A stretch of 64,000 nt of DNA, taken from positions 431,892-495,891 of the forward strand of contig CADEHE010000003.1 of NCBI GenBank assembly GCA_902826775.1, in the 5' to 3' direction. This DNA comes from an uncultured Pseudomonadota bacterium. Lineage in GTDB: Bacteria > Pseudomonadota > Gammaproteobacteria > Burkholderiales > JALYOK01. How positions within the stretch are numbered: the first letter of the stretch is position 1; every line of letters begins with the position of its first letter. Both the position numbers and the translations under genes were made by a program. Shown in pieces: positions 1 through 64,000 of this stretch. Under the pieces are notes generated by a model that searched no databases, was not told the origin of the DNA, and saw only the letters and a program-made list of their open reading frames with translations.

Positions 1-127
1 GCGGCGATTCCAACTTGCACTTCACCAATATCGGCTAGAGACGTCGGCGCCCGCGCAGAAAGCTCTTTCGCGCAGCGCAGTGTTCGGGCAAGATGGCGGC
101 CCGCAACAACAATTCTTCTAACCATCA

Positions 128-1201
128 GTGAGCGACATTGAGTTCGTAGTTCATCAACGCATCGGTCACATCACCCTCAATCGCCCCGCCGCACTCAATG
201 CCTTGACCTTCGCGATGCTCAAGGCGATGCGCGCGCAAATGGAGGTTTGGGCCGCGGATGCAAACGTCAAGGCCGTGCTGGTACGCGGCGCGGGGGAAAA
301 GGCGTTCTGCGCGGGCGGCGATATCCGAGCGATCCGTGAGGATTTCTTGGCCGGCAATCGCGCCAACCCTCAGTTCTTCGCGTTCGAGTACGCCTTCGAC
401 TACTACCTTCACCATTACCCTAAGCCCTACATTGCCTGCATGCACGGCGTCGTCATGGGCGGCGGCATGGGCATCGCGCAGGGCTCGCCTCTGCGTATCG
501 TCAGCGATAACACGCGCATGGCGATGCCGGAAACGGCAATCGGCTTGTTTCCGGACGTCGGCGCCAGTTACTTTCTCTCGCGCTTGCCGGGCGCTTTGGG
601 CAGCTACTTAGGCGTGAGCGGCACGCATTTGCGTGCGGCCGATGCTCTTTACGCGGGTCTGGCCGACATCTACATCCCCAGCGCAAAGCTCCCAACCATC
701 GATAGGGTGCTGCACGATTGGCAAGGTGCCGATGGCAGCAGCGCCGATCTGCGGCAAGCGTTGCACTCGCTAGGGCAAGACAGGCTCCCCGATGCGCCGC
801 TGGCATCACTGCGGCCAGCGATCGATCAGCATTTCTCGCATGATTCGGTAACAAAGATAATGCGCTCTCTACGCGAAGAAACGCGCGACGAGTTTCGCAC
901 CTGGGCCGAGCAAACGCACGATTCGATGGGCAAGCGCTCGCCGCTGGCGATGTGCATCACACTGGAACAACTGCGCCGCGCCAAATCCCTCGCGCTGGCC
1001 GATTGCTTCCGCATGGAACTGAACCTCATCTTACGCACGCTCGAACGCGGTGACTTCATCGAGGGCGTGCGCGCACTGCTGGAGAAGAACGCGGCACGCT
1101 GGCAGCACGCGCGCGTAGAAGATGTGTCGGCGGAAGATATCGAGGCGGCTTTTTCGCCACTGTGGGACCAATACTCTCACCCCCTTGCCGCATTGAGGTA
1201 A
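128..1201 (+). CDS. enoyl-CoA hydratase/isomerase family protein, 3-hydroxyisobutyryl-CoA hydrolase-like
   Basis: 357-aa ORF with a GTG start. Crotonase N-terminus 'ITLNRPAALNAL...GEKAFCAGGDIRA'. The long C-terminal extension is typical of HIBCH-type members. Confidence 0.8.
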   Translation: MSDIEFVVHQRIGHITLNRPAALNALTFAMLKAMRAQMEVWAADANVKAVLVRGAGEKAFCAGGDIRAIREDFLAGNRANPQFFAFEYAFDYYLHHYPKPYIACMHGVVMGGGMGIAQGSPLRIVSDNTRMAMPETAIGLFPDVGASYFLSRLPGALGSYLGVSGTHLRAADALYAGLADIYIPSAKLPTIDRVLHDWQGADGSSADLRQALHSLGQDRLPDAPLASLRPAIDQHFSHDSVTKIMRSLREETRDEFRTWAEQTHDSMGKRSPLAMCITLEQLRRAKSLALADCFRMELNLILRTLERGDFIEGVRALLEKNAARWQHARVEDVSAEDIEAAFSPLWDQYSHPLAALR

Positions 1202-1261
1202 GTGAGATTTGAGCAGCACACCGATACATATCGGCGCGCCGACTGCGCTTTGCGCTTCCAG

Positions 1262-1495
1262 CTACCCTAAGTACTGCTTATACCAAGCGATCGCGTTTCG
1301 GGAAGATTGCGCAAAGCCGTTGATGTACGCGTCGAAATGGCCGCCGGGCAGAATAACGAGTTTCTTCGGTTCGCGGGCATTCTCGAACGCGTTAATCGCC
1401 ACATCCGTCGGCGTGAGGATATCGTTTTCGGCCACCATCATCAGAAACGGCGTCGGCGCGATGCGCGAGATATAAGTGCCGGTCCAGGTAGGCGA
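1262..1495 (-). pseudogene. C-terminal remnant of an alpha/beta-hydrolase (N-terminal two-thirds missing)
   Basis: My minus-strand translation reads '...TWTGTYISRIAPTPFLMMVAENDILTPTDVAINAFENAREPKKLVILPGGHFDAYINGFAQSSRNAIAWYKQYLG*'. This is the Asp/His end of an alpha/beta-hydrolase fold. The frame opens directly after the RND gene stop. No nucleophile-Ser region and no credible start codon are present. Confidence 0.55.
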
Positions 1496-1531
1496 GCGCC
1501 TGCCCGCTCCCAGTCGTCTTCTTATGGCTAA

Positions 1532-4500
1532 TCAGTCGTCGTGGCGCTGCGCCGGATGCGCCGCTACCACCCCACCGCCCGGTTGCGGGTGTCGCTCCAT
1601 CTTCTTCGCGAGCTTGCGCAACAACACGTAAAACACCGGCGTCAGCAGCAGTCCGAAAAATGTCACGCCCAGCATGCCGGCAAACACGGCAATACCCATG
1701 GCGCGCCGCATCTCCGCCCCCGCGCCGCTAGAAAGCACCAGCGGCACTACGCCCATAACGAACGCAAATGAAGTCATCAGGATGGGTCGCAAGCGCATGC
1801 GGCATGCATGGATCGCAGCGTCAACGATACTTTCGCCGCGATGCTCGAGTTCACGCGCAAACTCGACGATCAAGATCGCGTTCTTGCATGCCAACCCGAC
1901 CAGCACGATAAATCCGATCTGCGTAAAGATGTTGTTGTCGCCACCCATCCCGAACCTGCCGAACGCCCACACGCCGAAGATCGCCGATAGCAGCGCCATC
2001 GGCACGATTAGCACGACAGCCAGAGGAAGCGTCCAACTCTCGTAGAGCGCGGCCAACACAAGAAATGCCAGCAACACGCACAACGGAAAGACGAAAATCG
2101 CGGTGTTCCCGGCGAGTATTTGTTGGTACGCCAGCTCGGTCCACTCGAATTCGAGTCCGCTCGGCAGCGTTTCGCGCGCCAGCGTTTCCATTAGCGCTTG
2201 CCCTTGGCCGCTGCTGAATCCCGGCAGCGGGCTGGCGTTGACGTCGGCAGCGAGATAGGCGTTGTAGCGCATGGCGCGGTCCGGCCCGTAGCTCGGCTCG
2301 ACCTTCAGCACCGACCCCAGCGGCACCATTTCGCCGCGCGCGTTGCGCGTCTTTAGCTGCATGATGTCTTCGGCGTGCGATCGGTATGGCGCATCGGCCT
2401 GCGCAATGACTTGATACGTGCGCCCGAAGCGATTGAAGTCGTTGACGTACAGGGAGCCGAGATAAATCTGCATGGTTTCGAATACATCGGTGATCGCCAC
2501 GCCTAGTTGCTTGGCTTTGACGCGATCGACCTCAGCGCGCAACTGCGGCACGTTGATCTGAAAACTTGAAAACGTTGCGTACGGATTGATTACCCCGGAA
2601 CCGCGCGCCTTGTTGAGCAGATTCTGTGTCGCTTTGTATAGTTCCTCGTAGCCGAGGTCGCCGCGGTCTTCCACCATCATCTTAAAGCCGCCGCTGGTGC
2701 CCAAACCCAGGATCGGCGGCGGCTGCAGCACGAACACGAAACCGTCTTCGATCACACTCAATTTCTGATTCAGCGCGCCGGCGATTTCCACCCCGCTCAT
2801 GCCCGGACCTTTGCGCTTGGAAAAGTCCTTCAGCGTGAAGAACACGATGCCGGCGTTCGGCGCGTTCGAGAAACCGGCGATCGACAAGCCCGGGAACGCC
2901 ACGGAGTGACTAACACCGGGATGTTCAAGTGCCATCGTCGACATGCGCCGAATCACCGCTTCAGTGCGATCCAATGACGAAGCGTCCGGCAGTTGCGCGA
3001 TGCCGATCAAATAATTCTTATCCTGTTCCGGAACGTAACCGCTCGGCACTTCGCGGAACATGTAGTAAGTCGCGCCTATGAGCGCAACGTAAACGAGCAT
3101 CGCCACCGACTTAACTTTGAGCACGCGCCCCACTCCGCCCGCGTAGGCGTGCGAAGACCATTTGAACATGCGATTGAACGGTCGAAACACCCAGCCGAAC
3201 AGCGTGTCGAGCACACGTGTCAAGAAGTCCGGTTTCGCGTCATGCGGCTTCAGCAAGAGCCGGCACAACGCCGGACTCAACGTAAGCGAGTTGAAAGCAG
3301 AGATCACCGTCGATATGGCGATCGTCAAAGCGAACTGACGATAAAACTGGCCGGTAAGCCCGCTGATGAAGGCGATTGGAATGAACACCGCGCACAACAC
3401 CAAACCGATCGCGATGATCGGGCCGCTAACCTCTTGCATTGCCTTGTAGGTTGCATCGCGCGGACTTAGCCCCGCTTCGATGTTGCGTTCGACGTTCTCC
3501 ACCACGACAATGGCATCGTCCACGACGATACCGATCGCCAGCACCAAACCGAACAGCGTCAGCGCGTTAATAGAAAACCCGAACGCGAGCATCAAAGCGA
3601 ACGTGCCGACGATCGACACGGGCACTGCCAGCAACGGGATGATCGAGGCGCGCCAGGTCTGCAAGAACAAAATGACTACCAGCACGACGAGGCTGATCGC
3701 CTCGAGCAAGGTGATGACCACGGCCTTAATCGAATCGCGCACGAATACCGTTGGGTCATAGACGATGTCGTAGTCGATTCCCTGCGGGAAGGCCTTCTTG
3801 ATGTCGACCATGGCGGCGCGCACATCGTCGGAGATTTGTATCGCATTCGAGCCTGGCGCCTGCCAGACCACCACCGCCACAGCCGGCTTGTTGTTGAGCA
3901 AGCTGCGCAAAGCGTACTGCGACGCGCCTAGTTCGGCGCGAGCAACGTCTCTCAAGCGCGTGACTGCGCCGTCGGCCCCGGCCTTAACGATGATGTCGCC
4001 GAACTGCTCCTCCGTCACTAAGCGGCCGCCGGCATTGACGGTCAATTGATAGTCGGCATCCTTTGCTGCAGGCGGCGCGCCGATCGTACCGGCCGCCACT
4101 TGCACGTTTTGCTCGCGCACCGCGCGCACGACGTCAGCCGCCGTCATATCGCGGGCTGCGATTTTCTGCGGATCCAGCCACAAGCGCATGGAATAGTCGC
4201 CGGCGCCGAATATCTCCACTTGACCGGTGCCGCGGATGCGCTTGAGCCGGTCTTTCACATTGAGCACCGCGTAATTGCGCAAATACACTTCGTCGTAGCG
4301 CGCATCGGGCGAGAGCAAGTGGACCACCAATGTCAGATCGGGCGAGCTTTTCACTACAGTCACGCCCAAACGCCGCACGTCTTCCGGCAAACGCGGCTCC
4401 GCCTGGCCGACGCGGTTTTGCACCATCACCTGGGCTTGGTCGACGTCCGTGCCGAGTTTGAAGGTCACCGTCAACTGCATGACACCGTCGCTGGTCGAAC

Positions 4501-4747
4501 CCGACTCCATATACAGCATGTTCTCGACGCCGTTGATCGCCTCCTCGAGCGGCGCCGCCACGGTCTCGGCGATGACTTTGGGGTTTGCACCCGGGTAAAC
4601 GGCACGAACCACCACTGAGGGCGGCACGACTTCCGGGTATTCGCTAATCGGCAACTGGATCAACGCCAGCAAACCGGCGACGAAAATGACGATGGAAAGT
4701 ACCGCGGCGAAAATCGGCCGATCGATAAAAAAGCGCGAGATATTCAT
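1532..4747 (-). CDS. RND (HAE1) multidrug efflux permease, AcrB/MexB family
   Basis: ORF 1532..4801, trimmed to the ATG that gives 'MNISRFFIDRPIFAAVLSI'. About 1070 aa and contains 'DDAIVVVENVER'. It starts 7 nt after the stop of the upstream membrane-fusion gene. Confidence 0.93.
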   Translation of the reverse strand: MNISRFFIDRPIFAAVLSIVIFVAGLLALIQLPISEYPEVVPPSVVVRAVYPGANPKVIAETVAAPLEEAINGVENMLYMESGSTSDGVMQLTVTFKLGTDVDQAQVMVQNRVGQAEPRLPEDVRRLGVTVVKSSPDLTLVVHLLSPDARYDEVYLRNYAVLNVKDRLKRIRGTGQVEIFGAGDYSMRLWLDPQKIAARDMTAADVVRAVREQNVQVAAGTIGAPPAAKDADYQLTVNAGGRLVTEEQFGDIIVKAGADGAVTRLRDVARAELGASQYALRSLLNNKPAVAVVVWQAPGSNAIQISDDVRAAMVDIKKAFPQGIDYDIVYDPTVFVRDSIKAVVITLLEAISLVVLVVILFLQTWRASIIPLLAVPVSIVGTFALMLAFGFSINALTLFGLVLAIGIVVDDAIVVVENVERNIEAGLSPRDATYKAMQEVSGPIIAIGLVLCAVFIPIAFISGLTGQFYRQFALTIAISTVISAFNSLTLSPALCRLLLKPHDAKPDFLTRVLDTLFGWVFRPFNRMFKWSSHAYAGGVGRVLKVKSVAMLVYVALIGATYYMFREVPSGYVPEQDKNYLIGIAQLPDASSLDRTEAVIRRMSTMALEHPGVSHSVAFPGLSIAGFSNAPNAGIVFFTLKDFSKRKGPGMSGVEIAGALNQKLSVIEDGFVFVLQPPPILGLGTSGGFKMMVEDRGDLGYEELYKATQNLLNKARGSGVINPYATFSSFQINVPQLRAEVDRVKAKQLGVAITDVFETMQIYLGSLYVNDFNRFGRTYQVIAQADAPYRSHAEDIMQLKTRNARGEMVPLGSVLKVEPSYGPDRAMRYNAYLAADVNASPLPGFSSGQGQALMETLARETLPSGLEFEWTELAYQQILAGNTAIFVFPLCVLLAFLVLAALYESWTLPLAVVLIVPMALLSAIFGVWAFGRFGMGGDNNIFTQIGFIVLVGLACKNAILIVEFARELEHRGESIVDAAIHACRMRLRPILMTSFAFVMGVVPLVLSSGAGAEMRRAMGIAVFAGMLGVTFFGLLLTPVFYVLLRKLAKKMERHPQPGGGVVAAHPAQRHDD

Positions 4748-4754
4748 GCGGCGG

Positions 4755-6008
4755 CTATTTCTTCTCGGTCGCCGCGGCGTCTTTGGCGGCGCCCTTTGCA
4801 TCCGCGGCTGCCGCCGGAACCTTGGCAGGTTCGCCTTCCATCGGCACTTTTTGCGGCGAGATCGGCATCCCCGGCCGCACGCGCGCCATGACGTTGGCCA
4901 TTACGATCAGTTCACCCGGCTTCAGCCCTTCCTTGACCACGCGCAACCCGTCGACCATCGGCCCCAACTTCACTGGCCGGTACTCGACCGTATTGTTCGC
5001 GCCCACCGCCAGCACGAATTTTTGATTTTGGTCGGTGCCCACGGTGCGGTCGTTGATCAGCAGCGCCTTGTAGGTTCCGCTGCCGACCAGCTTTAGTCGC
5101 GCGAACAAACCCGGTGTGAACAAGCGTTCCTTGTTGCTGAACACAGCTCGTGCGCGGATCGTGCCGGTTTTAGGATCAAGTTGGTTGTCGACGAAATCCA
5201 TCTGCCCTTCGTGCGGGAAACCGGTCTCGTTGGCCAGTCCCATGAAGATGGGATTGCGCACCTCGCGCGAACTGGCGCGTTCACCGGCGCGGGCCAACGC
5301 GACGTACTTCAAATAGATTTGCTCGTCGCCATCGAAGTAGGCGTAGATCGGATCAAGCGCCACGATGGTGGTCAGCAACGTACCTTCCGGCGGCCCGGAG
5401 TTGACCAAGTTGCCCAATGTCACCTCCGCCTTGCCGACACGTCCGGCGATCGGCGCGCGCACCGTGCTGAACTCGACGTTCAGGCGTGCCGTTTCCACCG
5501 CGGCCTGCGCCGCGCGGATCTGCGCCCCCGCTTCGCGCTGCTCGCTTTGGCGCTCTTGCAGGTTATCTTTTGAGACGAACTTATCGCGCATCAACTCCTC
5601 TGCGCGCTTCAGGCGCAGCCCCGCCAACTCCGCGCGGCTGCGCGCGCTCGCGAGTTCCGCCTGCGCGCGCTTTAAATCCGCCTCGTACGGGCGCGGGTCG
5701 ATCACTACGAGGATGTCACCCCTGCTAACTTCGGCGCCCTCGCGGAAGTTGATGCTCTTGATGTAGCCCGACACGCGCGGTCGCACTGCGACTTGCTGCG
5801 CCGCTTCGAGCCGGCCGGAGAACTCGTCGTATTCCTTGACGTCGCGCTCGATTACGGCGGCTACGCTAACCGGTGGCGGTGGCGGTGCCGCTGGCGCGGC
5901 CCCTGCAGCCGGGGTCTCGCTTGGCGCTGGTTTGCACGCGCCCACTGCGAGTGCAACCGCGATAATTATTGGACCAGCCAGGCAGCGAATGGAAAGCGGA
6001 GTCGTCAT
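4755..6008 (-). CDS. RND efflux membrane-fusion (periplasmic adaptor) lipoprotein
   Basis: The internal ATG gives 'MTTPLSIRCLAGPIIIAVALAVGAC', a lipobox. Adaptor-like core 'RPRVSGYI...GDILVVIDPRPY' with a coiled-coil segment. It is adjacent to the RND permease. Confidence 0.88.
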   Translation of the reverse strand: MTTPLSIRCLAGPIIIAVALAVGACKPAPSETPAAGAAPAAPPPPPVSVAAVIERDVKEYDEFSGRLEAAQQVAVRPRVSGYIKSINFREGAEVSRGDILVVIDPRPYEADLKRAQAELASARSRAELAGLRLKRAEELMRDKFVSKDNLQERQSEQREAGAQIRAAQAAVETARLNVEFSTVRAPIAGRVGKAEVTLGNLVNSGPPEGTLLTTIVALDPIYAYFDGDEQIYLKYVALARAGERASSREVRNPIFMGLANETGFPHEGQMDFVDNQLDPKTGTIRARAVFSNKERLFTPGLFARLKLVGSGTYKALLINDRTVGTDQNQKFVLAVGANNTVEYRPVKLGPMVDGLRVVKEGLKPGELIVMANVMARVRPGMPISPQKVPMEGEPAKVPAAAADAKGAAKDAAATEKK

Positions 6009-6091
6009 AGAGCAAGCCTCGGCAACGGCCACCGGCGCCGCGCCTTTTGTCGTTCAGGATGCCCAAATACTACTACAGCGCCCGGTCTCGC

Positions 6092-6868
6092 CTAGCGGTG
6101 CTTGAAGCTGGGCTTGCGCTTTTCCGCAAACGCCGTCATGCCCTCTTTTTGGTCTTCGGTGCCGAAGGTGGAGTGGAACAGCCGCCGCTCGAAGCGCACG
6201 CCCTCGCCCAGTGTCGTCTCGAACGCGCGATTCACCGATTCTTTTGCCATCATGACGATCGGCAGCGATAAGTCAGCGATTTTCTGTGCGGTCTTGATCG
6301 CTTCTTGCACCAGATCGGCAGCGGGTACTATGCGGCTCACCAAGCCGCATCGCTCCGCTTCCTGCGCATCCATCATGCGCCCGGTCAGCGCCATTTCCAT
6401 CGCCTTGGATTTACCGACGAAGCGCGGTAGACGTTGCGTTCCCCCAGCACCGGGAATAGTGCCGATGGTGATTTCCGGCTGACCGAACTTCGCCGTCTCC
6501 GCAGCAAGAATAAAGTCGCACATCATCGCCATCTCGCAGCCGCCGCCGAGTGCATAGCCCGCTACGGCGGCGATAATCGGCTTGCGGCATTGCGCGACGC
6601 GCTCCCAATCGGCGGTAATGAAATCGGCTTTGTACACGTCCATGTAGTCCCAGCCCTTCATTACCTTGATGTCAGCGCCGGCGGCGAACGCCTTCTCGCT
6701 GCCCGTGATCACCAGGCAGCGGATGTTCTCGTCGGCTTCGAACGCTGCGACCGCTCCGCCCAACTCTTTGACTAGCGCGGGCGATAATGCATTCAGCGCT
6801 TGCGGGCGATTGAGGCGGATCAGACCGACGTTGCCGTGGGTTTCGACCAGGATATTTTCGTAGACCAT
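6092..6868 (-). CDS. enoyl-CoA hydratase (crotonase)
   Basis: '[28 protein letters not shown]...[11 protein letters not shown]...[11 protein letters not shown]'. I use the ATG at 6868, because the ORF-track start at 6880 is a TTG. Confidence 0.9.
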
Positions 6869-6995
6869 GATGGAGATCAATTGAAGTCCAAGATGAGTTC
6901 GATTCTAACTCGGCGCAGCCAAGTCTCCCACCGCATGCCGCCGCTGGCATTGATCTGCGTAGAATAGCGACAAATCTTGCAGAGTGGAGCGCAGC

Positions 6996-7751
6996 ATGAA
7001 CTTCGATTTCAAAGGGGCTCGGGTTGTCGTCTGCGGCGGCAGTCGCGGCATCGGCCGCTCGATCGCGCTTGGATTTGCCGAGGCGGGCGCGGCGGTGTCG
7101 GTGTGTGCGCGCAAGGCAGATGCGCTCGCCGCGGTACGCACCGAGTTGGCTCGTTTCGGCCAAACCGTGCATACCGGCGTTTGCGATCTTGCCAAAGCAG
7201 ACGATATCGCACAGTACGTCACGCAGGCCGCTGCCGCGCTTGGCGGCATCGATGTGCTGGTCAACAACGCTTCGGGCTTCGGTATGGGCAACGACGAGGC
7301 GGCATGGGCAGCGGGACTGGATGTTGATGTGATGGCCACGGTACGCGCCTCAGCCGCGGCGGAAGTGTTCCTGCTTGCTTCGAAACGCGCAGCGATCGTC
7401 AATGTTTCTTCGATCTCCGGCTACCGCGCCTCGGCACGCACGCCAGCCTATGCAGCGGCAAAAGCGGCCATCATCAACTACACCAGTTCCCAGGCCGCGC
7501 TTTTGGCGCGCAAGGGTGTGCGTGTGAATTGCGTGGCGCCAGGTTCGATCGAATTCCCCGGCGGATTATGGGACCAACGCAAAACTTCCGCGCCGGAACT
7601 GTATAACAGCATTCTGAAGAGCATTCCGTTCGGACGCATGGGTAAACCGGAAGAAGTAGCAAACCTCGTTCTATTCCTCGCCTCGCCACTGGCCAGTTGG
7701 ATCACCGGCCAGAGCGTGCAGGTAGACGGCGGCCAGCTACTCGGCGCGTAA
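6996..7751 (+). CDS. SDR family short-chain dehydrogenase/reductase
   Basis: 'MNFDFKGARVVVCGGSRGIGRSIA' is a TGxxxGxG-type NAD(P) site. 'YAAAKAAI' is the YxxxK motif. Size about 251 aa. Confidence 0.88.
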   Translation: MNFDFKGARVVVCGGSRGIGRSIALGFAEAGAAVSVCARKADALAAVRTELARFGQTVHTGVCDLAKADDIAQYVTQAAAALGGIDVLVNNASGFGMGNDEAAWAAGLDVDVMATVRASAAAEVFLLASKRAAIVNVSSISGYRASARTPAYAAAKAAIINYTSSQAALLARKGVRVNCVAPGSIEFPGGLWDQRKTSAPELYNSILKSIPFGRMGKPEEVANLVLFLASPLASWITGQSVQVDGGQLLGA

Positions 7752-7753
7752 CG

Positions 7754-9670
7754 GTGAGCCTGAACGCATTGCAGCGCGCGTTTCGGGCTGCGCTGGCCGC
7801 AGCGCTATTTTGCTGCGGCGGCGCCGCACGCAGCAATAGCGTTGAAGTGCTGACCAACAACTACGACAACGCACGCAGCGGCGCGAACTTGCACGAACGC
7901 ATTTTGAACGCCACGAACGTGACGCCGAAGACTTTCGGGCGCATGTTCAGCTACGCGGTGGATGGACCGGTGTTTGCGCAGCCGCTCATTGCAGTTGCAG
8001 TCTCTGTAGCGCAAGGCGAGGCGCGCGATCTTGTTTTCATCGCCACCGGCAGCAATTCTGTGTACGCCTTCGCTGCGGGCGGGGCCGATGGTAACGCGGC
8101 GCCGCTGTGGCAGCGCACGCTCACGCGCTTACCGCAAGGCACCGCGGCGATACCGAGCGGCATTCTCAGCACCCCGGTCATCGATCGCGCGACCAACACC
8201 CTTTACGTCGTAGCCAGTTTGCAGCATGAGAGCCAGCCGCACTTCGTGTTGCACGCGCTCGACCTGCGTGACGGCAGCGACAAGTCGGCCGGTCCGATTG
8301 CGATCAACGGCGCGGTTCAAGTTGACGATGTTAGCGTGGCGTTCGCGCCTACGCCGACGCGCATCGCGGTGCAGCGCGCGGCGTTGGCCTTGGCGGCGAA
8401 CAAAGTCATCATTGCCTTCGGCGGCGACTATTTTGAAGGCTGGGTATTCGCCTACGACAAGACCGATTTGCGCAAAGCCCCAGCGGCGTTTTGCACCACT
8501 TGCGCCAGCCGTGTGGCGGCGCTTTCGAAAGTCGACTACCTTGACCAACGCTGTATCGCGCTCGGACCGGGCGGCGGCATCTGGCAGGCGGGCCGCGGGC
8601 CTGTGGTGGACGAGCGCGGCTTAGTTTATTTTTTCACCGGCAACAAACAGCACGTCATCAAAGACAGCTGCATCATCCCCTACGCCCGCAACGCCTGTGC
8701 CGTGTGCGGCACCGAGGGCGGCTGCGAATGCAAGGGCAACCGCTCGGCTAACGTTTGCCGCGGACCGGATGCATGCAACGCCAACGCCGCGAAGGATCAG
8801 CGCGCGTTCGACACCAACGAAGCGCTGATCGCGCTCGATGCGCACAATGGCCTGTCGCTGAAGAGCTGGTTTCGCCCCGCCAACTGGGACGCGGCCGGCG
8901 TCAATGGGCTTGAGATCAACGATCTCGATCTGGGCGGCTCCGGCCCGTTGCTGCTCCCGGACACGCAGCACTTGGTCGGCGGCGGCAAGCAAGGCGTCGT
9001 GTATTTGCTCGATACGCGGCGCGCTGCGGACTGCGTAGCCTCGCCCACGCAAACGTGCATTGCCGCGCGGCCAGTGCAGAGTTTTCAAGTCGCGCCGACA
9101 CCGCCGCGCCCGAACGAATACTTCCGTCACATCCTTGGTGGGCCGGTGCTGTGGGCGCGCGGGCGCAATGCCGGGGACGCGCGCTTGTTCCTCTGGCGGC
9201 AGAACGACTATCTGCGCAGTTACGTGCTCGATGCGACGTTCGCGGGTTGCAGTGCCACAGAGGCAGCGCCTGATACGACGCATCGCTGTGAAGCGATCGC
9301 GCTGGGCGAAGAGTTCATCGACAGCAAGCATCCCGGCGGCATCCTCACTATCTCGGCGAACGGCGCTGATCCGGCGAGCGCGATCGTGTGGGCGGCGACC
9401 AATGCGTCGAATAGCGGGCCGGGCAAGCTCATAGCCTATGGCGCGCAACCGCCGGAGAGCGCACCGCGTGTGTTAGTGAAACTATGGGATAGCGAGACAT
9501 GTACCGAGGATCAAGTGCCGCTCGGCTCGGATTTCACGCCGCCGACCGTCGCCAACGGCAAGGTATACCTGCCTACGGGAGTCAATCGCGTCGACGTGCT
9601 TGGATTGATCGAAAGCAAAACCTGCACGCCGGTGCCGCCGCAGCCGAACATGGGACCGATGCTGCAGTAA
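7754..9670 (+). CDS. secreted PQQ-like beta-propeller repeat protein with Cys-rich insert (function unknown)
   Basis: A GTG lies 2 nt after the SDR stop and gives the signal-like 'SLNALQRAFRAALAAALFCCGGAA'. 'NNYDNARSGANLHE...VDGPVFAQPL' and repeated 'G..VYA/LD..TG'-type blades suggest a propeller. A Cys-rich segment follows: 'CAVCGTEGGCECKGNRSANVCRGPDAC'. Confidence 0.6.
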   Translation: MSLNALQRAFRAALAAALFCCGGAARSNSVEVLTNNYDNARSGANLHERILNATNVTPKTFGRMFSYAVDGPVFAQPLIAVAVSVAQGEARDLVFIATGSNSVYAFAAGGADGNAAPLWQRTLTRLPQGTAAIPSGILSTPVIDRATNTLYVVASLQHESQPHFVLHALDLRDGSDKSAGPIAINGAVQVDDVSVAFAPTPTRIAVQRAALALAANKVIIAFGGDYFEGWVFAYDKTDLRKAPAAFCTTCASRVAALSKVDYLDQRCIALGPGGGIWQAGRGPVVDERGLVYFFTGNKQHVIKDSCIIPYARNACAVCGTEGGCECKGNRSANVCRGPDACNANAAKDQRAFDTNEALIALDAHNGLSLKSWFRPANWDAAGVNGLEINDLDLGGSGPLLLPDTQHLVGGGKQGVVYLLDTRRAADCVASPTQTCIAARPVQSFQVAPTPPRPNEYFRHILGGPVLWARGRNAGDARLFLWRQNDYLRSYVLDATFAGCSATEAAPDTTHRCEAIALGEEFIDSKHPGGILTISANGADPASAIVWAATNASNSGPGKLIAYGAQPPESAPRVLVKLWDSETCTEDQVPLGSDFTPPTVANGKVYLPTGVNRVDVLGLIESKTCTPVPPQPNMGPMLQ

Positions 9671-9699
9671 TACTACCTGGAGGGTAACCTCAAGAGCGT

Positions 9700-9768
9700 T
9701 TCTGAATGCTACTCAGTCCGCTATCCTCATTACAGGATATAGCGGCAGCGACGCCAGTAGATTCAGAA
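9700..9768. terminator. nested imperfect palindrome between convergent genes (possible bidirectional terminator)
   Basis: Outer arms are ttctgaatgctact (9700-9713) and agtagattcagaa (9756-9768). Inner arms are ccgctatcct (9718-9727) and aggatatagcgg (9734-9745). There is no U-tract. The right arm overlaps the ACAD stop codon. Confidence 0.3.
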
Positions 9769-11547
9769 GCCGGCGGCGTCGAGTTCCATGACTGCCGCCG
9801 CGCCGTGCATCACGCTGTGCGCGAGCGCAGCGGCTTGCGGCAGCGCGTTTTGCGCGTAAAAATTCGCCGTAGCGATTTTGCTTTGGTAGAAAGCCGCATC
9901 CCCCTGCTTCGCGGTCAATTGCGCTGCCGCAATTTCGGCTGAGCGCGCTAGCATCCAACCGCCAAACACTGTTCCAACCAGCTTCAAGTATGGCACGGCG
10001 CCGGCAAACACGAGCTTGGGCTGCGCTGCGTTCTGCATGATCCAGCGCGTTGCTTGCTCCAGCGATTTGGCTGCCGCACCGAGCGCAGCGGCAATCGCCT
10101 TAGTCGCATCGACTTGCGCAATGCGCGCCGTGTCGGCAGCTATTTGCTGCAGCGCTGTGGTCATGGCCTGCGCCCCATCGCGCAACAGCTTGCGGCCCAT
10201 CAAGTCCAGCGCCTGAATTCCGGTTGTGCCTTCATAAATCGTGGTGATGCGCGCATCGCGCAGGTGCTGTGCCGCGCCGGTTTCTTCGATGAAGCCCATG
10301 CCGCCGTGCACTTGCACGCCAAGCGAGGCAATCTCGACCGCCAGTTCGGTGCTCCAGCCCTTTACCACCGGCGTAAGCAACTCGACCCACGCTTGCGCGG
10401 CTTTGCGCGCGTTCGCGTCGGGATGATGCAATGCTTGATCGAGTTTCGCGCCTTCCAAGCACATCAAAGCGCGCGCGGCTTCGATGCCGCTCTTCATCGT
10501 CATCAACATGCGGCGCACATCGGGATGATGCACGATGGTCACGCGTTGCTTGCTCGAGCCGCCGATATCGGTGCCTTGCACGCGCTCGCGCGCATAGTCG
10601 CGTGCTTGTTGGTAAGCGCGATCGGCTATACCCACGCCTTCCACGCCAACCGCAAAGCGCGCCAAGTTCATCATGACAAACATGTACTCCAGGCCGCGAT
10701 TTTCTTCGCCGACCAGGTGGCCGATCGCACCGCCCTTGTCGCCATACGCGAGCACCGCGGTGGGACTGCCGTGAATGCCTAGCTTGTGTTCAATCGACAC
10801 GCAGCGCACGTCGTTGCGCTCGCCCAAGGAACCGTCGTCGTTCACCAAGAATTTCGGCACGACGAAGAGCGAGATGCCCTTCACGCCTTCCGGCGCTGTG
10901 GGCGTGCGCGCGAGCACGAGGTGGATGATGTTCTCCGCCATATCATGCTCGCCATAGGTGATGAAAATCTTCTGGCCGGTGATGCGGTAGTGAGATCCTT
11001 CCGGCACCGCCTTGGCGCGCACTGCCGCCAAATCGGAGCCAGCTTGCGGCTCGGTCAAATTCATCGTGCCGGTCCACTGGCCGGCGATCATCTTGTGCAG
11101 ATACTTTTGCTTCAGCTCCGCCGAACCGCACAGCACCAGCGCTTCGGTCGCACCGCGCGTAAGCAACGGGCACAAGGCGAACGACATGTTCGATGCGTGC
11201 CACATTTCATCCACACAGCACGCGAGCAATGACGGCAAGCCTTGTCCGCCAAACTCGGGCTCCGAGGCAAGACCGTTCCATCCTGCTTCGACGAACTGCC
11301 GATACGCTTCCTTGAAACCAGGCACGGTGGTAACACCATGCTCGTGCCACTTCGCCCCGGTTTTATCGCCCACGCGGTTCAGAGGCGCAAGCACGCCACC
11401 GGCAAATTTACCTGCTTCCTCAAGAATTTGATCGACCAAGTCCGCGCTCACCTCTGCAAAGGCGGGTATGGTGTTCACTTCCTGCAGCCCGATCACTTCC
11501 TTGATCAGAAACTGCATATCCTTCACCGGCGCGTGGTAGTCGCTCAT
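9763..11547 (-). CDS. long-form acyl-CoA dehydrogenase (about 594 aa, with C-terminal extension domain)
   Basis: 'MSDYHAPVKDMQFLIKEV...' and the canonical catalytic region 'RDARITTIYEGTTGIQALD'. It lies directly upstream of etfAB on the same strand. Confidence 0.9.
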   Translation of the reverse strand: MSDYHAPVKDMQFLIKEVIGLQEVNTIPAFAEVSADLVDQILEEAGKFAGGVLAPLNRVGDKTGAKWHEHGVTTVPGFKEAYRQFVEAGWNGLASEPEFGGQGLPSLLACCVDEMWHASNMSFALCPLLTRGATEALVLCGSAELKQKYLHKMIAGQWTGTMNLTEPQAGSDLAAVRAKAVPEGSHYRITGQKIFITYGEHDMAENIIHLVLARTPTAPEGVKGISLFVVPKFLVNDDGSLGERNDVRCVSIEHKLGIHGSPTAVLAYGDKGGAIGHLVGEENRGLEYMFVMMNLARFAVGVEGVGIADRAYQQARDYARERVQGTDIGGSSKQRVTIVHHPDVRRMLMTMKSGIEAARALMCLEGAKLDQALHHPDANARKAAQAWVELLTPVVKGWSTELAVEIASLGVQVHGGMGFIEETGAAQHLRDARITTIYEGTTGIQALDLMGRKLLRDGAQAMTTALQQIAADTARIAQVDATKAIAAALGAAAKSLEQATRWIMQNAAQPKLVFAGAVPYLKLVGTVFGGWMLARSAEIAAAQLTAKQGDAAFYQSKIATANFYAQNALPQAAALAHSVMHGAAAVMELDAAGF

Positions 11548-11571
11548 GCTTGCCTCCGAAACTCTAGAATC

Positions 11572-12507
11572 TTACTTGCCCAAGGCAGCAGTCAGCTCGG
11601 GCACCGCTTGGAACAAATCGGCGACCAGGCCGTAGTCGGCGACCTGGAAGATCGGTGCTTCGCCATCTTTGTTGATCGCCACGATGACTTTGCTGTCCTT
11701 CATACCGGCTAGATGTTGAATCGCGCCGGAAATGCCGATCGCGATGTAGAGATCCGGCGCGACGACCTTACCGGTCTGGCCGACTTGGTAATCGTTCGGC
11801 ACGAAGCCGGAATCCACCGCGGCGCGCGAAGCGCCGATTGCAGCGTTCAATTTTTCCGCCAGCGCTTCGAGGATTTTGAAGTTCTCGCCGTTCTGCATGC
11901 CGCGCCCACCGGATACCACCACGCGCGCCGAGGCGAGCTCTGGGCGATCCGACTTGGTGAGTTCTTGGCCGATGAATTCCACGTTTGCGTTCCCGGCGGC
12001 CGCGGCGAGATTTTCGACTGTGGCCGTGCCGCCCGTTGCCGGCACGGCATCGAATGCCGTGGTGCGCACGGTGATGACTTTGATCGCATCCTTAGACTGC
12101 ACCGTGGCGAGCGCATTGCCCGCGTAAATCGGCCGCACGAAAGTGTCCGCGGAAACAACCTCGCTAATGTCGGAGATTTGCGCCACGTCGAGGCGCGCTG
12201 CTACTCGCGGCATGAAATTCTTTCCCGACGTTGTAGCCGGCGCCAATATATGCGTGTAGTTCTTGGCGATGGAGAGAACGAGTTCGGCCAAATTCTCGGC
12301 GAGTTGATGGGCGAACGCCGGTGCGTCAGACGCCAGCACCTTGGCTACGCCCGCAATCTGTGCCGCAGCTTGAGCCGCCGCGCTGCATTGGTGGCCGGCG
12401 ACCAGCACGTGTATGTCAGCGCCAAGACGCTGCGCGGCAGCGATGGCGTTGCGGGTGCTCACTTTGATAGAGTTTTGATCGTGTTCAGCAACTACGAGGG
12501 TTGACAT
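11572..12507 (-). CDS. etfA: electron transfer flavoprotein alpha subunit
   Basis: 311 aa. '[11 protein letters not shown]...' with the C-terminal FAD region '[28 protein letters not shown]'. Confidence 0.93.
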
Positions 12508-12578
12508 CGGAATTCGGCTCCCAAGCTATTTCTTATCGGCACGTCTGGCCATGAGCAACGCATGACTTGCACGTGCGC

Positions 12579-13331
12579 TCATGCGATCACCTTGGCTTCG
12601 GTGCGCAAGCGATTGACCAAATCGGCAACGTCCTTTACCAGCACGCCTCCTTTGCGCTTGGGTGGCTCTTGCACTTTCAGAGTCGTTAAGCGCGGAGCGG
12701 GATCCACGCCTAGCCCCGCCGGGCTCACCGTATCGAGAGGTTTCTTCTTCGCCTTCATGATGTTCGGCAGCGTTGCATAGCGCGGTGTGTTCAAGCGAAG
12801 ATCGGTCGTAACGATCGCCGGCAGCTTCACTTTGATCGTTTCCAGCCCGCCGTCGACTTCGCGCGTTACCGTGGCAGCGTTGTCCGCAATCACCACTTTC
12901 GACGCAAACGTTGCCTGCGGCCAGCCCAGCAACGCCGCTAGCATTTGGCCAGTTTGATTGGCGTCGTCGTCAATGGCCTGCTTGCCGAGAACAACAAGCT
13001 GGGGCGATTCCTTATCGCACAGCGCTTTCAACAACTTTGCGACCGCCAGCGGTTGCAGTTCAACATCCGTTTCCACCAGCACGGCACGGTCGGCACCCAA
13101 AGCCAATGCCGAGCGCAACGTTTCACCGCAAGCGGCAACGCCCATCGATACTGCAACGATCTCGGTCACCGTGCCGGCCTCCTTAAGGCGCACCGCTTCC
13201 TCAACGGCAATCTCGTCGAAGGGATTCATCGACATTTTTACGTTGTCTGTCTCCACGCCGCTGCCGTCGGCCTTGACGCGGATTTTCACGTTGTAATCAA
13301 CCAGCCGCTTGACGGCGACCAATACTTTCAT
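12579..13331 (-). CDS. etfB: electron transfer flavoprotein beta subunit
   Basis: 250 aa. '[26 protein letters not shown]...[12 protein letters not shown]'. Confidence 0.93.
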
Positions 13332-13444
13332 TCCATCTCCTGGGCTTAAGTCGGGATCGAAAGCTCATGATTTTACTTGGACTCGAGACGCACCGGTTGG
13401 GCCAAGCTTATGGCAACATTAAGTGTTTGGAGGCCTGACAAGTC

Positions 13445-13612
13445 AACGTTCCCGGCATTGGCAACGTTTTATTGGTCAAAAGGCAACGTTTTGTTGTAAA
13501 ATTCTGCAAAACAGGGGGGCTACGCCGTGCGGTTTTGGACGAATTTCTATACTGCAGGCAGCGTTGCCGGGCTGGAGGGCCGAGTAACGTAACTTCGAAA
13601 ACCGGGAACGTT
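13445..13612. promoter_or_regulatory. cluster of four AACGTT-core sites, including an 11-nt direct repeat (candidate operator)
   Basis: GGCAACGTTTT occurs at 13460-13470 and again at 13482-13492, a 22-bp spacing. TCAACGTTCC lies at 13443-13452 and GGAACGTTGC at 13605-13614. All are in the AT-richer etfB/HTH-gene intergenic region. Confidence 0.3.
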
Positions 13613-13637
13613 GCAAAGAGAGGTTGGTAAAACAGAT

Positions 13638-14183
13638 ATGGATATGAAAAATTACAATAGCGACAATTTGCTCGATCTTGCCAAGCGCAAGCTTGGCGTC
13701 GACAGCGACTACGCCCTCGCTCTCCAGCTTGGTGTCAATCGCTCGGTGATTAGCCGCATCCGCACAGGCAATCGCCGCATTAGCGCCAAGACCATCGTCA
13801 AGATCCAAGGCATCACCGGGTTGACCATGGAAGACATCAAGCGCGTCACGAATGACACGCGGCGCGTTTTCCGCTCACAACCGAAACGCTACCGCGATCG
13901 CGCCATGTCGCCGGCGCCGAATCCCTCGAAGGCCACTAACCACATCGCGCGCCTGTTCGATTTCGTGCGCCTCAAGCTAAGCCTGCGTTCCAACAAGGAG
14001 TTGGCAAATATCCTCGAGACCGATGTGTCCGTGCTGAGCCACATGCGCACTGGATTCCGGCCCCTTAGCGCGAACGTGATCGTCAAGATTCAAGAAACCA
14101 CTGGGCTCTCGCTCGAAGGTATCAACGGAATCTTGACTGGCAAGATGCTGCCTCCTGCACTACCGGCGAAGAAACGCGCCTAG
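13638..14183 (+). CDS. DNA-binding protein with two tandem HTH modules (internal duplication)
   Basis: The two halves align. First half: 'LLDLAKRKLGVDSDYALALQLGVNRSVISRIRTGNRRISAKTIVKIQGITGLTMEDI'. Second half: 'LFDFVRLKLSLRSNKELANILETDVSVLSHMRTGFRPLSANVIVKIQETTGLSLEGI'. The start is uncertain (TTG 13611, ATG 13638 or ATG 13644). Confidence 0.6.
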   Translation: MDMKNYNSDNLLDLAKRKLGVDSDYALALQLGVNRSVISRIRTGNRRISAKTIVKIQGITGLTMEDIKRVTNDTRRVFRSQPKRYRDRAMSPAPNPSKATNHIARLFDFVRLKLSLRSNKELANILETDVSVLSHMRTGFRPLSANVIVKIQETTGLSLEGINGILTGKMLPPALPAKKRA

Positions 14184-14210
14184 ACCACACGCACCAACCC
14201 TCTCCTCCTA

Positions 14211-14245
14211 AATCGCCGAGCGCCCTGCTCGGCGATTTTGTTTTG
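14211..14245 (+). terminator. Rho-independent terminator
   Basis: aatcgccgagc-gccct-gctcggcgatt followed by ttgttttg, about 30 nt after the HTH gene stop. Confidence 0.8.
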
Positions 14246-14302
14246 CGCGATCGATTTGCGCGCCAATCTATAATCGAGCGCTCCACCTTGATCTGATCCT
14301 CG

Positions 14303-15751
14303 ATGTCACGCACTATGGAGCCGTCCGCGTTGTCTGCTCAATTAGCCGCCATCGTCGGCGCCGAAAACGTGCTGACGGCAGCCAGTGCAATGCAAGCTTA
14401 CGTAGCCGATTGGCGTGGTCGTTACGTCGGCAACGCGCTGTGCGTCGCACGCCCCGCCAATACAGACGAAACAGCCGCGATCGTGCGCTTATGCGCACAG
14501 CAGCGCACCCCAATCGTGCCGCAAGGCGGCAACACAAGCCTGTGCGGAGCCTCAGTGCCCGATCAAAGCGGCAATGCTGTTCTGCTGAGCCTCACGCGCA
14601 TGCAGCGCGTGCGCGCCCTGGATCTGGCGAACAACACGATCTGTGTCGAAGCCGGCTGCGTGTTAGCCAACTTGCAACAAGCCGCCGACGACGCGGACCG
14701 GCTGTTTCCTGTCAGCCTCGCGGCTCAAGGCAGTTGCACGATCGGCGGCAACGTCGCCACCAACGCCGGCGGCGTGCAAGTACTGCGTTACGGCAACATG
14801 CGCGAACAAGTCCTTGGCCTCGAAGTCGTGTTGCCGGATGGGCGCGTGTGGGACGGCTTGCGCGCTTTGCGCAAGGACAATACCGGCTACGATATCAAGC
14901 ACGCGTTCATTGGTTCCGAAGGTACGCTGGGCGTTATCACCGCGGTGACGTTGAAGCTCTATGCGCGGCCGCGCCACCAAGCCACTGCGTGGATCAATGT
15001 CGCGGATCCGGCCGCAGCCGTGGCCCTACTGCAAGCGTTGCGACAGCAAGTGGGCGAACGCATCACTGCATTCGAACTGGTTTCGCGCTATTGCGTGGAG
15101 CTGGTGCTCAAGCACATCCCGGGCACGCGCGATCCGCTGCCGTATCGCCCCGGCGAGCCGCACGATCTTCAGGGAGCATGGTATGTGCTGCTCGAACTCT
15201 CCGATGAATCGGCTGCAGCGAGCCTCTCCGCGGATCTCGAACGCGCATTGTCCGATGCCTTCGAATCGAAGATGATCGGTGATGCCGCCGTCGCCGAGAG
15301 TTCGGCGCAAGCGCAGGCGCTGTGGGCGTTGCGTGAAAACATCTCCGAAGCGCAGCGCTTGGAAGGTCTCAATATCAAACACGATATTTCCATCCCGCTC
15401 TCCCGTATGTCCGCCTTCGTTGCCACCGGACATCAGCGCATCGCGCATGCCTTTCCCGGTGCGCGCATGGTGGTGTTTGGCCACGTCGGCGACGGCAACT
15501 TACACTACAACGTGTCTGCCCCCGAAGGCCAAGACGCGCGAGCGTTCCTGGCGCAAGCGCCGGCCGTCAACCTCATTGTGCATGACTTGGTGCATGAAAA
15601 CACCGGCAGCATTAGCGCCGAACATGGCATCGGCCAATTAAAGCGGGACGCGTTGCCGCGCTACAAATCGGCCATCGAACTTGATTTGATGCGCGCGCTT
15701 AAGCGTGCCTGGGACCCTGACAACATCATGAATCCCGGCAAGATACTTTAG
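14303..15751 (+). CDS. FAD-binding oxidoreductase, GlcD / D-2-hydroxyacid (D-2-hydroxyglutarate) dehydrogenase-like
   Basis: 482 aa with an FAD_binding_4-type N-terminus, 'RPANTDETAAIVRLCAQQRTPIVPQGGNTSLCGASVP'. C-terminus 'EHGIGQLKRD...DPDNIMNPGKIL'. Its position near etfAB fits ETF-coupled D2HGDH enzymes (established knowledge). Confidence 0.8.
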   Translation: MSRTMEPSALSAQLAAIVGAENVLTAASAMQAYVADWRGRYVGNALCVARPANTDETAAIVRLCAQQRTPIVPQGGNTSLCGASVPDQSGNAVLLSLTRMQRVRALDLANNTICVEAGCVLANLQQAADDADRLFPVSLAAQGSCTIGGNVATNAGGVQVLRYGNMREQVLGLEVVLPDGRVWDGLRALRKDNTGYDIKHAFIGSEGTLGVITAVTLKLYARPRHQATAWINVADPAAAVALLQALRQQVGERITAFELVSRYCVELVLKHIPGTRDPLPYRPGEPHDLQGAWYVLLELSDESAAASLSADLERALSDAFESKMIGDAAVAESSAQAQALWALRENISEAQRLEGLNIKHDISIPLSRMSAFVATGHQRIAHAFPGARMVVFGHVGDGNLHYNVSAPEGQDARAFLAQAPAVNLIVHDLVHENTGSISAEHGIGQLKRDALPRYKSAIELDLMRALKRAWDPDNIMNPGKIL

Positions 15752-15791
15752 GCCGTGGGTTGTATCGGTAGGGAAGCGGGAATCGCAGACG

Positions 15792-16364
15792 TTAGCCGCG
15801 ACCGAGTCCGTAAAACTCGCGATTCGGCCGCATGCCCGTTAAATTCGCCATACGATTCGACAAGGCAAACAAAGCGGCAACGGCGCCGATATCCCAAATA
15901 TCCTCGTCGCCAAAACCCTGTAGGCGCAACACGTCAAAATCGCTCTGTTCAACTTTGTGCGACTCCGCGGCCACTTTTACCGCGAAATCAAGCATCGCAC
16001 GCTGGCGTGGCGTCAGCGGCGCTTTGCGGTAGTTGATCGCGATTTGGTCACCGATCAGCGGATCTTTCGTGTAAATGCGCAGAATCGCGCTATGCGCTAC
16101 GACACAATACTCGCAACTATTTACTGCGCTCGTCGCCACCACGATCATTTCCCGCTCGGCTTTGCTCAGCCCGCTTTCTTTGAGCATCAGCGCATCGTAG
16201 TAACCAAAGAAGGCGCGAAACTCGTCCGGCCGGTGCGCCAGCACAATGAAAGTGTTCGGAATGAAGCCAGACTTCTGCTGCACGGCGAGAATGCGCTCGC
16301 GCACATCGGGCGGCAAGTCTTCTAGCTTTGGAACAGGAAAGCGGCTTATCGGCAAATCCGCCAT
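15792..16364 (-). CDS. peroxidase-related / AhpD-like carboxymuconolactone decarboxylase family protein
   Basis: The start at 'MADLPISRFPVPKLEDLP' matches this family's usual N-terminus. The CxxC..H motif is 'AVNSCEYCVVAHS'. Confidence 0.8.
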   Translation of the reverse strand: MADLPISRFPVPKLEDLPPDVRERILAVQQKSGFIPNTFIVLAHRPDEFRAFFGYYDALMLKESGLSKAEREMIVVATSAVNSCEYCVVAHSAILRIYTKDPLIGDQIAINYRKAPLTPRQRAMLDFAVKVAAESHKVEQSDFDVLRLQGFGDEDIWDIGAVAALFALSNRMANLTGMRPNREFYGLGRG

Positions 16365-16445
16365 GATCTTCACTCGCTGCTTAGTAGGATAGCCACAGTA
16401 TAACCGGGGCAAGTCGCGCTGATTCCCGGCGCCCGAGATCGCCCT

Positions 16446-17297
16446 TCACTGCAACAGGAAATCGCGCACCGTGCCGATCTCAAATTGCGTCATGAGCGCC
16501 GGCGCATGGCCGACACCGCTAATTTCAACCGCGTATACAGCGGTTGGACGCGAGGCGATCATCTGCTTGAGCGTATCGGCGAGCAACAGATCCGACTCAG
16601 TACCACGCAACACCAAGGTCGGGCAGCGCAGCGCCTGCCACAGCGGCCAGAGCGTGACGTCGGCCAGGGGTCCAGCGAATGCCTGACCAATACTGGGGTC
16701 ATAATGCAGCCGAAACGATGACTGATCAATGCTCACGGCGCTATACTGGGCGAGGTGACGCCATTGCTCAGAGGTGAGTGCGCCAAACCCTGCGAGCGTC
16801 TCGCGCAAATAGCGCTCCACGCCTTCCAAATCGGCAAAGCTCGGCGCTTTGCCGACGTAAGCTGCCAAGCGCTCGAGTGCGGCTTTGGGAATGAATGGCC
16901 CCACATCATTGATCACGAACTTGCGGATTGGCGCGTTCGGTTGCGCAGCCAACATCATGCCGATCAGCCCGCCCATCGAAGTGCCGACCCACTCGACCTG
17001 CTCGACGCCGAGCCGCGCAATCAAGGCATTCATGTCCGCGCAATACTGCGGATAAGCGTAGTCCTGGGCATGAGTCAACCAATCGCTGCGCCCACGCCCG
17101 ACAACATCCGGGCACACCACCCGAAAGTCGCGCGCCAGTTCCCGCGCCAGATAGTCGAAGTCGCGCCCGTTGCGTGTCAGTCCATGAACACATATCACCA
17201 CGCGCGGATTATCGGCATCGCCCCACTCAACATAGGCAACGCGATGGAAACCGTGCGGCCCAAGGCCGAGAAAGGAATGCGCGCGTGGTCCGGTCAT
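16446..17297 (-). CDS. alpha/beta hydrolase
   Basis: 283 aa. Oxyanion region 'VICVHGLTRNGRDF', nucleophile elbow 'GTSMGG', and C-terminal 'GVGHAP'. Confidence 0.85.
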   Translation of the reverse strand: MTGPRAHSFLGLGPHGFHRVAYVEWGDADNPRVVICVHGLTRNGRDFDYLARELARDFRVVCPDVVGRGRSDWLTHAQDYAYPQYCADMNALIARLGVEQVEWVGTSMGGLIGMMLAAQPNAPIRKFVINDVGPFIPKAALERLAAYVGKAPSFADLEGVERYLRETLAGFGALTSEQWRHLAQYSAVSIDQSSFRLHYDPSIGQAFAGPLADVTLWPLWQALRCPTLVLRGTESDLLLADTLKQMIASRPTAVYAVEISGVGHAPALMTQFEIGTVRDFLLQ

Positions 17298-17475
17298 GGA
17301 ATCAGATTAGGCAATCGAGCAATCATCGGGCGGCTGAGCAAGCGCTGAGCCGCTTTCGCGTCAGCTACTATCGTAACCCAGTTTCCGGCGCATGCGCATG
17401 AAGAAACTCACGCTCTGCGCTGCCGCGGCATGCCATAAAATCGACTCCACGGGTGATCAGACGAGAAGCGTAGCA

Positions 17476-18189
17476 ATGCCAGCGCGAACTTTCAAAGAAC
17501 GAATCAAAGTATGCATGTTCGATCAATACGGCACCGTTGTGGACATGCAAAAAGGGCTAACCGAAGTGGTTACGCCTTACTTGAGGCAAAAGGGGTGGAA
17601 CGGACGGCCGGATGCCTTTGTCACTTGGTGGCGCCGCACGCACTTCGAAAGTTCCATGATCGACGCGCTGCTGCACCGCGAGCATACGTCCTATCGCGAA
17701 ATCGGTCGGCGCGCTGTGGCCTACACTTTAGAGCGGGCCGGACTCCAGTTCACCATGGACGAAGTGCGCTTTCTGGTCGCGCAGATCGAGCAACTCAAAC
17801 CTTTTCCCGATGTGCCGCAAGCACTTGCGCGCTTGCGAAAACTATACAAGATTGCGGTGTTATCCAACGGCGACCCCGACATGCTGGAGAATTCCAAGGC
17901 GTTTCACAAGATCGAGTTTGACGCAGTGATTTCCGTCGCCGTGGCCAATTCATTCAAGCCGCATGTGGCGACCTACATCAAGGCCGCCGAGATCATGGGC
18001 GTGGGCATGGACGAAGTGCTGTTCGTCGCCAACCATCCGTTCGATTGCATCGGCGCAAAGTCGGCCGGCATGCACACCGCATTCATCGATCGCCGCATGC
18101 GCCCATTTGGCATCACGCCGCACCAACCGGATCTCGTTGCGCTGGATATGAAAAGCTTGGCCGATATGCTGGTAACGCCGGCCGCGTAA
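17476..18189 (+). CDS. haloacid dehalogenase type II (HAD superfamily)
   Basis: From the ATG at 17476: 'MPARTFKERIKVCMFDQYGTVVD', a DxYGT motif I variant. Also 'LSNGDPDML', 'FKPHVATY' and 'LFVANHPFDCIGAKSAGM'. Confidence 0.8.
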   Translation: MPARTFKERIKVCMFDQYGTVVDMQKGLTEVVTPYLRQKGWNGRPDAFVTWWRRTHFESSMIDALLHREHTSYREIGRRAVAYTLERAGLQFTMDEVRFLVAQIEQLKPFPDVPQALARLRKLYKIAVLSNGDPDMLENSKAFHKIEFDAVISVAVANSFKPHVATYIKAAEIMGVGMDEVLFVANHPFDCIGAKSAGMHTAFIDRRMRPFGITPHQPDLVALDMKSLADMLVTPAA

Positions 18190-18215
18190 CCCCACGGCCG
18201 GCTCCCCTCGCTCCC

Positions 18216-19496
18216 CTAACCGAGCATGTCTGCCCAGATATTCTGGGCCCAAGACAGAGCGTATTCACCCTCAAGTTCGTTGGCTTCCTTCGACAGGCCG
18301 CCGGAATCCTTCACCGTCTCCAGCAATTTCTTTTCGGCATTGTACTGGTGCACGGAGGAGACGTGAATGACTTTCTTATCGTCGACGAAGCTGTAGCAGG
18401 TATTCACCGCCACCGGCGTCGAGTTTGGCGCGCGGCCATCGAGCAACTCGATGATGGCCGCTGCGGCAATCTTGCCATGCTGATTCGCCATATGCCCGGA
18501 TTTGGGCATCGCCGGCGCCGCCAGCACCGCATCGCCAAGAATGTGGATGCGCGGCTGCACTTTCGATTCCATGGTCAACCAATCGACGTCGCACCACTTG
18601 TTGTTGGTGGTAATGAGCCCGGTATTCTTGGCGATATCGGCCGCGCGCTGCGGCGGTACCACGTTCAGCACATCGGCTTTTACGTCATCGAACTCCAGCT
18701 TCGCCGTGCGCGTTGCGACATCGACATCCATTAGTCTGCTGTTCGGGCGATATTCGATCATGCCGCCGTACATTTCCTTGAAGATCTTATCGAACAGCGC
18801 GGGCTTGGAAACGATCTTGTCGTTGGCATCGAGCACCAGCACTTTCGACTTCGGTTTGGCTTGTTTAAAGTAATGCGCCGCCTGGCACGCGCGCTCGTAC
18901 GGTCCGGGCGGGCAGCGGTACGGCGCCAAGGGAATGGTGATGGCGAATACGCCGCCATCGGGCATCGCTTCAAGTTGCTTGCGCAGCGTCAGCGTCTGCG
19001 GGCCCGCCTTCCAAGCATGCAAGATTTGCTCGCGCGCTGCGGCATCTTGCAAGGCCGGCACTTGATCCCATTGAAACTCGACACCGGGCGACATTACCAA
19101 GCGCTCATACCCCATCGACTGGCCGCTGGCGAGTTTTACCGTACGCTTCTCGGCATCGATAGCGACCACTTCGTCATGCACGATGCGCACCCGCTCTTTC
19201 GCAAGCGAAGCGTAACCGCGCGTGATGTCGGGCAGCGACTTGCTGCCGCCGATGATCAAATTCGACAGCGGGCAGGAGACAAACTCTTGGTCGCGCTCGA
19301 TCAACGTGACATTCACGTTCGCGCCGCCCCAATGCTTCAAATAGCGCGCCGCGGTCGCACCGCCGAACCCGCCGCCGATCACGACCACATGATTCTTGCC
19401 GCCGCCAGCTTCCATCGATGCGCAGCCGCCGAGCGCGGCAAAGCCCGCGCTCGCCGCAGCCGCCTTGAGAAAATCACGCCGATTCACCGTGCGCAT
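18216..19496 (-). CDS. fccB: flavocytochrome c sulfide dehydrogenase, flavoprotein subunit
   Basis: Tat signal 'NRRDFLKAAAASAGFAALGGCA' and the FAD fold 'HVVVIGGGFGGATAARYL'. 426 aa. It follows a small c-type cytochrome gene. Confidence 0.85.
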   Translation of the reverse strand: MRTVNRRDFLKAAAASAGFAALGGCASMEAGGGKNHVVVIGGGFGGATAARYLKHWGGANVNVTLIERDQEFVSCPLSNLIIGGSKSLPDITRGYASLAKERVRIVHDEVVAIDAEKRTVKLASGQSMGYERLVMSPGVEFQWDQVPALQDAAAREQILHAWKAGPQTLTLRKQLEAMPDGGVFAITIPLAPYRCPPGPYERACQAAHYFKQAKPKSKVLVLDANDKIVSKPALFDKIFKEMYGGMIEYRPNSRLMDVDVATRTAKLEFDDVKADVLNVVPPQRAADIAKNTGLITTNNKWCDVDWLTMESKVQPRIHILGDAVLAAPAMPKSGHMANQHGKIAAAAIIELLDGRAPNSTPVAVNTCYSFVDDKKVIHVSSVHQYNAEKKLLETVKDSGGLSKEANELEGEYALSWAQNIWADMLG

Positions 19497-19505
19497 GTTG
19501 TCTCC

Positions 19506-19808
19506 CTATTTTTGCGCCGCGAAATAATCGGCGATCAGTCTTAGCTGTTCGTCGGTGAAACCCTTGGCGATCTGGTGCATGATCGTCGCCGGACGCTTGC
19601 CTTCTTTGAATTCGGTCAGCTTGCCGATGGTGTCCTGCGCGGGTTTGCCGGCAAGCGCTGCCACTTTTCCGACCGAGTGCCCCTCCGTGCCATGGCAATT
19701 GGCGCAAGTTGCCGCGAGGTTGCGCGCAAGGCGGTCGCTACCTGAACCATGCGCAAAAACGTTGGGCGCAACGCTCACACACAGCAGCAGTGCGAAAAAT
19801 AGTTTCAT
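19506..19808 (-). CDS. fccA: monoheme c-type cytochrome subunit of sulfide dehydrogenase (FccA/SoxE-like)
   Basis: Only the last 100 codons of ORF 19506..20441 are credible. They contain the signal 'MKLFFALLLCVSVAPNVFA' and the heme motif 'CANCHG'. The stop lies 9 nt before the fccB start. Confidence 0.85.
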   Translation of the reverse strand: MKLFFALLLCVSVAPNVFAHGSGSDRLARNLAATCANCHGTEGHSVGKVAALAGKPAQDTIGKLTEFKEGKRPATIMHQIAKGFTDEQLRLIADYFAAQK

Positions 19809-20096
19809 GAATAATCCTTGAATCGTTGATCCATATGGTCTGCGCACTCTATGCAAGCCACTGCACACGCCGCAGCGCCATTGTACGGGCTCACGCTGGG
19901 CCCGCTTGTCTACATGCACTCCAGCCAATACTGTACGAGATATAAATCGGGATCTGTCTATAGATAAGACATACAGCTTATATCTACCCTGGGTATAAGG
20001 GCCTGAGGCAATGCAACCATACCGCATCAGGTTCGATCTGCGCGCGCGCAAGGACTTTGTTAGAGTACCCAATCTAACTTTCGCGCGAGGCCAAAC

Positions 20097-20678
20097 ATGA
20101 CCGCTCCAGTAGATCCGAACAGCGTTTTGATGACGGGCGAGAATTCTTTCATCCGCTTGAGCAAAGACGGCGGCAAGAACCAAACCGATCGTATCAGCCA
20201 TTGGCGCGTACTGTGGTGCCCCGCGGGCGCCGGTCATGCGCTCTTCGTGCAAAGCGAATTGACCAGCGGCAAAGTGAAGATCTACGGCGACAACGTTGGC
20301 GTGGTGCGTTGGTTGCAGCAGACGATTGAATCGCTGCTGTTCCCCGCATTTGCCGATGTCTCGATTCCCGTCGCCAGCGCGGAGTTCGCTCGCGCCGGCG
20401 GCCCGCCCACCAGCGCCACGGAAACGGTGATATCGAGCCACGACGAAATCGTCCTAACCTGGCATGACTTTGCCGAACCGTTCGTGCTCACCATGCCGCC
20501 CGGCTTCAACAATCGTCCGATCGGCGTGTTCAGCACCTTCTTTCCGGCGCGCGCGGCGCAAGTGGAAATGAACGGCAACTTCGCCGGCGGCAGCCCGTGG
20601 CCGGAAATGCGCGGCGACCGGCAATCAAGCAGCGCGTGTCTGGCGTGGTCCGAGAGCTGGGTAAAGCCGCGCGGATAG
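20097..20678 (+). CDS. hypothetical protein
   Basis: 193-aa ORF whose codon usage resembles its neighbours. I recognise no motif in it. Confidence 0.5.
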   Translation: MTAPVDPNSVLMTGENSFIRLSKDGGKNQTDRISHWRVLWCPAGAGHALFVQSELTSGKVKIYGDNVGVVRWLQQTIESLLFPAFADVSIPVASAEFARAGGPPTSATETVISSHDEIVLTWHDFAEPFVLTMPPGFNNRPIGVFSTFFPARAAQVEMNGNFAGGSPWPEMRGDRQSSSACLAWSESWVKPRG

Positions 20679-20699
20679 CCCTTTTTTTAAAAGCTCGGC

Positions 20700-21002
20700 T
20701 CAGCGCCGCGCCACCAGCAGGCCGATCACCAAACCGACAAAGCCGGCGATGGTGAGCGATTGCCAGGGGTGCTTGGTCACGTAATCCTCGGTCGCGCGCT
20801 TGGCATGATCGACGTGCTCATCCAAGTCTTCGTGCCATTCGCCGAGCTTGGCTTTCGCGCTTTTGAGCGTTTGCTCTAGGCGCTCGCGCGCATCTTTGGA
20901 TTTCTCAGAAAGCTCGTCGCCCTGATTTCGCAGCAGCGCTTCGACCTCGGACACCACGTCGCGCAGGCTGCGGGTCACGTCATCTAGTTTGTTGGATTCC
21001 AT
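20700..21002 (-). CDS. ElaB/YqjD/DUF883 family membrane-anchored ribosome-binding protein
   Basis: 100 aa. The body is a charged helix. The C-terminus 'KHPWQSLTIAGFVGLVIGLLVARR' is the family's anchor. Confidence 0.8.
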   Translation of the reverse strand: MESNKLDDVTRSLRDVVSEVEALLRNQGDELSEKSKDARERLEQTLKSAKAKLGEWHEDLDEHVDHAKRATEDYVTKHPWQSLTIAGFVGLVIGLLVARR

Positions 21003-21070
21003 CGCTACTCCTCAAATGAATCGCCCGAGAACCGTTTTCGAGCGCTACCCCTCGATATCTCCCTAAATCG

Positions 21071-21340
21071 TCACGGCCGCCGCGTGCGGCCGCGCTTAGT
21101 CAATGCGTTCAGCAGCAACTTCACCGCTGCCACTGCAATGATCGGCTTAACGCCGGCTTTGCGCACCATCGCCGCGCTGCGCGCGGAAAACAGCAACGCG
21201 CCCACGCCCGCCAGCCCGCCCAGCAGCCAGCGCGAAGAAAACGGCGAACGCTGCCAACTCGAGCGCAGGCCGTCGCGCTCAGCGCGAATCTCGCTGCGCA
21301 ACTGCTCGAGCCGGCGGCACAAGGCTTCGCGCTCGTTCAT
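21071..21340 (-). CDS. YqjK-like small membrane protein
   Basis: 'MNEREALCRRLEQLRSEIRAERDGL...' resembles E. coli YqjK in layout. The ATG lies 4 nt after the upstream gene's stop. Confidence 0.55.
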   Translation of the reverse strand: MNEREALCRRLEQLRSEIRAERDGLRSSWQRSPFSSRWLLGGLAGVGALLFSARSAAMVRKAGVKPIIAVAAVKLLLNALTKRGRTRRP

Positions 21341-21344
21341 GGCG

Positions 21345-21710
21345 TTAGGGCTGAGCGGCAAACGCCTGGAACACGTGGCGGCGCGTCAGCGGCAAATCGA
21401 CCTTGCGCGCCAGCCGCCACGCCGAGAATACGGCAACGAGTACGCACAACAATTGCACGCCGGCTGCAATGAACAAACCTTTGGCGATATCAGCCGAGGC
21501 AAAGACGAAATACGCCACCGCGCCGGCCACCGAACAAATTACCGTGCCGACGCCGAACCAACCCGCCACGAACACGACCACCAATAACACGATGACGCGC
21601 ACGATCACCTGGCGCAGTTCCAGCGTCATGAGTTGCCCGCTCAGCGCCGCGAACTCGCGATACTTGGCGAGCAACCCCAGCAACTGCTCGCGCATCGACA
21701 TCTTGCTCAT
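21345..21710 (-). CDS. phage-holin-family / YqjE-like (DUF1469) membrane protein
   Basis: 121 aa with two TM helices: 'VIVLLVVVFVAGWFGVGTVICSVAG' and 'LFIAAGVQLLCVLVAVF'. It is the first gene of the yqjE-yqjK-elaB-like run. Confidence 0.6.
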   Translation of the reverse strand: MSKMSMREQLLGLLAKYREFAALSGQLMTLELRQVIVRVIVLLVVVFVAGWFGVGTVICSVAGAVAYFVFASADIAKGLFIAAGVQLLCVLVAVFSAWRLARKVDLPLTRRHVFQAFAAQP

Positions 21711-21722
21711 GTTGGCTCCGTT

Positions 21723-23390
21723 CTACTCAAGTTGCTTGGCCTGTTCGCGCAGCACAAATTTCTGGATCTTGCCGGTCGAAGTCTTAGGGATCGGTCCGAA
21801 AACAACAGTCTTCGGCACTTTGAAGCGCGCCAAGCGCGAGCGGCAAAACTCGATCATCTCCGCTTCGGTGGCTTGCGTGCCTTCTTTCAATTCCACGAAC
21901 GCGCACGGCGTCTCGCCCCATTTTTCGTCGTGGCGCGCAACCACCGCTGCCAGCATCACTGCGGGGTGACGATGCAGTACATCTTCGACTTCGAGCGAGG
22001 AAATATTCTCGCCGCCCGAGATGATGATGTCCTTGGACCGGTCCTTGATCTTCGCGTAGCCGTCCGGATAGCACACCGCCAAGTCGCCGCTGTGGAACCA
22101 GCCGCCGGCGAACGCGTCCGCCGTCGCCTTCTTATTCTTGAGGTAGCCCTTCATGGTCATGTTGCCGCGAAAGAAGATCTCGCCCATGGTTTCGCCGTCC
22201 ATCGGCACCGGCTGCATGGTCGCGGGGTCGGCAACCATCATGTCTTCCTGCAACTGATACGGCTTGCCTTGCCGGCCGTTCATCTGCGCGCGCTCCTCGA
22301 GCGAGAGCTGATCCCACTCCGGATGCTGCGGACAAACCGCCGCCGGCCCGTAAACCTCAGTCAGGCCGTAGACATGCATCAGATGAAAGCCCATGCGCTC
22401 CATGCCCTCGATCACCGCCACCGGCGGCGCCGCCCCGGCTACGAATACGTTCACTTTGTGGTCGATGCCCTTGCGCCATTCCGCCGGGGCATTGATCAGC
22501 GTCGCCTGCACGATCGGGGCGCCACAGTAATGTGTGACCTTGTGCTTGCGGATGAGTTCAAAGATGAGCTTCGCATCAACTTTGCGCAAGCACACGTTGG
22601 TGCCCGACACCGCCGCCATGACCCACGGGAAAGTCCAGCCATTGCAGTGGAACATCGGCAGCGTCCACAGATACACCGGCAGCGGCGACATGCCCTGCCA
22701 TGCCATCACATTGCCGACCGCGCTTAAATACGCGCCGCGGTGGTGCGTCACCACGCCCTTTGGATTGCCGGTCGTGCCGGATGTGTACCCCAACGCAATT
22801 GCGTCCCATTCATCGCCGGGCAGGCGGAATGGGAAATTAGCATCGCCCTGCTCCAGGAACACTTCGTATTCCATCACTCCGAGCAGCTTATTTGCGGCGT
22901 ACTTCTGCTCGCCATCGGCGTCGCCGGTATCGCGGAAATACTGTGCATCGTCGATGTCGATCACCAACGGCTTCTTATCGGCAAGTGTCAGCGCCTTCTC
23001 GATCACCGGTGCGAACTCGCGCTCGGTCAGCAGCACTTTCGCTTCGCCGTGATTGAGTTGAAACGCGATCGCTTCGGCGTCGAGTCGCGTGTTGAGGGCA
23101 TTGATGACCGCACCCGTCATCGGAATGCCGAAATGCGCTTCGTACATGGCGATGATGTTGGAACACATGATCGCAACCGTATCGCCCTCGCCGATGCCGC
23201 GCTTGGCGAGCGCCGAGGCGAAGCGCCGGCAACGCTCGTAGGTCTGCGCCCATGTTAAGCGCCGCTCGCCGTGAATTAGCGCAACGCGCTGCGGATATAC
23301 GGTAGCAGTCCAACGCAAAAAGCTAAGCGGACTGAGCGGCGTGTAGTTGGCCGCGTTCTTCTCTAGATCGGTGTTATACCAATTGGGCAT
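21723..23390 (-). CDS. AMP-dependent acyl-CoA synthetase/ligase
   Basis: 555 aa. AMP-binding motif 'LGYTSGTTGNPKGVV', plus 'GWFHSGDLA' and 'PKTSTGKIQKF'. Confidence 0.9.
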   Translation of the reverse strand: MPNWYNTDLEKNAANYTPLSPLSFLRWTATVYPQRVALIHGERRLTWAQTYERCRRFASALAKRGIGEGDTVAIMCSNIIAMYEAHFGIPMTGAVINALNTRLDAEAIAFQLNHGEAKVLLTEREFAPVIEKALTLADKKPLVIDIDDAQYFRDTGDADGEQKYAANKLLGVMEYEVFLEQGDANFPFRLPGDEWDAIALGYTSGTTGNPKGVVTHHRGAYLSAVGNVMAWQGMSPLPVYLWTLPMFHCNGWTFPWVMAAVSGTNVCLRKVDAKLIFELIRKHKVTHYCGAPIVQATLINAPAEWRKGIDHKVNVFVAGAAPPVAVIEGMERMGFHLMHVYGLTEVYGPAAVCPQHPEWDQLSLEERAQMNGRQGKPYQLQEDMMVADPATMQPVPMDGETMGEIFFRGNMTMKGYLKNKKATADAFAGGWFHSGDLAVCYPDGYAKIKDRSKDIIISGGENISSLEVEDVLHRHPAVMLAAVVARHDEKWGETPCAFVELKEGTQATEAEMIEFCRSRLARFKVPKTVVFGPIPKTSTGKIQKFVLREQAKQLE

Positions 23391-23585
23391 AAATTACCTA
23401 TTGAAAATCCGCTTGCGTCAAGCACTCCCTCGCTCCGAACACGGAGTATTGGCCGGAGCAAAGGGCTGCACACAGAATCCCCATTTCAAATGCCGTCGCC
23501 TCATTGCGACATCTATTCTAATTCCCCTGCAAGATCACGGTACACGCGGGTTATAATCGCGCCGCAAAACACATAGGATATTTGC

Positions 23586-24287
23586 ATGAACAAGCTCTAC
23601 CCCAGCGCGCAAGCCGCTCTGCAAGGCATCGTGCGCGACAACCAGCTCATCGCCGTCGGCGGGTTTGGATTGTGCGGCATCCCCGAAGCGTTGATCGGCG
23701 CGCTGCGCGATTCGGGCGTGAAGAATCTCACGGTGATTTCCAATAACGCCGGTGTCGACGGCTTCGGCCTCGGCCTGCTTCTGGAAACACGGCAGATCAA
23801 GAAGATGATCTCCTCCTACGTCGGCGAGAATAAAGAGTTCGAGCGGCAATATCTCGCCCATGAGCTCGAACTCGAATTCACCCCGCAAGGCACGCTCGCG
23901 GAAAAGCTGCGCGCGGGCGGCGCCGGCATTCCTGCGTTCTTCACGCGCACCGGCGTCGGCACACTGGTCGCCGAAGGCAAAGAAACGCGCGAGTTCGACG
24001 GCCATATTTATGTGATGGAGCGCGCGCTCAACCCCGAGGTGGCGCTGGTCAAAGCGCACACGGCGGACAAGAGCGGTAATTTGGTGTTTCGCCGCACCGC
24101 GCGCAACTTTAACCCCGCAGCGGCGATGGCAGGCAAGACCACGATCGTGGAAGTGGAACACTTGGTCGAAACCGGCACGATCGATCCTGACGACGTTCAC
24201 CTGCCCGGCATCTACGTACATCGCATCGTCGTCAATGCGAAACCCGAAAAGCGCATCGAAAAGCGCACCATCACCGAGAAAGCGTAA
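23586..24287 (+). CDS. scoA: 3-oxoacid (succinyl-CoA:3-ketoacid) CoA-transferase subunit A
   Basis: 'MNKLYPSAQAALQGI...IAVGGFGLCGIPE...ISNNAG...SSYVGENKEFERQYL'. Confidence 0.92.
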   Translation: MNKLYPSAQAALQGIVRDNQLIAVGGFGLCGIPEALIGALRDSGVKNLTVISNNAGVDGFGLGLLLETRQIKKMISSYVGENKEFERQYLAHELELEFTPQGTLAEKLRAGGAGIPAFFTRTGVGTLVAEGKETREFDGHIYVMERALNPEVALVKAHTADKSGNLVFRRTARNFNPAAAMAGKTTIVEVEHLVETGTIDPDDVHLPGIYVHRIVVNAKPEKRIEKRTITEKA

Positions 24288-24290
24288 GTC

Positions 24291-24929
24291 ATGGCCTGGA
24301 CTCAAGAGCAAATGGCGGCGCGCGCCGCGCAAGAACTGCAAGACGGTTTTTACGTCAACCTCGGCATCGGCTTGCCGACGCTCGTTGCCAACCACGTGCG
24401 CAAGGATATCGAAGTGTGGCTGCAGAGCGAAAACGGCATGCTCGGCATCGGCCCATTCCCGACTGAAGATCAAGTCGACGCCGACCTCATCAACGCCGGC
24501 AAGCAGACCGTCACGACCATCCCTGGTTCGTCCATCTTCGGCTCGCACGACAGCTTCGCGATGATTCGCGGCGGCAAGATTAATTTATCCATACTCGGCG
24601 CCATGCAAGTGAGCGAAAAGGGCGATCTTGCCAACTGGATGATCCCGGGCAAGATGGTCAAAGGCATGGGCGGCGCGATGGATCTTGTCGCAGGCGTCGG
24701 GCGCGTGCTGGTGTTGATGGAGCATGTCGCGAAGAAAAAGGACGGCACTGTCGATTTGAAGATTCTGCCGAAGTGCACTTTGCCATTGACCGGCGTCGGG
24801 GTGGTCAATCGCATCATCACGGATTTGGGCGTGATCGATGTGACTGAGACAGGGTTGAAGGTCGCGGAGCTGGCCCCTGGTGTTACCCGCGAGGAAATGC
24901 AAGCGAAAACCGGTGTGCCGCTGCAGTAG
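24291..24929 (+). CDS. scoB: 3-oxoacid CoA-transferase subunit B
   Basis: '[30 protein letters not shown]...SENGMLG...GGAMDLV'. It starts 3 nt after the scoA stop. Confidence 0.92.
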
Positions 24930-25062
24930 CGGCCGCGTAACAGCGGCAGCGCACACAGCGCTTTGCCTGCTATTGCATTACTTCATACTCCAAACCCTAT
25001 ACCCTGGGAAGCGAGACATCTTCTTATTTACAGGTTGATACTCGAGCAGATAGGCTCGCCAG

Positions 25063-25746
25063 CTAGCCTTCACAGCAGCTGCTCTCGCCACGCGCGCTAC
25101 GGCGTACCGAAGCGCGCGCCGCGCGCTTGACTAAGCCGCGAAACGGGGCCGGAGCGGTGGAGCGCAGCACCTGCTGTTTGAAACTAGCCCACGGAAAATT
25201 CGCGCCAGGATCGCTGCGCCGTTGCGGGTCGAGTTTGGCGTGCGAGACGACGTGGCGCAAGTTCGGATACTTCGCCCAACAGTAGCGCACGATCTGCGCG
25301 GTGACCGCGACTTGCCAGGCGGAAAAGCGGTCGCTGCCGGCTTGGGTGTTGACTACTTCGATACCGAGTGTCCAGTGATTGGCGCCGCCCCTGCCATCAT
25401 TGACATCCGCGTGCGCTGCCGCCGCGCGCACGTGCCAGGCTGCCAGTGTTTCCGGCACACAAGCCCACACTAGCTTGCCGTGCTGCGGTTCGTCCTCGTC
25501 CGGCACCAACCAATGAAAACTCGCGCGGCCCTCGCGCATGACCGAGACCGCGCCCGCCGAACTTCCACCGGCGGTGGCGTGAATCACTATCGCTTTGATG
25601 CCGTCGATTGGATGCACCGTGCGCCGCGTCGTACAGTCCGGCCAAAAATCCCGCACACCCGGATACCAGGTCTCGGGAAAGCTCGCGTCATCGGGCCGCC
25701 CGTTGAGCGGAAGTTTGAAGTGGTAAGTCTTCGGGGCTGCGGGCAT
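25063..25746 (-). CDS. N-acetylmuramoyl-L-alanine amidase (Amidase_2 / AmpD-PGRP fold)
   Basis: 'IKAIVIHATAGGSSAGAV...ASFHWLV...AWHV...NHWTLGIEV...HVVSHAKLDPQRRSDPG'. I place the start at the ATG preceded by AAGGAG with a 5-nt spacer. Confidence 0.75.
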   Translation of the reverse strand: MPAAPKTYHFKLPLNGRPDDASFPETWYPGVRDFWPDCTTRRTVHPIDGIKAIVIHATAGGSSAGAVSVMREGRASFHWLVPDEDEPQHGKLVWACVPETLAAWHVRAAAAHADVNDGRGGANHWTLGIEVVNTQAGSDRFSAWQVAVTAQIVRYCWAKYPNLRHVVSHAKLDPQRRSDPGANFPWASFKQQVLRSTAPAPFRGLVKRAARASVRRSARGESSCCEG

Positions 25747-25918
25747 GGTGGCTCCTTGGGCAGAAATTGCCGCGACGTGTAGCCACATTAACAAAGTCGG
25801 CACAGCCGCGCCACCCACAACAAACGGCCGCAGGACTCGCTACAACGACTCCTGCAGTACGCGCTGCACTGTGATCGAACGACTAGCTTGCCAGTCTGGC
25901 AAGGGCCCTACGCTGCGA

Positions 25919-26425
25919 TCAGGACGCGAGCTCTGCGAGCTGTAGCACGCCTTGCAGCGCGACTATGACAGCGCGCTCGCGTATCGCGGCTCGATCACCG
26001 CCGAGCCGATGGGTTTGCGTGATCGGCGCCGCACCGTTTCGCGCTGCCCACGCGAAGCAAACTGTACCCACCGGCTTTTGTGGCGTGCCGCCGCTCGGCC
26101 CGGCGATGCCGCTCACGGCGACGGCTATGTCGCAGCCGCTGCGTTGTAGCGCGCCGCGAGCGAGTTCGGCGGTAACTTGTTCACTCACGGCGCCGAACGC
26201 TTGCAGTGTGGCTTCGCTCACTGCCAGTTCGTCGCGTTTCGCTGCGTTGCTGTACGTCACATAACCGCGATCGAACCAATCCGAACTCCCTGCTACAGCC
26301 GTAACGGCTTGCGCGATCCAACCGCCCGTGCACGACTCCGCCGTCACCAGCTTCCAGCCGCGCGCTTTCAGCGCCGCGCCTAGCCGGGTGCTCAAGGCGG
26401 GCAAATCAAAAGAGTCGAGGTGCAT
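25919..26425 (-). CDS. pncC: nicotinamide-nucleotide amidohydrolase PncC (CinA C-terminal domain)
   Basis: 'MHLDSF...KLVTAESCTGGWIAQAVT...GSSDWFDRGYVTYSN'. About 168 aa. Confidence 0.88.
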   Translation of the reverse strand: MHLDSFDLPALSTRLGAALKARGWKLVTAESCTGGWIAQAVTAVAGSSDWFDRGYVTYSNAAKRDELAVSEATLQAFGAVSEQVTAELARGALQRSGCDIAVAVSGIAGPSGGTPQKPVGTVCFAWAARNGAAPITQTHRLGGDRAAIRERAVIVALQGVLQLAELAS

Positions 26426-26906
26426 GCTGAACCACGGAAAGCACGGCGATGCTGTAAAGCGCGGCAAGCAAATCATCTAGCATGACGCCGAATCCATTCT
26501 TGATGTGGCTATCGAAGTAAGCAATTGGGTAGGGTTTCGTGATATCGAAGAAACGAAATACGACGAAAGCCAGCCCCCACCAAAACCATGTGTTCGGCAC
26601 CATGTATAGCACCGCCAGGAATGCCACTGTCTCATCCCAGCATACCCCTCCGTAGTCCTTCACGCCGATCTGCCGTGCGACTTTCTCACAAGCCCATATC
26701 CCGACCAGTACCAGCATAAACCAGACTAGGAGCAGCAACACCGAGGAAAACAGACCACTCAGGAACACGAACAGCGGCATCGCCGCGAGCGTGCCGAACG
26801 TCCCTGGTGCCACCGGCATTAGGCCCGCGCCAAAGCTGAACGCAATCGTATGCGCCGGATGCGCGATGACGAAATGCCAGTCGATGTTACGGCTACGAGG
26901 TAGCAA
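26406..26906 (-). CDS. pgpA: phosphatidylglycerophosphatase A
   Basis: 'HPAHTIAFSFGAGLMPVAPGTFGTLAAMP...FRFFDITKPYPI'. The start is uncertain. A TTG at 26906 overlaps thiL by 14 nt, while the ATG at 26972 overlaps it by 80 nt. Confidence 0.8.
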   Translation of the reverse strand: MLPRSRNIDWHFVIAHPAHTIAFSFGAGLMPVAPGTFGTLAAMPLFVFLSGLFSSVLLLLVWFMLVLVGIWACEKVARQIGVKDYGGVCWDETVAFLAVLYMVPNTWFWWGLAFVVFRFFDITKPYPIAYFDSHIKNGFGVMLDDLLAALYSIAVLSVVQHAPRLF

Positions 26907-27870
26907 AGTGATCGAAGCCCCTTTTTGGTAGCGCAATCTCGCGTCCGGCGGCATCGCGCACGACCAAGCCAAGTTGCGCGCTCACGCGGCCGACTCGGCT
27001 CAAACGTACACCCAGTTTCTGCTCGAGATCAGCCAACGCCTCGCGCTGCGCCGGCGGCGCGGTGAAACACAGCTCGTAGTCGTCGCCACCACCGAGAATC
27101 GCCTCGCGCACACGCTCCGGGTACGCCGCAGCGGAGCGGATAAGGGCATCGCTGCGCGGCAACTGCTCAAATTCAATCTCTGCTCCGACGTTCGAGCGCT
27201 CCAGTATGTGCCCCAAATCTGCCGCGAAGCCATCGGAAACATCGATGGCGCTATGTGCTATGCCGCGCAGCGCTTCTCCCAACACCACGCGCGGTTGCGG
27301 CAGCTCCAAGCGCTGCCGGCAATGCGCCGCAGCGCGAGCGTCCAGTTGGACATCGCCTTGCACATGCGCCAGCGCGAGCGCCGCATCGCCCAAGGTGCCC
27401 GAGACCCAAACTTCATCCCCTGCCCGCGCACCGTCGCGTCGCAACGCCGTGCCGCGCGGCACCTCACCGAGAATCTGGACACACGCAGTGTGCGGGCCTC
27501 GTGTCGTATCGCCGCCCACCAAGTCGACGCCGTAGCGATCGGCAAGCGCGTGGAAACCGCGCGCAAACTCCGCCACCCATGCTTCATCGGCGATCGGCAA
27601 CGCCAGGGCTAACAAACACCACCGCGGCACGGCGCCCATAGCCGCCAAGTCAGACAAATTCACGGCCAAACACTTGTGACCAAGCGCCGCCGGATCAACG
27701 TCGGCAAAAAAGTGGCGGCCAGCCAGCATCATGTCGCACGCCGTCACTAGCTCATGGCCTGGCGCAACGTCAAGCAGCGCAGCATCGTCGCCTACTCCTA
27801 GGACGACGCGGTTGCCCGCGCGCGGGGAACGGCTAAAGAACTTGCGAATGATGTCGAATTCGGAAAGCAT
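26893..27870 (-). CDS. thiL: thiamine-monophosphate kinase
   Basis: 'MLSEFDIIRKFF...LGVGDDAALL...HKCLAVNLSDLAAMGA'. 325 aa. Confidence 0.92.
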   Translation of the reverse strand: MLSEFDIIRKFFSRSPRAGNRVVLGVGDDAALLDVAPGHELVTACDMMLAGRHFFADVDPAALGHKCLAVNLSDLAAMGAVPRWCLLALALPIADEAWVAEFARGFHALADRYGVDLVGGDTTRGPHTACVQILGEVPRGTALRRDGARAGDEVWVSGTLGDAALALAHVQGDVQLDARAAAHCRQRLELPQPRVVLGEALRGIAHSAIDVSDGFAADLGHILERSNVGAEIEFEQLPRSDALIRSAAAYPERVREAILGGGDDYELCFTAPPAQREALADLEQKLGVRLSRVGRVSAQLGLVVRDAAGREIALPKRGFDHFATS

Positions 27871-27988
27871 CGATGGGCGGGAAAAATGACGCGTGAAAGC
27901 TGAAAAGAAATATGTCGAGGTGAATGGTGCAGCGTGGTGGCATCGGGTTGGACTTTGCGTTCACATTGCACTTTTCACATGTCACGTC

Positions 27989-28435
27989 TCACTCGCGACT
28001 ACCCGGCACCGCGGCCCGCAACCCGGCGGCCAGTTTATCCAACACACCGTTGACAAACTTATGCCCGTCGGTGCCGCCGAAGGTTTTCGCTAGTTCAACC
28101 GCTTCGTTGATGACCACCGCCGGGGGCACATCAGGCCGCTGCGTCATCTCATAGGCGCCCAGAAGCAGAATGCCGCGCTCGATCGGCGTAAGCTGCTCTT
28201 GCACACGATCCAAATGCGGCTGCAGTTGCGCGGCTAGTGCGCCGAATTGCGCAATGACGCCTTCGAGCAGTACGCGAAAATACTCGCCGTCGGCGCGGAC
28301 GTAATTGTCCGAATCCTCAAGCTGCCGCAAGATATCTTGCACCGGGGTCTGTGCCAACTGCCATTGGTAGATCCCCTGCAGCGCCAGTTCGCGGGCGCGC
28401 CGACGCGCAGATTTATGCGGCAAGGCTTTCTTCAT
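27989..28435 (-). CDS. nusB: transcription antitermination factor NusB
   Basis: 'RRRARELALQGIYQW...INEAVELAKTFGGTDGHKFVNGVLDK'. Confidence 0.93.
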   Translation of the reverse strand: MKKALPHKSARRRARELALQGIYQWQLAQTPVQDILRQLEDSDNYVRADGEYFRVLLEGVIAQFGALAAQLQPHLDRVQEQLTPIERGILLLGAYEMTQRPDVPPAVVINEAVELAKTFGGTDGHKFVNGVLDKLAAGLRAAVPGSRE

Positions 28436-28709
28436 GGGCGACGCTCAGACCAACGCGTCAAGACTTTTTTCATACGTGGCCCGCGCAGTTTTGCGCGCAG
28501 CGCATTTTCTTCTTACCACTGAAAATCCAGCAGATGGATTGCCCAGAACGAACGCGCAGACGCGTGCGCCAAATACGCTTTGCATACTCGACATGCTTCG
28601 ACATGAGTGCCCTTTTTCCGTTCAACAAGCATCAAGCTGCGTGCGCCGCCTCCCTCTAGAGGCGGCGGCGCAGCCGTGACGCGCTGCGCAAGCGCTATTA
28701 GTGTTTCGC

Positions 28710-29192
28710 TCAGGGACGATTGTCTAACGCGCGCAGCAGGTTAGCCATCTCCACCGCCACTTCCGCGCAGTCGCCGCCCTTGCTCTCGGCGCGTTGCAGC
28801 GCCTGCTGCTCGGTATCCGTGGTCAAGATGCCGTTGGCTATCGGTACGCCTGTTTCCAGTTGAACACTGCTCAGACCCGCCGCGGATTCATTCGCCACCA
28901 CCTCAAAATGGTAAGTCTCGCCGCGGATAACGGCACCGAATGCAATCAGCGCATCGAACTTGCCGCTCTGCGCCATCTTTTGCAAACACAACGCAATCTC
29001 AAGCGAGCCCGGCACAGTGAGAACAGTCGTTGCCGTCGCCGCCACGCCGAGTTGCTCGAGCCGCGCGAGACAGCGCGCCAACATCACGGAGCCGATTTGC
29101 GCATTCCAGCGCGCCTGTACGATACCAACGCGAAGGCCAGCGCCACGCAGCAAATCCGTTGCTGCAGCCGGAACCTGGGAACGCTGCGCCAC
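28710..29192 (-). CDS. ribH: 6,7-dimethyl-8-ribityllumazine synthase
   Basis: 160 aa. 'RVGIVQARWN...VPGSLEI...FDALIAFGAVIRGETYHFE'. Confidence 0.93.
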   Translation of the reverse strand: MAQRSQVPAAATDLLRGAGLRVGIVQARWNAQIGSVMLARCLARLEQLGVAATATTVLTVPGSLEIALCLQKMAQSGKFDALIAFGAVIRGETYHFEVVANESAAGLSSVQLETGVPIANGILTTDTEQQALQRAESKGGDCAEVAVEMANLLRALDNRP

Positions 29193-29294
29193 TAGCGATC
29201 TGCCCCGTTTACCAACTGCTGACAGCCGCGAACAACTCTGCGCCCGCCGGCAGTGACAACGTCTGGCCCGACATCTGGTTTTGCCATTGTCGCG

Positions 29295-30440
29295 CTAGCG
29301 TTGCGGCGTCACGTAGCCGGTGATCTCAAGATCAAAACCGACCATGCTCGGCATGCGCATCGGATGCGCCATCACACGCATCTTACCCACACCGAGATCA
29401 CGCAGAATCTGCGCGCCTATGCCGTAACTGCGCGGATCCCATTTAGTCGCGCTCGCGCCAGGCTGCGCATTGGGTGCGAAGCGCTGCAGCAAATCTTGCG
29501 CGCTCTCCGGCCGGCGCAGCATCACGATCACCGCGCGCGGTGCCGCCGCGATATGACGCAGCGCTTCCACCACGCTGATGGCGTGGCGATTCGAACTGCT
29601 ATCCAAAAAATCCATCACCGAAATAGGCTCATGCACGCGCACCAGCGTTTCTTCGTCGCGCTCGATGGTGCCGCGCCGAAGTGCCAAGTGCACCTCTTGG
29701 CCGATGCGATCGAAATATGCGATCAAATCGAATTCGCCGTACGGCGTACTGACACGGCGCTCGCCCACGCGCTCGACCAGCGCCTCATTGCGGCTGCGAT
29801 AGTGAATCAAATCGGCGATGGTGCCGATCTTTAAGCCATGCAGGCGCGCGTACGCAAGCAAATCCGGCATGCGCGCCATACTGCCATCATCCTTCATGAT
29901 CTCGCATAGCACGGCAGCCGGCGTCAAACCCGCCAAACCCGCCAAATCGCAACATGCCTCGGTGTGCCCGGCGCGCACCAGCACGCCGCCCGGCTGCGCG
30001 ATCAGCGGAAACACGTGGCCCGGGTAGACGACATCGGCCGCTTTGGCGTCGGGCCGTGAAGCAACCCGGATGGTGTGCGCGCGATCTTGCGCGGAAATGC
30101 CCGTGGTCACGCCTCTGGCGGCTTCGATCGAGACGGTGAAGTTGGTGCCGTGCACCGAGCGATTGTTGCTGGTCATCGGCGCCAAGTTAAGCTGGGCGGC
30201 ATGCTCGGCGGTGATCGGCATGCAAATCAAGCCGCGTCCATGCGTCGCCATAAAATTGATCGCTTCGGCGGTGACGAAATCCGCGGCAATAACGAGATCG
30301 CCTTCGTTCTCGCGATCTTCGTCGTCGACCAGAACGACCATCTTTCCGGCCCGCAACTCGGCGACGATTTCCTCGATTGGACTGATGCCGGCACGCGCTT
30401 TGTCCGGCGCGACTGCCTGCAAGTGCGGGCGTTTGCTCAT
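29295..30440 (-). CDS. ribB: 3,4-dihydroxy-2-butanone-4-phosphate synthase fused to a degenerate GTP-cyclohydrolase-II-like domain (RibBX type)
   Basis: The N-terminal half is a canonical DHBPS: 'DDEDRENEGDLVIAA...GRGLICMP...FTVSIEA'. The C-terminal half reads 'LVRVHEPISVMDFLDSSSNRHAIS' where a functional RibA has 'VRVHSECLTGD...RCDCG'. Confidence 0.88.
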   Translation of the reverse strand: MSKRPHLQAVAPDKARAGISPIEEIVAELRAGKMVVLVDDEDRENEGDLVIAADFVTAEAINFMATHGRGLICMPITAEHAAQLNLAPMTSNNRSVHGTNFTVSIEAARGVTTGISAQDRAHTIRVASRPDAKAADVVYPGHVFPLIAQPGGVLVRAGHTEACCDLAGLAGLTPAAVLCEIMKDDGSMARMPDLLAYARLHGLKIGTIADLIHYRSRNEALVERVGERRVSTPYGEFDLIAYFDRIGQEVHLALRRGTIERDEETLVRVHEPISVMDFLDSSSNRHAISVVEALRHIAAAPRAVIVMLRRPESAQDLLQRFAPNAQPGASATKWDPRSYGIGAQILRDLGVGKMRVMAHPMRMPSMVGFDLEITGYVTPQR

Positions 30441-30482
30441 GGCATCATTATATTACGCGGCCAGCATGGCCGCCGCGCTGCC

Positions 30483-31082
30483 TCACGCGGTGTGCGATTG
30501 GCTGAGCAAGCGTTCGACATAACGGGCAATCATGTCGATCTCCAGATTCACTCTGCTGCCCAGCGCAAGATGCTGCAAGTTGGTCACCGCAAGCGTGTGC
30601 GGAATCAAGTTGATGCCGAACTCATCGCCGGCGACATCGTTCACGGTCAAGCTGACGCCGTTGACCGCTATCGAGCCCTTGCGCGCGATCAGCCGGCTCA
30701 GTTCGGCCGGCGCGCGTATGCGCATGCGCACGTGACCGCCATCAGGCTGCAGCCCTGTCACAGCGCCGACGCCGTCGATATGTCCCGTCACCAAGTGGCC
30801 GCCGATAGGATCGGCGAGCCGCAGCGCCTTCTCTAAATTGACCGCAGCGCCGACCTTATCCAAACCGGTCGTGCACGCCAGCGTTTCCTGCGATACATCA
30901 AAGGCGCACGAATCGGCGTGCTTCGCTACCAAGGTCAAACACACTCCGCTCACCGCAATGCTGTCACCGACAGCAGCGTCTTGCAGCGGCAAGCCATTCG
31001 CGTCGATCTCGATGCGCACGCTATCGGCGCCGGTGCGAACATGCACGATGGTCCCAACTGCCGCCACGATGCCAGTAAACAT
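30483..31082 (-). CDS. ribE: riboflavin synthase
   Basis: 'MFTGIVAAVGTI...GDSIAVSGVCLT', with a duplicated half 'KGSIAVNGVSLTV'. Confidence 0.93.
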   Translation of the reverse strand: MFTGIVAAVGTIVHVRTGADSVRIEIDANGLPLQDAAVGDSIAVSGVCLTLVAKHADSCAFDVSQETLACTTGLDKVGAAVNLEKALRLADPIGGHLVTGHIDGVGAVTGLQPDGGHVRMRIRAPAELSRLIARKGSIAVNGVSLTVNDVAGDEFGINLIPHTLAVTNLQHLALGSRVNLEIDMIARYVERLLSQSHTA

Positions 31083-31092
31083 GTCTCGGCTC

Positions 31093-32223
31093 CTACTCGA
31101 CTACGGCGCGCAATATGGGCGAGTCGGGATCGGCCGGCCGCACCCGTGCGGTGATGCGCAAATCCGCACCGATCCGCCGTGCCTCGGTAATTTCGAGCGC
31201 GATACGCTCACTTAACTCGTTCATCGGGGGCATGCTGAACATGCCGCGCGCCTGATCGCCCAGAATGCTCGGTGCAAAATAGATGAGTACCTCATCAACC
31301 ACGCCGGCGCGCAGCAAAGAGCCATTCAACTTGTTGCCCGACTCAACCAACACTTCGTTCACTTCGCGCCGCGCCAACTCGCGCATCATCTGCTCGAGCT
31401 CAACTTTGCCGTCCGCATTCGGCAACACGATCACTTCGGCGTTGCGCGCTTGCAGCGCGGCGATCTTCGCCTCGTCGCGCAGCGCGGCAAAGACCAGAGT
31501 TCGCCCGGTGTCGAAAATTTTAGCTGCGGGCGAGGCGCTCAGTCGGCTATCGACCAATACGTGCATCGGCTGGCGCGTGGTTGTCACGGCGCGCACGGTA
31601 AGCCGCGGATCGTCGTCCTTGAGGGTGCCGACGCCGGTCATGACCACGCACGAACGCGCGCGCCACGCATGAGCGTCGGCGCGCGCCTGCTCGCCGGTGA
31701 TCCACTGGCTCGCGCCATTCGACAGCGCAGTTCTGCCGTCGAGACTGGCGGCCACCTTTACCCGCACCCAGGGACGCCCGCGCGTAAAGCGCGCCACGAA
31801 CCCCACGTTCAACGCCGCCGCCTCAGCCGCGAGCAAGCCCTCCTCGACGCCGATGCCGGCGGCGCGTAACGCGGCAAAGCCTCTGCCCGCGATAAGCGGG
31901 TTCGGGTCTAGCATCGCCGCGACCACGCGGCGTATGCCTGCGCGCACCAGCGCATCGGCGCACGGCGGCGTGCGGCCATGATGCGCGCAAGGCTCGAGCG
32001 TCACATACAAATCCGCGCCGGCAGCCGCTGCCCCGGCGTGCTGCAACGCGTTGATCTCGGCATGCGCCAATCCGGCACGCTCGTGCCAACCTTCGCCCAC
32101 CACACGGCCGTCTGTCACGACGACGCAGCCGACGCGCGGGTTGGGCGTGGTAGTAAACAAGCCGCGCTCTGCCAGCGCCAAGGCGCGCGCCATGAAATCA
32201 CGATCTGCGGCGGTGAATGCCAT
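31093..32223 (-). CDS. ribD: bifunctional diaminohydroxyphosphoribosylaminopyrimidine deaminase / 5-amino-6-(5-phosphoribosylamino)uracil reductase
   Basis: Deaminase zinc motif 'HAEINAL...TLEPCAHHGRTPPC', followed by the reductase half 'VRVKVAASLDGR'. Confidence 0.93.
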   Translation of the reverse strand: MAFTAADRDFMARALALAERGLFTTTPNPRVGCVVVTDGRVVGEGWHERAGLAHAEINALQHAGAAAAGADLYVTLEPCAHHGRTPPCADALVRAGIRRVVAAMLDPNPLIAGRGFAALRAAGIGVEEGLLAAEAAALNVGFVARFTRGRPWVRVKVAASLDGRTALSNGASQWITGEQARADAHAWRARSCVVMTGVGTLKDDDPRLTVRAVTTTRQPMHVLVDSRLSASPAAKIFDTGRTLVFAALRDEAKIAALQARNAEVIVLPNADGKVELEQMMRELARREVNEVLVESGNKLNGSLLRAGVVDEVLIYFAPSILGDQARGMFSMPPMNELSERIALEITEARRIGADLRITARVRPADPDSPILRAVVE

Positions 32224-32255
32224 GATGAAGCGTTAAGGTAGGGAGCGCGCAGCGC

Positions 32256-32699
32256 TCACAGATCTTCGACGATGTTGCGGAAATCTTCGACGTCTTGGAA
32301 CGAGCGGTAAACGGAGGCGAAGCGCACGTAGGCGACTTTGTCCATCTTGCGCAACTCTTCCATGGTAAGTTCGCCCAGCCAGCGCGAATCAATTTCACGT
32401 TCGCCCAGCGCCAGCGCCTTTTGCTCAATGCGCGCCAGCGCGGCGTCGACCAACTCGGTGGAAACGGGCCGTTTGTGCAATGCGCGCATGAAGCCGGTAC
32501 GCAGTTTCTCGCGCGCGAACTCCTCGCGCTTGCCGTTGCTTTTCACCACTTGCGGCAAACGCAACTCGGCAGTTTCGTAGGTGGTGAACCGCTTGCTGCA
32601 ACTGGCGCAACGCCGCCGCCGCCTGATGCTGGTGCCTTCCTCGCCGACACGAGAATCGATAACTTGAGTGTCGGGCGTACCGCAGAAAATGCATTTCAT
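32256..32699 (-). CDS. nrdR: transcriptional repressor NrdR
   Basis: The internal ATG gives '[18 protein letters not shown]...[17 protein letters not shown]', a zinc ribbon followed by an ATP-cone. Confidence 0.93.
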
Positions 32700-32718
32700 G
32701 CAGGCTGGGCTCCGCGGG

Positions 32719-34053
32719 CTAGGATTTCTTTTCCGGCGGCACCAGCTTGGCGAGGTTTTCGCGCCGGCGCTCGCGCGGCCCGACACGGCGGTCGGTGAAA
32801 CCGCGGTAGTAAACTGGAAAAGCTTCGCATAGCTCCTTCACCGTGGCACTCACTTTCTCCAGGCGCTTGGCGTCCTCCGGCGCATCCAACACATCGGCGA
32901 TCAATTGACCAAGCTGCTCGCAAGCGCCTTCGTCGAAACCGCGCGTAGTCAAGGCCGGGGTGCCGATACGAATGCCGCTGGTAACCATCGGCTTTTCCGG
33001 ATCATTGGGCACGGCATTCTTGTTGACGGTAATCGAACAGGCGCCGAGCGCCGCTTCCGCCGCTTTGCCGGTCAACTTCTTCGGCCGCAGATCGACGAGA
33101 AACAGATGCGAATCGGTGCCGCCGGAGACGATGCGCAAACCGCGCTGCTGCAATGTCTCGGCCAACTTGCGCGCGTTGGCGACCACTTGCTTTTGGTAGA
33201 CGACAAAATGTTCGCTCTGCGCTTCTTGGAACGCCACCGCCTTCGCGGCGATGACGTGCATGAGCGGTCCGCCCTGTTGTCCGGGAAACACCGCCGAAGC
33301 CACCGCTTTCTCCTGCTCAGCCTTTGCCAAAATGAAGCCGCCGCGCGGCCCGCGCAAAGTCTTGTGTGTGGTGCTGGAAACAAAATCCGCTGAACCGACT
33401 GGACTGGGGTATACCCCGGCCGCGATCAAACCGGCATAGTGCGCCATGTCGACGAACAGCAATGCGCCGGCATCTTGCGCAATCTGCGCAAATTTAGCCC
33501 AATCGATCACGCGCGAATACGCGGACGCGCCCGCCACGATAAGCTTCGGCTGATGCTCCTTCGCCAACTTGGCGACTTCGTCGTAGTCGATTACTTCGGT
33601 CTTGGGATGCAGCCCGTAGCTGACGATGTTGTACAGGCGCCCGGAAAAATTGACCGGCGAGCCGTGCGTCAGATGACCGCCATGCGCGAGCGACATGCCG
33701 AGGACGGTGTCGCCCGGTTTGATTGCCGCGGCGTACACTGCCGCGTTGGCCTGCGCCCCCGAATGCGGCTGCACATTGGCGTACGGTGCGCCGAACAATT
33801 CCTTCACGCGGTCGATTGCCAGCTGCTCGACTTTATCCACGTGCTCGCAACCGCCGTAGTAACGCTTGCCGGGATAGCCTTCAGCATACTTGTTGGTCAG
33901 CACCGAGCCTTGCGCTTCCATCACCGCCGGACTGACGTAGTTCTCAGAAGCGATCAGCTCGAGGTGGTCTTCTTGACGCTGGAACTCGGCGTCGAGCGCC
34001 GCCCAAAGTTCAGGGTCGCTATGCGCGACGCTGGGATTAGAGAGGTAAGCCAT
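32719..34053 (-). CDS. glyA: serine hydroxymethyltransferase (with unusual basic C-terminal extension)
   Basis: '[39 protein letters not shown]...[14 protein letters not shown]'. At 444 aa it runs about 29 residues past the usual '...FPVY' end. Confidence 0.92.
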
Positions 34054-34238
34054 GTTTCCGCCCGGTGGTAGTTTGTTGTGGTCTTAAACCTGACGCTGCT
34101 GCACCTACTCTTTTGGACAGTGCGACCGCCGCTGTCGGTTTACAACATATTGTGCCAGATGGGCGCGTGCCGGCCCAGTGTTGTATACGCTAGCCGACCC
34201 TAGCCCGTTCGCCGGGCGCTTGCACGGACGGGGCTTGC

Positions 34239-34532
34239 TCAAATCGAGCGCCGGCCCCTAGCCCGGCCCAAGAATGCAAGCGCAACGCCGGCCAGCAACA
34301 GCAATAGCGCGGCGGCCAAAAGGGTTTGCCAATCCATCGCCCGCCGCATTCCTTCGAGCAACTCCGGTGCCGCGAACGGCTCGCAGACCATCGCGCAGAG
34401 CTGTTCAAAGCGCCACCGCTGCAGCGCGGTGAACAGCAGCCATCCCGCCCACGTCAGCACGCCGAGCGCAAGCAATCGACGCACGAACTTGCCGCGATCC
34501 GGTACGGGCCATCGCCGCGGCGGCCGCCTCAC
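34239..34532 (-). CDS. hypothetical small 2-TM membrane protein
   Basis: A GTG lies 15 nt after the ior stop. The N-terminus is Arg-rich, followed by 'LLALGVLTWAGWLLFTAL' and 'TLLAAALLLLLAGVALAFLG'. Nothing in it is recognisable by eye, so it is weakly supported. Confidence 0.3.
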   Translation of the reverse strand: MRRPPRRWPVPDRGKFVRRLLALGVLTWAGWLLFTALQRWRFEQLCAMVCEPFAAPELLEGMRRAMDWQTLLAAALLLLLAGVALAFLGRARGRRSI

Positions 34533-34546
34533 AAGGCCTGCCTGAC

Positions 34547-37500
34547 CTACGCCGCGGCCTTCGCGGTGGGTACGGCGGAACTGTTGAATGTCGCCCACAA
34601 CTCGCTTTCGCGCTGCTTCGCCTGCACGAGATGCCGTTCTTTGACATGCCCGTAGCCGCGTATATGCTCGGGAATAGAGGCTAGCTCGACCGCGGTGGCG
34701 TAGTTGCCTTCGCTCAGCGCAGCCAAGACCTGGTCGACCAGGCGTTCGTAGTCAGCGATCAGTTGCCGCTCGGTGCGGCGCTCATGCGAGTAGCCAAAGA
34801 CATCGAGTGCAGTGGCGCGCAGCCCTTTGAGCTTCGCCAGCACACCAAGTGCGCGCAGCATCCACGGGCCGAAGCGGCGCTTGACCGGCACGCCTTCCGC
34901 GTTGCGCTTTTCCATGATCGGCGGCGCCATGTGGAAGCTCAGCTTGAAATCGCCCTCGAACATGTCACCAAGCTTTTTCTCGAAACCCCCATCGGTATAG
35001 AGCCGAGCCACTTCATATTCGTCTTTGTACGACATAAGCTTGGCGTAGTATCGTGCCACCGCCATGCTCAAATCGGTGCGGCCCTTTGTCTTCTGCGCCT
35101 CGACTTGGCGCACACGCTCGACCAACTGCCGATAGCGCTCGGCGTAAGCGGCGTTCTGATAACCGGTGAGGTGTTCGACGCGGCTCGCGATCAACTCATC
35201 CAAGCTTTGCGACAACTTCGCTTTCGGCACCGCGCTGGCGGGTGCCACCGCCTTCTCGACTTGCGCCAAATCGACCACGGCGCGCCGTCCCCACAGAAAC
35301 GCTTGCTTGTTCATTTCCACCGCGGCGCCGTTAAGTTCGATGGCGCGCTCCAGCGCAACACTCGACACCGGCAGCCAGCCCTTCTGGAAGGCGTAGCCGA
35401 CCAAGAACAGATTCGTCGCCAGCGAATCGCCCATCAGCGCGGTGGCCAAGCGGCTGGCATTGATGAACTCGACATGATCGCGCCCGACCTTGTCGATGAT
35501 CGATTGCTCCAGCGCATTCCACGGCAAAGTGAAATCGGCCTTGCGCGCGAACTCACCGGTCATGCTTTGATGCGTGTTCACCACCGCACGTGTGGCGTTG
35601 TGCTTCAAGATCCCCAGCGTTTCGTGGCCACCGGACACCAGCACGTCGCCGCCGATCAGCAAGTCCGCTTCGCCGGCGGGAATGCGCGTTGACTTGACGT
35701 CCTCCGGCGTGCGCGCGACGCGCAAGTGGCTGGTGACGGCCCCGCCCTTCTGCGCCAAGCCGGCCATATCGAGCACACCGCAACCCTTGCCCTCCAAGTG
35801 CGCCGCCATGCCGATCAGCGCGCCGATGGTAATGACGCCGGTGCCGCCGATACCGGTGATCGCGATGCTATAGGGCCGATCCAGCGCCGGCTGCGCCGGC
35901 TCGGGCAATGGCGGCCACACCAGTTCGACGCTGGATGCTTTGCCCTTTTTCAGCTTGCCGCCTTCGACGGTGACGAAGCTCGGGCAAAAACCCTTCAAAC
36001 AGGAGAAATCTTTGTTGCACGCCGATTGATCGATGGCGCGCTTGCGGCCGAACTCCGTGTCGACCGGCGTGACTGCGATGCAGTTCGACTGCACGCCGCA
36101 ATCGCCACAGCCCTCGCATACTTGTTCGTTGATGACCACGCGCCGCTGCGGATCGGGGAATTTGCCGCGCTTGCGGCGGCGGCGCTTCTCCGCCGCGCAG
36201 GTTTGATCGTAGACGATTACCGACATGCCCGGCACTTCGCGGAACTCGCGCTGCACCGCGTCGTAGTCGTCACGATGGTAAACTTTCACGCCTGGCGCGA
36301 ATTCGACATTGGCGCCGTATTTCTCCGGTTCGTCGGTGACGACCGCGATCTTCTTCGCTCCTTCGGCATACACCTGCAGCGTAATCTGCGGCACGGTAAG
36401 CGGGCCGTCGTGCTGCTGCCCACCGGTCATCGCGACCGCGTCGTTATACAGAATCTTATAGGTGACATTGACACCCGAAGCAGCCAGCGCGCGGATCGCC
36501 AGCAAGCCCGAGTGATAGTAGGTGCCGTCCCCGATGTTCTGAAACACGTGCTTGGTTTTCGAGAACGGCGCTTCGCCCATCCAGCCGGCGCCTTCAGCGC
36601 CCATTTGCGTGAAGCCGCTGGTGTTGCGATCCATCCACACCGCCATGAAGTGACAGCCGATGCCGGCCATGGCCATGCTGCCCTGCGGGATCTTGGTGCC
36701 GGTGTTGTGCGGGCAACCGGGACAGAAATGCGGCGTGCGCACCGGGCCAGGGCCGCTATGTTGTTCCCCGGCATATAGTCTCTCGCAGCGCGCGATGGTC
36801 TCTTGCAGTGCCGCGTCGTTGTGATACTGCGCGATGCGCCGGCCGAGCACGCCGGCAATATGATTGGCGTCCAACGCGCCGGAGGACATGAACAGCGGCG
36901 CGCCATTCTCGTCCTGCTTGCCGATCACGCGCGGTGCGTTCGGCATGCCGTACAGAATTTCTTTTAGCTGGCTTTCGATAATGCCGCGCTTTTCCTCGAT
37001 ACAGATAACGAGGTCCAATCCATCGACGAATTGCTTGATGCCTTCAGGCTCGAGCGGATACACCAGCGCCACTTTGTACAAGCGCACGCCGAGGCCGCTC
37101 AGCTTGGCTTCGTCCAACCCCATCAAATCGAGCGCGGTGCGCGCATCGAGATAGCTCTTGCCGGTAGCGACGATGCCGATCTTCGCGTGCGGCGCAGCGA
37201 TGACGGTTTTGTCCAACTTATTGGCACGTGCGAATGCGCGCACCGCTTGATGCTTGTAGTTGTGCAGCCGCGCTTCTTGTGCGCGCGCGGTGTCGGGCCA
37301 ACGTACGTGCAAGCCATCCGGCGGCGGCGTGAAATCAGTCGGGATCTGAATCTGAATGCGATGATTGTCGACATCCACCGTCGCGGCGGTATTCACCGTG
37401 TCGTGCACACACTTGATACCGACCCAGCATGCCGAGTAGCGCGACAGCGCCCAGCCATAGATGCCGTAATCGAGAATTTCCTGCACGCCGGCCGGATTGA

Positions 37501-38020
37501 GTATCGGCATCATGGCGTCCACCATGGCGTACTCGCTGGAATGCGCGGCGGTCGAAGATTCCGCCGTGTGATCGTCGCCGAGCAGCGCCAGCACGCCGCC
37601 GAGCGGCGAAGTACCGGCATTGTTGCCGTGCTTGAACGCATCGCCGGTGCGATCCACGCCCGGGCCTTTGCCGTACCAAATGGCGAATACGCCGTCGTAC
37701 TTGCCCTCGCCGCGCATCTGCGCCTGCTGCGTGCCCCAGCACGCGGTCGCAGCCAACTCTTCGTTCACGCCCGGCTGAAATTTGATGTGATGCGCATCGA
37801 GCAGCGCGCGTGCCTGCCACAACTGCTGATCGTAGGTCCCGAGCGGCGAGCCGCGATAGCCGGAGATGTAGCCGGCGGTATTGAAGCCCGCCTTCTCGTC
37901 GCGCAAGCGCTGCATCATCGGCAGGCGCGTCAGCGCCTGAATGCCGGTGAGAAACACGCGGCCCTGGTCGAGCGTGTACTTGTCCTCGAGCGTGACAACT
38001 TTCAGATCGGTGAGATCCAT
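34547..38020 (-). CDS. indolepyruvate:ferredoxin oxidoreductase family protein (fused alpha/beta form)
   Basis: 1157 aa. 'DKYTLDQGRVFLTGIQALTRLPMMQ', a TPP region, and the ferredoxin motif 'CEGCGDCGVQSNC'. Confidence 0.88.
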   Translation of the reverse strand: MDLTDLKVVTLEDKYTLDQGRVFLTGIQALTRLPMMQRLRDEKAGFNTAGYISGYRGSPLGTYDQQLWQARALLDAHHIKFQPGVNEELAATACWGTQQAQMRGEGKYDGVFAIWYGKGPGVDRTGDAFKHGNNAGTSPLGGVLALLGDDHTAESSTAAHSSEYAMVDAMMPILNPAGVQEILDYGIYGWALSRYSACWVGIKCVHDTVNTAATVDVDNHRIQIQIPTDFTPPPDGLHVRWPDTARAQEARLHNYKHQAVRAFARANKLDKTVIAAPHAKIGIVATGKSYLDARTALDLMGLDEAKLSGLGVRLYKVALVYPLEPEGIKQFVDGLDLVICIEEKRGIIESQLKEILYGMPNAPRVIGKQDENGAPLFMSSGALDANHIAGVLGRRIAQYHNDAALQETIARCERLYAGEQHSGPGPVRTPHFCPGCPHNTGTKIPQGSMAMAGIGCHFMAVWMDRNTSGFTQMGAEGAGWMGEAPFSKTKHVFQNIGDGTYYHSGLLAIRALAASGVNVTYKILYNDAVAMTGGQQHDGPLTVPQITLQVYAEGAKKIAVVTDEPEKYGANVEFAPGVKVYHRDDYDAVQREFREVPGMSVIVYDQTCAAEKRRRRKRGKFPDPQRRVVINEQVCEGCGDCGVQSNCIAVTPVDTEFGRKRAIDQSACNKDFSCLKGFCPSFVTVEGGKLKKGKASSVELVWPPLPEPAQPALDRPYSIAITGIGGTGVITIGALIGMAAHLEGKGCGVLDMAGLAQKGGAVTSHLRVARTPEDVKSTRIPAGEADLLIGGDVLVSGGHETLGILKHNATRAVVNTHQSMTGEFARKADFTLPWNALEQSIIDKVGRDHVEFINASRLATALMGDSLATNLFLVGYAFQKGWLPVSSVALERAIELNGAAVEMNKQAFLWGRRAVVDLAQVEKAVAPASAVPKAKLSQSLDELIASRVEHLTGYQNAAYAERYRQLVERVRQVEAQKTKGRTDLSMAVARYYAKLMSYKDEYEVARLYTDGGFEKKLGDMFEGDFKLSFHMAPPIMEKRNAEGVPVKRRFGPWMLRALGVLAKLKGLRATALDVFGYSHERRTERQLIADYERLVDQVLAALSEGNYATAVELASIPEHIRGYGHVKERHLVQAKQRESELWATFNSSAVPTAKAAA

Positions 38021-38533
38021 GCGGGTCCTGGCTGATACTGCCTTTAGTAAATCTCTAAAACTCGCCTTAACGCTAACTCAAAAGCTAATCCTGTTAGCTG
38101 TATATCAGAATAACGATGCTGCGTTGACCAAAATCTTAGCACGTGCGCCGCCTTTACTGGCGCTGTCTGACATGGCCATGCAAGCAACCTACGCTGCGCG
38201 CAGGCTGCCGCAAACAAATAACCACTACATAAGCGGGATTGGGAGCCAATCCATGCGAAGATGCCTAAATGAAGAGTTGCGCGGCTAACACGCCGCGCGT
38301 CCTTACCGATTCCGGGTCTCACGCCAAGCACGGGACCCATTGCAACGCGGAAGTGCGCTATGCATGCTAGCGCCCGGCCTGCTGTTCCCAACGATTGCAT
38401 GCCAAGGGCGCCGGGGCTGCTTCGCTGACCGGCGCGTTTCACTCTGGCCAATTCACCAAGTCGCAGCGCTAGCCAAGGCCACTTCTTTGCCTGGCTTTGC
38501 AGGCTCGCGCCGCCTTAACCATGGAGTACGAAA

Positions 38534-38812
38534 ATGAGCTTCACAATTTGGATCATCGCCGGCGGTCTCATCAGTTTGCTTGCCAGCGTCGTCATGCGCA
38601 CCGTCTCCGCCGAGGGTTTGTTCCTGAATGCCGCAGCGGGGGTCGTCGGCGCGATGGTGGGTGGTGGGGTTGTGGGCCCCATGCTAGGCACCGCAACGAC
38701 CTACCAAAGTCATGACTTTAGTCTGCCATCGCTGGGGTTAGCCTGTATCACCGCCCTTGTCCTGCTGATCATCGCGAATTTCATTCGCCGCTTTGCGCTC
38801 GATCCGGCCTAA
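38534..38812 (+). CDS. GlsB/YeaQ/YmgE family (transglycosylase-associated) stress membrane protein
   Basis: 92 aa. 'MSFTIWIIAGGLISLLASVVM...AAGVVGAMVGGGVVGPMLG'. Confidence 0.75.
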   Translation: MSFTIWIIAGGLISLLASVVMRTVSAEGLFLNAAAGVVGAMVGGGVVGPMLGTATTYQSHDFSLPSLGLACITALVLLIIANFIRRFALDPA

Positions 38813-39121
38813 GTGAATCTCGAAACTCGCGCAGCGCATCAAACGATCACCGAAAAGACCGCGCATGAATTCCATCGCCGCATGGCGGCGATCATCGAAG
38901 CGGTTCAAGCCGGTGTCTGCCAATCCGGACTGCACCAGTTGCTCGGCTACGCCACCGACTATGCGGCGGACCAGGAGACCGGGCAGCAAACCCTGGTGCT
39001 GAAAACGCGGGGGCGTTCCGCTTATGTCCGCTTGCAGTGGGACCAGGTTCTCGGAGACACGCCTGCCGATCGGCAGCTTGTAGATGGCGCGATCCGCAGC
39101 GCGATCAACGAACTGTCGTAG
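38813..39121 (+). CDS. hypothetical protein
   Basis: 102-aa ORF with a GTG start immediately after the preceding TAA. No motif recognised. Confidence 0.4.
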   Translation: MNLETRAAHQTITEKTAHEFHRRMAAIIEAVQAGVCQSGLHQLLGYATDYAADQETGQQTLVLKTRGRSAYVRLQWDQVLGDTPADRQLVDGAIRSAINELS

Positions 39122-39171
39122 CCCGCTCGGACCCTGCGCGCGGCTTTCCCGGGTGCAGCGGAGACTTCTCG

Positions 39172-40179
39172 CTAGCAGCGCACGACTACCTTACCGACGT
39201 GCGCCCCGCTGTGTTGATACTCGTACGCGGCGCGCATTTGATCGAACGCAAAAGTATTGTCGATCACCGGGCGCAATTGGTGCAATTCGATCGCACGGTT
39301 CATTTCCTCAAACGTAGCACGTGAACCGACGAAGATGCCTTGCAGCTTGATGCGTTTGCGCAGCAGTTGGATGGTATTGACCGCGCCCGCCATGCCTGTG
39401 AGTGTTCCCATGATGCTGATCGCGCCGCTGATGCGCACCGCGTTCAAGGTCTTATTGAGCGTGTCCGGTCCGCCGACTTCGATGACGATGTCGGCACCGC
39501 GCCCGCCCGTGCGCTTGAGCACTTCTTCGTCCCAATTCGGCGTTTTCGTATAGTTGATCAATTCGTCGGCGCCGAGCTTGCGCGCGAGTTCCAGCTTGGC
39601 GTCGCTGCTGGAGGTGAGGATCACGCGTGCGCCGTGCAACTTGGCAAATTGCACGGCGAAGATCGACACACCGCCGGTGCCGAGCAACAGCACGGTCTGC
39701 CCGGCGCGCAAACCCGCGTGCTTGAGCGCATCCCAGGCCGTCACCGCTGCGCACGGCAGGCATGCCGCCTCCTCATAGCTCAGATGCTGCGGCACCTGCA
39801 CCACACCTTGCTCATCGAGAACGACGTGCTCCGCCGCCATACCGTCGATCGCCCCGCCGAGGGCGGAAGCGAATTTTTCCGCATCGAGCTCGCCGTCGAG
39901 CCACTGCTGCATGAAACAACCGGCGACACGATCGCCTACTTTTACGCGCGTAACGCCCGCTCCGATCGCCACAACTTCCCCGGCGCCGTCGGATAGCGGC
40001 ACACGACCGGCCAGCGCCGGCGTCTGCTCGGCGCTGCGCGCTGTCAGCAAGTCGCGATAGTTGAGCGATACCGCTTTGACTTTGACCAGAACTTGTCCCG
40101 GCTGGGGTTGGGGCGTTTCCGCTTGAGTGCGAACAACGCATTCATAAAACGGTCTGGGCTGAAGTTGATAGCGTTGCAC
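39172..40179 (-). CDS. zinc-type alcohol dehydrogenase / quinone oxidoreductase family (MDR) protein
   Basis: 'VLVKVKAVSLNYRDLL...PLSDGAGEVVAIG...VLLLGTGGVSIFAVQFAK'. Confidence 0.85.
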   Translation of the reverse strand: MQRYQLQPRPFYECVVRTQAETPQPQPGQVLVKVKAVSLNYRDLLTARSAEQTPALAGRVPLSDGAGEVVAIGAGVTRVKVGDRVAGCFMQQWLDGELDAEKFASALGGAIDGMAAEHVVLDEQGVVQVPQHLSYEEAACLPCAAVTAWDALKHAGLRAGQTVLLLGTGGVSIFAVQFAKLHGARVILTSSSDAKLELARKLGADELINYTKTPNWDEEVLKRTGGRGADIVIEVGGPDTLNKTLNAVRISGAISIMGTLTGMAGAVNTIQLLRKRIKLQGIFVGSRATFEEMNRAIELHQLRPVIDNTFAFDQMRAAYEYQHSGAHVGKVVVRC

Positions 40180-40283
40180 AACGCACTCCTTAATGGCGAA
40201 AGCCCTATTTTAAAGGCCTAGAAACGCAGACAGCCGGCACTTGGGCCGGCTGTCGTTTGCTGCCCCTGCGCCGAGCGGCGCGA

Positions 40284-40622
40284 TTACTTCTTCTTGGCTT
40301 TGCTCGCGCTTTTCTTCTTCGCAGCGGGCTTCTTTGCCATAGTTTTCTTCTTAGCCGCGGGTTTCTTTGCGGCGGGCTTCTTTGCCGTAGCCTTCTTTTT
40401 GACGGCAGGTTTCTTCGCCGCCGGCTTCTTCGCGGTAGCTTTCTTCTTCGCTACTGCCTTCTTGCTCTTCGCCGAAGTTTCATCCTTTGCCGAAGCGCGA
40501 ATATCCGCCGCGTGGGCGCGCTTGAAGGTTTGGATGTCAACAAACTGCCCCTCCGCATCGCGTACGGCGTAAAGCTTGGTGCCGGTGGTGCTGCGATGCG
40601 TGGTGCGTTTCTTTGCCGCCAT
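40284..40622 (-). CDS. histone H1-like Lys/Ala-repeat DNA-binding protein
   Basis: The ATG is preceded by GGGAGG. N-terminal 'MAAKKRTTHRSTTGTKLYAVRDAEGQFVDIQTFKRAH', then the tail 'KKATAKKPAAKKPAVKKKATAKKPAAKKPAAKKK...', which is encoded by tandemly repetitive DNA. Confidence 0.75.
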   Translation of the reverse strand: MAAKKRTTHRSTTGTKLYAVRDAEGQFVDIQTFKRAHAADIRASAKDETSAKSKKAVAKKKATAKKPAAKKPAVKKKATAKKPAAKKPAAKKKTMAKKPAAKKKSASKAKKK

Positions 40623-40737
40623 GCTGCCTCCCAATAAAGTTATGGAACCGTGAGGATAAATCGAACCACAGGTATCACGCTACGCATAGCTTGGAAAACA
40701 TCGCAAATTTTTTGCTGAGTGTGTGATGCGATCAACA

Positions 40738-41157
40738 CTATTCGTCGAGCCCGGTGCCTTCGATCAACTCACCGCTGGCAGCATCGAACGCAGCGCGCCG
40801 CGACACCACTCCGTCTCGCGCCGCATCGTACACTTCGACCAGAACGCGACCCGGTTGCGCTTGCGGTCGCGCGATCAACCAAGCACCCGGTGGCACGCGC
40901 GCGGCGAGCAAATCGCAGTTGGCAGATTTGGCTTGCTGTCCCGCAGGCACGCCCGGTTTCCAAATACGGCACTGTCCCAGAGGAGGCAATTGTCCGGGTG
41001 GAATCCTAAGATTCGGCGCCACCCTGCCGGGCGATCCACTGACTTGTTCGGGCGGTCCCGGGTCGGGCGTGCGCGGCCGGCGCAGATCGATCTCGCCGCA
41101 AGCGGCAAGGACGCTCAGCACCAGCAGGCAGGACCACAGCTTCGCTACGACTTTCAT
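40738..41157 (-). CDS. hypothetical lipoprotein
   Basis: The ATG is preceded by GGGAGG. Lipobox 'LLVLSVLAAC', plus a Pro-rich motif 'RIPPGQLPPLGQCRIWKPGVPAGQQ'. Confidence 0.65.
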   Translation of the reverse strand: MKVVAKLWSCLLVLSVLAACGEIDLRRPRTPDPGPPEQVSGSPGRVAPNLRIPPGQLPPLGQCRIWKPGVPAGQQAKSANCDLLAARVPPGAWLIARPQAQPGRVLVEVYDAARDGVVSRRAAFDAASGELIEGTGLDE

Positions 41158-41193
41158 GCGACCTCCCATGCGATAACGGCGCCGCGCGCCGCT

Positions 41194-41853
41194 TCACTTG
41201 CGCTGTTTAGCCTCCGAAGCCGCAGCGTTTGGCGTTTTAGACTGGACTTTCGGCTGGGCGCTCGATGCGGCACGCGGCGTACTGGAGGAGGACTCCGTCG
41301 TTCGCGCGCGTTTGGGTATCTTGGGATAGCGCAGCCACTTGATCTCGACCGCCTTGTCGATCAGCGCGCTCGTGACTTCGCTGCCTAACTGCGTCGGACA
41401 CCAGACCTCCAATCGGTAGCGAGCACGCGGTAACGGCACCAGGCCGAACGCAGAATCGACACTCCACTTACCGGCCGCTTCGCGCGTCACGCGCATGTCG
41501 AGCTTGTCGCCGCGCATACGCAGTGTCGCCTCGCCTGGGACGCCATCGTTTTCATTCCAACCGGTGTTAGTAAAGTAAACGTGCGCTACGTCACCGTAGA
41601 CTTTGCCCCAGACGAAACCACCGCCGGAGCGCAGCGGTGACATAATTTGATCAACCTCACCGCAGATGGTGTCGCCTTCGCGCTGCAACACCAGCTGTGT
41701 GGTAACCAAATACGCGTCGTTGTTGCGGCAGCGGTCGAAGTGCTGCGAGGTAGCCCCGTCGCAAGGTCGCGTAATACGCCAGATGCCGTCGAAGGCTTGC
41801 GGCGCGGCTGCCAGCGCAGACAGCGATGCAAACACTAAGCCCGCACTAGTCAC
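41194..41853 (-). CDS. hypothetical secreted protein with Ser/Lys/Ala-rich tail
   Basis: The in-frame GTG gives 'TSAGLVFASLSALAAAPQAF', which looks like a signal peptide. The longer ORF start at 42063 would run through the REP pair. The start is uncertain. Confidence 0.5.
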   Translation of the reverse strand: MTSAGLVFASLSALAAAPQAFDGIWRITRPCDGATSQHFDRCRNNDAYLVTTQLVLQREGDTICGEVDQIMSPLRSGGGFVWGKVYGDVAHVYFTNTGWNENDGVPGEATLRMRGDKLDMRVTREAAGKWSVDSAFGLVPLPRARYRLEVWCPTQLGSEVTSALIDKAVEIKWLRYPKIPKRARTTESSSSTPRAASSAQPKVQSKTPNAAASEAKQRK

Positions 41854-41918
41854 AGCGCGGTAAAGGAACGCAAATAATGAGCTCTGTTTTACTAGGGTCT
41901 TTTGACAGCCAGTGGTGT

Positions 41919-42014
41919 GTAGGGTGGGCAAAGCACAGCGCGCCCACGCGTCGCAAGCGTGCACCTGTGGTGGCGGCCCCGAATCGTGGGCACGCTGCGA
42001 TTTGCCCACCCTAC
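41919..42014. repeat. REP-like palindromic element pair in inverted orientation
   Basis: gtagggtgggcaaagcacagcgcgcccacg (41919-41948) matches the reverse complement of cgtgggcacgctgcgatttgcccaccctac (41985-42014) at 26 of 30 positions. Each arm holds a GTGGGC...GCCCAC hairpin. The right arm translates to the familiar spurious 'VGTLRFAHPT'. Confidence 0.75.
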
Positions 42015-42123
42015 CGGCCGCGGTTGACTGCTTATGACACATTAGCGCTAGCCAAGGAAACATGGTATTCAGTCAACAAAACATATCAGACAACGCGATG
42101 AAAGTCCCCAAGAAACTGATTTC

Positions 42124-43467
42124 TCATTCACCCGCCACCGTCATACGCTCAACCAGGATTGATCCGCATTGGCGCGAGCCGCGCACAATGATGTCGTTGC
42201 CGATGCCTATGATGCCCATATACATCTCTTTCAAATTGCCGGCGATGGTGATCTCTTCCACCGGGTATTGAATCGTGCCGCCCTCCACCCAATAACCCGA
42301 AGCGCCGCGCGAGTAGTCCCCGGTAACCTGATTGATGCCGTGGCCGAGCAGCTCGGTGACCAGCAGGCCGGTACCCATGCGCTTGAGCAAATCTTCAAAG
42401 CTGGCGCCCTCGCTCGGCACCAACAAATTGTGCGTCCCGCCCGCATTGCCGGTCGATTGCATGCCGAGCTTGCGCGCCGAGTAGCTGCCAAGAAAATAGC
42501 CTTGCAGCACGCCGTCCTTGACGATATCGCGATCGCGCGTGGCCACGCCTTCCGAATCGAAGTTCCCGCTGCCCAAGCCTTTGCGCAAGTGCGGGCGTTC
42601 CAAAATCTGCACTTTGTCGGAGAACACCTTCTTGCCCAAGCTGTCGAGCAAGAATGAGGACTTGCGATACAAACTGCCGCCGCTTACCGCACCGACAAAG
42701 TGCCCGATGAACCCCGAAGCCAGTGGCGCTTCGAACAACACCGGCACTTGGCGCGTGCCGATCTTGCGCGCATGCAGGCGCTGAACGCTGCGCTCACCCG
42801 CGCGCCGGCCGACCGATTCCGCCGCTTCCAGGTCGGCGGCATCGCGCGCGACGCTGTACCAATCGTCGCGCTGCATCGACTCGCCTTCTTCGGCGATCAC
42901 CGAACAAGTAATGCCATGCCGCGATGTGTAGTAGCCGCCGGTGAAGCCGAGGCTGTTGCCGTACATGAAGTGCGAGCCTTGGCTCGATACCGACGCGCCG
43001 TCGGAATTCGTAATGCGCTTATCCACGGCCAGCGCCGCACTCTCGGAGCTCTTGGCGAGTTCCACCGCCGCATCGACATCGATCGGCCAGGGGTGATAGA
43101 GATCGAGATCCGGCCCGTCACCGCGCAGCAGTAGCGCTTCGTCGGGCAGACCCGCGTAGGGATCCTCCGCCGTGTGGCGCGCGATGCTGCAAGCTTTACT
43201 CATGGTGTCGCGCAAAGCCTGCGGCGAGAGGTCGGAAGAACTCGCATGGCCACGGCGTTGTCCGAAATAGACGGTAGCGCCAAAACCCTTGTCGCGGTTA
43301 TGTTCGATCGTCTCGACTTCGCCTTTGCGCACGGTGACGTTCAGGCCGTAGCCTTCGGACACATCGATTTCGGCGCCGCTGGCGCCCTGCTCCTTCGCCA
43401 AGCGCAACCCATCGGCGACCAATTGCCGCAACACATCCGGAGAATAAGAAAATTGCTCGTGCTTCAC
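42124..43467 (-). CDS. pmbA: metalloprotease PmbA (TldE)
   Basis: Only the last 447 codons of ORF 42124..44271 are credible: 'LRLAKEQGASGAEIDVSEGYGLNVTVRKGEVETIEHNRDKGFGATVY...GINQVTGDYSRGASGYWVEGG'. The start is a GTG. The gene is divergent from yjgA, as in E. coli. Confidence 0.88.
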   Translation of the reverse strand: MKHEQFSYSPDVLRQLVADGLRLAKEQGASGAEIDVSEGYGLNVTVRKGEVETIEHNRDKGFGATVYFGQRRGHASSSDLSPQALRDTMSKACSIARHTAEDPYAGLPDEALLLRGDGPDLDLYHPWPIDVDAAVELAKSSESAALAVDKRITNSDGASVSSQGSHFMYGNSLGFTGGYYTSRHGITCSVIAEEGESMQRDDWYSVARDAADLEAAESVGRRAGERSVQRLHARKIGTRQVPVLFEAPLASGFIGHFVGAVSGGSLYRKSSFLLDSLGKKVFSDKVQILERPHLRKGLGSGNFDSEGVATRDRDIVKDGVLQGYFLGSYSARKLGMQSTGNAGGTHNLLVPSEGASFEDLLKRMGTGLLVTELLGHGINQVTGDYSRGASGYWVEGGTIQYPVEEITIAGNLKEMYMGIIGIGNDIIVRGSRQCGSILVERMTVAGE

Positions 43468-43576
43468 GCCGCTGAATTCATCGTTGATCTCAGGTTGGGT
43501 ATCATAGCAGGCTGCGCACCTGCGCACTGAATCCCACGGACCGCTCTGAATTTCACTCCGGCCAGCCGGCGAACAA

Positions 43577-44080
43577 ATGGACCCCATCAGCAAATCGCAA
43601 CGCAAGCGCGACATGCAAGCTCTGCAAGAGCTAGGGGAAGAACTCGTCGAGCTTTCACGCGAACGCTTACATAAGCTCAATCTACCTGAACCTTTGCTGG
43701 ATGCAATTCTCGAGGCACAACGCATCAAGGCGCACGAAGGGCGCCGCCGGCAATTGCAGTACGTCGGGCGCTTGATGCGCGATGTCGATGCCGAACCGAT
43801 AGCCGCGCAACTCGAACAATGGAAGCAGCCCGGCCGCGCGCAAGCGCGCCTGCACCAACAAGCGGAGCACTGGCGCGAGCAATTGCTGCGCGAAGCCAAC
43901 GCGCTTGAGGCGCTGTGCGCGCAGTTTCCGCAAGCGACCGTGGAAAAAGCGCGCCTGACCGAACTGATGCAACAAACGCACTGGGAGAGCGAGCAAGGTA
44001 AACCGCCGAAAGCCGCTAGAGCGCTATTTCGCCTTCTCAGCGCGCTGTTGCATACCAACACGCAAACCACTCCGACATGA
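43577..44080 (+). CDS. yjgA: ribosome-associated protein YjgA/DarP (DUF615)
   Basis: 'SKSQRKRDMQALQELGEELVEL...LQYVGRLMRDVD'. 167 aa. Confidence 0.85.
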   Translation: MDPISKSQRKRDMQALQELGEELVELSRERLHKLNLPEPLLDAILEAQRIKAHEGRRRQLQYVGRLMRDVDAEPIAAQLEQWKQPGRAQARLHQQAEHWREQLLREANALEALCAQFPQATVEKARLTELMQQTHWESEQGKPPKAARALFRLLSALLHTNTQTTPT

Positions 44081-44646
44081 GCGATAACATTTACGACCCC
44101 ATCAAGATCGGCCTGGTCACCGTCAGCGACCGCGCTTCCAAAGGTATTTATCAAGACGAAGGCATACCGGCGCTGCGCAGCTGGTTGAACCAAGTGCTGT
44201 TCAATCCGATGACGCTGGTGGAACGCGTCATTCCCGACGAACGTCCGTTGATCGAATCGACCCTCAAGCAACTGGCCGATGACGAACGCTGCAGCCTGAT
44301 CCTCACCACCGGCGGCACCGGCCCCGCGCCGCGCGATGTCACGCCGGATGCGACGGTAGCCATCGCCGATCGCGTCATGGACGGCTTCGGCGAAGCGATG
44401 CGCGCGGTGAGCCTAAAGTACGTGCCGACGGCCATTCTGTCGCGCCAAGTCGCGGTGATTCGCAAAGCCTCGCTCATCGTCAACCTGCCGGGTCAACCGA
44501 AGTCGATCAAAGAAACGCTAGACGGGATTTTCGCCGCCGTGCCGTACTGCGTCGACTTGATCGGCGGACCCTACATCGAAACGCGCGAAGAATTCGTCAA
44601 AACATTCCGGCCCAAATCGGCCATTCGCGCGCCGCGCACAGGCTAA
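44077..44646 (+). CDS. mog: molybdopterin adenylyltransferase Mog
   Basis: 'IKIGLVTVSDRAS...LILTTGGTGPAPRDVTPDAT...VNLPGQPKS'. An ATGA overlap joins it to yjgA. Confidence 0.9.
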   Translation: MSDNIYDPIKIGLVTVSDRASKGIYQDEGIPALRSWLNQVLFNPMTLVERVIPDERPLIESTLKQLADDERCSLILTTGGTGPAPRDVTPDATVAIADRVMDGFGEAMRAVSLKYVPTAILSRQVAVIRKASLIVNLPGQPKSIKETLDGIFAAVPYCVDLIGGPYIETREEFVKTFRPKSAIRAPRTG

Positions 44647-44967
44647 TCTCGGTAGGTTGGCAGGGAGATATCCACAGGCGGAAACGCCGAAGGGGCGGCA
44701 CGAGAGTTTGCAACCGGATACGTTCCGCTACGAAATCACCGCGCGCGAGCTGCCAGCAGCATAGATTGGAGATGAGCTGCGAACCCCTCACCCGATGCGA
44801 ATGCGGCGGTGTGGTTTGCTGCGCTCCGCCCTTCCTCTATACTCAACAATCCGCTTAGCGCCGTTCCGATGTCGAAGCCATGCGATGGAGTAACATCATC
44901 GTCTCTCAGCGAACTGCGGCTGCGTGCCCGCATGCGCCGACGGCGCGCTCACAATTGAGGAGAAAAC

Positions 44968-45627
44968 ATGGCCAAGTCGAATACCGATCACTTTTTGGAC
45001 AACAACAAACAGTATGCCGGCGGGCAAGCGGTTCATAAGGCTGTCCATCCCGGCAAGCAACCGATACAACCGTCCAAGCGCGTTGCCGTTGTGGCGTGCA
45101 TGGACGCGCGCTTGGACGTGGAAGACCTGCTCGGTTTGCAGACAGGCGAGGCGCATATCATCCGCAACGCCGGTGGTGTGGTCACCGAGGATGCGATCCG
45201 CTGCCTCATCATTTCGCATCACTTGCTCAACACCAACGAAATTATCCTCGTGCATCACACGCGCTGCGGCATGCTGGCCTTTACCGATGATCTGCTCAAG
45301 GCGGGCCTCGAAGGCGACCCAGCCGCCGAGAAACTACTCGGCCAAGCCACTGCGCGCCGATTTACCAGCTGCCACAAATCCGCTGCGACACCCGCTTCAT
45401 TCCACGCTTTTCGCGGTCCGATCGAGGCGCTCGACGCGCCGCGCGATGCGAAAAACAGCGAGCGCCTTGCCTGGGATGTGCGGCGTGGCATGTCCGCAAT
45501 CTTGAACCATCCGTGGCTGCCCACCAGTGGCCCGGACGCAATCACGGTGCGCGGGTTCATATACGATGTCGACACTGGAAAACTCGATGAAGTGAGCTAT
45601 CCGGGACCGATGGGATCGTTTGGCTGA
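44968..45627 (+). CDS. beta-class carbonic anhydrase
   Basis: Zinc ligand motifs '[11 protein letters not shown]' (CxDxR) and 'HHTRCGM' (HxxC). The RBS is GAGGAG. Confidence 0.85.
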
Positions 45628-45787
45628 GCGAACCGGGTTCGCGTTACTGAATCGTCGCATGCAGCATCACACTCGTGTTTGCGCTAGAAATCTGTTGCCA
45701 ACGCGATGCAGTTAACCAGCATACGAGCTATTGTATGCCCTTCACATCTAGACTCAACAAGGCTTAACAAAGAATACCATTGACTGT

Positions 45788-46465
45788 ATGCCTGTACTGC
45801 CAGCAATTGAACTCGCCACCGGCCATAACCCCGTCGGCACGGTGATCTGGATGCACGGCCTTGGCGCCGACGGTAACGACTTCGTTCCGGTGGTGAAGGA
45901 ACTCGGCTTACCCGACACGTTGCCGCTGCGCTTCATTTTCCCGCACGCGCCGATGCGCCCGATTACCATCAACAATGGCTTCGTCATGCGTGGCTGGTAC
46001 GACATTCTCGAACTCGGTGCGCTAGAGCGCCGCGTCGACGAAAAGGGCATTCGCGAATCGCAAGCCGCGATTGAAGCCTTGATCGCGCGTGAAATCGAGC
46101 GTGGTATCGCCGCCGGCAAAATCGTGCTCGCGGGATTCTCGCAAGGCGGCGTCATCGCCCTGCAAACCGGCTTGCGCCATAAGGAAAAGCTGGCCGGCAT
46201 CATGGCCTTGTCGACCTACCTGGCGCTGCAATCGACCCTCGCGCAAGAGGCGAGCAGCGCGAACAAAGACATTCCGATTTTTCTGGCGCACGGCACCCAC
46301 GACGACATCATCCCGATCCAACTCGCCCATGCGAGCCGCGATGCATTGACTCGTGCCGGCTACAAAGTCGAGTGGCACGACTATCGCATGCCGCACTCGG
46401 TGAGTCCGGATGAGATCGAGCATATCGGCGCATGGCTGCGGCGCGTGTACCAAGTCGAGAGCTAG
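45788..46465 (+). CDS. carboxylesterase / phospholipase family alpha/beta hydrolase
   Basis: 'VIWMHGLGADGNDF', nucleophile 'GFSQGG', and 'LAHGTHDDIIP'. Confidence 0.85.
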   Translation: MPVLPAIELATGHNPVGTVIWMHGLGADGNDFVPVVKELGLPDTLPLRFIFPHAPMRPITINNGFVMRGWYDILELGALERRVDEKGIRESQAAIEALIAREIERGIAAGKIVLAGFSQGGVIALQTGLRHKEKLAGIMALSTYLALQSTLAQEASSANKDIPIFLAHGTHDDIIPIQLAHASRDALTRAGYKVEWHDYRMPHSVSPDEIEHIGAWLRRVYQVES

Positions 46466-46596
46466 TGAGAATCACAAAGTGCGCGAAGACAAATTCCCCC
46501 GCAAGCGCAGCGTATGAGAAGAAGTTCGTGTAATCCCCACTAGCCGCACTTTCGATCCATCGGTCCAACAGCACGGCGAAGGCGAGTAGAGGCCTA

Positions 46597-47262
46597 ATGG
46601 AATTCAAACTACGCCTGCTTCAACAGTTCAGCCGTATTACCAAGGCACTCAGCAGCGCCAACCGTCTGCAACTGTTGGAGCTACTCGCGCAAAGCGAGCG
46701 CAGCGTCGAAACTCTGGCGACTTTAACCGGCATGTCTGTCGCTAATACCTCACGCCATCTGCAACAGCTGCGCATCGCCGGCCTGGTGCGCAGCCGCAAA
46801 GACGGACTATACGTCTACTATCAAATTTCCGGCGGCGGCGTGGTGCGTCTGCTGCACGCGCTGGGCGAAGTGGCGGAAAACAATCTCGCGGAGGTGTCGC
46901 AGCTCATCAGCGAATTTCTCACCGCACGCGACTCGCTCGAACCTGTCCCCCATCAAGAACTGCTGCAACGCGCCCGCAAGAGATTGGTCACAGTGATCGA
47001 CGTCCGCCCCCCGGAAGAGTTCGCCGCCGGCCATATCCCGGGTGCAATCAACGTACCGCTCGCCGAACTCGAACGCTGGGCACGCGGCGTGCCGAAAAGC
47101 AAACAGATCGTCGCTTATTGCCGCGGCCCGTACTGCTTGATGGCGTTCGAGGCCGTCGCGCGGCTGCGCCGCAAGGGTTACAAAGCGCGGCGGCTGGCGG
47201 ACGGGTTTCCGGAGTGGAAATCCGCCGGATTGCCGCTGGAGTCTGAGGCCAGCGAGCGCTGA
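46597..47262 (+). CDS. ArsR-family transcriptional regulator fused to a rhodanese domain
   Basis: wHTH region 'LSSANRLQLLELLAQSERSVETLATLTGMSVANTSRHLQQLRIAGLV'. Rhodanese region 'VIDVRPPEEFAAGHIPGAINVP...VAYCRGPYC'. Confidence 0.85.
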   Translation: MEFKLRLLQQFSRITKALSSANRLQLLELLAQSERSVETLATLTGMSVANTSRHLQQLRIAGLVRSRKDGLYVYYQISGGGVVRLLHALGEVAENNLAEVSQLISEFLTARDSLEPVPHQELLQRARKRLVTVIDVRPPEEFAAGHIPGAINVPLAELERWARGVPKSKQIVAYCRGPYCLMAFEAVARLRRKGYKARRLADGFPEWKSAGLPLESEASER

Positions 47263-47282
47263 CGGGGCCGGAGGCGCAGGGA
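47249..47282 (+). repeat. 34-nt imperfect direct repeat, copy A (spans the arsR-rhodanese stop codon)
   Basis: ccagcgagcgctgacggggccggaggcgcaggga matches 52446-52479 at 29 of 34 positions, including a 13-nt identical run. Confidence 0.45.
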
Positions 47283-47383
47283 ACGAGTTGATGCCGGCCA
47301 CCGTCATCGCCAGTTCAGATACGCCCGGGCCCTCGATCAGCAGCGATCCCCGACATTGTCGCGAACAACTTGTCAGAGGTTCT

Positions 47384-49300
47384 CTAAGTCTTCGTGACTC
47401 GACCTTGAGCGATGTGCACTCGCTGACGGTCAAACGAGCGGAACGTAAACGAGACTGGCCGTTCCGCATACTCCGCAGTGCGCTTGCGAAGGATCTCGAT
47501 GGCGATCTCCTCGCCGAGCCGCAGACTACGCGTATTGTCGGTACGCCAGTGCACGCCACCCATCGAGCGGCCCATGGCGACATTGCTGGCGATCTTGTTA
47601 AGTTCGCCACCGACTGTAAGTCTACTCGCGTCTGCTCCGTTGTACTGTTTCGGATCGCAGAAAGCTTCGAGATCGGTTCCCGTCTTCCGAAACCCGGGTT
47701 GAAGCAGCATCAACTGTCCACCAGGCGGATCTGCGGGACCGATCTTCTGCGGCGAGGACGCGTCGTTAGCGGCGTCAAAGATCATTTGCATCGGTTTGTC
47801 TTCGTCGAACCAAGCCTTGAGCGCCGTGACGCAGGCCCCAGCCACCGTAGCGTGTCCAGCGCCGTATGCCGGGTGGCTAGGCGAACCGGCGGAAAAGGCC
47901 ATTGGTAAGAAAAGGGTGCCCGTGCCGCCATTGAGTGCCGAATTGTGGCTCTCAACCACGTTTAGCGTTTCGTCGAGTTTGCTCTTGAAATCCGGAGTAC
48001 CAGGAAGAGTCGTTGGCAGGTCGTATTTTCGCAGTTCTCCTCCGAAGCCCTTGCGTTGCATCTGAATCAGTCCGGCCATTACTTCTGGACGACACCGGCG
48101 GTGTACAAACCACTTTTGGCGCCAAACGACTTTAAGGGCGCGACTGGCCACTTCGGAAACTAGGGTCAACAAGTCCGGCCCTCCGAGTGTGGCGAACCCA
48201 GTCTCTCGAGAGTAGCGGTTGCCGCGATACGGATTGCCCTCGCCCGCTGGGGCGCCGATGCCAAGTAAGAATAAGGCGGCATTGAAGTAGGCTTGGTGCA
48301 GGGCATCGCGGTTGACGAAGCGTGCGATGTCGCGCATGGTCGAGATGAAGCGCTTGGGATTTGCGGCCGGATAGTACGTTGCACCGCGGTTCTGCTGATC
48401 AGAAAAGTTGTTGCATGTGCCGTAGTCACGGCCATATTTGTCTTTTCCGGTATTCTGCGCGAGCAGCCAGTCCTGGTGACTTGTAAGAAAGTCCAGCTTG
48501 GCAATATAGGGCACCTGACGCGGATCGATCTCCTGCACACCGAAGGCGATCGGGCGCAAGAAGAACTGGCTGATCAGCGGCCCGTGCTCCTCGTCATGCA
48601 GTCCGCTGCGGAACAATCTCTGCAGCGTAACGCTGGCGCCGCCGACACCTGGAGCCACATCGAGCGGGGCGCGCAGTTTGCCAAAGTCGGTGTCATGCTG
48701 AAGCGCGATGTCGAACATCTTATTCACCGCGTCGCGCGCTAGGTCAACCCGGTCGGTAACGTTGTAGCCGAGCTGGGCGTTGTGAGCATCAACGTTCGCG
48801 CATCCTGCCCCAGGCGTGCCTTTGCTACTTTGGAAAGCCAGCAGCGGCGCGTCGCGCAGCAGCGCCATCCAGTACAGTTCCACCATCTCCGCAGTGGCCG
48901 TGAGCGAGCGACACCCTGGAGCGGGCAACATCTCGAGGGTCTTGGGATCCGGCCCCAGCGATTCGGTTGACGCCCCAGCCATTGGGCTAACAAACTTCGC
49001 GGCGGACTTGGTTAATGCTTCTATCTCGGAAGTTGGTGATCCACCCAGAATGAACGCCGTTTGCGGTACGTCTGGCGATGGCTCAAGCGGGCCTTGGCGC
49101 ACTCCTTCGAAATTCACTGGCGCACCCGCTTCAATGGCGATACAGCGACGTTCAAATTCGCGGTAGGCGTCAGGAACTACTTCACCGAACTTGTTGTGTG
49201 GCAAGGTCTTGTGAAAATTGCCGATGAATGGTGCATTGTCCGTAGTCAGTCCTTTAGTGCTGACCAGGCTTTCGTCTGCATTTGGGGTCGGGAAGGGCAT
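47384..49300 (-). CDS. vanadium-dependent haloperoxidase family protein (PAP2 superfamily)
   Basis: 638 aa. 'KTLPHNKFGEV'; motif 1 'QKWFVHRRCRPE'; motif 2 'HPAYGAGHATVAGACVTALKAWF'; motif 3 'GRSMGGVHWRTDN'. No signal peptide. Two spot counts give about 53-55% GC. Confidence 0.72.
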   Translation of the reverse strand: MPFPTPNADESLVSTKGLTTDNAPFIGNFHKTLPHNKFGEVVPDAYREFERRCIAIEAGAPVNFEGVRQGPLEPSPDVPQTAFILGGSPTSEIEALTKSAAKFVSPMAGASTESLGPDPKTLEMLPAPGCRSLTATAEMVELYWMALLRDAPLLAFQSSKGTPGAGCANVDAHNAQLGYNVTDRVDLARDAVNKMFDIALQHDTDFGKLRAPLDVAPGVGGASVTLQRLFRSGLHDEEHGPLISQFFLRPIAFGVQEIDPRQVPYIAKLDFLTSHQDWLLAQNTGKDKYGRDYGTCNNFSDQQNRGATYYPAANPKRFISTMRDIARFVNRDALHQAYFNAALFLLGIGAPAGEGNPYRGNRYSRETGFATLGGPDLLTLVSEVASRALKVVWRQKWFVHRRCRPEVMAGLIQMQRKGFGGELRKYDLPTTLPGTPDFKSKLDETLNVVESHNSALNGGTGTLFLPMAFSAGSPSHPAYGAGHATVAGACVTALKAWFDEDKPMQMIFDAANDASSPQKIGPADPPGGQLMLLQPGFRKTGTDLEAFCDPKQYNGADASRLTVGGELNKIASNVAMGRSMGGVHWRTDNTRSLRLGEEIAIEILRKRTAEYAERPVSFTFRSFDRQRVHIAQGRVTKT

Positions 49301-49575
49301 TTCAATTTTCCTTTTATTGCACGTTTAAGAACGATCTTTGGGGACTGCGAGCGAGCAGTGTAGATATAGGTTCGAGTTTCTGTCCCAACCCGATCAGGTG
49401 GGAATGCAAGCTCTAGACTACTTTCGCGTCACTTCCGCCGCGAACTTGCTCAGACGGAGTCGAGTTGCTTACCTCGAGTCAGTCGCAACTACCGTTGAAT
49501 CGTCTGCTGTTTTATCCAGGTGACCTACCTGGCAAAGCTTCTCGCGCGCACAGTGCCTGGCATCGTGTTGGGCCA

Positions 49576-49803
49576 TTCGCCGCCGGCCACATCCCGGGCG
49601 CCATCAACGGTCCGCTCGCCGAACTGGAGCGTTGGCGGCGCGGCGCGCCGAAGAACAAACAGATCATCGCCTATTGCCGCGGCCCGTGCTGCTTGATGGC
49701 GTTCGAAGCCGTCGCACGGCTGCGCCGCAAGGGCTACAAAGCGCAGCGGCTTGCGGACGGGTTTCCGGAGTGGAAATCCGCCGGGTTGCCGGTGGAGTTC
49801 TAA
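49576..49803 (+). pseudogene. displaced 3'-end remnant of an arsR-rhodanese paralogue (rhodanese domain only)
   Basis: By my hand alignment it is about 89% nt-identical to 47020-47242. It encodes 'FAAGHIPGAINGPLAELERWRRGAPKNKQIIAYCRGPCCLMAFEAVARLRRKGYKAQRLADGFPEWKSAGLPVEF*'. The upstream part of ORF 49465.. is unrelated sequence. Confidence 0.75.
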
Positions 49804-50202
49804 AGCAACCAACGCTGATCCGCTTTGGCCAAAAGTCGTTCGCTAACTCACGTAAAGCGAACGGCGGCAGCGAATGGGCCGCTGCACGAAGACATAGAAA
49901 ACACGCTGGGCGTTTTACGCTTCGTCCCGAATCCGTAAGTGCGCGAATAATAGAAGCGACCCGTCGGGACGTCCGCTCCGCCCCGCGCCGCGATCAGTGC
50001 GTGGCTCAAGCATTCCGCGTGCGCGGAATCATCTCTCGATGCGAACTTCGGTGAAATTCACACGCGTGGGTCTAGCGCACTCGCGCGGCGCCGCGAGCGG
50101 CGTGAGGGTGATTTTGCCGCAGCCGTCCCGGCAATAAGTCGCTCGCGCGGCACCGCGCCGCCGACTTCAATGAGCATCGTCTGCTCACAAGGAGAACTGC
50201 CA

Positions 50203-52197
50203 ATGTTGACTCTTTCATCCAAGTTCTGCGCGCGCGCCGTCACGGCGGCGGCCGCGCTGCTCTTCGCCGGATCCGCTCTGGCAGCGCGCGAAGTCGATCC
50301 CGATATGGATCTGCCGGACCCAGCGCCCACCAAGCCGCCGCTCGAAACTCGGCCCGTGAAAATTCCCGCGAACCCGCCAGAGGTAGCGCTGCCTGGACCC
50401 GATACCTATCCGCGTGCCGCGCAACCGATCGATGTGCCCATGCCGGGCGGCGGCATGGCCCAAGTGCGTCCCCTGAAAACCGTGCTCACCCTAGCCAAGC
50501 GCGAGGCACTGGCCGATCGCTTGATCGTTGTATTCCGCAAGCCGGAAACGGACGAAAGCGCCGCACACACGCGCGCAAGCAAGTTCGGCGCCGGCATCGC
50601 CAAGCCGCTACTCAAAGTCGGGCGCAAGGGCGTGCTCGTAGATGTGTCCGGCGCGGCGTCGCTGGAAGACGCAGCGCGCGCTTACCTGAGCGATCCCGAA
50701 GTCCAATACGCAAGCCCGGATTGGGTCATGCACAAACAAGAAATCCCTAACGACCCCTCGTTCGGCAGTCAATGGGGAATGACCACCATCCAAGCGTCGC
50801 AGGCCTGGAATCGCACGCACGGCTCGCCCGGCGTACGCATCGCAGTGCTGGACACCGGCATCAACGAGCTCCACGCTGATCTCGCCGGCAAAGTCGTCGC
50901 ACGCCGCGATTTTACCGGCTCCGGCAGCGGAACCGATGACATCGATGGCCATGGCACCCACGTCGCCGGTATAGCGGCAGCATCAACCAACAACGCCGCG
51001 GGCGTGGCGGGCGTGGGCTACGACAGCAGTTTGATGAACGTCAAAGTGCTGGACGACAGCGGCAGCGGCAGCGTCTCGATGCTCTACAACGGCATCTACT
51101 GGGCCACGGACAACGGTGCGCACGTCATCAACATGAGCTTGGGCTCCGATGAGCAAGATTGCAGCACATCGTGGTGGGAAGACTTGTTCGATGTCGGCCG
51201 CAACGAACTGCGCGATTCCATCAACTACGCCTTTGATCGCAACGTGGTGCTGGTCGCCGCCGCCGGCAACAACGGCGCCGACCAGCAGCAATGGCCAGGC
51301 GCCTGCCCGAACGTGCTATCCGTCGCAAACACCAACAGCGCGGATATGCGCTCGGGCTCGTCCAACTTCGGCACCTGGGTCGATGTCGCCGCACCGGGCG
51401 CGGGCATTTTCTCCACCGCAGTGCCTGGGGCCAGCAGCTGCCAGAACGGTTTGATGGGTGCGTTCGCCAACTGCAGCGGTACCTCGATGGCGTCGCCGCA
51501 TGTGGCGGGCATTGCCGCGCTGGTGCGTTCAAGTTGCGGCATGACCAGGGCGAACGACATCGTCAATCGCATCACGAGCACAGCCAATGCGATCGCCGGC
51601 ACTGGCACGCTGTGGCAGTTTGGCCGCGTGAACGCGTTGAACGCCGTGTGCTTTCCCGCTCTAGCGCCGCGCATCACCGCGGAAAACTCGACCAGCATCC
51701 AACTAGGCTGGAGCGACCGCACACCGGGCGAGACGCACTTCGAAGTCTTCTGGCAAATAGTCGGTGGAGCCGCTGCCAGCGTGATCCTGCCCGCCAATAG
51801 CACCAGTTTTCTGCACAGCGGATTAAGCACCGGCTTGGATGTGGACTATTTTGTGCGGGTTTGCGATGCACTCGGCTGCTCGGATTGGTCCAACCCAGTA
51901 CACGGGAACACCGGCTCCTCACTGAAGGTCTCGCTCTCCGGCGCCGGCAAGGTCACCAGCAGCCCAGCGGGTATTAACTGCGGCGGCGGCGCTTCGGACT
52001 GCAACGAGGCGTACTTGCCGGGTACCATCGTCAGACTGACAGCGAGGGGATCCGGTAATATCAACAAGCCCGTCTATTGGCTGTTCGATCACTGGGATGG
52101 CGCCTGCGCGGGACAAGGCTACGTTTGCACGCTCACCATGAGCGCGGCGCGCAGCGCTAAGGCGGTGTTCGTGCGCGAAACCAACGGCGGGCTATAG
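50203..52197 (+). CDS. secreted subtilisin-like S8 serine protease with FN3-like and InlB-B-repeat-like C-terminal domains
   Basis: The ATG at 50203 follows AAGGAG. Signal 'AAALLFAGSALAA'. Catalytic triad 'VLDTGI', 'HGTHVAG', 'GTSMASPHVAG'. C-terminus 'VSLSGAGKVTSSPAGINCGGGASDCNEAYLPGTIVRLTA...FDHWDGAC'. Confidence 0.88.
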   Translation: MLTLSSKFCARAVTAAAALLFAGSALAAREVDPDMDLPDPAPTKPPLETRPVKIPANPPEVALPGPDTYPRAAQPIDVPMPGGGMAQVRPLKTVLTLAKREALADRLIVVFRKPETDESAAHTRASKFGAGIAKPLLKVGRKGVLVDVSGAASLEDAARAYLSDPEVQYASPDWVMHKQEIPNDPSFGSQWGMTTIQASQAWNRTHGSPGVRIAVLDTGINELHADLAGKVVARRDFTGSGSGTDDIDGHGTHVAGIAAASTNNAAGVAGVGYDSSLMNVKVLDDSGSGSVSMLYNGIYWATDNGAHVINMSLGSDEQDCSTSWWEDLFDVGRNELRDSINYAFDRNVVLVAAAGNNGADQQQWPGACPNVLSVANTNSADMRSGSSNFGTWVDVAAPGAGIFSTAVPGASSCQNGLMGAFANCSGTSMASPHVAGIAALVRSSCGMTRANDIVNRITSTANAIAGTGTLWQFGRVNALNAVCFPALAPRITAENSTSIQLGWSDRTPGETHFEVFWQIVGGAAASVILPANSTSFLHSGLSTGLDVDYFVRVCDALGCSDWSNPVHGNTGSSLKVSLSGAGKVTSSPAGINCGGGASDCNEAYLPGTIVRLTARGSGNINKPVYWLFDHWDGACAGQGYVCTLTMSAARSAKAVFVRETNGGL

Positions 52198-52224
52198 CCG
52201 CTGCTGAGCAGTCCCAATAAGAGT

Positions 52225-52255
52225 AGCGAGGCGGCCATGCCGCCTCGCTTTTTTT
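52225..52255 (+). terminator. Rho-independent terminator
   Basis: agcgaggcgg-ccat-gccgcctcgc followed by ttttttt, 28 nt after the protease stop. Confidence 0.85.
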
Positions 52256-52445
52256 ACTTTCGCCAAGTTACGTAGCTACGCAATGCTGCCGCGAGAAGTA
52301 ACTTCCGGCTCCATCGATCGAGAAGGGGCAGCGCATAAGCCAGCGCTTGCATGCATTGCCGCCTCGCCGAGGGCCAGGGCCGCTGCTGGTTTTGGCGATG
52401 CGCTCGCTTTGAACGTCAACGGAAACATAAGGAGCCGGGCGAAGA

Positions 52446-52479
52446 CCAGCCAACGCTGACAGGGCCGGAGGCGCTGGAA
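52446..52479 (+). repeat. 34-nt imperfect direct repeat, copy B
   Basis: ccagccaacgctgacagggccggaggcgctggaa matches 47249-47282 at 29 of 34 positions. Confidence 0.45.
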
Positions 52480-52862
52480 GATCGAGATCGACCCATTCTG
52501 TCCCTTCAGCACTCGCTTTCTGAAGTCGGCAATAGTGCGTGCTCCCGACATTGAATTTCGAGGCTTCTGTTAGGCTCGCGAGATGTCCCGGCATCCACTA
52601 GCGATGAGCCATCCAGGCGACTATCGGAGAAGCCTGTCTCGACGCCGCTCCACTGCCCGTAACAAATCTCCACACATTCTGTAACAAGCCTTCACATTCG
52701 CGCCTTGCGAGCACCTACGGCGGTTGCGTATCGTGCGTGCCTGCTGAATCCGAGTCCACCGCTCTCGACTCGTCGATTCCGTTCTAGCTTTCGGGGAAGT
52801 GAATGACTGCGACGCCATCGGGTCCGCGTCGTCTTGGCGTGTTGCTCTAAGGGGGAGGAATC

Positions 52863-55800
52863 ATGCGTCATCGAATCATGCGCACGTGGGTTATTGTACT
52901 TTGCGCACTTGGCTTGGTCTCTGGAATCGCCAACGCTGCCGAGCGCGCGATCATCAAATACGCACCAGCGTTACTACCCAACACCAACACCGCCTCCTAC
53001 TTCAATACGCTCGAAGCCGCCTGCCAGGAATATGCGAAGCGCCTCAATCAAGGCGGTGGGCAATATCGCGTGGTTGGTAGCGTCGTGACCACTCCGGCGC
53101 AGTACCAAAGCGTCACCTCCGGTCCATACGTCAATGGGCTCATAACGGCGGGCAACTATCAATGCCGCCTTTTGGCAGCCGGCGCGACGGCACCGACGCT
53201 GGCCGGTGCCAACGGTGCCGGATTCTGCGGCAGCAAGTTCGTCTTTGACGGTGTCAACCCTTACGGCAACTGCGCCTGCCCGAGCGGCAGCACCGAAATC
53301 AACGGCGCCTGCCACGCGCCCAACCTGGGTTCAACTGCCCGTGCGCCCGCGCCGGTTTCGAGCAGCGCCCCGGCGCGTCCGCAGGCCTGCCAAAGCCAAG
53401 GCCCAACCCAGTTTGGCAACCCCGTGCACGGCGCCACTGGCAACAAGTATCAGAGCGAGAGCGACTACGCCAGCGCGGATGGGGCATTGCGCTTCGAGCG
53501 CCATTACAACAGCCAAGGTCCCGAGTACGGACGGCGCCCCATGGGTGCGTTGTGGCGCCATAGTTATGATGCCCGCCTGGAGCGCATCACCGACACACTG
53601 CTCAAGGCCTACCGGGCAAACGGCCAGGTCATCGTCTTCGCCAAGAGCGGCACCGCTTGGAACGCCACTGCCGAAGTAAGCGATCGCCTGAGCGAAACCG
53701 CAACCGGCTTCAGCCTGATCAACGGCAACGAAGACATCGAGTACTACAACCTCGGCGGGCAGTTAAGCCGCATCCAAAGCCCCTCGGGTCAAGAACTCAA
53801 CCTGATTTACTCCGACGCCAACACCGCCAGCGCGATTGCGCCCCTGCCAGGGCTACTCATCCGAGTCGAAGACAGTTTCGCCCGCGCCCTATCGCTTCGC
53901 TATGACGAGAACCTACGCATCGTCGAACTCACCGACTCCGCCGGTAACCAGTACACCTACGGCTACGATGCCAACGAGAACCTGACCAGCGTCAGCTACC
54001 CGGATGCCACCCCGCAAGACCCGAACGACAATCCCAAGCGCCTGTACCACTACGAAGACAGCCGCTTCCCCAATGCACTGACGGGCATCACCGACGAGAA
54101 CGGCACACGCTTTGCCACTTACGCCTACGATGCCCAGGCTCGGGCGATCAGCAGCGAGCACGCCGGCGGGGTCATGCGCTATCTGCTGTCGTTTAACGCC
54201 GACGGCAGCAGCAGCGTGACCGACCCACTCAACACTGCGCGCAGCTATTCGTTCCAGACCATCCTCGGGGCCATACGCAACGCCAACGAGAGCCAGCCCT
54301 GCCCGAGCTGCGGCGGCAGCAATATTGCCGCGCGCAGCTTCGATGCCAACGGCAACGTCAGTGCGGCCACGGATTTCAACGGCAATCAAAGCACTTACGT
54401 CTACGACCTGGCGCGTAACCTCGAGCTCTCGCGCACAGAAGCCGCCGGCACTGCGCAGCAGCGCAGCATCACCACCGAATGGCACCCGAACTGGCGCCTG
54501 CCGACGAAACTGACCGAGCCCAATCGCGTGACCGAATGGAGCCATGACGCACAAGGCAACGTGCTCACCCACAAGGTCACCGACAGCGCCACAGGGCTAT
54601 CGCGCAGCAGCAGCTACACCTACAACGCGATTGGCCAAGTGCTCACCGCGGACGGGCCACGCACCGACGTGATGGACGTCACCACCTACACCTACTACCC
54701 CAACGACGCCGGCCAAGGCAATAAGCGCGGCATGCTCGCTTCGGTTAGCAACGCGCTCGGCCATACGGTGCTGATCACCGACTACGACGCGCATGGACGC
54801 GCGCTGTCGATGACCGACGCGAACGGCTTGGTCTCCAGCATGACTTATGACGCGCGCGGGCGCCTCACAAGCCGCACCGTCGGCAGCGAAACCACCGTCT
54901 TTGAATACGACGGCGCCGGCCAGCTCATTAAAGTCACGCTACCGGACGCCAGCTTCGTGCGCTACAGCTACGACGCCGCGCACCGCTTGACGCAAATCCT
55001 GGATCACCTCGGCAACAAGATCGTCTACACGCTGGATGCCATGGGCAACCGCACGCGCGAAGACGTCTACTTCCCCAACGGCACGCTGGCGCAGACGCAC
55101 TCGCGTACGTTCGATGCGCTCAATCGCCTGCATCAGGAAATCGGGGCGTTGAACCAGACCACCACCTACAGCTACGACAGCCAGGGCAACTTAAAGACGG
55201 TCACCGACCCGCTCGGGCGCGCCACCACGCACGGCTACGATGCCTTAAACCGCATGAACAAGGTGACCGATGCGCTAAGCGGCATCACACTCTACGACTT
55301 CGACGCCAACGACCGTATCCGCCAAGTCACCGACCCGCGCGGACTGGCGACCGTCTATAGCTACAACGGCTTGGACGATCTGCTACAGCAGCTAAGCCCT
55401 GATACCGGCACCACCCACAACACGTACGATTCCGCCGGCAACCTGGCCACGACCCAAGATGCGCGCGGCGAGATCACGCGCTACAGCTATGACGCTTTGA
55501 ACCGCGTCAGCAGCATGAGCTATGGCACTACCACGGTGAGTTTCACCTACGATCAAGGCGCCTACGGCAGAGGCCGGCTAACCGGCATGACGGATGCCAC
55601 CGGCGCCACCACTTGGGAATACGACGCCCAAGGCCGGCTCGTGACCCACACGCAGCGCACCGGGGCAACACTCACCAAAACGATGCGCTACGCCTACAAC
55701 AACGCCGGGCAGTTGATCAGCCTGACCTACCCCTCGGGGCGGGTAATGGAGTATGTTTACAGCAACGGCCAAGTAAGCGAGGTGCGCTCCGGCGCTCAAG

Positions 55801-64000: not shown

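Follow-up and report, generated by a model that had tools for sequence, protein, structure and literature searches.

A regulator gene and a decayed second copy of its 3′ end lie at the left side of an acquired region in the 64,000-nt stretch of DNA analysed here (the window). The best explanation, which we consider probable, is that the regulator gene is native over its whole length and that the second copy is a sister-lineage relic inside a composite island of ∼11.9 kb. The locus is best read, judging from sequence comparisons, as a set of ordinary recombination scars at an insertion hotspot and not as a new kind of mobile element.

Results

The regulator gene and its repeated 3′ end

The gene at 46597–47262 (+ strand) is intact and encodes 221 residues, with an ArsR-type winged helix (Pfam HTH_5, residues 22–66, E = 7e-11) and a C-terminal rhodanese domain (Rhodanese, residues 120–209, E = 1e-18); by its domains the product is assigned to the ArsR/SmtB family of regulators, here fused to a rhodanese. 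Full-length homologues number thousands, the closest being 95% identical in amino acids (P0001), and the active-site cysteine loop CRGPYC is conserved: of 120 homologues compared, 101 have its Y.

The last 243 nt of this gene together with 18 nt of downstream flank, F1, make up copy A (47020–47280, + strand). When the regulator is used as a BLASTN query against the window, copy B is recovered with E = 2e-70. A third partial copy, C, lies at 52438–52492. A preliminary description of this DNA had aligned 47020–47242 base for base with 49576–49798 and counted about 25 differences in 223 nt; our gapless alignment has 24 mismatches (89.2% identity). Homology runs 20 nt further, with a 1-nt insertion and a 1-nt deletion, up to the regulator stop codon (47262 and 49818), and identity including these tail indels is 87% over 243–244 nt. 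The edges of the repeat are sharp: 80 nt on either side are 26–29% identical, which is chance level and agrees with the earlier statement that the sequence 5′ of 49576 is unrelated. Other details of that description hold as well. A encodes YCRGPYC and B encodes YCRGPCC, B is matched by Pfam to rhodanese profile positions 25–101/102 only and so has no winged helix, and a haloperoxidase gene on the opposite strand is the only credible gene between the copies. This gene is indeed AT-richer, with an overall GC content of 58.3% versus 60.6%, mainly owing to third codon positions (GC3 0.653, the lowest of the large genes, versus 0.70–0.79 in other genes).

Copy A as the probable native end

The closest relative (L081/L082, 95% amino acid identity), represented by short contigs with at most 445 nt downstream of the regulator, has no haloperoxidase gene and yet carries the A-type end and tail. 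Identity between the window and L082 is 93.6% in the 5′ part of the gene and 93.3% in A, the two being collinear without any break at 47020, and B is 88.8% identical to L082. The 5′ part differs from L082 at 27 of 423 nt, where ∼48 differences would be expected if it belonged with B (P = 5e-4; B divergence 11.3%). All six changes private to A are synonymous, and F1 is also found in L082 and in C. Because the haloperoxidase-free relative keeps an A-type end that is as diverged as the 5′ part, A appears to be the native 3′ end, and the 5′ part plus A the native intact gene. In the preliminary description an element had entered the 3′ end of the gene, brought A as a surrogate and displaced the original, B. 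Insertion at the 3′ end and partial copies at the joints are retained from this model; the roles given to A and B are not supported, as L081/L082 have the A-type end with no break at 47020 and the divergence of the 5′ part is too low for it to have belonged with B.

Copy C and the right side of the insert

Homology with L081/L082 stops at 47276, and their post-stop flank matches window positions 52440–52492, not 47277 onward. Copy C (52438–52492, + strand), recognized by similarity to L082, contains the last ∼25 nt of a regulator gene (..KTSQR*) with its stop codon, followed by F1 and then by F2, a native flank of 15 nt that L082 has as well. It is 87% identical to L082 positions 1945–1998 (E = 5e-10), a segment that includes the regulator stop codon and runs on into the sequence after it. 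A 35-nt segment within C (52443–52477, + strand) is a direct repeat, 86% identical, of 47246–47280 (+ strand), which spans the gene tail, stop codon and F1 and forms the left edge of the DNA absent from L082. Between these repeats the window carries 5.2 kb that L082 does not have (haloperoxidase, B and S8 protease); 47281–52442 is missing from L082, where an A-type end runs directly into the flank lying beyond C in the window. The longest identical run in the 35-nt repeats is 13 nt (GGGCCGGAGGCGC), and at 86% identity the repeats would serve RecA-type recombination poorly. Deletion between them in a window-like ancestor could likewise have produced an L082-like state.

Copy B is a decayed fragment

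Copy B (49576–49818, + strand) is a 5′-truncated piece of a homologous regulator gene, from codon 142 to the stop codon. The two indels in its tail shift the frame and create a premature TAA at 49801–49803; rhodanese profile positions 1–24 and the entire HTH are missing (Pfam); and substitutions V153G, A162R and Y179C, one of which falls in the CRGPYC loop, occur in none of 120 homologues. Truncation, frame disruption and changes at conserved positions together mark B, as far as its sequence tells, as a pseudogene fragment.

Changes were polarised with L001, an outgroup whose synonymous sites are saturated (dS 0.9–1.5), and the counts are small. The B branch shows 7 nonsynonymous and 2 synonymous changes, and the branch leading to A 3 and 9, respectively (Fisher P = 0.03). 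A and L082 have four robust derived sites in common, A and B one. Synonymous distances are nearly equal (A–B 0.33, A–L082 0.30), therefore the branching order rests on the four sites. They place B outside the A + L082 pair, and B would have split off before the window and L082 lineages separated. Site 47162 groups A with B, which could reflect gene conversion. B has accumulated 9–12 changes, where neutral drift for as long would be expected to give 24–36 (P = 5e-4 to 4e-6). It appears to have been under constraint until recently, its changes being too few for long neutral drift. Jointly with the explanation of the whole locus, we think it probable that B is a non-functional relic of the regulator 3′ end of a sister lineage.

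Neither a full-length B-type gene nor a tandem paralogue was found in relatives. Two intact tandem regulators flanking the haloperoxidase, which the preliminary description had named as the finding that would favour ordinary paralogy, occur in none of ∼160 related loci. Some distant relatives (∼55% amino acid identity) have a second rhodanese-type paralogue 1–4 kb away, ∼50% identical and with no haloperoxidase nearby. Because no donor genome with an intact B-type regulator beside the protease or the haloperoxidase was found, the import of B is inferred rather than observed.

A composite island between regulator and operon

In four relatives (L002, L047, L084 and L085, regulators 78–81% identical in amino acids) the gene order is regulator, acyl-CoA dehydrogenase (ACAD), PhnD-like gene, with spacers of ∼60–120 nt. 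A palindrome, TATTCAAGC-GAAT-GCTTGAACA, sits ∼20–25 nt past the regulator stop codon in all four and is kept in the window at 59137–59158, where it is unique (0.01 chance matches expected). It is probably an operator, by prediction, ahead of the ACAD operon. As the palindrome is native post-regulator sequence, the island ends at or before 59136. Because the regulator directly adjoins the ACAD operon in the four relatives, 47263–59136 (∼11.9 kb) reads as a composite island made of haloperoxidase, B, S8 protease, C and an RHS toxin locus. The haloperoxidase segment of 2.3 kb, previously taken for the sole unit, is only part of an insert that measures 5.2 kb against L082 and ∼11.9 kb against the four relatives. 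Content downstream of the regulator varies: L082 has an FG-GAP-like gene on the minus strand, and L001 other sequence, with no ACAD within 587 nt.

The haloperoxidase gene (47384–49300, – strand, 638 aa) matches PDB 1qhb (E = 9e-67) and 5lpc (E = 2e-65). Its motifs RRxRPE, HPxYGxGHA and GVHW align with the solved structures, and the aligned pairs with 1qhb read RRCRPE / RRLRPE, SPSHPAYGAGHA / SPFHPSYGSGHA and GGVHWRTD / AGVHYFSD. Homology to solved vanadium bromoperoxidases and the phosphatase-like active-site motifs identify the predicted product as a vanadium-dependent haloperoxidase. Besides the record of the genome itself (P0121, 100%), its nearest homologues are 76–79% identical and come from diverse bacteria. 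The region upstream of the gene (49301–49575) has 51.6% GC, no similarity to the sequence 5′ of 47020, and a sharp joint with B at its right end. Further on lie a gene for a secreted subtilisin-family (S8) protease (50170–52197, + strand, Pfam Peptidase_S8 E = 2e-49), whose 100% identical database record P0241 starts at 50203 (664 aa), a strong terminator (52225–52249), and the RHS toxin locus (52863–58847, + strand, Pfam RHS_repeat E = 3e-84). The latter consists of the RHS gene (52863–57827, + strand), a small immunity-like membrane ORF (57836–58135, + strand) and an orphan RHS fragment that holds an exact 604-nt duplicate (58195–58798 equals 56332–56935). GC3 is host-typical for protease (0.76) and RHS (0.77); the immunity-like ORF has 0.61 against a background of 0.70–0.79.

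As stated earlier, no recombinase remains: Pfam scans of sizeable and small ORFs of 47263–59136 found no integrase, transposase or resolvase domains. Apart from its individual genes, the island region matches no plasmid. An independent Logan assembly (L165, 4 samples) is 100% identical to the window over 6607 nt (49755–56361) and confirms the order 3′ part of B, protease, C, RHS; the joint 49575/49576 is outside its coverage. A, B and C are three partial, mutually diverged gene-end copies placed at module joints.

Discussion

A history consistent with these data would begin with the split of the window and L082 lineages, after which B would have been carried in with neighbouring DNA, having been part of an intact gene in another genome for most of its past. 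It may, for example, have come on a piece of a related strain's chromosome, circularised or linear, that entered by recombination at short homologous sequences around the stop codon, such as the 35-nt repeats with their 13-nt identical run. B may have been decaying since its arrival, while the island was built up between the regulator stop codon and the palindrome with the ACAD operon. The only likely effect of B at present would be to serve as a substrate for recombination with A, an event that would remove the haloperoxidase gene and leave the regulator chimeric.

Duplication in place is a rather unlikely alternative. In it the haloperoxidase and later the protease duplicated their target upon insertion (261 nt, then ∼20 nt), B and C are old copies of the regulator's own end, and the L082 lineage lost everything via the repeats. 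Two nested duplications give exactly the order A-F1, haloperoxidase, B, protease, C-F1-F2, deletion between 47246–47280 and 52443–52477 yields the exact L082 joint, and the B branch ratio of 2 synonymous to 7 nonsynonymous changes looks neutral. However, B lacks the four derived sites of A and L082 and must predate their split, and then its 9–12 changes fall short of the 24–36 expected. The tail of B and C differ at 5 of 10 positions left of the common CCAACGCTGA, which is unexpected for a single source sequence. Finally, we know of no insertion mechanism that gives a 261-nt target duplication, except a single crossover with a homologous fragment.

Two site-specific schemes are less probable. 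The first follows the preliminary description: the haloperoxidase element integrated at codon 142, A is the surrogate, B the displaced original, and the recombinase was lost later. We find it improbable. It accounts for the atypical GC3 of the haloperoxidase, for B being the decaying copy, and for the identity of A and B over the first 14 nt of the repeat. Yet identical runs as long as these 14 nt, or as the 13 nt common to the A tail and C, are expected by chance at 86–89% identity, and the longest A/B run, of 32 nt, is elsewhere in the repeat. Integration before the L082 split would predict at least 24 neutral changes in B, and A is accompanied by F1, a chromosomal flank. The missing recombinase, the A-type end of the haloperoxidase-free relative, its unchanged divergence across 47020 and the closeness of the 5′ part to L082 all count against this scheme too. 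Also in its favour is the layout of intact gene, cargo and 5′-truncated direct 3′ copy, which is that of icd, e14 and icdC in Escherichia coli K-12 (also seen with phage 21), where differences between the gene copies are scattered and largely synonymous, and recombination between them can delete the insert, leaving a chimeric gene (PMC13626634). Direct repeats of the 3′ end do occur at both insert ends here (A/B, 89% over 223 nt; A tail/C, 86% over 35 nt). In contrast to e14, which has its own integrase and excision, no recombinase gene is present; the gene-attached end, supplied by the element in e14, is native here by comparison with L082, the L081/L082 site carrying an A-type and not a distal-type end; and there are three nested copies and several modules.

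Serial capture is the second scheme, and we give it a similarly low probability. The stop-codon region (..GCTGAC..GGCCGGAGGCG..) would be an attachment site at which recombinase-less cassettes, moved by an enzyme encoded elsewhere, each left a site copy (A tail, B tail, C, possibly 59106–59113). A copy of the tail/stop region does lie at every module boundary, relatives have at least four different contents downstream of the regulator, and the left edges of A and of B each coincide exactly with an inverted, F1-like 11-mer. The island encodes no recombinase, though; the copies are unequal in length (243, ∼55 and perhaps 8 nt) and 11–25% diverged, with a common identical core of at most 13 nt; homologues of the haloperoxidase and protease elsewhere are not beside such a site or regulator; and matches to the F1 motif in the window (7 versus 4 expected) do not amount to an enrichment. 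Even more doubtful is the stricter claim of a dedicated capture site for one- or few-gene cassettes (haloperoxidase, protease, RHS locus) with the recombinase elsewhere in the genome, which, if true, would make this a case of accretion in the manner of integrons or XerCD, with a protein-coding gene end as its target.

An assembly chimera, in which B came from a co-occurring related strain and was misjoined into the contig, is very unlikely: the source looks metagenome-derived, as relatives are all MAGs or metagenome contigs, and the haloperoxidase/B joint has no independent confirmation, but the Logan assembly agrees at 100% over 49755–56361 and its only breaks fall in the 32 nt that A and B have exactly in common and at the exact RHS repeat, where true repeats would put them, and misjoins arise inside common sequence, of which the joint 49575/49576 shares at most 14 nt with the other copy.

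A native regulator followed by a composite island with a relic in it resembles several known systems. Islands at tRNA and tmRNA genes arise by integrase-mediated insertion and tandem accretion, leaving displaced 3′ gene fragments. As in them, partial copies of the target 3′ end lie between successive modules here and content differs among relatives; unlike them, the target is a protein-coding regulator gene, no integrase is present, and the repeats are 11–25% diverged and very unequal in length, with no common identical core. Regions of genomic plasticity are insertion hotspots that lie between conserved core genes and take up DNA of related strains by recombination. As in them, the genes on both sides, here the regulator and the ACAD operon, are neighbours in four relatives, each lineage examined differs in content, and the cargo is of the usual sort, comprising a secreted protease, an oxidative enzyme that has spread horizontally, and an RHS toxin accompanied by an orphan fragment. 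Fragments of flanking genes are usually not described for such regions, whereas here they make part of the layering readable. RHS and orphan-toxin displacement takes place when recombination brings in a new C-terminal tip and moves the former 3′ part downstream. The same island offers a textbook case, with its exact 604-nt RHS core copy past the main gene and the immunity-like ORF. Like A/B, this is a directly repeated partial gene copy. It is 100% identical and therefore recent and from the same genome, whereas B is 11% diverged and falls outside the A + L082 pair.

B belongs in annotations as a pseudogene fragment rather than as a small rhodanese gene, and 47263–59136 as acquired DNA. In an e14-like layout polarity is unreadable from one genome; only the close relative revealed the gene-attached copy as native. 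The nested relics A, B and C indicate that the island was assembled in several steps and that one hotspot took up the vanadium haloperoxidase, the secreted protease and the RHS toxin. In relatives the palindrome and the sulfur-related operon come directly after the regulator; in the window the island lies between. The A/B repeat predicts that the haloperoxidase may occasionally be lost, leaving a chimeric regulator.

Results

The product of the regulator gene (46597-47262, plus strand) has 221 aa, with an ArsR-type HTH and, at its C-terminus, a rhodanese domain (Pfam). The gene's own 3' end from 47020, here called A, is repeated on the same strand at 49576-49818 (copy B). Positions 47020-47242 and 49576-49798 align base-for-base with 24 mismatches in 223 nt (89.2% identity), and BLASTN of the regulator against the window returns the pair with E = 2e-70. 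If a 1-nt insertion and a 1-nt deletion are allowed, the similarity extends 20 nt more, to the regulator stop codon (47262 and 49818, respectively); the longest identical run is 32 nt (47197-47228 and 49753-49784). The repeat ends abruptly, identity over the flanking 80 nt on each side being at the chance level of 26-29%, and B matches only positions 25-101 of the 102 in the rhodanese profile and has no HTH. The preliminary description had reported this repeat, the absence of the wHTH half from B and the unrelated sequence 5' of 49576, and all three observations hold.

Between the copies lies a minus-strand gene (47384-49300) that, judging by its sequence, clearly encodes a vanadium-dependent haloperoxidase. 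A direct scan gives no Pfam-A match at E <= 0.01; solved vanadium bromoperoxidases match with E = 1e-65 or better (PDB 1qhb, E = 9e-67), and the motifs RRxRPE, HPxYGxGHA and GVHW line up. Homologues with 65-79% identity are found in Nitrospira, Nitrosomonas, Thiobacillaceae, Synechococcus and others. The gene had been described as AT-richer, and its GC3 (0.653) is indeed the lowest among large window genes (background 0.70-0.79), while the protease and RHS genes that follow are host-like, unlike the haloperoxidase. Downstream of B come an S8 protease gene (50170-52197, plus) and a strong terminator (52225-52249), the sole convincing one in a scan of 46400-52900, where no sigma-70-like promoters were found; Rfam detects no structured or known RNA elements at the joints (E <= 1, 45500-60000). 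Further on are an RHS protein gene (52863-57827, plus, 1654 aa), a small immunity-like membrane ORF 3' of it (57836-58135, plus) and ORF 58185-58847 (plus). This last ORF, 3' of the RHS gene and the small ORF, holds a 604-nt segment that exactly repeats, in direct orientation, an internal stretch of the RHS gene (56332-56935 = 58195-58798); it then runs into a different short C-terminus and is, by its sequence, a classic orphan RHS fragment. This duplicate looks recent because it is 100% identical.

In four relatives (L002, L047, L084 and L085, regulators 78-81% identical at the aa level) the regulator gene is followed, after a gap of ~60-120 nt, by homologues of acyl-CoA dehydrogenase (ACAD) and PhnD-like binding protein genes, whose window counterparts lie at 59152-60336 and 60350-61210. 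The palindrome TATTCAAGC-GAAT-GCTTGAATA is kept ~20-25 nt after the regulator stop codon in all four, across relatives in the variant TATTCAAGC-GAAT-GCTTGAA(T/C)A (in L047 at ~10673-10694). In the window it occurs only at 59137-59158 (0.01 chance matches expected), ~11.9 kb from the regulator gene, and is probably the ArsR-type operator before the ACAD / PhnD-like / TusA-AurF-like / EgtB-like operon. Since the order regulator, palindrome, ACAD recurs in four relatives, 47263-59136 represents extra DNA in the window lineage. This island contains the haloperoxidase, B, the S8 protease, the RHS protein, the immunity-like small ORF and the orphan RHS fragment. As stated in the preliminary description, no recombinase is present: integrase, transposase or resolvase domains are absent from both large and small ORFs of 47263-59136, the small ORFs hold no recombinase remnants, and inspection of the joints, by eye only, revealed no integron-type or dif-type core sites.

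The closest relative is an identical metagenome contig pair (L081/L082; regulator P0001, 95% aa identity) that has the upstream esterase gene in common with the window. Homology spans the whole regulator and halts at 47276; the next ~50 nt of L082 (last codons, stop, downstream flank) match window 52440-52492 instead (87%, E = 5e-10), so that the window holds a third partial gene-end copy, C (~52438-52492, plus). It encodes ..KTSQR and the stop codon, then the flank segments F1 (18 nt) and F2 (15 nt) common with L082. Relative to L082, 5.2 kb with the haloperoxidase, B and the protease are inserted in the window (47281-52442), flanked by 35-nt direct repeats (47246-47280 and 52443-52477; 86% identical, longest identical run 13 nt). 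L081/L082 lacks the haloperoxidase and has an A-type end, its C-terminal tail reading LPLESKASQR versus LPLESEASER in the window. Past 52492 the lineages diverge again, L082 having a minus-strand FG-GAP-like gene, and in the outgroup L001 (regulator 89% aa) the downstream sequence is different again from both. The 3' side of the regulator is an insertion hotspot whose content differs in each lineage examined.

The upstream side of the regulator is variable too: L001 (659-2294) has two extra genes, 1.6 kb, between esterase and regulator, and L081 has a transglutaminase-like gene (480-1568) where the window has a beta-carbonic anhydrase (44968-45627). The left edge of A and B (47022-47032 and 49578-49588, minus strand) bears GGCCGGCGGCG, one mismatch from the F1 motif GGCCGGAGGCG found after the stop codon in A and C (47266-47276 and 52463-52473, plus), so an imperfect 11-nt inverted repeat encloses the duplicated unit; with 7 matches in the window versus 4 expected, the F1 motif shows no enrichment that would mark it as a repeated recombination signal. 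About 30 nt left of C, 52389-52411 (minus) is a 23-nt inverted match (87%) to the HTH-coding 46690-46712, not significant alone (E about 0.3), though its position beside a regulator relic is suspicious. Finally, GCTGACAG at 59106-59113, ~25 nt before the conserved palindrome, equals the stop-codon region of C and could be a fourth, minimal regulator-end relic at the right edge of the island, or chance (rough P about 0.03).

Identity between window and L082 is 93.6% over the 5' 423 nt of the regulator and 93.3% over A, without a step at 47020. For B the identity is 88.8% with L082 and 89.2% with A, and L001 stands at 78-79% against each of A, B and L082. The 5' part shows 27 differences from L082 in 423 nt, where ~48 would be expected if it belonged with B (binomial P = 5e-4). 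Four derived sites (47034, 47090, 47229 and 47236) are common to A and L082, with B in the state of all outgroups (C, C, G and G, respectively), and a single site (47162) joins A with B. Further states diagnostic of B are G and A at the positions that correspond to 47073 and 47160. From the distribution of the derived sites and the even identity, A is, by sequence comparison, the native, vertically inherited regulator end, and the branching of B is older than the window/L082 split.

B itself reads as a decaying fragment. Its V153G, A162R and Y179C occur in 0 of 120 homologues, Y179C falling in the CRGPYC active-site loop, and two indels in its tail create a premature TAA at 49801. On the private B branch, 7 changes are nonsynonymous and 2 synonymous, versus 3 and 9 in the A lineage (Fisher P = 0.03). 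Synonymous distances are near-equal (A-B 0.33, A-L082 0.30), and what sets B further apart is nonsynonymous change (dN 0.056 versus 0.006). At the A-branch synonymous rate, a neutrally drifting B would have gathered 24 changes from the A/L082 split onwards and 36 from its own origin onwards, against 9-12 actually seen (Poisson P = 5e-4 to 4e-6). These are too few for long free drift, and the simplest reading is that B, through most of its past, belonged to an intact regulator gene under selection, until a recent truncation.

Two intact tandem regulators with the haloperoxidase between them, the arrangement that the preliminary description had set against its own model, were not seen: none of the close relatives has a tandem paralogue, and in L082 the 445 nt available downstream of the regulator hold no further one. 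The intact B-type gene therefore most likely resided in another, related genome, a donor that we infer from these comparisons. The databases searched contained no B-type gene in intact form, as no homologue among the best 120 comes nearer to B than do A and P0001, and exact-protein look-ups gave no record for the regulator, the haloperoxidase (also as P0121) or the B-containing ORF. Distant relatives (~55% aa; Thiobacillus and Hydrogenophilales types; L012, L015, L022, L024, L025, L026, L028, L035, L036, L042) carry a second rhodanese-type paralogue, ~50% identical, 1-4 kb off and sometimes inverted; these are unrelated to B and show that the regulator family duplicates locally.

Discussion

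We consider it rather probable that the gene ends A, B and C are scars left by recombination in a composite island, located at a hotspot between the regulator stop codon and the probable operator. In one possible route, the starting piece would be a circularised locus of a related strain with the order B-tail-protease-C/F1-haloperoxidase, the illegitimate joint of the circle being 49575/49576. A crossover with the recipient inside the ~35-nt tail/F1 homology would give regulator-A-tail/F1, haloperoxidase, B, protease and C/F1-F2, which is the observed order. The two 35-nt repeats share only 86% identity, their longest identical run being 13 nt, and the tail of B differs from C at 5 of 10 positions left of the shared CCAACGCTGA, which suggests more than one event or source behind the island. 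The atypical GC3 of the haloperoxidase versus the host-like protease and RHS genes fits such separate origins.

In-place target duplications with later decay and loss in L082 would reproduce the layout, but they fail the rate test and require a 261-nt target duplication, and we hold them unlikely. The preliminary description had proposed that an element carrying the haloperoxidase supplied A as a surrogate end and displaced B, the original; this polarity is very unlikely, being contradicted by the L082 comparison (even identity over the 5' part and A, P = 5e-4, and B outside A plus L082 by four sites to one) and by the rate argument, with the chromosomal flank attached to A and no recombinase present. 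Successive site-specific captures, the attachment site overlapping the stop codon, would account for a tail copy at every module boundary, but deserve as little credence: there is no recombinase and no common core, and the cassettes do not recur elsewhere in the contexts examined. A recombinase acting in trans on a capture site at the regulator gene end we would credit even less. An assembly chimera is scarcely credible, although the haloperoxidase/B joint itself lacks independent confirmation. A separately assembled short-read Logan contig (L165, seen in 4 samples) matches 49755-56361, right of that joint, at 100% identity and breaks exactly at the two exact repeats: it starts 2 nt inside the 32-nt A/B run (49753-49784) and ends 30 nt into the RHS repeat, just as an assembler with k = 31 should do where repeats are real.

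Possible sources of the cargo were also considered. None of ~160 regulator loci has a haloperoxidase, protease or RHS gene nearby. That the haloperoxidase moves together with the regulator fragment is not supported, since the single homologue context examined (P0124, on contigs L163 and L164) has no ArsR or rhodanese neighbour; nor is the protease supported as a donor-side neighbour, no regulator being near its 72-75%-identical homologues (L166, L167). A plasmid origin is not supported either, as plasmid matches are gene-level only (71-76% identity).

The layout is like that of icd-e14-icdC and of tandem islands at tRNA genes. Those systems are defined, among other things, by an integrase within the element and by a gene end that the element supplied; we tested the window for both and found neither. 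The locus does fit the broader category of insertion hotspots between conserved genes, and here remnants of the flanking gene preserve some of the layering. The repeat is genuine and tells something of the history of the locus, and no new mechanism is indicated. B likely has no present function. Its foreseeable effect is that recombination between A and B would delete the haloperoxidase and form a chimeric regulator, a predicted event paralleled by the recombination between icd and icdC on e14 loss (PMC13626634).
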